The translations under genes and the position numbers were made by a program. From Pocillopora damicornis (taxonomy: Eukaryota): a DNA stretch of 64,000 bases. The stretch's first letter is position 1. The number at the start of each line of letters is the position of its first letter. The DNA is taken from contig NW_020843442.1 of assembly GCF_003704095.1 (NCBI RefSeq), forward strand, positions 310,001 through 374,000. Reading direction: 5' to 3'. Positions 1-64,000 of the stretch are shown in pieces. The notes below the pieces were generated by a model. That model made no database searches. It was given only the letters and a program-made list of their open reading frames with translations, and was not told the DNA's origin.

Positions 1-496
1 ATTGCCATGAGCTGACAACCAAAGAAAAAGAGAAGGGATGTCTACTAACAGGAGAGAGTTATGTCCAACTCTTTTTTATGTCAAAGGTATGGACAACTTT
101 CTTTCCTGCAGACAAAAGGTGATTTGACACAACCAATCCCATCTGTTCTGTTTCTCAAAGGTCATATTCTTGCATGGGGTCTCTGCTTATTAGTAAGGAT
201 AAACAAAGTAAAAATCAAATTTTCACTTTTAAAAGTGTCTGCATCTGCTTATGTGAATGTGTACATATAAGAAGTGTTTGACTGGGAGGCAAAAACAGGA
301 ATTGAAAAAATTGTCTGTAAGCAGAACTACTGCCTGCTACCACAGTGTTTGTTAGCAGAGAGTCAATTGTACTTCAAAACCTTTTAAATTTTTTTCACAC
401 TAAATGCAATTAACATATGAAGTAACTCTTACCCTCATCCACCTCTGGTCTTGGCAGGTCACAAGAAGTAGGTGCTTTATTTTGTGTTGTCTTGCT
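1..496 (-). CDS. Candidate downstream alternative exons of the SOBP-like gene (496-433, plus an exon starting at 11 that runs off the window)
   Basis: Acceptor ...ctcacattcacag| opens phase-0 SKTTQNKAPTSCDLPRPEVDE+G, which ends at a GTAAGA donor (432). A strong polypyrimidine acceptor cttctctttttctttggttgtcag| at 12 continues in phase 1 (AHGN...). The exon is phase-compatible with the exon-4 donor at 4318. No homology can be confirmed inside the window. Confidence 0.45.
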
Positions 497-909
497 CTGT
501 GAATGTGAGTCAACAAGAAAACTGTTCACAATACTATTCACTTCCATTTCTCAGACTTCATTTAACCGAGTCAAGTATCACTTGACAAACTCACACATAT
601 TTGCAGAATGCTACTCTTTATCTTGTACCTACATGTAGATACATTTCCATTTTTCATTTCTTCCCTCCCCAAAAATTAATTTCTGCATGAAGCATAATCT
701 GCAACTGGAAATGCCACTGAGACTGTGTTTGCAGGATTCTTCATTCCCTTCAACATTGTAAGGCAAAAGTTCAAATACTGAAACACCAACATGTCTATCA
801 AGCAAAAAATTCTGTACTTTTCTTTTTGTCACCTCATCATGATAGATCAACGTGCAAAATGCCAGACAACAAGCTATTTTTGTCATCTTAAAACTTGCTA
901 ATAATTTCA

Positions 910-1113
910 ATCCCATCTCTTAAGTGAACAAGAATATTTCTTCCTTACAAAATCATTACAATAAAAAGCAGATAACTGATAAGAGTAAAGAAGAACATCA
1001 ACTAGGAGAATATTCATTGATCCAATACCATATTCTCCAAACTAACAGCAAAAGAATTGCATAACAGAAGGTAAAGAGAGTTACCAATGAGATCTTGGGA
1101 GGGAAAGGGTTAA
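910..1113. mobile_element. piggyBac-type MITE (family A), degenerate left end
   Basis: ~200 bp ending AAAGGGTTAA. It is the reverse-orientation homologue of the copies at 15331 and 50043. Confidence 0.65.
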
Positions 1114-1750
1114 AGGACATTGTTTCAACCCTGACTTTCTACTGGTAGACTAGCATGCAGCTCAAAGTACAGAAGACATAACGTTGTACTGTAACTCTTG
1201 TAAGTAAATAACTTGATAGACAATGGTGTCTACATGACAGGAAGGACAAAACACCACCAACATGGACTGATTGTGGTGAAAAGAGCTCAGAGAAAGACTA
1301 GAATGATGCACAAAAGGTGCCACACAAGTTCTCTCTGGATGTCTTCTTTTATTACAGGTTTGATTGTAAAAAGATAAACAAGGTTGCCCATGAAAAATAA
1401 AAAAGTTTGAAAAACTATATAATGAAATAAAATAAACAGGACTGAATATCTGACATTTGGGCCAAGACCTAACAGTTCTTTGTGAGAACTACCACTGAGT
1501 ATAATACAAGTCTTAGGTGTTCTTCATTCAAAGGAACCCTGCTCTCATCACCACTGTTAAATCAAGAATATCGATGCATGGATCATTCAATTTAGTATAT
1601 TTGTAGCTCTTTTCCTTATTTATTTTTTCTATGCTCCTGACAGGCTTTTTGGAGATAATTTACAAGAATAATTAGTGAAGTAAAATATATAACGGCCCTC
1701 TACTACCTTCTGATGCTTTAAGAATAGTGACATAATTCAGTACACTTGTA

Positions 1751-4700
1751 CTAAATTTTACTGTACATGTGTTTTTCTAAACCCTTTTGATCTCGCCAGC
1801 TATTGATGTACAACCAATAGTCTCTTTCCTCCTCTGCTGTTTGAGCCTCTTCAAATCTACGTTTGACCTTAAGCAGTTTCCTATTGCAAGCATCGCAAAT
1901 TATCAACTTAACAATCTGATCTGGAACAGTTGAGAATAGTGATGGAAACTTGACCCTGTTCAATGTCTTGACCTCTTTCTGCGAATTCTCTGGGATGTAT
2001 TTGTCACACATAAAACAAGTTGAGCAATTGCTGTTCTTAGAGCCAGATGATGCCAACTTATTACTGATGTCTTGGCCAGTCCATATCTTGATGTGTGCAA
2101 CATAGTCTCTGTCCTCTTCTGAGATACCTGCAGTCACATACCTATCACGTTGACGAGCCAATCTTTCGCAGCATGTCAAGCATCCTTTTAAAATGCCAAC
2201 ACTCTCAGGTAAATTACTAAAAAGTGTAGGGAATTTGCTTCTTCTGAGCTTCCCATGACGACTGTTTTTAAGTACTTGCTTTGAACAAATGTAACAATCA
2301 AACAAAAGCTCTGATGTGTCTCTGAGTTCTGTGCTGCCATGAGCTGTAGTTGACTGCAATGCTGCCTTGTTCTCTACAGAACTAACAGGATTGTGATTTT
2401 TTATGGTAGAATCAGAAGCTGTGGAGGAACTATTTGTCACCAGAAGTTTCCAGCTTAACTTCCCACCATCCAGTTTGTTGTCATCAGTGACTTCTACATG
2501 AGATACATTGGTAGCCTCCTTTGGGTGCAAGTCTGCTGACAAGCCTGATTTGGAAGCTTTCAAAGTGTGGTGGCATTTTTGGCAAACAGCAGCCTGATAG
2601 AGCCAGTCGGGATGGCTTCCAAATAAATGAGGATGTTCCACACGGAAAACAACTTCTGGTTTCTGATAAAAGTATTCTGAACACATGATACAGTTCCAGA
2701 ACTTAAAGACCATATTTGTCTTGCCTGAGTTGTTCACAACTGGTAGGGAGGCCACAACACAGTACACTCCTTTGATGTTAGGAGGCTTGGCAAGGAAATG
2801 CGGGGCCTGGGAAAAGGAGAACAGAGGTTCAAATTACTGGCTGCAGCTGCAGGGACTTCCAATTACAATTTGCCACATGGGAGGGGTAGGTCAACAATGC
2901 CTTTATTACAATGAATGTGATGCATGGAATTGAAAATAGTCTGATGGCCTAAATTGGGTACTTGGAGGGCAAAAGGAATAAGATAATTGTAGGGTTAGAT
3001 TTCAAACTTATAAAGTACAGCTGCAACCAACAACATTGTCTACTTTCAAAATAATGCATTTGTGCTCTCTGACTGTATTAAAACAAACCAGGCATTGCAA
3101 ACAAAGCACTGCTATGTACAAGTAAGCTACACATTGGGACTCAAGACATTTGGAAAACTTTTGCCAAAATTTCCTAATTATGCATCAGTTTCATCACTAC
3201 TGTAACACAAAAAACCCTTGTCAAATGGTATTTTAGACAATATTTTAAACTTTGACAAACCCAACATTAGAAGACTGAAACAATCTTTTTGAACCCTTAA
3301 TAAACATTGCAGAAGTTCAAAAATTTTCTGAGAGTGCCAGGTAAATATCCTTGAAATTTCAAAAGTGTCTACCTCTTTGCATTTTGTATCCATGAAAATC
3401 TTTTTCAATCAATTTAGTTTCCATTACAATTTTTTTTTCCACCAAAGAACTCTCCTTGCTTCTGAATACAATTCTCTTATCTGTTAACATTTTGAAAGAG
3501 ACAATGTTGTTTATTTTCAAACCTCTGTTCTCAGGAATACCAGTGCAGTGAAGGAAGTGTTTCAAAAAGAAGAAATGGGACAAAATTCAGAGAAACTGAA
3601 TGTTGCAGAACAGTCTGTCACATAAGTTTAACAACGCACTTCCAATTGAGAGACATACAGTCTCCTGCGTATAACAAACTTCAGTATTATACACCCTATC
3701 ATGTCAATAGGTTAAATGAAGAAACTGCCAGCAATTTAAATTTTGGGCAAAGATTTTAGGATTATGTAAAGCTGTTCCATGTAGCTCACTGTTACATCAC
3801 AGACTGTTTGTCATGCAATGATCTTCCTGGTTCAGAGAATCTTTAAGCCAAGATTGCCTGCCATCCACAAATAAATACATGAAATCTGAAGAAAGACCAT
3901 GAAGACCAAGCAAACTATCCTTCAATGAGCTGCTGATTGTAAGTAATGTATCCTATGTGATGTATTGTAGGTAATATGTTGGAATAGAGTCTATGTATTG
4001 TAGCAGGGTTATAAGCTTCTAATTGTATGTAATGTATGTTGTTTTAAATAAAGATTTATGGATAAATATAAAAAGCAACCTATTTTACAACCATAAAATG
4101 TGATCAATAGTTGAAAACACAGGAGAAATTTAAACATTCACTAAGTAAGAGGCAAGGGTTATTCACTGTTTCCCACATGTCAAATATAAGGAAATGAATT
4201 CCAATAATTAGATAAAATTTTAAAAAAATTAAAACATCCCTTTGGTGAGAGAATGTTCAACTTGTTGCATATTTAAATGTTTTTACAGATAGCTACATAG
4301 ATTACAAAAAAAACTTACCAAAGCAGTTCCAGCTTTAGCACTTTCAGTTGCACCACTTGGTAAACTACAAAGCTCTGGTGTGGCTTGTGGCACTTCGGAC
4401 ATAGGAACTACCTATGGGACCATAACAGATCCAGTTAGAGAAGTGATAAGAAGGATTGATTTTTAACACTGAAAGATGATAAGACAATAATGTTTTAACA
4501 GGATACGAAAGTCAGTACATTTTTCACTTGGTCGAGAACTCAAGAAAGATGTTAAGATCAGCTTGATGTTTTCAAGGGCAACCGCTCAATGTCTATTAGG
4601 GTCAAACCTTGATTATCCTGACTGGTAGGGACTGAGTATAGTAATCAAAATAATAGAGTTTGGATAATGAAAATATGAATTTGCAAGTGTTTGAAGGTAA

Positions 4701-7154
4701 TGGGACCAGAGAAGCAAGTCAGGATATTAAAAAAAGAAAAAAGAAAAAAAAGATAAACTGAGCTTTTACTGTATAAGGTAAAACTTACTTCAGTTTTCAT
4801 AGCTGGCAAAGGCACTACACTTGGATTGCCACGATTTTCTTCACCTTTAATTGATTAAAATGAAAAGAATTATGGATGTATAAAGTATCTTTATTCATGT
4901 AACCAAACCTTAAATCAACCAGGAGCTGATTTCTGCCTTTTCTTTTTCTTTCTGATTATAGCAGGAACAGTGAGCTAACAAAATGTACTGTTCAACGTTC
5001 CTTTAAAATGATAAAAACCTAATAAATTTTAACAATTCTGTCATTAACCTTTTCACCCCTTAGAGTGAGTAGCATCCAATTTCTCCCTACAATATTACCC
5101 CTAAATCACACATTACAGGCATGAGAATAAAGGAAATGATCAACAACTAAAGAGAAAGAGGCTACCTATTATTCAACAAATTATCTTTTTTAGTACCTTT
5201 GCAAATGTATAGGGAGCAGCATGGAGAATATTCACAGACATATTAGGATTTAAAGGATTAACAAGTACCTGGTATTTGCACCACAACTGGAGCCTCATTG
5301 GGATTAAGAGTAACAGCAACAGGCTCAGCACTCTCAGTTTCTGTTGTCTCTGTTGACTTTACAAGAGCACTGTTGTTTTCTTGATCATCATCTTCATCAG
5401 GAAGTAACCTGATTTGAAGTTCCTCTACTGCTTCTCTTGTTATTTCTTCTTCATAACCAAACATGCCCAATAACTCATTCATTGTGCTTTTTGCATAATC
5501 CTAAAAAGAATGAAAACTCCAACATTTGGTGTTTGATTAAAGACAAAGTAATAGACTGGTAAACTTTTATCAAACAAAGTTAACAAAACCTAAAACCCTC
5601 TTTTAGATTACAAGGAGTCCTTCCTTTTTTGGCAAATTCTTTTGTGCAAGTGAAAAAAAATAAGTGAAAAAAAAAAAATAGATGTTAGTGTGTCACACTG
5701 AACTCTGGGAGAGAGGGGCACAAAAAGTGGGAACTATAGACTAGGCTGCTGATTTTGGCCTTGTGTAGCTGATTGAGAAGAGTTCTAAGAAGAATTCTAG
5801 GGATCTGCTGGCCAAACATCATCAGCAACACAGGCCTCTGGAGTGAGACCAACCAAACACCAGTAGAAGGTGAAATCAGAAGGCAAAGATGGAAATGGAT
5901 AAGGAGTACCCTTTGCAAACCAATATCAAGTGTCACAAGACAAGCCCTGTGCTGGAATCCCCAGGCTAAGAGAAAGAGAGGGCAACCAAGGAACACCTGG
6001 CATCATAACCTCAAGGTTGATGTCAGAAAGACCAGCCAAGTAGAAAGAATGACCCAGAACAGAGGTCTCTGGCAGACTGTTGTTGACAGCCTATAGCCCA
6101 AGAGGAACAATGGGTTGAGATAGATAGATAGTGGCTGAGTAATTTCCATGCCTCAAATTTGAATTTCAATTACACATAGCCTATGACATTCCTTATTGTG
6201 TGATTAAGTCATATCCTCATCATTAAATTAAGTCTAAATATTATGATGATCATCAAAATTTTCTTGTTCCCACCACTTCCTAGGGCCTAAAAGACTATGA
6301 AGAAGAAAGCTGCTTTTGTTAACAGTTAAGTGACAAAACATGTTTTCCAAAACTCTTTAGATACATAATCAGAATGTTATAACTAACCAACCAACCTTGA
6401 CCTTTCAATCGCTACTGGAAGTTACAAACGTTTATTTTTTTCCCTTGATTCATAACCCAAGAACAAGACAATTTGGTCTATAACTTACAGTAGAGACCTT
6501 GACCATGAGGTATAAGATGCCTGAGAAAACCAACATTAAACAGTTTATTCATAGCCCTTTGCATTAATATTCTGCTGAACTACAAGGAAGAACAAAGACG
6601 GTGATCGCACGCTCAACTAGCCTATTAATTAAATTTGTTTTTCTCAATCGATGAAATACGCTCGATTTAACATCAATATCTTCGATAGTGTGAAATTTTT
6701 CTTTCCTCTTCGAGCCTTACAAGGTCAACAAATACTTCATGCGTGATTAATTGGGAACATTTATTCTTTAATCGACAGAAGACATGATCGTGGGACCGAG
6801 AGGTCTGTGTAAACAAACCAGTAAAGGCACGATAAAGACACTTGACAAAGCAAGCAAAATTCAGCAAGATTTAGTGTTTAAGTTAATCAAAAGTTTTTTT
6901 GTGTGTGCAAAAGTGATAAAAAGTAGCTGAATGATTCAATAAAACTTAGGTTCCTACCATTTAGTAACAACATTTATGGTCATTTTAAGACTCTCTCATG
7001 AATAGATTCGCTAACAAGCTTTTCTTGTATGATACATTTTCAGACTCACTTAAAAAGTTAGGCACATCTTCGATTCCCTCACCTTCATTTCATCGTTGAA
7101 ATTCTCTCCATTCTGCTTTTCAGCGGCGCTTTCTGCTTCACTTTCTGTCGACAT
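1751..7154 (-). CDS. SOBP: Sine oculis-binding protein (SOBP)-like, isoform ending in a Cys-rich terminal exon (~502 aa, 5 exons)
   Basis: Exons (minus): 7154-7083, 5500-5269, 4844-4789, 4411-4319, 2806-1751. All are GT-AG and phase-consistent (0,1,0,0). The exon 1/2 junction reads FNDEMK|DYAKSTMNELLGMFGYEE, matching the conserved SOBP N-terminal box (INEEMK|NFAENTMNELLGWYGYD). The terminal exon contains ORF 1751..2767. AATAAA lies downstream at 1624-1619 and 1353-1348. Confidence 0.8.
5044..5261. mobile_element. piggyBac-type MITE (family B)
   Basis: TTAACCTTT...AAAGGATTAA termini. Internal sequence is shared with copies at 9720, 18168, 44862, 49000 and 56693. Confidence 0.7.
5750..6131 (+). 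mobile_element. 5'-truncated RTE-clade LINE 3' end in SOBP intron 1
   Basis: ORF 5773..6096 (LRRILGICWPNIISN...IRRQRWKWI...QALCWNPQAKRKRGQPRNTW) is the typical C-terminus of an RTE-type ORF. A short (GATA)n tail follows at ~6118-6131. Confidence 0.85.
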
Positions 7155-7159
7155 AGTGC

Positions 7160-7400
7160 TCGAAATCCAATATGGCCGCCAAATCAATAGCTGTATATTA
7201 ACACTGGAAATACGATTTAAGGAAAAGTCTTTTTAAAAAACGCGACCCCAATTAGAATTCCTCGCTCTTATCAGTTGGTAGTGGTCATCAAAGCAATATA
7301 CCACTCCAAGGATCCATCGTAGTCCACTCCATGCCTGCTATGATGCATTCAGAGTGATGCATTAAAACAAAATGGCGTACCATTTGGCGGGAAAGCTCTC
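7160..7400. promoter_or_regulatory. Putative SOBP-like promoter region with YY1- and E2F-like motifs
   Basis: ATGGCCGCC at ~7172-7180, AAAATGGCG at ~7369-7377 and TTTGGCGGGAAA at 7383-7394, directly upstream of the ATG at 7154. Confidence 0.4.
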
Positions 7401-9092
7401 GCAAATTTGGGATTTTAAACCGTTTTCAACAATCGAACATCGCTCAATTAAGTTAAGCTAAAGAAATTTAACGCAAAAAGAAAAAAAAAGATTTTTGCGG
7501 TGGAAAATTGGTGGTGGAACAAAGAAATTCAAGTTTGCACTATTCTCAGCGTGCGCGTCGCCTTCAGATCTGGTTGGTAATGTTTCCAACAAGTTTCCAG
7601 GGGTAGGGTAAGGCACCAATAAGTGTTTCCAATTTTTTTTTAGCCTTTGTACCCCTTTGGTACCATGAATATAGTCATATCATTTCTTTGTATCTTTTCA
7701 GCGTAAAAAATTATAATATTTCCAGGAATTAAACAATTTTATTCCCATAAGATCTTCATGCTGCATTTCTGAGAATGTACCCTCCCTAGTTGGTAGTGTC
7801 GGTGAACGCGATTAGGCTCCAAGATGGCGGTGAACGTTGTGACGATAAGATGGGAGACAGATACAAAATTCTGATTGAAATAGTGTTACTTCTTGTATAA
7901 ACCAGGGATATAACCCGAGTTAAGAGAATAAAGCATGATAAAGTGATAATGGTTTTGAAACTGAAATAACACAAGAAAGTTTAGCGGGTGCCTTGATCAC
8001 GAAGACTTCGGGTGGCCTTTGATAACTGAATGTTTAAAATAGAACAGAGATAAATGAGCTTTATCTTTCGTTATCACTTATCAGAAACTTGCTTCAGCTG
8101 TCTTTTGCAAACCAAGGCCATATCAAAGATTTACTCGCAAAGTTGCACAATATTTGTCGCCCAATATTTGTTGCAATATTACAAATCCGCCCCATGCCAG
8201 CTGCATGGCACCGCTCGAGGATTCAGCAAGTCGCCAATTTTGTTCAACGAAAGGCAACTTACAAAAGTTGACGAAATTTGAAAAATTAATGAAAAGCGTA
8301 TTCGAAATGCTGTATCCATCACTTCATTCCTGCCTTCTCCGGCTAATCAATGATTTTTGCGGGGATAATTATCTTACACTAGCAACGGCCTCGCTCCTTG
8401 CCTAGGCGACCCGAATCCCCGATTGAATTCACATCTTAACAACGCCAATTAGTGTCAAAATCTGATGCAGAATAGATGATAGTTCTTTACTACAATCAGC
8501 AATATAGATCTCCTAAAATTTTTATTAAATTTGATAACTATCTGCCGCACCGAGATGTGTAATTTGATACTCTTCTGGGTGCTGTAAAGCGAATTTAAGC
8601 GAGCAAAAGACACGCATGAGTAAACAAGGAAACTAATCGACGAAATTTATTGCGTTTGCAGACGGTCGATGAAAGACTTGGGCATAAGTTTCTTAATGAT
8701 GTGAGATTAATTACACTTCAGGGGTAAATAATCAGATATCGAAGCGAAAATATAGCCTTACCAATTGTTGAAGCATTTCAATAGCTATCTGTGTATGACT
8801 TTGCATAAATCAAGTTTTTGTTGGAAAATACCTTAATAATTTGGGTGATAATCTAACTCTATGAACACGTCCGTTCCTTATTCTCAAAGGCAATATGCGT
8901 GTAACCAAGGACACTCGACCAAACCGACCATCTTCGATTCCAAATGATCATTTATGAGTCCACTTCTCAATTGGTTGTGTGGTCGGCGAAACTTCAGATT
9001 GCCACTTCGAGAATCCATGCACGAGAATGGTTCCAAAACTTTCTTTTCTTTGTTTAAGGGATCAATGAAAGAGTCAGTGAGTGAGAAAACGA

Positions 9093-9384
9093 TGACCTGC
9101 AGTGCAGGTGTAATTTTGGCGCGCGAGTGCCTAGCATTTTCTTGGTGAAAGTTATAAGTTATAACAGCAGGGGAAGACTGAGGAGAGAGAAATAAGTCAG
9201 GGTGCGATTATGGTGTGGGCAATATTGAAAAGAAATGAGAGGTGTGGGGATGGGTCTTTCCCCACCCCCTCCCTCTATTGTATCCTTATCTACTCCAACT
9301 ATGAGTCAAACATGGCCGGTCTAAAAAAAACGGTGGCGAGCTTGTAACGTTAACTCGCCCTAGTAAAACGCCTGCACTGCAAGC
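9093..9384. mobile_element. MITE with CCTGCAGTGCAGG-type terminal inverted repeats
   Basis: Left end cctgcagtgcaggtgt, right end acgcctgcactgcaagc. Flanked by the direct repeat TGAGAAAACGA (9082-9092 and 9385-9395), a likely TSD. Confidence 0.7.
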
Positions 9385-9477
9385 TGAGAAAACGAGGATG
9401 AACACGACAGATGTGCTGACCTAATGAAATCAATAGGCAGAGGCAGATAAAATCAAAGGAATAATGAAAATGTGTAA

Positions 9478-9633
9478 AGGGGGTAAGTTTCTAAAAGAAC
9501 TGTGGTGCTGCGTCAGTGGGAGAGTACAACAGGGTTATTTGGTATTATCAGCTGAGTTGATAACGTAAAATGGCCACCGTAAAGAGTTTAAAAGCTGACG
9601 TTTTGAGCGTTAACCCGTCGTCAGAGCGAATGA
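9478..9633 (-). repeat. Penelope/retrozyme-type repeat with a decayed minimal type-I hammerhead motif
   Basis: Minus strand reads gct-CTGACGA-cgggttaacgctc-AAAAC-GTC-agc. This is a hammerhead core with GAAA mutated to AAAA. A related fragment lies at ~60245-60370. Confidence 0.65.
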
Positions 9634-9640
9634 TGGCGAC

Positions 9641-9724
9641 GGCAATACTTCTGGTCGCTTCATGCTACAGAAACTGAAATAAACTCCGGCTGGATGGGAA
9701 ACTTGGCTCGAGCGCAGACTTAAC
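9641..9724 (+). mobile_element. SINE 3' fragment
   Basis: gtcgcttcatgctacagaaactg...ttggctcgagcgcagacttaacc matches the 3' part of the SINE at 58637-58832. Confidence 0.6.
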
Positions 9725-9930
9725 CTTTTAATCCCCAAAGAGTGATTGGCATCTAGTTTCTCCCTACAATGACACCTGAAGCACACATTTAAGTCACAAG
9801 AATAAAGAAAATGATCACCAACAAAAGAAGTTCTTGATTGTTTAACGAATTTTTATTATTAGCACGTGAGGAAATGTGTGCAGAACAGTATGGAGAATAT
9901 GCATACTGATGTTAGGGTTTAAAGGGTGAA
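9720..9930. mobile_element. piggyBac-type MITE (family B)
   Basis: TTAACCTTT...AAAGGGTGAA ends with the family B internal sequence (ggagaatatgcatactgatgttaggg). Confidence 0.7.
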
Positions 9931-10157
9931 CTTACCTAAATAAAACCAATTAGATCTAATACATTTTCAAAAGCAGTTTTCATGTACACTACATAACCAA
10001 AAGCATATTACAGCAGCATTATGGGTACTTAACGTGTTCTCATTTCTAATAATGCGTCTTAAATATTTCAAAATTTCTCTGAATATATAAACATCTTCTA
10101 ATTTGTAATAAAAATATAAATTTGTAATACATCTAATTTCTTGATTAAAGAAATCTT

Positions 10158-13100
10158 CTAAACCTCATAGTGAAGCTTTGATAAAAAGTCTTCAACATTC
10201 AGATCTGATGGAAAATTGACGTTCCCTCCTTTGGTCTTGGATCTCTGAAACAGAAGAACACCGTAGGAAGAAATTAAACCGTCTTTGAGTATGATAGTAA
10301 ACGAAATCGTGAAAATACATTCTCAAATACAAATAAATCATACTGAGAAGTTCCAACGAGAAATTAAACATGATGTTTATAGAAAATGGCAAAAATGTCT
10401 GCCCTCTTTCGGCTTTTAAAACACTAGAGTTCAGATTTTTCTTTTTTCAACGGCATTGCTTAAACGAAAAGTGAGTATATCAGAGAGCAATTTTTGCATT
10501 CACCGAATAGTGATGTTTAAACTCGCTATCCTGTTCGCTCCTAGACCTCCTAAGATCAGCAGAAATGGTACAGTAGGAACTGTGAAATCACAGCAGTAAA
10601 GTGAGTGCCCGCCAAAGGACGATGTCAAACTTAGAATAATGAGGGGTTTGAGAGATACAGGTTTCTACTTCGTAGGAATACTTCACTCTGCTGATAAACA
10701 ATGAAGGGAGAGACTGCCTTGTCTCTTTTCTTTCCAGGTTCCCTTGCGCTTTACATCTCTACAGTCTTCATAGACTGTTCACGAATCTCCCAAACGCTGT
10801 CTAAAGTCGAGGAGAGCACGACTCCCCTGTTATTTAAATCGCTAGTCGTTCGAGGACCTGTTTTGCACTGAATATAGTTATGAACATAAACCTGCGTAAA
10901 AATGATCTAAAATCAATGTACGTTCTTTTTCTTAAAAAGTAACGTTGAGTAATAACTAAAAGATTTATTGCAACAAACCTTCGAAGGTCGAGATAATGAT
11001 CTTGTGTTCTTTTCCTTAAAACGAAACAATATGGTACATATCGGTAACATTCTTCATACTCAAATAAAGGAATTCTGTTCATTTGTGTTCTTAGTTTTGT
11101 GCTGTGTATCGTGTAATTAAATTGCAATAAAGTTTTAAATAAAGGTTTGACAGGAAAGAACAGCAGCGGAAAGGTAACAATAAAACAAAGAGAACAAAGA
11201 CGGTTCAGGGTAAAGAAAACTGTCTTAGATTAAAATCAGAAAACTAATTAACTTGACTTTTCCTCGTTTTCGCGGCCAGCGACTCTTGTGCTGCTTCAGG
11301 ATCGGGTTGCCTCGCAAATATGTAAACGGCCGTAAACGTGGAAAACGCGCCTGACCGAGTCTGGATTGGCTTTAGTTTGGCATCCGATTGGTTACTAAGG
11401 TGGCCCGAGTTTTCTACACCAACCACAAAGTCTGGTAAAACAAAACCAATTCAGTCTCTCTTACTTTCGATGTCATCTACCTACCTTTTCCCTCTCCAGT
11501 AAATCCCTTCGTCTTTTCCCTGACTGCGTTAATGAAACGCGTCCTTCTAATTCGCAATTCGATCCTGACTGTACCATCCCTGCGGAGTTTTCCTTCGTTA
11601 GATCACCACTAACCGGATTTGTTGTCAAAGAATCCGTACTTCCACTTTTGCTTTCCAGCGCCTCCGTATGAATGCCTGAGATAGGCACAGAACTCGTTAA
11701 ATCCTTCACAGAACCATTGTGAGGTATTTCATCGTTATGTTTTTCGTTTGCCTTTCCAGTGTTTCTCTGTGATTTTTCATTACTTTTAGATGCTAAATTT
11801 TGTTCTAAAGATTGTGGCTCAAGTGTTGACTCTGAAGCTAAGCGAGGCGTGGTGTTTGGTGCCCCCAGATTACTCTCTTCGGCAACCTGGTTTGTTTTTT
11901 GAGGTTCTTCAGAGTTCTTATGCTTTACTGCAAAAGTTTGTAACGAACTGGGAGCGTTTAAAGGGTGTGAAGCTTCAGAAGACGTCGTTGTAGTTGTAAT
12001 TTCTGCGTTGCTTGCCACCGATCCAGTCAGTGATGGATCGTTCACATTTCGTCCTGGACCAGTCATTGAATTTCGATCATTAGTAGAAGAGCCTGTGAAT
12101 TGTTCACGTAAAACACAAAGATCAGTTCCTATTAAAGACGTTGGAGTTAACGTGTTGAAAGCTTGTGACAACAGCGATGCACCGAATTTTTTTGCTGGGT
12201 TAGAGCGTGCAAGACTGGTGGGTAACGGAAGCTGATTAATGACTGAACTGGTGAGATTAGGAGAGGGAGCAGTGCTCCATGCGACTGGGTTCACCGGACT
12301 GTCCTGAACAGTTAGGGTACTCGACAAATGTTGGAAGGAGGGGGACGATCCAAAACCTTTGTTGCCAAGAGTGACTGTTGATGGTACATAACTTGAGGTA
12401 CTGGTAGGAAAATTGACGGTAGGAGGGACAGGGTGAAAGGTAGAACCGATGGGATTCATCAGAACAAGACTGTCGCTCTCTGGGCTCGGATGACTGGCAT
12501 GGGATTTGGGCTGTCTGGCTGCTGTGGTGGGGACACTGACAGGTGCGGTAAATGCATTAGCTACCAAGTTGGCAGATGTGACGGGTGAGTCGCCAGGCCT
12601 TGATCCTAGAGTGACGTGTGTAACTGCCGCTGGTGTTGGGCAAGGAGGGGGTCCGGCCGGGTAAGAAAGCAGAGGGGAGGATTCGGCCAAGTTACCATGC
12701 AAAGAGGAGGTTTCGGCTAGGTTACTATGCAAAGAGGAGATTCCCATCAGGTTACCAGGCAGGGGGGTTGATCTGACGACTGAATTGCAAACAGTGTCTG
12801 GAAATGCAGAGGGTGGGGTGGAAGAGCTCATAGCACTGGAACACCAAACGATAGGAGGAGCACTGGGTACAACATCAACGACAGAAGAGGAAATGAGATT
12901 CCTTTGCCTTGCGCAGTTGTTAAGTGATTGCGCAGCACATATGTTCATGCTTCTTGAAACAGTCGTGGGCGTCACAGACTGCACGTTACTGTTGCAAATG
13001 GCAGTACTGGATGAAGATGAAGATGACGAGTTACTAGCTTCCACACTTCGTTTTACGTTTCTTGCTTTTTTCTTATTTGAAGATGCTTTGTCGCTTTTAT

Positions 13101-14342
13101 CTGCTGTCATTTTCTGCCCAACGCTTTTGTTACTTTTATTGTTTCTCTTTCCACCCCTCTTGGTAGGCTCTGGTGTTCTTCCAAGATTAAAATCGAGCGC
13201 ACGAACATATGGAAAGGCTGACGTGATCAAACTGGGCCGATTGTAGGAAGAATTAACTCTGGACTCTCTGCTGTTTGTAGACCAATGGCCTTGAGTAGTC
13301 TCCTCGGGCGGGGTTTTGGGCAAATGTTTCTCAGTGCTCTGATAACTTACTGCGTGAACAGAGTGTGACTGTGTTTGAGAAGGAATCTTCTGCGGGCTGC
13401 CGGCCAGTAAGAGTAACGCATCAGTGACGATACTAGTGGCTGAAAAGAAAAATAGAAATAAATGAAAAAAATTAACTCGTGGGCGGGGGGAGGGGGAGGG
13501 GGGAGAGGGGTGGAGTTTTACGGATAAAGTAGAACATGGATGTGATTTCTATGAAATGGCTCACGTCAAGGCAGCCAGAAGTAATGTAGGGCTGCCTACC
13601 CGAGACTAACTCACAAGAGAGTTCCGATTGTTGACGCCTTAAAGTTTGTGGAAGAACTGTTGGAAGGGTGAACTATTGAAAGGTCCCAACTCAACTTTTC
13701 TTTCAGTCACCGTATTTACATGTAAATCATAAAACGGTCGCCAAAAGTATCATTCTTGTCGCGCGAAAAAAAAAAACTCCAACAAAAGAAGGGAATGTTT
13801 CCAAGATTACATGCTGTTTTAACGATCGCGTCAGAAATCGGAAGTAAGGGGGTGAAGTTGGACGTCAGTGTCACAAATTGGAGGATAGCGTTCGAGTTTG
13901 GACGGAATTGTCCGAAATCCAACGATGGTCGGACAAAAGAGATCATAATTTACCCTATCCGAATGGAAAAGTTACTCATCCCACACGTTAGGAAGGCCCA
14001 AGTTTCCGGCCCTTCAGTACCATCATTTGGTTTTCCTTATTCTACTGTGTTAGGCGCTTCTAAATTTTCACTTCTACATAAATATCCACACGAAACGACA
14101 AATACCTGATAGGTGCAAATCTGAAGTGGACGAGGAACTCGAGGTTAAGCTTTGGTGAATTGATGTTGGTGGTGAAATGGTGTTAACATTGGTTACCGAA
14201 TGAGATTGATTTTCTTCAGGAAAAGAGGAAACGTCGAGGGCACCTATTTAAAATAACAATAAAAAAGCTAATGACAATGCTAATGATGACAATACAGATA
14301 GTCATAAAAAATAATAAATGCAATAATAGTAATATTAATAAA

Positions 14343-14383
<41 letters not shown>

Positions 14384-17300
14384 TAATAATAGCCTAGCAC
14401 TGTCACAGAAAAATAATAATAACAATACATTTATCGATTCCCTTCAAATATGTCAATGCTGAAAATATAGTTTATTAAGTTGTACGTCCCTTTAAGAAAA
14501 ACGGTATCGTCGCCCTTGTTCACTGTTTAATTATGTCTTAGAGCTTTTCTGTTCGCGATTCAGTTTTCCTACAGTAAATTGGCTTTTTCCTTGAGGAAAA
14601 ATGACATTTCATTAAATTTCCACAAATGTTTCTGCTGTTCACGGTTTTCTGAGTTTCACAATAGAGCTTTGCATCAACCTCACGTTGAACAAAAAAAATT
14701 ACCGATACGTTAAGGAATCTTACAAATTTAACTTCACTTAGAAGACAAAATCTAAGCTTCTTTAAGGAAGATAAAAATAATTTCATTACCCGGAAGTTGA
14801 GCAGCAGATGATGGTGGCAAGCTGCAAAGTGAATCCATCGGCCGACTTGATTCAGCCGACACCTCAGCACATAAGCTTGTGTCTTCTGGAGCATGGGCTG
14901 TTGATGGTAAAGCGTCTAGTGCATCTGTTTTAATAACAAGATTCCCAAATCAGTCACTGACCGAACAATAATTGTTGGCAGACTACACAGGCTACCTCCC
15001 CACAGGACACTAAAACACTTAGGACAAGAAACCCCACCATACAGCCTAGCCTGTCGACAAGTCTACTGTAGCTTTCAAATGCTTAAATGAAAACTCTGAC
15101 GTACAAGTCACTAATGAAAGAATTCACACTCACCAAGTCCAAATACTGAGAAAAGGACATCAAAAGCTGGATCGGCCTGCATCAAATCTAAGATTTCCTT
15201 GACAGGAATGTCATTACCACCCTACATAACAAAAGTGAAGCGGAGCAATCTTTGATGAATCAACATGAATTTTAACCTAGCAGTGACCAACATCTAATTC
15301 CTTCCTACAGTAATACTGCTGAATCATTCATTTACCCTTTAACTCCCAAGATCTCATTAGAAATTCTCCTTACTGTCTCCTGTATAGTTCTTGTGATGTT
15401 AGTTTGGAGAATTTGGTAGTGGATCAACTAATAATCCCCTAATTAAGATTTCTCTTTATTCTCATCACTTGTCTGCTTGATATTGTATTGATATCGTAAG
15501 GAGAAATTCTATCTTAGTCACTCATGGGAGTTAAAGGGTTAAGACCATGAGCCCATTTCTTGAAAGTCCCGGTAACTTATTGGGCCCGAAGCCATATTTT
15601 AAAATCAAAATTTAAAGAATAGAGAAGTAAATTGTGCAACCCAACCAGTCTATTTTGTCTCTTTAGCTGACAGTTTTATTGTAAAAATTTTCAAAATCTT
15701 TGAAACCCCATCTAGAATAAAACCAGAACAGCTTCACAGGCCCATTAAGCTACTGGGATCTTTGAGAAACATGTCCCAGGTATTAAGGTGTGAAGGGTTC
15801 AAGCATTCCTGTGCCTTCTTGATAGAAACTGGTCCAGCACAAACAACCCCCATCCCTCAAACACTGATGTTATTTTCAGTAATCTTATTAAATTGCGCAC
15901 AGTGTTCCTGGGCACAACAAACGTCCACCATGTCTCTCTCCTCTCAAGGCTAAAAATCTTTATCCCCTTGGGTGCACTGTGTGAGAGTGTCTCACCCAAG
16001 AAACACAGTGCACAAGCCACAGCTTCTGCCCCACAGGGGGGGGGGGGTGTGTGTGTGTGTGCACTGTGTGAGTGTCTCACCCAAGAAACATAGTGACCAG
16101 CCACAGCTCCTACCCCATGGGGGGGAAAGCACTGTGTGAGAGTCTCACCCAAGAAACACAATGCACAGGCAACAGCTCCAAGGGAGGGGCACTGTGTGAG
16201 AGTGTCTCACCCAAGAAACACAGTGACCAGGCCACAGCTCAAACACAAACATAGTACACTGAATATTAGGCCCAAAGTTTTCCCAAGAGTACCAAAACAA
16301 CAACCACCTCACATTCACTGTAATCTGAGGAAATAGAGGAGGCTGAAAATGGTTTTCACTGTCTTATTACCTGGTTTAATGCAGTGGGCATATCATTGCT
16401 GCTTGCCTCTGTTGTCATCAAACTGTGTGAAGTATGATCGATGGGTGTTTCATCACCAACAGACTGCTGCCTTGAGCTGCAAAATAATGAAAAAGCTTCT
16501 ATTTTTGAGACACCTCCATCCAAGGGAAACAAATGTTAGTCTAGGCAGAAAAAAATGATCCTATAACACTTGTTTCTGTTCCCTTTATCAAAAGAATCCT
16601 CTGGTTAGGGAGCCCTATTTATACTCCAAGGGATATTTCCTGAATTGAAGTTCCACTATATGATCAGGTTAATAGTAACTGGAAGCAAAGAATAATGTTC
16701 CTTACCCTCCAACAACTTTGTTGATATTTTCTGCAAGTTTCTCTTGCAACAGAGGGGTACTTAGCAGTGTACCCAGGAAAGATTGCTGTAAGATTGAAAG
16801 ATTAACAACAAAAGTGAGTAATATCACTACACTGCTCATAACAGCATGAAATCTCAGTTGATTTTAAGTGAAGCCTTTGGGAGTAAAGGGGGGGGGAGGG
16901 GGATAGCCAGTTGGATTATTAGATACATTAGGAATCTCCTGAGGGTTTTTTTTATTAACATAAAACAACTTAGTGAGTTGGTATCTCTGTGCAGGTACTA
17001 AGAGTCCATCACAGGTATCCCGCTGGGCTTTTTATTACAAAGATTTCCTCAGCAACATGTTCAGGTAACTTGGCTTTCATCATGGTGTAGGGAGTGAGTT
17101 CACCACCTTATCATTTGCTTTGATACAATGTTGCTTTACCTTCATCTTTTGACTCCCAAGTCTCAGCACTGTCTTTGGAACATTCCTTACAATTTAAGAT
17201 CACAGGATTTTATGTTAAATAAAAAAAAAATCCCCTTATTAATATTTTTTTTGTTCTTCTTGTCATGCTTAAAAATGTATAAATATTGTAAGGTGAAATT

Positions 17301-20300
17301 CCTTTTTGGTTAATCCTGAGTGAGAAAGGGTGAACACATTTCTTCATGTCAATTAGGTACTGATCCTTTAAAGCACATCTTCCCTAATAAATACTTACAG
17401 GAGTCAGACCATCTGATGAACATATAAGGTCCATTTCAACTTCTGCAGATGCTGGCACCTGCTTAGAGGGTGAATTAGGGGATGCTCCTGAAGTCCTTTG
17501 AAGAATAAACAAACAAACACAATACTCTTTGAGTAAATTTGAGTTTTAATACTTACAAAAAAATTATAATTAGGTAATTTGGACAGACTACTCTATAACC
17601 AAATCTGGCTCTATGCAGGGGAGTGTTTTTCATTGTAACATAACTAATTATCATACTATGTTAATATTTCTCTAATTACTTTTAACTCTTTAAATCCCAG
17701 AGGTGATCAATAATAATTTCCATAAATTATCAAGCAAACAGATAATGAGAATACTGAAACTTATCAGGTAGAAGTTGTTATCTTGATCTAACACAAAACT
17801 CTCCCAACTAATTTACAAGAAAATGGGTAGCAGCTGTGAGGGAGAATTAACAATCAGGTTTAAGGGTTAGAAAACATTGTGATTTTGCCACAACTGCACA
17901 AAACAACATGTTGTAACTTACCCTAAGCCACCTTGAGGGGTTCTTCTCTTTGGTTGAATCCTATGAATAAAAACTAATAAATTGATTCTAGCATGACAAA
18001 AAAAGAAAAGAAAAGCAAACACTGACAAAACAATTTCTAATATAATTCAGATTAAAAAATTGAAAGATTTTAGTCAAGTTATTTTATCAGTGATTATCCA
18101 GATTTGCATATCACCTTGACTGCAATCAAAGTTCATGAATCACTATTTCAGATTAGTAATCACAGTCTTAACCCGTTACACCCCATCATCAGTATGCAAA
18201 TTCTCCATACTGTTCTAGATACATTCCTAGGGTGCTGACAAGGAGAATTTGTTTAACAATCAGGAGCTTCTTTGATTGGTGATCATTTCCTTTATTCTCA
18301 TGACCTTAATGTGTGATTCAGGGGTGATACTTAAGGGAGAAATTAGATGTTAGTCACTCTTAGGGAAAAAAGGGTTAACAGCATGCAGGGCACTTGTCCA
18401 ATGTGAGCTTAATGGGTGGCCTAACTTACCACCACCTAACTTGCTAAGCACCTGCTGGCAAAATATTATGCTCTAAGGTACGAATCCTTCTGAGGAACTC
18501 AGATTTCAAATTTGTCTTGAGCTTGTGACTATCGTTTAACAATGTCATGTTTCCTTACTTGAAAAACAAGCAAAACAGCTATTCACATTTTAAGCAGGGG
18601 GCTTTAGTCACGGATACTTTAGATGAAATGAAAGCCTCCTCACCCTTTACGTTTTGGTGAGCGTAAATGTAATTCATCATGGCTCAAGTTATGGTGAGTG
18701 TGGGCAAGAGAGTCTTCATCACTGTTCACTGTTGTCTGGTCCTTGTCCATATCCTCATCAACTACAATCACAGGAGGAGCTGTGCTCTCTGTTCTCTGCT
18801 GATCAAACTCAGTGCCCCCAGAGGAATCACCAGCTACTACATCATCGAACAAGTCTTGGACAACATTATCACTTTTGGCAAGTTCATCACTGACCCTTAT
18901 GGTGATAGGAGACTGTGTTGGAGTCACATTTATTACAGTTCTGGCTGGCTCAACATTCCCTCCAATGCATTGACTGGTTACTGTAACAGGAGATCCTACA
19001 GGAGTCAATGCTCTGGGTAAAGTTATGGGTTGCTCCTTGCTGACATTTGACTGACTACTTTGAATCACTAAGTGACGACTTATAACCTGGTTGCCTAAGG
19101 GAGAATTTTTGTTCGATGATGGTGACACATTCCATGACAATCCATTGGTTGATAACCTTGGTAAAGGAAGTTTAAGTGCTGCAGTGTTTCCAGTTGGTTT
19201 AGCAGGAGGCAGGAGAGAAGGGCTAGTTGTGGTTGTTGTTCTCTGTTCTTGGCTTTTTGGTAACGAGCTTCTTCTTGAGCGGCCATTGTTAAGTCGCCTT
19301 GTGCGAGCTGTTCAGAGAAGAAGAAGATCACAACAAGAACAATATTCATAATCATTACTTTCTCCAACCAGTATAATAGTCATTTCAAGATACTAAGAAC
19401 TACCACTTCAATCATCTCTTAAGGGTTCTTTTGAACTATTATGATAGTACAATCAGAGGCATTCAACATGTCACCAACTACAGAAATCTTGTTTCTCTCT
19501 GCTTACAATTCTGTCTCTCGTCATCCATGGAAAATTAGGTTCCTGTCTCCCCCTCCCTGCAAAATGAGCTGCAGCTTTCTATTGCGACTAGTATTTGGCA
19601 AAAAAAATTATTAAACCAAGTGATTCGTATTATCAATTTTATGCAGTTACCTGTTGGTAATTACATCTTTAATCAACAGTGAAGTCATTAAATACAAACT
19701 ATCCATAGAGGTTTCAAAGAGCTCTGTAATAAGAGGCAGTTTGAAATTCACACTCTCTTTTTTCTTGAAGTAACTTACTTGACTGACTGACTGTGTAAGT
19801 TTTTGGCGTGCTTGAAGGGATTGTAGCATATCTGAAAAAGGAGTTCTCATAATTAACCAGTAAATTATGATTTTTATCATATACAATTCTGAAATATTCA
19901 AATAGGATTCTGCAGATCTATCCAAACTTTCAAGACTATGAAAGAGAACATTAGAATTCAATAGCTTTCAAGACTCACACAGCCTTTCATGTGTGGTACA
20001 GGGATAGGCTTGTGTTTAACATGCATGAATTGGGAGCAAGTGATTTGATTTGAATGACATGAAGCCTGGCCAGATCAAGATACCGTACTCTCAAAATTCT
20101 TCACTCCACCCAGAAGTCCCATAAATGGGTAATTGTAAACTATTAAGTGGGGTTGTCATTAAGTGCCATCTGATGGGAGGATTTGCTGGATGAAAAAGTG
20201 GCAATCACCAGCTAGATTTCTGGTTGGTGATCACTCAGTAGAGCACAACAGGCACTTCTGAAGTTACGCACTCACAATCAATGAAAATTGACCACTACTG

Positions 20301-23300
20301 TTGGATTAAAAATGTTTTTAAAAATGCATGCCTAACTAACCTGAGTATTAGTGACAAAACCACAAATATAATAATTGAAATAAAACACTGTTTTGAGCTC
20401 TCATATGTCATGATTTCTTTCCATAACTTGTGTTCACCACTTAGTAAATGCCACCCATTCAAAGCCTTGCAAAAAAACTGGGACAAAAATTTGATTAACA
20501 GGCCAGGCCATAACTTGTGTTCACCACTTAGTAAATGCCACCCATTCAAAGCCTTGCAAAAAAACTGGGACAAAAATTTGATTAACAGGCCAGGTCTCCT
20601 GATGCATACAAAGTGCCAGCTTTGAGCTACCTCACTTGACATTTCAGACAGCAGCTTTAATTTTAACAACAACCCTGATCAAGACCTGTCAACAGACTCA
20701 AATCTCGCACAAAAGATCAGCATTACTTTTTAGTTCCCAGCAACCAAGCTGTGGCTGACAATACTGAAAGATACATTTTGGTTGTCACACTCACTTCAAT
20801 TGTCCAATCACAACATCCAAATCATTCCATAGTGATTTTAAAACAGCAGGGCCACTTGTCATGCCATTTTCCCTTCCTAGAGACAAAACACCAAAAAAAA
20901 AATACTAATAATGTAATGTCACATGTAAAGCCCTGTTCAAACAGTCATGATAGTTGATGTTACTCAATGATAGTTTCAACTATCATTCCCCATTGTTCAC
21001 TATCATTGACTACCATGTTTGTGTTCAAATGGTTTAGGATACCGTAGTTAGTGATAGATGACAAAATTGTGAAACCTACCCATAATTGTGTAATTGTAAA
21101 AAAATATGACAGGTGCTTAGGTCAGCAATTACAGTGGAATTTGAAATCTCAGTTCAGAACTTGCCAGTTAAAGATACTGAAGCCTACCTGGAGATGACAA
21201 GAATGAACTACGAGACATTCCACAAAATCTAGGAAGCTACTTTGGTTAATTTACCATTTGCCATTTATGTTTGAGCCCTTTTTGGCAAAAATGCTGACTG
21301 AAAAAACCATCATTCACTATCATCCGCTCATTTAAACAGCAAAAACTATCATCAACTATCATGTCAAATTTGAACATGTCTAAAGTACACAATAGCTGAT
21401 GATAGTGCATGATGGTTTGTGTTCAAACATGTGTGATGGTTGAAACTATCATCAACCATCATAACCGTTTGAACAGGGCTTACACCTCTCCGTTGTTGAG
21501 AAAGATTGACATAATTATAACCAAAAAAAAACCTAAAAGACCCCCACAATCCTGTAAGATGTTAACAATGGACCTCTAAGCTTCATGATTCCAACTATCT
21601 CTCCCAAAAGCCCCTTTAATTCCTTGTGTCTACTTGCTAAAAAAGCATTTCAGTTTTGAGGAAAAACAACCAGTTAAGGTTACCGTCAACAAAATATGGT
21701 GAATTCAGAATAAAAATTGTTCTACGTGTGCTACTTTTATTAATAGAAACCAAAGAAAAATACATATCATTGTCAAGCCTAAAAGTATGGATTTTTAAAA
21801 TAATAGAAGTTTTCAGTGTTAAGTGTATGCAAGCCTTAAACCACCAATTAGCCGCCATTTGCTTAACTGAATTACAAACCTCCACATTACCACAGACAGC
21901 CAAACAAACGGAACTGCATCACTCAGCAGATAATAGGCTGACAAAGTGTGTGACATTTTTTGATATTCCTATTGGTTCCTGAGAAAATCTTTTTTGAAAT
22001 TGGACAAAATAAAATAATTCATATTTTGTCATGCAGCAGTTAATTTAATTCTCACACATTTTGGCATGTTAATGTATGACAGATTTTCTGGCCAAGTTTC
22101 ATCAAAATCTGAAAAATCTACATACCCTATTAGTTTGTTTACATGGAGGTAAATCACCTAAAAATAAATCTTGAAAATTCGGCCACAAAAGAAATTCACA
22201 ATTTCCACACCTCATTTAGGCACGTGCCGATACGGTCATACCACCCACCAATGAAATACAACATTGAACCCCTGGCAAAGCTCGTCACAAAGGAGTCTGT
22301 CAAAATTCTCAGGATGGGTTATTTTGTGACCTTACTGAGGAAAATCAATTTACAATGGAGAAAAGAATTTACACTGGATAAAAGGAAGTCCAAAAGTTCA
22401 TTGGGAAAAAAAAAATGGGCAAAGAAAGCCAGGGAATAAGAAAAACCTAACTTTAATTTCTTTGACATGAGCTTTCTCTAGTTTTTACCCAAAGCAAATT
22501 TTCTTGTTTTGGCTGTTTCATGAATACTCCTCTTTCTCAATATTTTGCGTAATGTGCTAGAAATTCCCTTCTGTGTAATGCATGACGTGATGTAAACAAA
22601 ATATGCACATCAAGATGCAGGACAAAAGCCTGTGGAAAAGGTCATTACTCGGCTGGATGCCGTTTGGTTTATGACCCCTTTTGCTATTCTTACCAATTCC
22701 TCTATAAGACTCTTTCAGCCGTGTCTTGCATTCTTTTGGAGATTTTCTAATCTTTTTTTAGCAAATTCAACTGAATGCTTTCTCTTAACTAAACAACAAC
22801 AACAAAAATTTTGACCACATTTTGTTGACAGTAACCTTCATGTTGCATGAGCAAAGCTAAAGTTCAAGTAAATTTCTGAAAAAAAAAAAAAAAAAAAAAA
22901 AGTATAAGATACAAAAAAAATTATAATTTTTTTTACCAGACCTGATTCTCGTAGTTGAGAATAATCATCTAAGATTGTTTTAAGGTCAGCTGTAAGAAAG
23001 ACCTGCAATTGTAGATGGAAAGTCATTCAGACACAACAAAGAGGCTAAGTACTACGATTAGAGGAAAGGAAGACGCCATTTAGCACATGGGAGGACAACT
23101 GTACCGTGAAACTCTTGGATCTTGAAAACTATTAAATATATCAATCCTGTCAACTTATCAGAATTTCTGATGATCTGTTCAACAAATCTGAGACTTATTT
23201 TTGAATTTTGTCTAAGGGCCTTTCCACACTGATGAAAAAGTTGTTTATTTAGACAAATTTTCTGTCATCACCAACATCTTACAAGCGCAGATTGTTTGTC

Positions 23301-26300
23301 GCGACTTAACAGATTTTGGCTGAAGTGGATAAATCTTCAAACGCACCACAGACAAATTTGTCCCAAGTAAAAACTGGACAAAATTGACCAAATAAACAAA
23401 ACTGTGATTGTTTGTTGTAAAAGCTATAATCAACGTATAATTGAACTGAAATCAGTTTACTAGAAAATTGTATTTCGTTGCAAAACTTGAGAGTCTAAAA
23501 CTTTAAAACAACTTAAAATTGGAGTTGGAATCCTTTGGCAAACTGTGCTGGCTGGTCTAATAAGCAGATTGGATGCTGACAGAATTTGACAGCTTTGAAA
23601 TTTTACATGCAGATGATCAGACAAAAAAAATATGTCCTTTGATTTTTTTGGGATGATTTTTCAGTAAAAAATTTTGCAGCTAGCCCTTGGAATTGAAAAT
23701 AAAAGACCAAAGTAGCTTGGGGAGCCTTAGATTTAAGATGGCAGTGATCACCCAAGTCTTATACATGTAACTGGTAACATCAGGGCAAAAACTGATAACC
23801 AGTTTTCAGGAACCAGACTTACAACACTTTACTGACAAAATATTCCTAAATGGACTCTGATCATGACTTCAGCTGAGGTTTTCCAAACATCTTTCCCTTC
23901 AACCAACAACAGTCCTTTTCAAATAAACCCTAACCCAGAAAATCAGACAACCAAATTAAATGTTAATCCTGGGTTCAAACCATACACTGAATAAAGCAAT
24001 AAACATGTACATTGTCTAGTTCCTTGTTGTCATCACAGAAGAAAGAGCATTCATCTTGGAAAGCAGCACATGTTCTGTAAAGTCCCTCATCTTTCAGGTA
24101 ACCTTAATTCAAAGAGGAGAGTAAAATGCCCAAAATTAAAACACCTCAGATTAACAGGTCAAGGATATTTTGTTCTAGTGCTAATAATCATGATGCTTAT
24201 AGATAAAAGATCAATTCTACAACTACCATATTGTTACTTATTTTCACACGAATTAATCCCTGCAATTTTTATGATTGTTAAAAAATCTAAAAATCCTAGA
24301 CTCAATAATTGAAAAGTTTTGGTGGAAATCAACCATACAAAATTTAATACACTTGACTAGCAAAGTGGGAAAGCACTGCTTTGCCAAAATATGAGAGAAA
24401 GCAGTTGATGGGGTTGTAAAGGGTGAGTCAGGTTTTCGTCCTGAGGATCCATTAAAGAAATTGACAATGTCCTTCAGCTGTGAGTGCAAATAGACAGTTT
24501 CATTTACTCTTGTATAGCTCTGCTTTGTTGCAAAGGAACATGTCAAATAGTTATCACTTTCATTTTGAAATGATTTTGTATTGATCTAGTTTTATTCAAT
24601 GTCATTTGAAAGTATTGGTATGGAAAATAGAAATTGGTTGTGTGAATTCTGAAACTAGCTGTTTGTTTGCAGATCAGTATTTTAACAGTTTTTGCAAAAT
24701 GTTTAATAAATATATATTTAATAAATATATATTTTGGCCAAATTGCAAAATTAAAGTTTTACAAAATATGACTGTTCCATTTTAACAAAATTAAGTTCCT
24801 GCCGAATTAAGTAATAATAAGTTAATTACAGTGGCTGCACATGTTGTTCCATACTGTGAAAAACATTACCTTTAACTTCTAAAAATAACTTCTGTTTCTT
24901 TCCTCTTATGTTAAAAATTTTTACTTTACATTTTAGGAGGAAATAAAGGATTTATAAAGTAAAACCAAATTTTGTCCCAAATTTGAAAAGAGGAAAAAAA
25001 CCTGAGATTTCTTTTTAATTTTAAGTACTTTTTAGAAAGCATGATATCAAGTGTCCATATTATCTCTGGATTTTTCTTGATCCATTGTGTTCTTAAAAAA
25101 AACCATTTATTTCAGTCACATGTTTGGCAATCTGCCTGTTTACAAGAGTAGCAGACAGTTCTTGACACTTTCTCAGACATGGTATCAAGTGACAATTGAT
25201 ATTGAATGATTGCTATTTTTAAAAAGTATAATTTAGCAGCTTACGCAATATCATGATGGAGCTTAAGGCCACATATATTCTTTAATTATGGTAGTGTGCA
25301 ATATTTCTTGGTACACTCTGTCTTCAAATATTTTCCCAAAAAAAAAATACATGTTGATCAAAAGGCTTGGACAACAAAAAATCTAAGTTTCCTGTGAGGA
25401 TTCACACCAAAAACATTTCCTCTTTGTTCTAATGGCTATATAACACAAAAGCTCAGTTTATCTCCCAAAGTTCTCAATGATTTTATGGCTGATTTATCTT
25501 TACAATACTAACTAATACTAACATATCACTTGAATAACAAGAGATAAAAAAAAAATCATGCTATCTAGAATACACCGAACCTTGATTTTATTCCTGAAGG
25601 AAACTATAATTGCTTTTCAAAGAGAGAACATTTTTACAGAACATTTTACTATCAACCAAAACTACACCTGATTCATTAGGTTCATGCTATACTGTCTTAT
25701 ACTGAGGTATTGATATTTACCTTGTAGTAATCCTTTTTCAAGCACCACTTACATCAGAAACATTAGTTATGTTACCATGATATAGCATAGCCATTTACTG
25801 TGCTTGTGAGCTGGATATAATCATTTAAAGTGGCATGAAAGACACAAAAAATATTCCTACCTCAATGGAGAACATTTCAAATTTGGAACTAGAGCAGCCA
25901 AATGTAAATTTTGTGAAATTTAGCAAGAAGACTAAAATGAAATTCAATCTTTAATTCCAGTGGGGTGAAGTTTTGTTTCAAACCCTCTTTAGCAAAATAT
26001 ATTTTTAAAACTTATTTTGCTACAGTACACTTTTTTTTCCCCAAGGTACTCATCACATGTAATATAGAGGCTCTTTTAACTATAATTTAAATCACGTAGC
26101 CTTTGTGAAACACATCAAGCACATTACTCCAAGAAAACTCAAAAGATAGAAAAGCCCAAGTCTAAAATTATCCAACATATATCATATTAATATCTTCCAA
26201 AAAGGCACTTCCAACATTTCTGCATAGGTGCTGATCACCTGTTTTTTTTTTCCCCACAGATATTTACGGAACAAAATCACTAATACTTTGTTTCCATTTT

Positions 26301-29300
26301 GAAAGGCCAAGTGACAGTTATTGCAGCCTCTGGCGTATATCTACATTTGTCCAGAGTCTAACCCAGCAAGCATACTTTCAAATTGCAAATCCATAACTGT
26401 GAATTTCTTCAACAGTGCTTTTCAATCAAGTTATGTTTGATTCCAAGGAACTCATTGCAGGTAAAGTAGGGGCTGCTATTGTTATAATTTAAATCACATA
26501 GCTTCTGTGAAACACATCAAGCACATCAATCCAAGAAAAACTCAAAAGATAGAAAAGCCCAAGTCTAAAATTATCCAGCATATATCATATATCTTCCAAA
26601 AAGGCACTTCCAACATTTCTGCACATACACTGATCACCTGTCTTTTTTTTTCCAGAAGCATTTACAGAACAAAATCACTGATATTTTGTTTCCATTTTGG
26701 AAGGCCAAGTGATGGCCACTGCAGCCTCTGATTTATATCTACATTTGTCCAGAGTTTAAACTAGCAAGCATACTTTCAAATATCAAGTTCATAACTGTGA
26801 ATTTCTTTGACTGTGCTTTTCAATCACGTTGTGTTTGATTCCAAGGCACTCATCACATGCAATACAGGGGCTCTTTTTGTTATAATTTAAATCACATGGC
26901 TTTTGTGCACAGCACATTAATCCAGGAAAAACTCAAAAGATTGAAAATCCCAAGTCTAAAATTATCCAGCATATATCATATATCTTCCAAAAGAAAACAC
27001 TTCCGGCGTTTCTGCACAGGTGCTAATCACCTATAATTTTTTTTTCCAGAGGCATTTACAGAACAAAATCACTGATGCTTTGTTTCCATTTGGAAGGCCA
27101 AATGATGGCCATTACAGCCTCTGGTTTACATCTACATTTATTCATAGTTTAACCGGCAACCAGACTTTCAAATAGCAAATTTGTAACAGTGACTTTCTTC
27201 AACTGTGCTTTTCAATCAAGTTGTTTGATTTGAATTATTGCTCTCTGCATCAGAGGAATACCTGTATACCAGCAGGATGTAGCAACACCAAATTAAATTA
27301 GATTAAGTAAAATCATTTTTTTTTTCAGTATGTTTTCTATTTTAACCTGACTGTGATAATTGCAGGAGTAGCAGCTCTGTGGCCAATTTCACAGTATTCA
27401 AAGAGTTGCTGTTTTCACTAAGTTATTTTTACCTTTCTATTTGGTCTTGTACTTTCATAACTGTTTCTGAATTAAAAATATGACTTTCATATATTCTTAA
27501 CCGTTTATTCATCACTTCACGGGTTTATTTAGAACCAACATCATGACCAGCTCCCAGTTGGCTTGTTAGTTCAGTTGGTAGAGCGCTGCACCAGTATCAC
27601 AGAGGTCATGGGTTCAAATCCTGTACAGGCCTGAATTTTTTTCAGGCCTTATTTTCACTACTGCCTAAGTAGTGCACTTTACTGCGAGGATCACTTTCAT
27701 TCACATGTTTCTGAATTCTAAAACCTTGGATTTAAATACAACAGCCTTTCTCTCAGTGGGTTTAGAACATGCAAAACCACGCTTCAGTCACTCAGTATTC
27801 TCTTTCTAAGAAGTAAACAAACATAAATTTTGTGAAATTTAGCAACAAGACTAGAATGAAATTAAATCATTAATTCCAGTGGGGTGAAGTTTTGTTTCAA
27901 CCCCTCTTTTGCAAAACTATATTTTAAAAACTTATTTCCCTACAGTACACTTTTTTCCCCCCAGGCACTCATCACATGTAATATAGAGGCTCTTTTTGTT
28001 ATAATTTAAATCACATAGCTTTTGTGAAACACATCAAGCACATTAATCCAAGAAAAACTCAAAAGATAAAAAAGCCCAAGTCTAAAATTATCCAGCATAT
28101 AAAATATATCTTCCAAAAAGGCACTTCCAACATTTCTGCACATGCGCTGATCACCAGTTGTTGTTGTTGTTTTTTTTTTCCAGAGGCATTTACAGCCACT
28201 GGTTTACATCTACATTTGTCCCGAGCGGAGCATGCAAAACTATACTTCACTCAGTATTCTCTTTCCAAGAAGTAACCATTGTTCTATTTGGTCTTGTACT
28301 TCCATAACTCTGTCTGAATTCTAAAACCTTAGATTTCATACAACAGTTTCTCTCTCAGTGGGTTTAAAACAGGCAAAACCTTGCTTTACTCGGTGTTCTC
28401 TTTCCAAGAAGTAACCAGTAAAATTTGCTGCCTTCAGTAGCTCTTCCTCCTGCCTAAAATGGCTAGGAATTCTTAAAAATTCAACAGGTAAAACAATTGT
28501 TCTACTGGAAAGAAAATTTCTTTTTACTTGTCACGCTGAAAATAAGGGATAACACTGTTTACTAATACAGCCATACTGATGTATATCATAAATAAAAGAT
28601 GTAGGTGAAAATGAAGGATTGAAAGCCCTCATATTTGGTCAAAAAACCTAGTAGGACTAAAGTCTTTAACAACCCTATCCAACTGATAATGACTCATAGA
28701 ATGTGGCACAAATTCTAAGAAAAAGCTACTCATAACAGTGCTGCAAAATTTGGCCTCAAATAGCTTCAGAAGTTTAATCCCTCTAGAGAGTATTTTTGGT
28801 TTAGAGTGGCTATAAATGTAAAGCTCTTCTCTTCTACCCCATTTGGATGAGAACCAACAAGGAGACGGTGATATTGGACTTCTGTCAACATAGCTTATGC
28901 AAAGTGTGCACCCATTTTTTAGCAACAAAACAAGACAGAGGATGACTTCTTACATAATATTAGGTTCTAGAGCTAGCATTTCTCATTAGTAAAGGTAATT
29001 ACATACTCTGATTACAATTAAGGATAAATATCACATATGTTTTCAGAAATTGTTGAAATTGCTTGATTAGCACATTGATTTTTCTGCAACTTCTGAAAAC
29101 ACAAGTGAAATCCATCCTTAATTTTACGAGGAAATATGCAGTTACTTGTTTATAATATAAAGGGAAATGTTTCTTTAATAAGAAGGTAAAAAACCACATG
29201 CTGTTGCACAAATTCATAGGAAGCCAATTCAGTATTCCATTAGCGCCAATGAACTGAAAAATGAACAATTACCTGAATGAAATTTACTTTTGTACCACAA

Positions 29301-30031
29301 TACCAAAGCAATGAAACAAGCCCTGCTAAAAAATATTAGCCATAAATGCAATTGTAATACTTTTAGGTAGAGTTAAGCCTTTTTAAATGTTTTCAATTCT
29401 GAGTAATTTTGCCCAGGGCAATTACCAAATTTAAGGAAAAATCCCCTCTGTCTCAGTCAACCAGCATTTAGTAATTTTGCCCTCTATGTTACCATCAGAT
29501 TTAAGAATATTAGGTAGGTGATATAACAAGAGAAAAGGCATTGCATCTGAGGTGCGACAAATTTATCAAATATCACGGAGCCTAATCAAATGTGTATAGT
29601 AATTATTTCTGTTGTTCTCGATAGTATAAGTTGCTTTTACTTTTACGAGAGTAAAATAAATAGCCATACAATGTTTGATATTGATCAAATATTACTATTT
29701 GGTAAAATTAAGAACTCAATCTTGGAGTTACAATTTGGACTGATTCAGATTCAGCTAGCGCTGTAAACACCTACACGTCAGACAGATCTACAAAATGACA
29801 ATTGTTGACATTTTATAATTGCGAGAATTATCGATCCATCAAGACTTCACCCAACAAGTTATCGTCAGAAATTTAGCAAATTGAGTAATTCTGAAGTGCT
29901 ACTTAAACTTAAGCAGCAATCTATCGAAAACGTTGTCACTTTCGCATTATATCGAAGCTCTCCCTAAATGCGCCTACCCTATTTTAAGACTTACCAAGTA
30001 CCAGTTTTGCGACGATACAACCTTCTATCAT
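10158..30031 (-). CDS. NPAT: NPAT (nuclear protein coactivator of histone transcription), ~1191 aa, 14 exons
   Basis: Exons (minus): 30031-29995, 24102-24011, 23002-22942, 20876-20795, 19831-19779, 19307-18644, 17960-17922, 17495-17399, 16785-16706, 16476-16371, 15221-15134, 14924-14790, 13439-11485, 10244-10158. All are phase-consistent; the exon 2/3 boundary is the least certain. Diagnostic motifs: LisH MIEGCIVAKLVLGYLKDEGLYRTCAAF (human MLLPSDVARLVLGYLQQENL), LKTILDDY, SLWNDLD, LQEKLAENINK, DPAFDVLFSVF (DLFD-type box), RALDF, and C-terminal FPSDLNVEDFLSKLHYEV (human FPAGMDVDKFLLSLHYDE). Confidence 0.92.
11336..11470 (+). repeat. Dispersed short repeat (MITE-like), homologues at ~50695-50850 (+) and ~59270-59490 (-)
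   Basis: Shared core gaaaacgcg..tgacc.agtc..gattgg.tttagttt.gc.tc.gattggtt... Confidence 0.6.
14340..14390 (+). repeat. (AAT)n microsatellite
   Basis: Direct AAT run that produces the spurious poly-N and poly-L ORFs. Confidence 0.95.
15271..15802. mobile_element. Nested MITE cluster: a family B relic interrupted by a family A MITE (15331-15542) and a GGGCCC-type TIR MITE (~15549-15779)
   Basis: Family B sequence ...gaatcattca|TTAA|gaccatgag... is split at its TTAA by a CCCTTTAACTCCC...GGGAGTTAAAGGG element. The second insert has inverted ends gcccatttcttgaaagtcccggta / tactgggatctttgagaaacatgtccc. Confidence 0.7.
15974..16245 (-). repeat. Four tandem ~60-85 bp units derived from a SINE central segment
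   Basis: Core gcactgtgtgagagtgtctcacccaagaaacac at 15974, 16061, 16129 and 16189. The last unit ends in a B-box-like complement (gccacagctcaaac). Confidence 0.7.
17682..17870. mobile_element. piggyBac-type MITE (diverged)
   Basis: TTAACTCTTTAA...TAAGGGTTAG ends and ~190 bp length. Confidence 0.55.
18168..18378. mobile_element. piggyBac-type MITE (family B, near-complete)
   Basis: TTAA|CCC...GGG|TTAA, 211 bp. Confidence 0.8.
20421..20594 (+). repeat. Perfect 87-bp tandem duplication in NPAT intron 4
   Basis: 20421-20507 is identical to 20508-20594. Confidence 0.95.
20929..21480 (+). mobile_element. Non-autonomous PIF/Harbinger-like element with a transposase relic
   Basis: TIRs AGCCCTGTTCAAAC(A/G)GT(C/T)ATGAT(A/G)GTTGATG at both ends, with a TAA left flank. 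The internal plus-strand peptide FEISVQNLPVKDTEAYLEMTRMNYETFHKI (~21140-21232) resembles the Harbinger transposase N-terminal ..D...F..Y.RM....F..L motif. Confidence 0.7.
23850..23990 (+). repeat. Second, strongly decayed hammerhead-type (Penelope-associated) repeat
   Basis: gactCTGATCAtgacttcagctgaggttttcCAAACATC...aacaacagtccttttca...cctgggttcaaacc follows the CTGANGA...GAAACGTC layout with core mutations. Confidence 0.45.
25905..28415 (+). repeat. Complex local duplication in NPAT intron 1: three ~400-bp tandem units plus partial dispersed copies
   Basis: Units start at ~26042, ~26443 and ~26841 (to ~27230). 27825-28240 copies 25905-26360 with an internal deletion. 27435-27815 (minus the insert) copies 28282-28415. 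Confidence 0.85.
27474..27705 (+). mobile_element. Retroposed element containing a tRNA(Thr)-like segment (27560-27632), with a 12-bp TSD
   Basis: GGCTTGT...TAGTTCAGTTGGTAGAGC (A box)...GGTTCAAATCC (B box)...ACAGGCC, then a T7 run. The anticodon arm is imperfect (C at position 33, mismatches). TSD TGTTTCTGAATT at 27462-27473 and 27706-27717. Confidence 0.8.
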
Positions 30032-30043
30032 TCTGTGAAGAGA

Positions 30044-30073
30044 TCACTCCGATGGTATGGCGCAGAAAGCCAT
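30044..30073 (-). promoter_or_regulatory. uORF (MAFCAIPSE*) in frame with the NPAT start
   Basis: ATG at 30073, TGA at 30046-30044, main ATG at 30031 (42 nt apart, same frame). Confidence 0.55.
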
Positions 30074-30119
30074 TTGTAAACAATATTTAGCTATATAAGT
30101 TGAATTTAACCTTCTGTTA

Positions 30120-30205
30120 CTCCAACTGTGTTTCGCGCGAAATACACTACATACTGCGCATGTGACATCGAGACTGATATCAAATATTGCAGGCGCCATA
30201 TTTCA
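30120..30205. promoter_or_regulatory. NPAT promoter: palindromic E2F site, NRF1-like and YY1-like motifs
   Basis: TTTCGCGCGAAA at 30131-30142, TGCGCATGTG at 30155-30164 and GCGCCATAT at ~30193-30201. Confidence 0.6.
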
Positions 30206-33200
30206 GCATAATTTATTCATCTTTCACATGACCCCTCTTCATTTGGAAATAAGCATGTTATTGTCATGAGAGGCAGAACTTTTAAACCGTGAACAAAGAG
30301 CGGCATTGATGTGACTTTCGCAATATATTTCCTTTTAAGGTCATTTCTCTCGCGTCCACTTTCATCTTTTATTCTTTCATTTATATTCCATCCCGGTCTC
30401 TTTTCCTACTTTTCAATTCCTCCCCTCGTTTTTCTCCCACCCATTCTGCTGTCCTGCTATTTTATTTGCTTTTCTTATCATTTCCTTCCATATGCTTTCC
30501 TCCTTGTAATTTCAAAAGTAGTAACGCATCACTGAATGGAATTATTTACTGATATGAAAGTGCTACAAATATGAGGAATATTTTTTTTATCACGCATTTT
30601 CAAAAGAAAATATGAAGGGCTTTAAAAAATTATTCCCTCTTTTAAACTCTCCATGGGGACAAAGGTCGAACAAGGACTGAGGGGTACTGGGTGGGGGTTA
30701 AAATCTTAAAACGCCAAGTTCCCAACTGTTTCTAATCTTGAAAGTAATAGTCTTTGAAAATTAATACAGGCAATAAATCTTTTTGATATAATCCATTTCA
30801 GCTGTAGGGGATATATAATCGGATACAGAGGGCAAAACGAGAGGTGGGTTCTAACTTTGAGGATTAAAAGTGATTCAACCTTGAGCTTGACTGTTCTTTA
30901 TCCAGAAAGAAAACAGAAGAATGTATTAAAAATATTACTCTGCAACAAACAAGTGTCATTTTACTATGCTGAACAAATTTGTCATCGTCACATCCACACA
31001 TTAACGAGATTTGTTGAGTCCTTTATTTTGTCCGTTAGACACCGATATTTGAGAAATGAAGTAATATTTTGGTTGTGTATTTCCCTACCCTAAAGATAAT
31101 ACAATACTTGATAGAAAATGAACAGGCGAGACAAATCGCTCTGTAGACTACCTTTTTAACAAATGCATTATGCTTTCTTTATAGCACAAACAACATCGAA
31201 AACGATTGAACTAAGCTGGACGGTGATCTGCAGCGTTGTCCGGCTCAATAAAGTCTCGCGTGGCAAACCAAGACCATGCCCAGACTTGTAAAAGCCGGAT
31301 TAAATATCATAATCGACATATCATTTCGCACTATTGCCTTACAGCTATCTCGTGGTTTGATCAGTTTTAATTGATCCATCGAGCTCAACAAATTAAGGCA
31401 GACCGCATTTTCAAACTCCCTCTGTCATGGCTGTCGTAATGGTACGCGCGCGCTCATCTTTCTCGCGCGAATGGAACAAGAGAGATCCGCGCGCGCAAAC
31501 ATATCAAGCCGTGCAAAAAATATTTGATTGTCGCATTATCATCTAGCTCACTTTATAGCGGAAACCACAGCTGGATCCCAACGAAAATTCACCTGCAAGT
31601 GGCTAATTGTTTTCTTTGAAACATTATCAGCTGAAAGTGAGAGGTCGAGATTGTGTTTTTTATCAAAATATTTCAGCAGTGTTTGTCCTTCCATACAAAT
31701 TTACCATCGGCAGTAATTAGGAATCAACTCGGCAGCGAATAGCGTGGTTTTAGCCAAGCATGACGAAGCAAAACAAAAGTGGAGAACAATAGATAGGAAA
31801 TGTCTCATATACTGTCGAGAGGATACAAAATACCCACTTTGCTGTGACGAAAGTTTTTTAAGCCATTTCTGCATTTCATTTTCTCCTCATTAGAATTTTC
31901 ATCACAAAACATTCTGGAAGCGCGCGGGAGTCATTCCATAAGCGTTGAAGCATACTACTTGGTTTACAACGCGCGACGAATTTAGCGTAAAATGAGAAGA
32001 ATTTAAATCCACTCTGGCCGGCTCAAGTGCCCGGTGGTATTCGCTAGAATCATGTGCCATGCCGGCAGTCACGAGACAATCAAAAATGACGACCTTCTGT
32101 TTCTTTTGAATTCTAGCAGCTGATTCAGTGTTTCCTAAGGGTTCGCCAAATAATTGCTGGCTGGGAATAAATGGCTGCATATAACAAAAGCATCTTTGTA
32201 TTGGCTCCGGCTGTAACAATTGAACCTGTCTGCTCTGCGGGTATCACGCTACAAAACAATAGCTGGAACCTCTTAATAATCGCCTGTATATTTGCATATA
32301 TCACTCCAGCGAAGGCTGTATAAGCACATGGAAATGATGTGCTTCTTCAAGAATTCAACTAGCCCTACTGAACCACAGCATGAATTAAAATAAAGTTCAC
32401 TTGCTCTCATGTCACTGCAGTCCATTAATATACCTGCAGACTTGATGCACTCCTAAGATTTTGTGGTAAATTTTTCATCCCCAGTTGTTAAGTAATTAAT
32501 AACTGAATCACTTGCCAACAGAAAATAATTTATTATCTCCAATACCATAAATATAGGCATGTCGCATTGATATATAATTTTTTTGTGACTCAGTGCACGT
32601 CATGACCAAGTTTAACATACTATAAAGGAGAAACCTTGGTCACCTCCTCCAATCGATATTCACAATATTACAAAGCAACTACTTTTCATTTATTTGACTG
32701 ATACAATTCAATTCATTTAACAGCTATATAAGTTTCTGTATTATTTTATATCAAATTATTCCCACACAAAAAACAGTGGTCACCTCAAACACTTGTGTGC
32801 CAGACTTCAAGCACAGAATGCAGCAAACATAGAGCAACGAGTCTAGCAAGATTGAGCAAAACTAACAAAACAGTTATACTCTCTCTAAAAATAATATCTC
32901 ATACTGATCTAAACTGTACAAGTACAAATTCAATTTATGCAAGAATTGTGCAACAAATGAAAACATAGCAAACATGGAGCATGTTGCAACTGTACTTAAA
33001 ACATCTCAATTCCTATCTACTATGCTAAAGAGATGCAGTGTCAACTTGGAAAAGAGACTGATGCAAGGCCCTTACAGTAAATTAGTGTCAGCTTCACTAC
33101 ATCTTGGAAATAAAAGCAGGCAACAGAATATTGCTCTAAACCAAAAGTTGCTGCACTGTCAAGACATGGCAAGAAACTGATGGGCAATTTGAGAGGAAAA

Positions 33201-33649
33201 AAAAGCCAAATATTTGCAATGTACCATACTGTGACCAAAACATCAAATAGTATTAATAACCTTGCTAAACAATGTGATATAATGTGAGATATACTGGATG
33301 TAAACATGAAGGTTTATTCCGGTGCAGATGTACAGGAACTCGTTCACAGCCGTACAAATGCAAAACGTAATCAGGAAGAATTTAACCCCAGGAGGAAAAA
33401 TTCCACATATCTTTTGTAAAGTTCTAATACAACCTTACCCATCTTAACTTTCTATAGGTTAAATACAAACTTCTTCCCTTCAGTCATCATTCTGGCTCCC
33501 CAGACACGACTTTTCTGAAGTTACTTGACCCTACAGAGACCCTTTATGTACAAGTTTCTCAACTAACCCACCAGAAGAAGTAAAAACATAGGCTCAATCT
33601 GTTATAAAAAAAAATATTGCGCCTATAAACCATAAATTAAATGTCTGAA

Positions 33650-35482
33650 TTAGTAGAGACCACTACGCAACTCTCCTACATTAGGCAGCTGGTTGATAAA
33701 TTGCTCCAAGTTGATATCAAAGCCTCCATCTCCCATATTTAGTTCATCATATATAATGCTCTCTATGTCACAGTCAAGATCGCCATGAAAGGCATCCAGT
33801 TCTAAATCACTCGGGAACTTTTCATTCATAAATTCCAGTTGATTATTATTTGTCATTCTAACATCTCTAGTGAATGGATGTCCTTGCATAGAATGAAGTC
33901 CATTTTCCATGATGAGTGAACCTGCCCCGACATGCTGAATGAAGGGATCGGTGTAACTGTTAAAGGTCTGATGGTTCTGAGGTATGCTATTAACGCCACA
34001 CTGGTTTCCATTAACATAACTTGGCTGAAAGTTCTGAAACATATTCTCCGGTGCATGCTGCACTTCCATCTCTTGATCGCGACAGAAAATGTCGTTCACT
34101 CGAGCTGGTGTAGTGTTCTGCCGCTCAGGTGGACTTTGATAGTTGCGTCGCTGAAAGCGAGGCTGTAGGGGTTGCGAGTATACACGCCGATCTCGGAAGG
34201 TCGGTTGTGAAGGTGGAATATTCTGAGGGGAGTGTATTTCTGGGCTGAGAGACTGCTGAGGGTGTTGAATGGGTTGTAAATATCCACTTCTATTATAACT
34301 AGTGTCAAAACTGTTCGAAATGCTGGAATTCATACCGTTTGATGCAGTGATAGCGAGCTCATTATGTGGCGGTTCTGACGGAAGTAACGATGGTTGTACT
34401 TGTGTTAAAGTCTGTTTTAATCTATTTTCCGCTGCTAACGAGTTCAAACTCATAGAGTCAGCCATTTGTGTAAGTTCCTCAGCAGCTGGATTCGGGGGGC
34501 TGGAGATGTTGAAATTACCCGGAGGTAAATGCTGATCTTCGACGGATAGTTCAAGTTCATCCACATGAGCCGGTATGGGAGACAAACGACCACCAAGACT
34601 GCTAACTGTCGAAGCATTCGATGATGTTCGCGGCCGAGCAAAGCTTTCGCTAAGAGGGAAAGGTAACGGCGACTCGGACTCTGGGATTGTGAGCAACGAG
34701 TCAGAACTAGAACTGTTAGTCGGCGAGACATTCCCCGGAGAGTTTGCTCTACCGTCACGCGCGCGATTCACCGACAGTCGAGGACTTGAAGGAGACTCGC
34801 CGTCTTCTTCTTTAATTTTCTCCTTTTTCGTTCGCCCTCGCTTTCTCTCTGATTTAGGGGCCGAATCAAGAGAGCCTGAACGCCTACGACTCGTTTTGCC
34901 TCCTTTCGCATCGGGGTTAAGCATCCACCAGGAGCTCTTGCCATTGCCCTCGTTTTGTACTCTAACAAACTTGCTATGCAAGGACAAATTGTGTCGAATT
35001 GAATTCTGCAACAAAATGACAGGCACACAGACTTAATAATATTAGAATTTGTCGACAGAAAAATGCAGCGAAAGTGAAATTTCAGAGCCACTCAGCTGTA
35101 AAAGAAGTCAAATCATCTGATTGTTCGAATGTACAAGGAAATACGGAATGTATAATAAGCTTACCTTCCAACCAGCCGAACTGTTGCTGTCTCCCTTGTC
35201 CCTGAAATAGGGAACTGTGTTTACCATCCAGTCGTAAATCTGTGAAAGTGTCAACCGCTGCTCTGAGGAGCTCTGAATCGCTTGGGTTATCAAGTCTGCA
35301 TACGACAAGTTTCCCCAGGCATTTTTTCGCGAACTTTTCTTCGGTCCGTCGTTGAGTTGTTTCAAGCTCGGCTGATCGACTTCTCGTTCAGATTTTGTGA
35401 ATTCTGAAGGGTCCGGGAGGGGCCAAGTATTCGAGCGAGGACGGTTGTCTCGTCTTTCCTCTAGATTTGCCGTCTCATCCAT
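33650..35482 (-). CDS. FoxO: Forkhead box O transcription factor (~557 aa, 2 exons)
   Basis: Exon 1 is 35482-35165 and exon 2 is 35005-33650. The 159-bp GT-AG intron sits at the conserved GWK|NSIRHNLSL position. Motifs: GDSNS FoxO signature, three Akt motifs (RPRSNT, RRRSGS, RPRTSS) and a C-terminal CR3 transactivation domain ([10 protein letters not shown]...CDIESII). Confidence 0.97.
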
Positions 35483-35542
35483 TTAATCGTCGTAACAGAA
35501 ACAAACGAAGCTATGCTCTAGGTACCCGCAACAACCAACCAT
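35483..35542 (-). promoter_or_regulatory. uORF (MVGCCGYLEHSFVCFCYDD*) whose stop abuts the FoxO ATG
   Basis: ATG 35542 ... GAT TAA ATG, in frame and with zero spacing. Confidence 0.55.
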
Positions 35543-35589
35543 GAACTCAAAACAGTGAATGTGCTCGGCGATTTGGGAAAAGCAATTTT

Positions 35590-35825
35590 CTTTAAACACG
35601 CCGCGAGTTCGCTATATCGGAAATTGATTCCTACGTGACGTCAGTGGTGTTGTCATTGGTGATAACATTACGAGCCATGATTGGCTTATTACTAAACTTG
35701 ACTGACGGCGGGACCGCCCTTTGTCGTGAACCAATGGAAGGAAATCTGTTCCCGGGAAAATTAACCAATAAGCAGTGGATATATTTTTTAGTGAATACGT
35801 TTCTGCTCGCCCACGCTCCCAATGA
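35590..35825. promoter_or_regulatory. FoxO proximal promoter: full CRE plus five CCAAT boxes
   Basis: TGACGTCA at 35636-35643; ATTGG at 35655 and 35680; CCAAT at 35731, 35765 and 35819; GGCGGGA at ~35707. Confidence 0.6.
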
Positions 35826-38800
35826 TTATATTGTAATTTTTGCCAGCGAACTGGAAACTCGCTGATATAGAATATAGGGTAACCTCACGCGACGTTGTCA
35901 ATCCGCAATTTGCCACTATTGTCGATTCAAAACAACAATCCTTGTCATCGTAAATGAGTTTAAAGTGCCTCGGTTGAATGTTTGACATTCTCAATTGTCG
36001 TAAAGACAGACAGGGTGCCTTGTACGTCATCAGAAAGTATCGGATTTCCTGACTCAGACACTCAAGCAACCGGAAGTCAATATTATAATGCGGTTTGCAC
36101 TCTGTCGTTCTGCGGCAGAGAGTGAATTACATGCTAATAGATTTGTGAAGTACGTAGAATGGCCTTCTAGAACAATTAACTTGCATCTCCCATTGTCTTC
36201 AACATGTGCATTTTTGTGTTTATATTGTGTTTCAATGGAATTAAAATTTTCACTTTGAGGTCCTTTGTTTTATGGCAGGTCTCGAATTTTACCCGCTTAG
36301 CTTAATTTTTTCTCATTTAGGTGTATTGTACCAGGAATTCGACAAAAGACTGGCTACAGTTTTAATACTCGGTCAACAAGAGAAATCAATAATTTAAATT
36401 GTAGACTTCGTTGCGAAGCCCTATATTGCGCGAATGATGGCTAATCTCCGGTTGGTCGTTTGGGTTGTACTTAGATAGAAATAAAACCACTTGATCACAA
36501 ATCGTTGACATTCACCTTGGAGGAAAAAAATCCGTCAAACCTAACTAGAAAATCACGGCAGTTGTGGTTTTTTGGATTGGTCATACCCTAAAGCAGCCGA
36601 GCCATATGGTCTGAAGAAATGTCCCTTCACTGATTTTTGAGAGATTAACAAATGAGCCGGTAAGAGCCTAACAGCACCTCCTCCCTCTTGTGTGTTCAAG
36701 ATTTCTTGTAATCCTGAGGATCTCTAACTTCTAAACGGGTAAGTTGCGCCAGTGGGTCTCCTCAACAGAAAAGGTTTGCCAAGAAAAAGTACATCCTGAA
36801 TTTAAACCTTTGAAATTTCAAGGCTCTTTGCTGATCGGGATAATCAACTAATTGTAGTATTGTGTGTCATTGAATCAAGGCCCAATATTTGTAAGTGTAG
36901 CTTTTTTCGACAGTTTACTCAGTTTTTCATCTATGGCCAGTTTCCTCGCCATTAAAAAATCATCGAATCGATCGACTATTTGAATTGACTTTGTTCTGGG
37001 TAGTCAGCCGTTTTCTATTTTTCTTTTAACCCCGAAAGGATCTAGTCGAGGCCTTGATCACTGAACCTTGGAACACTATAAAACCGGAAAAAGTGGAACG
37101 AAACCCCTTAATACTCAAAGTGTTCAACTTTGTTCGCTTAACAAGTTCAATTCCTCTACAAACCACAGACGACCTTGGCCACCGAAATTGTTACTCTACA
37201 CAGTTCAGGTCGATGATAACAGAATTCCAATGATGCTACAATTTTCACGACTTACGGAAATAAACATAGCAAGAAAGCAAATATCTCGGGAAATATTAGT
37301 GGAATATTATATACATACGATAAAGTTTCTTCACTCGTTATAAGATTTGCAAGAATTTACTACCGCTGTGAAAAGTGTAGCCCCTCAGATACAGTTTCTA
37401 ACGCTTTCTAGATTATTCAAAGTGAGACAACTATCGTCTTAGACGTGACTTTTATTACGTAATAAAATTTTGATAGTAAACACTCAAACATTGTAGAGGA
37501 ATTTGTGGAAGAAGACAGTTGAAAATTGTTGATCATCGTCACACCTTCTGCTAATCACAGATGTCTCCAGGATGACTGAAATATTTTCAAGATCGAGCTT
37601 TTTTGGTCTTTTTATTGCCGGGCGTGATGGTAATTTCTCTGCGGTCCGGCTAAAATAGCTCCTAAATTTCGCAACCCGAGAAGCAATACAAAACAAAAAA
37701 ATTTATATTTTGACTTTAAAAAGTCGTAAGAATACCTTAAGGTGTATGTTGTGATCAATAAATAGGTATAATTGAAAAACACGCTTCTAATAACAGTATT
37801 ACGTAATGATTTTAATAGGGCCATTTTAGCGTTGGTATTTAAAAATTGAAATTTAGGTCGGATCACTTTATTTCATATCCTGATGATCACTTAAAATCAG
37901 GCACTCGGCAGCGTCAATTCACAAAAGTTGAGTGCAATACTCTTAAATTGCAGTGATCACTGGCGTTGGCAACATATTTCATGATTCAGTGTTGCATTTC
38001 GATGCCGACCTTATCAGCTGTGAAGGAAAAGCTCATTTATTACGTCTCATTAATCGGAAAAAATACCAACAACTGTCAACGAGATAATATAGGACGAAGG
38101 ATTGATGTAAATAATGCAACAGGGGAAAAAACGGAAGCTGGACCTGATATTGCAACATTCTTTTACCTATCTCGGTCGGGTAATTAAAGATAGTGTTATA
38201 ATTTCTCAGCCGAGAATAATATCTTCTTTTGAATTGTTTATTTATAACAAAGGCTCGATTTCTTCTCCTTAAAGAAAAATCTTTACATTTTACATCCGTA
38301 TTTGAGTAGTTTTCTTTTGGATATCCTCTTCAACCGCTGAGATTGGGAGGAGCACATTGTCACCCACGCACCCACGCATTGCGTGGGACACCCTCGTGCT
38401 AAGCAGCTCAATTTACTACGTGACTGGCTTGAGGCATCTAATTTTACAACGGAAACAATGTTATCAAAACATCTTGTCTTCGTTTTGATTAGAAAGAATC
38501 TTTGCTAAAACCTTTCAAATCATCCAAAAACGCCGCTATTAATAATATTAGGGTAAAAATTTTAAATCTCAGTCGGTTGAAAATTGGTGCGTCATCCTCG
38601 AAAGCAATGCCATTCAATCAGTACCAGTGGACTGGACTAACGACGTCTGCGGACCATCAGATCAGTGTAGTCTGGAAACCTGCAGGGGGGTCTTTTTTAG
38701 ACTTAAAGTATGTGTTCAAATAATCTTTTATACTCGACCAAGCTAACTGATATTAGTTACCACGCAAATCAAGTCGATTTTGGAAAAGAAAAAGAATTAC

Positions 38801-41800
38801 CAAACACAGCATAGTAGTATTTGCTTCGAGCATGTCAACAAGGAAGATCACACGCAAAATTCCACATTGGGATGATCAAGGTCGAAATTATTTAGAAAAC
38901 GCTTCAGACAGTAAGAATTTCAAGTCGTCAATCCAACATATCAGGATAGACTCTGTTTAAGTAACCACAGACTCTATATAGTTAACAAGTATTAACAAGG
39001 CGGCTTGCTCATCATCTTAAAGTGATCTTATCGTTTTTGCAGTTCTGTGTACCTTGGGATAACAACTGTTCCTTGTTTATAAATAATTACCTAAAGTACA
39101 AATGTTAAGTGTTGAACGGGTGGAACTTGTGTATAACAGGAGAGAGGTTGCGCATCCAGTTTTTGTATCAAAAATTCGATTTTTCACATGTTTAAGCAAA
39201 ACTATTTGACAACAGCTTTATCACCCATTTGTAGCCCCTAGAGATTCAGGTGTGGTATTGTCACATCTGTTTTCAGCCTCGCATCGGCTCAGAATATCGC
39301 ATACTGTTGCTGCATACTATTTGCACCTCTCTTATTAGAGTGACGCAAAGTGAAGGTCACGACCAGCACGGGTGGAAACAAGGCTGTAAATTTTACTTTA
39401 GAAGAGAAACATTCTCAGTGGCCCAGTCGCAAAGGCATTTGATAATTTGACATGCAACATCTGTTTCGATGTCACATTTTACGACCCACAGTTTTCCTTA
39501 GAGATGAATTTCATTCTCTACCACTAAGGCAGTTAGTGCAATTTCCACGCGGTGAATTCTGAATTGGCTACAAAGCCCATCTCAGGAAAAAAAAAGGGGA
39601 GGTCTACGAACGAATCGATTTTTTTCTCACACAATATTAGCAATTAAGTTACAAACATTCGATTAAAATTGAAGTCCCATACAAAAGCGGTGTCTTTTGC
39701 CGCTCTTATCGTAAAGAATTTTACGACAAAAAATGAAGGGTCCTCAATTAAATTAGATTCATTAGTGGAAGGGGAAATTGAGTTGTATACAGAAAGGGTA
39801 GGCGGCTAGCACATGATGAAGCTTGAAGATTTATTAACTTCCTGGTTTGCGTTTTGTGGGTGTAAGATCTAAGTTGTACGCAGAAGGACGCACTCTAGCA
39901 GTCAATATTCCTGGGTCCTCGTTGGTAGTTGTTCCGTGTCCAATCTATAGTTTCCTCTGCGGTTAAAATGGTTGCTGAACTCGGCTTGAGTCCTGAAAAT
40001 TCATTAAATCCATTTGAATAAGTCCGTTAGCGGTTTTTTTCTATTTTTATATTAGAAAAGGGCAAAAAGAATCACCACATACTTAAAGTTTATCTTATCT
40101 CATATTTATCTCATTTGCAGAGTACGATGCACCAAATTAATTGGCTATAGAGCGGTATGAAAGAATTTGATCGCATGCTTGCATTTAAAATACTTTAAGC
40201 TTCACGACAGTGTTGGTTGCTTGCAACTATTACCGGAGTGCTAAACGATTTGAGTTATACTAGCTTTACGTGTTTTCAGCGAAATTAGCACAAGTGCCTC
40301 CTATTTAAGAAGAAAAAGAACGTCTTTGTTAGATAATTATTCAAAATTACCCATGCAGACGAGCACCGAAGCACGTACAGTTTTTTTTTTTTTTTTCTGT
40401 CATCCAGCCAAAAGAAGACTGAAGAAAATAAACAGGTTATTGCACGGAACAGGTGTGAAATACGACTTGATAGCTCGATCAAGCGGCGGTATAAGTCGAA
40501 ATACCCTTTAATTGAGGTAGGGGACCTCGTGTCAGTGAACAAAGCGCGGTTAATAAAACAGATTTGGATGAATGTTTGTGGAATTTCAACAATGAAAAAC
40601 AAGCTTATTGGACCATTTTGAGCGGCAGATCTGATTTCGGTTTCCATCCTCAAATACAAGTTTGTTTACCCACAAGTAAAACCAATCAGTAGCTTTAAAC
40701 TGCGTTTGACACTCACTTAGTCATATTCAACAGTGCTATATAACGATAAATATCGAACTATTTTAAACAACAGAATGAGCGATATAACGATATAACAGTG
40801 TCCTCTATTTGAGATTCGAATGGTTGCGTTAGGTTAGATGGCTGGTAAAATTTTGTTTACAACTTTCCAAAAAAAAAGAATGTTTGTGACTGTTTTGTAG
40901 ACGAGATGTCAACAGCGAGGACCATGGATGGGAAACGAAAAGAAAATTTTGCTCAAGGTTTCCTAGCAGGACGAGAAATAACGCCCCTCTTTTTGCTTAC
41001 CCTGAATAAAAGAGGATTGACAGGTTACAATTTGGAAGCAAAATTGTTTAAAAGTAGCCTTCTCGCCGAAGAAATTTTTTACTTACTTAAAATAGGGAAA
41101 TATGCGAAAAAAATTTCCTACATTTTCATGAAATTAGGGAAATAAAGATGACAAATAATGCTGGCCCTCATCTTAGATAGACGACTGCATGCAGTTTGAA
41201 AACAATGTGGGTTACAGCTCAAACCGCGCGTTCTCAATTATCTCTTTGTTGATAAATGCCCACTTATAGTGTAATTAGCCCCTGAATCACCAAACGTCTT
41301 CTCTTGCACTATGTGGTTTCCGTTTAAAGTGATATGCCCTTAGGATTAAAAGTAAAGCTGAAAGAAAGAGAGAAAGAGAAGGAAAAATGGCATGCAAATT
41401 GACAACACGCTTGGAAGACGCGGGTATGCTGGTAACTTCGAAAAAACCGAAGTTCAGACCTGTTTGCCTCACTCATAGAGAATGAATCAAACTGGTCGAA
41501 GAAAATTAGACAGTCAATATTATAATTTAAGATGATTGATCAGCGCTCAGGAACAAGATAATTAAAAGTAAACATCAGCCTCCTTTGTCTACAAGTTCAT
41601 CGCTTCCCACGATACCCCCCAGACGGAATGTAGGATTTAAGGGATTTAAGGTGAAAGAACTTCCTTCCTGGCAAAGGCGAGACTGGTTACATTTGCTAAA
41701 AGAATGGGTTTTTTGCCGGAAAGTTTTAAGGCCAGATACATGAATAAAGAAGACATATCAAACCGCAACAAGAACGTGCTGTCTCTATTGATAACAGGTG

Positions 41801-43582
41801 GCATTTAGAGCAAGTACCTATGCATATTCTATTAACCTTGCATTTACTGCCGACAGAACGTGATGATCTGAACATGGACGCACACGCACAGCCAATAATT
41901 GTGCGTGATTCGTGTTTATCGTCACTGATATTTTAAAAGGGGTCATGTCACGCTAATTTAAAGGATTAAAACCCACACGAACGTCTCTTACCTAAAAATT
42001 CCGCAAGTGATCCTGTAAAGATCGTTCAAGAACTTGACAAAGGAGAAGAGGAAACAGAGTAATGCTGATAATCAACTCTGGTACGGCGAAACTGACATGT
42101 TTGCTACAAACTACTTTGACTCCTAGAGGGCATCGTTCGTTCCCGCTCGAATTTTTAGACTCAAAATTGGATTAATTTTATCAATTACTGTAAATTAATG
42201 AGTTTAACAACGTGTTCCAAGTTTTCAGTGGATGAATTAGATAGATTTGGGTAAAAATCGCCGGTTGAGAAATAGCGTGAGAATTCAAGCTATGCCGACT
42301 TTTTCATGTTTAGCGACAGCGTCTATGTCAGAAAGGTTAATCATTTGAACCAGACTAGACGTGACAAGATTTGGAATTCAGGAGTATCTTTTATCAGCAA
42401 ACAGGAATGCACAGCGCTGATTGCCGCGCAGATCACGCCATACCGGAATCAGGGATCTAATTGATCCTAAAGCTCCCTTGATGGGGGCAAGGTCACTAGG
42501 GTTGTGGAAAAAAGCACCAGAACAATGCAGAGTGCAAAATTGATCATAACCGCAATAATTCTAAATATAAAACAGGCGTGAAGAGCTTTAAAATAAAAAA
42601 AAACTGATAAGATTCGGGGAATTTTATGAGGAAACAGAGTGGGAGATTAAACAGCAGGAATATCACGATACCACAAGATGTGTGTGTTTGTGTCGGTTAC
42701 TTAGGGTCAGATAAATTATGCTCGAAAATTGGAGCAGCATGCTTATGAGCGTCACCTGAAAACATGGTATTTTGCCGAGAATAATGCTCAAGATGTGTCA
42801 TTATGCTTAATTTATTGATTTAAAATAATAGCTTATGAGAGACCCTCAACCTCCCACCCCCCTCATTTCCTATCACCAAAATGTAAAAATTGCTAAGAAT
42901 AAAAGTCTCATTGAAGTTCAGAACATAACATTTTACAGGATCAAATTCCCAAAGTACAAGCAAGAAAAACAGGCTCACTGTTGACAGTAATTCCCTGTTA
43001 CACTGTAACATCAACGGAATTTTTAAGAAGTTTAGTCACTGTGCCGGCATCATATTCGATGCTCTGACTTTAGCGTTATGCCTAAGAGTTATTCCGGCGT
43101 AATTCATTTGACTTTATATATCGCTCAATTTGATTAAAATTAGAAGGAAACCTTTGAAAGACTTTTTTTTTAGGGTAAGCAAAACTCCTAACAAGAAAGA
43201 ATAAAGCAAATAAAAAATAAAATAAAATAACAATAATATAATAATAATAATAATAATAAAAATGCAAAAAAAAAAGAATCAAAAAATAAATCAAAAGGTG
43301 ATAGGGATGATTCGGAAAGAGGAAAATAAACCAATATGTATGGAAAATAGAAACTGGAAATATATAAGCTTCTTGTTTTATTACAAGCTCAATATTTCCT
43401 GCACAACGAAAAATCCACGCTTTCTCTTATATTGCCTATTTTTAAAACATTCAGACTGGTAAATATTTCCTGAGTGGGTTACCTCGGTCAAAAATAGATT
43501 ATTAAAACAAACTAAATTTATTTTGTTTGTTTTATATGGTTTGAATTGTCACCGGGATGTTCAGCTGGTGGTATATAAAGTT

Positions 43583-43850
43583 TCAATCAATCAATCAATC
43601 AATCGATAAACTTCATTCAACCACAGGCAATTCATCAGCTGTTTACAAAAGGATCAAACTATAACTTCACAGCTATAAATTTGACTATAAATTACACTTC
43701 ATTGAGAAGCTGCTTTCCGTGAATGCCGTGCCTTAGAGAACTTTCCTGATTGCGCTTTTAAACGACGCGAGGGATTCCGCGCACCTAACCTCGAAAGGTA
43801 GGCTATTCCACAAGGTGGCGCCACCATAACTAAAACTTTTTTGGGGACCT
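43583..43850 (-). mobile_element. L2/CR1-group LINE 3' end with a (TTGA)n tail
   Basis: Minus strand encodes KSFSYGGATLWNSLPFEVRCAESLASFKSAIRKVL* (stop 43735-43733), the classic ORF2 C-terminus. A 3' UTR and a tetranucleotide tail (43583-43603) follow. Confidence 0.85.
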
Positions 43851-44259
43851 TCCTCTCGAGGAAAAAAACAACAGATGAGAGTATTCAAGGTCTAAGAGAA
43901 CTGTGATGCCAGGGGAAAATTTTCAAAGCGCGCAAAAAGATCGATCCGGAAATCCTATCACTTGCGGAGGATAATCTGGTTACTTCCTTTGATCTACGGG
44001 AGGTTTCTCAAAATAAGCAAACAAGAATGATATGCCATCTGTCTTTTAACGACCTTTCTATTAACCTTCAACATAACTGTTTAAAGGGGAAGAAAGTATT
44101 TTGTTCGGCTTTCTTCGCATGATATCCTCGAGATCTAGGTTCAGTATCGGCCAATATATTTGTTTTGTTTTTATCCCAAGAGAACTAGAACGGAGAGCCT
44201 AATATGAGTACTTTCCGATAGAGTTTGTAAGTATTGTTGGAAAAAGAGAGAGAAACAAA

Positions 44260-44453
44260 ACCATGTTTCTGGCGCGTCCATGCGCTGTGCCCGCGCTGAA
44301 GTCAGCGGAGAAAAAGAGAGGAATCTGGGTTGAAAACAATAAAAACAATATGGCGGAAAAAATTGTCCACTCCACAAAATTTGGCGATAATATTCATTTT
44401 CCGCCTTGAAAATTTCAAGTCGTGCCCATGCGTGCTGTGATATGTAGGTAATA
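44260..44453 (+). promoter_or_regulatory. REV3L promoter/5' leader with E2F- and YY1-like motifs and uORFs
   Basis: TTCTGGCGCG at ~44267, ATATGGCGG at ~44348 and TTTCCGCC-TTGAA at ~44398. uORFs at 44350-44409, 44428-44451 and an ATG-TAG at 44442-44447. Confidence 0.5.
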
Positions 44454-56400: not shown

Positions 56401-59400
56401 TTCTTGTAGCTCGTTACACCTGGCTCCAAACCAAGGTGCCATTTGCCATGGAGCTCACAGATCGACGGTCCTTCTCCCAACAACACCTACGGGTTCAAGG
56501 TTTCTCAGATCAACCTCAAGGACACCAAGGCCCTCCACGAGGTAAAAGCCACCATAAAGTTAGGCTGTGGTTTTGGTTTGATACTGTCTTTGTCTGGAGT
56601 TCCAAAGGAGTGAAATCTTATCGAGGATATCTAAGAGCTTTCTCACTGTTAGAGTAGGTTAAATTTTACTTGCATCTCCTTTGAAATCTGCGTTAACCCT
56701 TTAGTGACTGATTTCTGATTTCTCCGTACAGTATCACTGTTGAATCAAATATATATGTCATGAGAGTAAAGGAAATGATCACCTATTTCAAGACGCTCCT
56801 GATTGTCAAATTCTCCTCGTCAGTTCTATTGGAAACGTGAAGAGAAAAGTGTGGAGAATTTAGATGTTAATGTTTGGTTGTAAAGGATTAACCTTCTCCA
56901 TCCTAAAACAACCTTCTTGGTTTTGTTTTATCCAAGATACGCATAGTCTGAATATTTTATCACTCACAATAATCTAAAAGCCTAGAAAGGTTATTGTTGC
57001 GATTCACTTATGTACGTGTGTAGAATTTTGTCATTCTGCACCCTTTTGATCGAGAACGTTTAGATATTTACGGGCTTTCTCGTATTGCTTTAAATTTCAT
57101 TATGTGTGATGACATTACAAGGACACTGAAAGAATAATTGTTTGTTTTGTAGGTACAGCATTTGACACTGTTTAGTTTAGAGCTTCATGTAAGAACAAGG
57201 CGTGACATGAGACCAGATCCTGAATTTGACCCAATTTGCGCGATTTTCTACTACATCCAAACTGACACTCCTCTTCCTTCTGGAAAAAACAGAGTTACTG
57301 GAATCATCTGCGTGGACCCAGAATCTGCCAAGATTTGTAGCTACACAACAGGTGAGTGTACTATTCCGTAAAAGGTGAACCCTACCTATATACAACGAAT
57401 GCAACAAAGTTGTAACGTGGGTGCCATTTGCAACAAAGATCACTGAAACTTGAAAACATCCTTAAATTACGAATATTCCAAATCTATAGCTTTAAAAGTT
57501 TTAGATACTGGCAATTTACTCAAGTCACAATAACATTAACTAGCATCACCTGAGAATTTCCGAGAACTTTCCAAGAATTTTCCGAGAATTTCCGAGGATT
57601 TCAAACGCGGTGTTGATTTTATTAGCTAATGGTAAATTAATCTGAAGTGTTTTCCCTCCTAGAAAACAAAGAAGCAAGTATTCCGATCACCAACAACACA
57701 ACACCAGTTTCGCCGTCAAACCAGACGATAGTATCGACCTCATCAAGAGCTACACAGAACACCAAGGCGCCTCATCTGAGATCTTTATTATCTCGGTCAG
57801 GAATCACAGATCATGATATCCAATATGTGGCCGAGGAGAAGGATCTCTTCCCTGCTTTGATCAGAATCATCCGCAGATGGGACCCTGACATTTTGATCGG
57901 TTTTGAGATACAAATGTTCTCTTGGGGATTTCTTTTGGAGAGGGCGCTGGTCTTCGAGATCGACTTTTGTAGTTGGTTATCACGCGTGAAAGGTTCGTCT
58001 TCTGACTGTAATATGGACGCTGAGAAAGACGTCTGGGGTGCTGCGCATACCTCTGAGTTTAAGATCGCTGGACGCATCATTTTAAACGTCTGGAGGCTCA
58101 TGAGACACGAGGTAATGCGGGGAAGTAATAAAAACAAATAAAGCCAACTTAACACTGCTGAAACAATTTTAGCTGCATATATATACACATATTTTCACTC
58201 TTTCCGCTCATTCTCCGCGTCGGCACCTCAGGAAATGTATAGCGAACAGCATGAAGAACATGAGTAATAATTTTAGGGTTTAAATGGTTAACTAAACCAT
58301 TTATTTCTTAGGCAGCCCTGAATAGCTACTCATTTGAGAACGTAGCATTTCACGTTCTTCACGAACGAATACCGCTGTACTCGTTTCGCACGCTGTCGGA
58401 CTGGTGGGATCAGCGAACGTCATTAAACCGCTGGAGGACCGTCGATCATTACGTTACGCGTTGCCGTTGTAACGTTAGGATTCTGGAATCCTTGGATTTC
58501 ATCGGTCGAACCAGTGAATTGGCAAGGCTTTTTGGGATCTTGTTCTTCTCCGTCATATCTCGTGGATCGCAGGTATTTTGCAACAAATGAGGTTCTATGC
58601 ATGTGAATACCTGTCAAAACAAGTAAGTAAGTTCATAAGCGTGGCAAGACGTGTTGGCCTGATGGTCAGTGCGCTGAACTCTGGTTCGAAATGCTGGGAG
58701 GTAACCTAGCAATGGAATGGTGTCCCATCCAGGGGGGAGAAGTAAAACGCTTAGTAGCTTCATGCTATGGAAACCGGGATAAGCTCTGGCAGGATGGGTC
58801 ACTCGGCTCTAGTGCAGTACAGACTTAACCTACACAAACAAACAAACAAACAGCCACCGGATAAAAAGAAAAAAAAAGGGGCTAAATCTCGAGGTTAGAA
58901 TATACAAAGTTGCTATGCACTAGTTTAAGCCCAGAGCTTTAAACGTGAATTAGATTTCATCTTCGATAGTAGAACAAATGCAGTAACTCATACTAGTAAT
59001 TATCTAAAAAGATCTAAAAGTATGCCACGCACAAGAAACCTCATAAAAAATTGGATTCGAAAAATGATGACTCCGCGATGTGATGGCTTAAGTGTCCGAA
59101 ACAATCCATTTCTTTTTCTTTTTCTCTCACTTCAGTATCGTGTGGAGTCTATGATGCTAAGGATAGCAAAACCAATGAACTATATTGCAGTTTCTCCCAG
59201 CATCGAACAACGTGGACTGTAAGTTGTGCTAGTATGTTTAGGGCCGGTTTTATTACAAAGCTCCTTCAAGTTCCCAAAGTAATCCTTGATTGCTCTGTTT
59301 GTCTGTCATTGGTTCAGAAAATTCGCGCCACTTTCTCTACCAATCAGATTGAAAACTAAAGACAATCGTGACTTGGTCACCCGCGTTTTCCCGCGCTTTC

Positions 59401-62400
59401 GGCGGTTGGCTTGTTTTTAGTTCTCGTGGGTTCTTAGGTGTATTTCCTTTCTTGTTTGGTTTTACAACACTCAATCGAAAAGCGCTCTGTGAATAAGATT
59501 TTAACTATAAGTTATCCGGTAAGTTTGATACAATCTCTTTTTTTTAGTATGCGAGCCCCAGAAACAATTCCTTTGGTAATGGAACCGGAATCCCGATTCT
59601 ACAGTGATCCAGTCCTGGTCCTCGATTTCCAGTCTCTGTATCCCTCAATGGTCATTGCATATAACTATTGTTTCTCCACCTGTCTTGGGCGAGTCAGTTG
59701 TCTGTCGGAGTAAGTAAAAAGTTAGGGAAAACAAGTATACAAAGCGTTTCAAGAAATAGAAAACCACCGAAAATCGGTATCTCCTTCGACAACCCGTTGA
59801 AAAGTACTATGGTGACAAAAGTAATTAAGTACCGTCTGATTATGCTTTGCATAACCATGAGATCTTCGCTGTAGTTTTGTTCAGTGTAATCTTTGTTTTC
59901 TACTGAATAAAGGGGGTAATGATTGAAAAATGACGCGCCTCTGATGGACTGAAAACGGGTGAAATGTTCATGTAACACGAGTGCAAATTACAAATAGCGC
60001 GCGTGCGGTCAAAATTTCGTCTGTCTTGACTTTCTGTGATGCTTTTTCATGTAAATAATTAATAAGTAATAACATCATTTCTCGTGCAATTTGGTGTAAC
60101 TAAACCCTTGTAAATTTTTCAAGATTACAAATTGCACTCGCCCTACGGCCTAGTGCAATTTTGTTGTCTTTGAAAAATTTACTCGTGCTTCTTTACACCA
60201 AATTGCTCTCGAAATCATATTCAGCCTCTACTAAATTTCTTAAGTAACTGTTATGCTGGGTCAGTGAGGGTGTTACAAAATAATTTGGTTCTATCAACTG
60301 AGTTAACAATGTAAATTGCTCACCGTAAAGACAGTCTAGACTTTCTAAGTCTTTACGATGGCCAATTTACTTTGTTTTTCGAGGTTCCTTTGCCTTAGGG
60401 TAGACTCTGTTGTCGTCGACCACATTTCTAACCAGTACTAGCATTGTGAAATTTGTACTAGAAGGTGCTTCGTTTTTGTTTTTATTCGGTAGGTACGGTG
60501 AATTCAAGTTTGGTGCCACCTCTTTATGTGTTCCTCCAAGTCTTCTGAGAGTAAATATACCTTGTCTTTTGTGTTGAACTTCGTTGTCCACGATTTGTTC
60601 CCGTTTGTTCTTTTGCAGCGTTTGGAATACTTATTTGTGCCCTTTTTTAGCCCTGGAAAATTTACTGACGTTCTTTTCAAACTTGTCTTCAATTGTTTTC
60701 CCTTTTTTAAGAAACTTGAGGGTGACATACATGTCTCTCCAAATGGTGTCGCTTTTGTCAAATCTAACATAAGACGGGGCGTTCTTCCCAGGTAAATAGC
60801 TCGCTTGAAGTCATTTGCGAACATTTCCTTAGATACTCGAAGGCAGGTAATAAGAAGTCTCAACGTACGACCTCTCTCTTCCTTTAGTATGTTGGAAGAG
60901 ATCCTTGAGACACGAATCATGGTGAAGGCGTCAATGAAGAAATGGAAATCAGACAAGGTGAGGGGTTTTCTTTGAGTGCATTTGGCGTTGGAGATGTTAA
61001 TGTGTTACGCGGTTGTCTCGTTGTCTCAAAATGCCTTGAACAGACCACAGGCAAATCAGTGTCGATTAAAAAGAGAATTTATTTTTATAGCTTGAATTTC
61101 ACGAATAACTGGATGTTTTTACCGTCTCTTACGGCGCCACGCCTCAACTTTAGTGTAATGTATGAGAGTAGCGTCGAGCGAGTGAAATCAAGTGATCTTG
61201 ATGTTCTGTTGATTCTTTGAGAGAATTTAATGAATTTAATAAATGTTCTTCTTTTGTTCTCAGGCTCTCGGGCGAATGTTAGATGCTCGTCAACTGGGCT
61301 TGAAGCTGATAGCAAATGTGACGTTTGGGTACACATCTGCTCATTTCTCCGGCAGGATGCCGTGTGTAGAGGTGAGACGAAGGAAGGAAAAAAAAAACAA
61401 AAAAAGAAATTATGATTACTTTAACAGAAAGAACTAACGCTGACTAAACAACTATGCGTTGCAAAATTTAAGATTTTCTCGAGTCATTGGATGGCATGTT
61501 ACGCTACTGAGAATCCTTTGCAACACTATCATTTTGAAACTAGTTGGGCTTGAAACTAAAAGTGTGACGGACGAATTACTGCTTTGAAGGGTCTCTCATG
61601 AGTGAGTCCTTGGGTAGAAATGAAGATGCGTTTGTTATGCAGGGGTTTCATTAAAGCCGGCTATTGGCGGTCTAACACCGCTTAAAAGACCTCTTTAGTT
61701 TCGCTTTACGGTCCCTTACCGGGCACAACCGCATTTTTTACGTAGGGGTTTCGTTAAAGGCGATTTTATTAAAGCCGGCTACTGGCGGTCTATAACATCT
61801 CATAAGACCTCCTACCACTGTTTATTCCACTTAAAAGCAGGCTCTCGTGTTTGGGTTTCGCCTTTCCGAGTAAAACCGCCTAGTACATCATCGACAGCCG
61901 CGTATGGAAAAGTTATTGAAATCACTTGTTATGATAGCCGAAATGATCATGCTCTGTAAAATGTTTACACTTTCAAGAAAGAGAGTACAAAAGGGGAAAA
62001 GGAAAGGGGAAATGACGTAGAGAAAATTGAGTGACGATTGAGGGACTGAGTGATCGAGAGAAGAAAAAAAGGAAAGAGGACAAGCGCACCATGACAAAGA
62101 TCAAAAGAATAGGAACGGAGCCGACTAAACTGAACGTGAGAGCGAGCGAGAATGTAAGGGGAGGTTCGAGTGAGCGTGGGAGCGAGCGTGAGAGCGAGCG
62201 TGGGTGGGAAATACTCACGAAAGACTAAAAAGTTTCCATAGGTAGATCTATTTCAAGTCAGTGGTTTTGGTGACCTCATCGACGTAAATTTCCACATAAT
62301 CCTTGATTTGAACGCTACCTTTATTAAAACTGCTTTCTTCTCCTTTTAGATTGGTGACAGCATTGTCCGTAAAGCGCGCGAGACGCTCGAGCGCGCAATT

Positions 62401-62459
62401 GACCTAGTGAACAACACTCCTCGCTGGAGCGCGCGTGTCGTGTATGGAGATACTGACAG
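44454..62459 (+). CDS. REV3L: DNA polymerase zeta catalytic subunit (partial, 3' end beyond window; ~2543 codons in 26 exons)
   Basis: Exons: 44454-44791, 46805-46879, 47149-47230, 47329-47413, 47537-47648, 48316-48413, 48489-48593, 48728-48812, 49410-49606, 49734-49823, 50418-50531, 50941-51094, 51293-54517, 54742-54781, 55208-56326, 56410-56541, 57153-57351, 57663-58111, 58312-58572, 59136-59218, 59548-59709, 60493-60550, 60712-60791, 60888-60957, 61264-61371, 62350-62459. All are phase-consistent. Motifs: MFSMRIV...VPVIRIYG.TP.GQKTCLHVHGIFPY, NPGLAAIWEDE, RGSQYRVESMMLR, VLDFQSLYPS, QLGLKLIANVTFGYT and YGDTD. Confidence 0.97.
44862..45062. mobile_element. piggyBac-type MITE (family B, diverged ends)
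   Basis: Internal sequence is homologous to 18168-18378. Confidence 0.65.
45248..45550 (+). repeat. Two ~111-bp direct repeats separated by ~81 bp (TRIM-like)
   Basis: 45248-45358 (TGAC...GTCA) and 45440-45550, high identity. Confidence 0.75.
45880..46641. mobile_element. Family B MITE split by a ~550-bp insertion with a (TACA)n tail
   Basis: MITE halves at 45880-45969 and 46526-46641. The insert is flanked by AAATAA on both sides, with a minus-strand AATAAA (46013-46008) followed by (ATGT)n. Confidence 0.7.
49000..49204. mobile_element. piggyBac-type MITE (family B)
   Basis: Homologous to 9720-9930. Confidence 0.7.
50043..50253. mobile_element. piggyBac-type MITE (family A, complete)
   Basis: TTAA|CCCTTTAACTCCCA...TGGGAGTTAAAGGG|TTAA, perfect TIRs with a TTAA TSD. 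Confidence 0.85.
56693..56891. mobile_element. piggyBac-type MITE (family B, diverged)
   Basis: TTAACCCTTT...AAAGGATTAA ends. Confidence 0.65.
58637..58832 (+). mobile_element. tRNA-derived SINE with an internal deletion
   Basis: A box TGGCCTGATGG and B-box-like GGTTCGAAA, then tcccatccaggggg...gcttcatgcta.ggaaaccgg.ataagctc...gacttaacc and a (CAAA)n tail. Confidence 0.7.
60072..60220. repeat. Imperfect ~150-bp palindromic (hairpin) repeat, part of a larger non-autonomous element starting ~59930
   Basis: Arms atttctcgtgcaatttggtgtaa...gtaaatttttcaa...aaattgcact and agtgcaattt...ttgaaaaatttac...ttacaccaaattgctctcgaaat surround a cgccctacgg loop. Confidence 0.75.
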
Positions 62460-63449
62460 GTGATAAAGCTGACTGGAACTGAGATAAACACATCTCATTT
62501 TATTTTTTCCCTGAAGCTAAGTTTCTCTTTTAAAACTGTGGCAACATCCGCCGGAATTTTTTCGTCAACACTTTCTTGAAAACATTTTTGTCCCTCCTCG
62601 TTTCTTAACATCCTCTAGAATTTTGAGATAAAAACTTGAAATGTTTCCAAGTTTGATTCAATCTTTTAATCCAATTTCATATTGTATACACGCTAGTAGT
62701 TCAATCCTTGTGATGTCCTGACATTTGCTCGGGCTGCTCTGCATCAAAGCCAACGCAGCACTGTAGGATTTCCCTTGAATTAGCGCACGTTTTTCAAAAT
62801 TACGAAATCGAATTAAAAATACGTATCATCGTGCAGTGGCCACCTATGCAGATTTTTTGCTTCCTAGTGAGCGTGGGAAGTAAACAAAACAAAGACAATT
62901 TTCTACTAAAACGATCGGAAAAAAAATTCAATTTCAAAACAGAGAGGGCTAAGGTGGGTCTGAAAAAAAAATCGCTGATGTGGATCAAACTGTTTGATTT
63001 TTTAGTAGAAGCTATTAGCACGAATTGTTTCGGGCTGAAGACGGTGAACTTCGATAGCGTGATCACCGCACTTATCTTCGGATCGATGCGCGATGGCTGG
63101 ATATGAATTGAGTGATTTAATCGTGGATTTACCGCATTAATCGCATTTCTTTAAAAGTATTGATCGAGTGCGTGAGTTATGGATTATTCTAAGAAAGATA
63201 ATGTATTTGCTTTCTTAAGATTCCGCACGCAAGATACTCTTCTTGAAATATTAAAGTCCTTTTCCTCTGTCACGTTTTGTAAATATTACTTCCAGCTTTC
63301 ATAGGAAATGGTTTTCAAGAGAAGAACTTCCTGAATGGTTATTCAATGCAGGAGAATTTTAGAATCATCATCGAGACTCTTGAAATATTTTCTTGATATT
63401 CTTCTAATGAACTCTTATTTTGAAAAAAATGTTTTTTGGGAATTCACGC

Positions 63450-64000
63450 GTATCCATTGCGTCAGTTCAAGAAATAAGCTGGCTGACCGATGTCTCCTTG
63501 CGTCGTTTGACGTTTTCAAATTGACTTTTTGAACGGAACGAGAGAGTAACAGATAAGGTTTAATGAGAAGAACGCTGTCTTTACATGTCCATTATGTCTT
63601 TGCTGGGAAGAGAAAAAAAGAAAAAAACGTGGGGAAACACGAAACGAAAAATCACTTCATTTTGCGTAGTGTTTCGAACGTGGAGCAATTTTTCAAGAAT
63701 TTCCCTTTTGAATTTGCGCTGTTTTTGCCTTTTGTGTTGATGAAGTTTTGAATGTCGATAAAAAGCTGTATGGATTTTTAGACTGTTGTCCATTGCGTCC
63801 GTACAAGAAATGTGCCGGTTGCCCGATGTTTACCTACGTCGTTATTGACTTTTTAAACGGAACGAGAAAGAAACAAATAGAGTTTAATGAGAAGAACGAC
63901 GGCTTTCCACATCCGTAATGTTTTTGCCGGGGGAAAAAAAATAAACGTGGGGAAACTCGAAACGTAAAATCGCTTTATTTTGCATAGTGTTACGAACGTG
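63450..64000 (+). repeat. ~330-bp-period tandem repeat in a REV3L intron (runs off window)
   Basis: tccattgcgtc.gt.caagaaat at 63453 and 63789; attgactttt..aacggaacgaga...aacgtggggaaac at ~63519 and ~63845. Confidence 0.8.

What the first reader, a model, noticed from the sequence alone, without database searches (positions are those of the whole stretch)
1..7154. SOBP N-terminus apparently spliced to alternative 3' ends (zinc-finger cassette swap)
Seen: exons 1-4 carry the SOBP N-terminal box. The phase-0 donor at 4318 can join the 1056-bp terminal exon (2806-1751, own stop and AATAAA). It can also join a second phase-0 exon (496-433), which splices in phase to a strong acceptor at 12 and continues off-window. 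Established: SOBP family proteins normally carry FCS-type zinc fingers, and the terminal exon has no FCS motif. Inference: the canonical FCS-containing part may lie left of the window, and this locus may make two proteins with a shared N-terminus and different Zn-binding C-termini. That would resemble the Drosophila lola/mod(mdg4) architecture, which I do not know to be described for SOBP.
Basis: partly seen in the sequence, partly recalled or inferred. Interest (0 to 1): 0.75.

Follow-up and report, generated by a model that had tools for sequence, protein, structure and literature searches.

The report
Coral Scm gene with two endings
One coral gene, a relative of the Polycomb gene Scm rather than of SOBP, uses a shared front part with two different ends, so it encodes a full Scm-type protein and a shorter protein carrying three zinc-binding modules of an undescribed kind.

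Summary
In RNA contigs from 4 of 4 runs (4 studies), the exon-4 donor (window 4319, minus strand) joins two acceptors. One is the 1056-nt coding terminal exon at 2806, which has its own stop, an AATAAA at 1353-1348 and a poly(A) tail near 1329. The other is the 64-nt exon 496-433.

Exon 496-433 does not use the acceptor at window 12. It joins an exon 565 nt left of the window (C77:309435-309199), which encodes an FCS-like finger.

The exons further downstream encode two MBT repeats, a SLED domain and a SAM domain. The gene is therefore an Scm/SCMH1-type Polycomb gene, not a SOBP orthologue.

NCBI models in two sea anemones, named SCMH1, carry the same N-terminal box. A Nematostella model joins the box to the three-module end. 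Both ends are therefore conserved between corals and anemones.

The three C4 modules are repeats of one another. They show no detectable relation to the gene's own FCS finger, and they resemble six modules in another gene of this genome.

This is an alternative last exon, not a lola-like array. The scan holds only one other note, on this same window (s1-775505), and none on other DNA.

The parts
7083..7154 (-). Exon 1, coding part: ATG at 7154-7152, 24 codons, donor GT. Its end (NGENFNDEMK) is the first half of the conserved N-terminal box.
   Evidence: The end resembles NGEENFKEEIK / NGEESFNEEIK of the anemone SCMH1 models and NGDENFSEDIK of Nematostella. No RNA joint was examined here because it lies outside L009.
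5269..5500 (-). Exon 2 (232 nt): second half of the box (DYAKSTMNELLGMFGYEEE) plus an acidic, Ser/Thr-rich linker.
   Evidence: tblastn of P0035, P0036, P0021 and P0034 all hit 5500-5267/5306. The loose end at L009 5846 in 4 of 4 runs is the reverse complement of this exon's end. It is the only copy in the genome.
4789..4844 (-). Exon 3 (56 nt).
   Evidence: Joint 4789->4411 in 4 of 4 runs, short side 61 letters. AG/GT borders.
4319..4411 (-). Exon 4 (93 nt, ends in phase 0). Its donor (GT 4318-4317) is the branch point for the two ends.
   Evidence: Two joints leave 4319 in 4 of 4 runs. In anemone and Nematostella proteins the sequences diverge after the equivalent '...AL'.
1330..2806 (-). 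Alternative terminal exon. CDS 2806-1751 (351 codons plus stop) encodes three C4 zinc-type modules; the 3'UTR runs to about 1330.
   Evidence: Joint 4319->2806 in 4 of 4 runs. Contigs of 1415-1479 nt cover it. T22 loose end at window 1329 in X17. 28 homologues, and all 12 Cys are invariant in the 14 sequences aligned.
1348..1353 (-). AATAAA poly(A) signal of the alternative terminal exon, 19-24 nt before the observed 3' end.
   Evidence: Contig ends at window 1329-1391.
433..496 (-). Exon 5 of the long form (64 nt, phase 0 in, phase 1 out). It links exon 4 to the FCS-finger exon left of the window.
   Evidence: Joints 4319->496 and 433->C77:309435 lie on one contig in each of 4 runs. AG/GT borders.
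1..432 (-). Part of intron 5, which ends at C77:309436. It contains the unused AG at 13-12.
   Evidence: Zero depth over window 1-400 in all 4 runs, and the joint skips it.

Best explanation
The window's first 7.2 kb holds the 5' half of an Scm/SCMH1-family Polycomb gene on the minus strand. The whole gene spans about C77:301800-317154. Exons 1-4 encode a shared 151-residue N-terminus: a conserved box that spans the exon 1/2 border, followed by a low-complexity linker.

The transcript is completed in one of two ways after exon 4.

(a) The donor at 4319 is spliced to the acceptor at 2806, and the RNA is cleaved and polyadenylated near 1330. By arithmetic this gives a protein of 151 + 351 = 502 residues that ends in three C4 modules.

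(b) That exon is skipped. 4319 is spliced to exon 496-433 and on to an FCS-like finger, two MBT repeats, a SLED domain and a SAM domain. This is the classical Scm architecture.

The choice is a competition between use of the internal acceptor plus poly(A) site and splicing across the 3.8-kb intron, i.e. an alternative last exon.

Shown: both joints, the poly(A) end, the domain content, and conservation of both forms in sea anemones.

Inferred: that both proteins are made. Also inferred: that the short form, which keeps the box but lacks every module that ties Scm to PRC1, PhoRC or chromatin, brings the same box partner to a different, zinc-module-mediated activity, or competes with the long form for that partner.
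For: - RNA joints 4319->2806, 4319->496 and 433->C77:309435 appear in 4 of 4 runs from four studies, all with CT..AC ends on the + strand, which is GT..AG on the minus strand.
- The reading frame is kept across all joints.
- Pfam hits on downstream exons: MBT 1.7e-26 and 2e-29, SLED 1.7e-25, and the start of SAM_2. The last exon holds the second half of the SAM.
- The anemone SCMH1 models P0035 and P0036 map collinearly from exon 2 through the FCS, MBT, SLED and SAM exons.
- The best solved relatives of P0036 are SCML2, fly Scm and SCMH1.
- P0035 and P0036 carry the box, 82% identical to the Actinostola box used as query.
- Nematostella P0021 (489 aa) is box plus three C4 modules.
- Actinostola P0034 holds the box, the C4 modules and the FCS finger in that order.
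- Conservation of the terminal exon starts at its first codon (APHF...), 31 codons before its first Met.
- Of the 18 listed variant places in its CDS, 11 are synonymous. Inside the modules 8 of 9 are synonymous. Both indels are 3 nt long.
Against: - All RNA evidence is from assembled contigs, not reads. Short sides at the branch are 28-31 letters, and no single molecule from exon 1 to either end was seen.
- The tool says contig depth cannot rank isoforms, so the roughly 2.4-2.8-fold higher depth of the long-form contig is only a hint.
- An internal start site for the Scm part cannot be excluded, because contigs drop rare forms.
- There is no protein-level evidence for either form.
- No coral protein carrying the box at 389-1438 aa is in the protein collection, so annotation support comes from anemones only.
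- The function of the box and of the C4 modules is unknown.
Confidence: 0.85

Rival explanations
1. Two separate genes lie head to tail: a box-plus-C4 gene that ends at about 1330, and an independent Scm gene with its own promoter. On this view the 4319->496 joint is read-through (a conjoined transcript) without biological meaning.
For: The C4 exon has its own poly(A) site upstream of exon 5. The old Nematostella model P0021 stands alone as box plus C4. No Nematostella Scm-type protein with the box was returned.
Against: The 4319->496->FCS contig is present in 4 of 4 runs, at higher contig depth than the C4 contig in each. No other joint into exon 496-433 or into the FCS exon was listed. The frame is kept. 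NCBI models of two anemones put the box on SCMH1. Exon 5 starts with neither an ATG nor any upstream first exon that could be seen.
Confidence: 0.07
2. The gene is a true SOBP orthologue, and the box plus FCS finger defines it. On this view the MBT/SLED/SAM exons belong to a neighbouring gene that is joined by mis-assembly of RNA contigs.
For: The box resembles the first conserved region of SOBP, which is also encoded in SOBP's exon 2. This likeness is recalled. The one supporting datum is a Xenopus guide RNA said to target that region, which reads LGWYG in one frame. An FCS-type finger follows the box, as it does in SOBP.
Against: The Pfam SOBP domain is absent from the genome above cut-off and from P0021 and P0034. 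It is also not among the precomputed domains of P0035 and P0036. The contig that joins exon 5 to the FCS exon runs on into the next exon in 4 of 4 runs (loose end at L009 199, whose reverse complement reads the start of the next open frame). The anemone models are continuous through to the SAM.
Confidence: 0.04
3. The C4 exon is a nested gene or an exonised insertion, and the short transcript is not translated into a working protein.
For: It is a single long exon with its own poly(A) signal inside an intron. It has no Pfam family and no fold match.
Against: There are 28 homologues down to 29% identity, with 12 invariant Cys in the 14 aligned. Conservation begins at the acceptor, before any Met. 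Synonymous changes are in excess inside the modules and the indels are in frame. AlphaFold models module 2 at pLDDT 92.8. The same junction is present in the Nematostella model.
Confidence: 0.04

Closest known systems
Drosophila Scm and human SCMH1/SCML2 (Polycomb accessory subunits)
   Same: The long form has two MBT repeats, SLED and a C-terminal SAM. Like fly Scm it has an N-terminal FCS-type finger. According to passages of the preprint 10.64898/2026.09.23.753712, mammalian SCMH1 and SCML2 lack that finger, and in flies it binds the Pcl Tudor domain (abstract).
   Different: It has an extra N-terminal box and an alternative last exon that replaces everything from the FCS finger onward with three C4 modules. 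That fly and human Scm lack the box is recalled, not tested.
NCBI gene models: SCMH1 of Exaiptasia diaphana (P0036) and Actinia tenebrosa (P0035); 'predicted protein' of Nematostella (P0021); hypothetical protein of Actinostola (P0034)
   Same: They have the same box, the same branch point after '...AL', and the same two kinds of C-terminus.
   Different: Each record shows only one of the two forms, or, in Actinostola, a fusion of both that looks mis-spliced. None of the names links the C4 protein to Scm.
SOBP (sine oculis-binding protein)
   Same: It has a conserved region encoded in exon 2 near the N-terminus, followed by FCS-type fingers (passages of 10.1101/2021.04.05.438472). The wording of the box is recalled.
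   Different: This gene has no SOBP Pfam domain and one finger rather than two. The long form is MBT-SLED-SAM. No protein named SOBP came up in the box searches.
Drosophila lola / mod(mdg4)
   Same: Shared 5' exons are joined to alternative 3' exons that encode different zinc-binding ends.
   Different: This locus has two ends only, no BTB domain, and cis-splicing within 16 kb. The properties of lola and mod(mdg4) are recalled, not tested.
Alternative last exon / intronic polyadenylation isoforms in general
   Same: One donor serves two acceptors, and the proximal exon carries its own stop and poly(A) site inside the intron.
   Different: Here the proximal exon is not a short truncating tail. 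It is a 351-codon conserved domain array.

Membership tests
Scm / SCMH1 family | Two MBT repeats | tested here: met
   PF02820 hits at L004 6507-6719 (E 1.7e-26) and 5361-5849 (E 2e-29). The anemone counterpart matches SCML2, Scm and SCMH1 MBT structures at E 5e-69 to 4e-67.
Scm / SCMH1 family | SLED domain | tested here: met
   PF12140 at E 1.7e-25. It is the best of 5 SLED matches in the genome.
Scm / SCMH1 family | C-terminal SAM (SPM) domain | tested here: met
   Pfam sees the first half only weakly (SAM_2, E 0.062, under cut-off). The second half is in the last exon. Both halves are 52-74% identical to the anemone SCMH1 SAM, which matches the fly Scm SAM at 8.5e-18.
Scm / SCMH1 family | N-terminal FCS zinc finger (fly type) | tested here: inconclusive
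   Cys spacing is C-x2-C-x19-C-x3-C-S-x2-C-F, with L or I where FCS has F. There is no Pfam hit at E <= 0.1 and no solved relative (best E 0.64).
Scm / SCMH1 family | One-to-one orthology with bilaterian Scm | not tested
   Three other loci in the genome carry SLED. No tree was built.
SOBP | SOBP domain (Pfam PF15279) | tested here: not met
   There is no hit on contig C77 and none over cut-off in the genome. There is none in P0021 or P0034.
SOBP | Two FCS fingers | tested here: not met
   One finger exon was found between exon 5 and the MBT exons. The short form has none.
SOBP | N-terminal conserved box | tested here: inconclusive
   No SOBP sequence could be obtained. Box searches returned only anthozoan proteins. 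Indirect hint only.
lola/mod(mdg4)-type loci | Common 5' exons with many alternative zinc-finger 3' exons | tested here: not met
   Only two ends were seen in the 6 kb laid. Introns further downstream were not examined with RNA.
Alternative last exon | One donor, two acceptors, and a proximal exon with its own poly(A) site | tested here: met
   both joints in 4 of 4 runs, and a T22 tail at window 1329 in 1 of 4 runs. AATAAA at 1353-1348.
FCS-type finger (for the C4 modules) | Detectable similarity to FCS fingers | tested here: not met
   hhalign of each module against the four FCS fingers gives probability 0.1%. Pfam zf-FLZ scores E 0.49, 10.3 bits against a cut-off of 23.4.

The most novel reading that the evidence does not exclude
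The anthozoan locus preserves an ancestral 'box + FCS finger' front end that in bilaterians is split between SOBP (box + FCS) and Scm (FCS + MBT-SLED-SAM). This would make SOBP and Scm sister lineages of one Polycomb-linked gene. The conserved short isoform would be a second, PRC1-independent output of that gene, built from a so far undescribed C4 zinc-module family. That family also forms a six-module protein elsewhere in the genome (C4204).
Probability: 0.15. Interest if true: 0.7.

Novelty: new variant of a known kind. Interest (0 to 1): 0.5.

Why it matters
Scm is described as the hub that ties PRC1, PhoRC and PRC2.1 together in flies (preprint 10.64898/2026.09.23.753712, passages). A version of the gene conserved between corals and sea anemones makes a second protein. 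That protein has the same N-terminus but lacks the FCS, MBT, SLED and SAM modules, which points to an unrecognised regulatory or competing arm of the Polycomb system in early-branching animals.

The locus also gives a concrete, testable link between SOBP, a deafness and intellectual-disability gene whose fingers resemble PRC1 fingers, and Scm. It shows that current anemone records annotate the two forms as unrelated proteins, or fuse them. Finally, the C4 module is a candidate new zinc-finger family with a confident predicted fold and no solved relative.

Tried and rejected
- **Acceptor at window 12.** Rejected: there is no RNA over window 1-400, and the 433 donor goes to C77:309435. By hand, a 22-nt exon from window 11 would also break the phase.
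- **SOBP identity.** Rejected on domain content.
- **Box homologues outside Anthozoa.** Three searches found none. HMMER over 1.84 billion representatives with exon 2 gave 7 hits at E <= 0.001: P0021 (Nematostella), P0034 (Actinostola) and five unnamed ORF fragments of 70-93 aa that share the box. A word-index search with residues 14-64 of P0034 gave 4 of 11 candidates at E <= 10. A search with residues 1-320 of P0036 gave 3 of 4440 candidates. A 25-residue motif is near the detection limit in libraries of this size, so this is not evidence of absence.
- **ESM Atlas.** Tried on the box and on modules 2-3. No usable hit: the best score was 0.89, to unnamed arthropod clusters, which is a lead only.
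- **Fold of the C4 end.** The whole-exon model was poor (pLDDT 60.4), with no Foldseek match (best E 6.2). The module-2 model was good (pLDDT 92.8), but the best Foldseek E was 2.9, to small ribosomal zinc-ribbon proteins.
- **Taxon of the C4-exon hits.** No names were on record.
- **Literature.** Searches found no paper on a cnidarian Scm isoform or on a SOBP-Scm link. Only listings were seen for these, except the two preprints, of which I read abstracts and passages. Supplements were not opened.
- **Sequences used in alignments.** A1 used 13 of the 28 hits plus the window exon. A2 used the same 13 plus P0034.
- **Joined model.** Isoform lengths are arithmetic only.
Full report
**What is in the sequence.**

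| Exon | Window coordinates | Length | Note |
|---|---|---|---|
| 1 | 7154-7083 | 72 nt | starts with ATG |
| 2 | 5500-5269 | 232 nt | |
| 3 | 4844-4789 | 56 nt | |
| 4 | 4411-4319 | 93 nt | ends in phase 0, donor GT 4318-4317 |
| Alternative terminal | 2806-1751 | 1056 nt | 351 codons plus stop |
| 5 | 496-433 | 64 nt | phase 0 in, phase 1 out |

Exons 1-4 add up to 453 nt, or 151 codons. The window is G000:C77:310001-374000, so the gene's continuation lies at lower contig coordinates. I fetched these as L004-L006, L008 and L009.

**RNA evidence.** The look-up of sequencing runs listed 22 runs that hold the 10-kb stretch, 10 of them on record as RNA. I laid four RNA runs from four studies (X1, X5, X9, X17; all Logan contigs) on L009, which equals window coordinates plus 1000.

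All four runs show one contig for each of these joints:
- window 4789->4411;
- window 4319->2806 (contig depth 55.9 / 51.8 / 7.3 / 14.9);
- window 4319->496 and, on the same contig, window 433->C77:309435 (depth 159 / 142 / 17.4 / 35.3).

All skipped stretches end CT..AC on the + strand, i.e. GT..AG on the minus strand. A loose end at L009 5846 in all four runs is the reverse complement of the end of exon 2.

The short side of the two joints at 4319 is 28-31 letters, just under the tool's 31-letter rule in 7 of 8 cases. My inference is that this is what a 31-mer graph leaves at a true branch. A 28-letter match is in any case unique within the stretch.

Window 1-400 has zero depth in all four runs, so the acceptor at 13-12 is not used.

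The contigs covering the terminal exon are 1415-1479 nt long and end at window 1329-1391. X17's contig carries 22 T before L009 2329, which is a poly(A) tail on the minus strand. An AATAAA sits at 1353-1348.

Contig depth cannot rank isoforms, as the tool warns. Still, in each run the depths of the two branches sum to roughly that of the exon 3-4 contig (233 / 154.9 / 27.6 / 47.2), and the long branch is about 2.4-2.8 times the short one. This is a hint only.

**What lies left of the window.**
- The exon reached from 433 (L004 9435-9199, 237 nt, AG/GT, phase 1 in and out) encodes C-x2-C-x19-C-x3-C-S-x2-C-F. This is an FCS-like finger with Leu where FCS has Phe.
- The loose end beyond it reads into the next open frame, at L004 8322-8672.
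- Further exons carry MBT (E 1.7e-26), MBT (2e-29), SLED (1.7e-25) and the first half of a SAM (E 0.062, under cut-off).
- The last exon holds the second half of the SAM and a stop near L004 1798.

This is the Scm architecture. The Pfam SOBP domain has no hit on this contig and none over cut-off in the genome.

**Relatives elsewhere.**
- The terminal exon has 28 homologues at E <= 0.001 among 915 candidates. Most are ORF calls that start at an internal Met.
- One of these is the Nematostella 'predicted protein' P0021 (489 aa). It begins with the same box and switches to APHFYAKPP... after '...EPAL', exactly as here.
- A HMMER scan of 1.84 billion representatives with exon 2 gave 7 hits at E <= 0.001. 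They are P0021, five unnamed ORF fragments of 70-93 aa that share the box, and the 707-aa Actinostola protein P0034.
- P0034 contains the box, the C4 modules and then an FCS finger, evidently through a mis-spliced model. The C4 exon therefore lies between the box exons and the finger exon in a sea anemone too.
- A word-index search with the box region of P0034 returned 4 of 11 candidates at E <= 10. Among them are 'polycomb protein SCMH1-like' of Actinia tenebrosa (P0035, 826 aa) and 'polycomb protein SCMH1' of Exaiptasia (P0036, 822 aa). Both carry MBT, SLED and SAM Pfam domains, and both have the box at 82% identity to the query.
- tblastn maps both collinearly onto exon 2, the finger exon, and the MBT, SLED and SAM exons of this locus.
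- The best solved relatives of P0036 are SCML2, fly Scm and SCMH1.

Both ends are therefore conserved between a coral and sea anemones. No coral protein with the box at 389-1438 aa is in the collection.

**The alternative end.**
- In an alignment of the window exon with 13 of the 28 hits, all 12 Cys of three CxxC...CxxC units are invariant. Conservation starts at the first codon, 31 codons before the first Met. The exon therefore cannot be a free-standing ORF.
- By hhalign the three units are repeats of each other: probabilities 99.1% for modules 2-3, 95.5% for 1-3 and 82.8% for 1-2. They show no detectable relation to the gene's own finger (0.1%).
- Pfam has no family for them. The best hits are under cut-off (CMI2B-like, E 0.017; zf-FLZ, E 0.49).
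- AlphaFold models module 2 with pLDDT 92.8 and pTM 0.79. The model has a zinc knuckle, three short strands and a short helix, with the second Cys pair at the start of a long helix. Foldseek finds no solved match (best E 2.9).
- The exon is single-copy in the genome. However, a 696-aa single ORF on contig C4204 holds six similar modules, with hhalign probabilities of 96.5% and 96.4% to modules 2 and 3.
- Of the 18 variant places that table 3 lists inside the CDS (30 further rows of that table were not shown), 11 are synonymous. Inside the modules 8 of 9 are synonymous, and outside them 3 of 9. The two indels are 3 nt long and lie in the linker. This fits purifying selection on the modules.

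**The SOBP question.** I could not obtain a SOBP sequence to test it. The only tool-derived hint comes from passages of the preprint 10.1101/2021.04.05.438472. [quoted passage not shown] One frame of that guide reads LGWYG, compared with LGMFGY here. The same passages say that SOBP's FCS fingers resemble those of PRC1 components. The box exon is single-copy in this genome. The gene is thus not a SOBP by its defining domain, but a deeper kinship between the SOBP and Scm front ends remains open.

**How it most likely works.** After exon 4 there is a choice between two outcomes:
- use of the acceptor at 2806 with cleavage near 1330, giving the short form (502 residues by arithmetic);
- splicing across 3.8 kb to exon 5, giving the long, Scm-type form.

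According to the preprint 10.64898/2026.09.23.753712 (abstract and passages), fly Scm is anchored through its SAM to Sfmbt and Ph and binds Pcl through its FCS finger. The short form lacks all of these parts but keeps the box. I infer that it either competes for the box's partner or delivers that partner to another activity through the C4 modules. This last step is inference only.

**Novelty and limits.** Alternative last exons are ordinary. Each form is already in public records of some anemone, but under unrelated names, and in one case the two are fused.

Four things appear not to be described, according to my four literature searches (listings only, apart from the two preprints):
- that the two forms are outputs of one Scm gene;
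- that this arrangement is conserved across corals and anemones;
- that cnidarian Scm carries this box;
- that the C4 module is a family of its own.

Supplements were not consulted.

Noticed in passing
L012 (G000:C4204:494994-498449), ORF 451-2541 +: A single 696-aa ORF holds six tandem modules of the form CxxC...[FY][FY]PFL...CxxC...L..QW..FE...ER.Y. hhalign relates them to modules 2 and 3 of the terminal exon (probabilities 96.5% and 96.4%). It has no Pfam family.
   Followed up: partly
window 916-1113: A short interspersed repeat of about 200 bp has at least 44 matches at 73-84% identity across the genome. RNA contig depth over it runs into the thousands (L009 bin 2001-2200). One X1-only odd joint (L009 672->2017, short side 21 letters) touches it.
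   Followed up: no
window 2884-3534: A low-depth joint has GT..AG on the + strand in X5 and X17 (depth 2.1 and 3.2). It suggests a spliced antisense transcript that overlaps the 5' end of the C4 exon.
   Followed up: no
window 7167-7180 (minus strand): GGCGGCCATATTGG lies 13 nt upstream of the start codon. It looks like a YY1/Pho-type GCCAT motif, which would be curious for a Polycomb gene. The motif is recalled and was not scored.
   Followed up: no
window 11473-13323 (minus strand): A 616-aa open frame rich in Ser, Thr and Pro lies in the G+C-rich zone (0.47) upstream of the gene, on the same strand. It is probably an exon of the neighbouring gene.
   Followed up: no
G000:C1114:177737-177934, C3372:54117-54323, C3439:436627-437195: Three further loci carry SLED domains over the Pfam cut-off, so the genome has other Scm-like or SLED-bearing genes.
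   Followed up: no
P0034 (Actinostola sp., NCBI hypothetical protein QZH41_010436): This public gene model leaves the C4 exon at '...KVK', passes through a low-complexity stretch and rejoins at the exon-5/FCS part. It appears to fuse the two alternative ends into one protein.
   Followed up: partly
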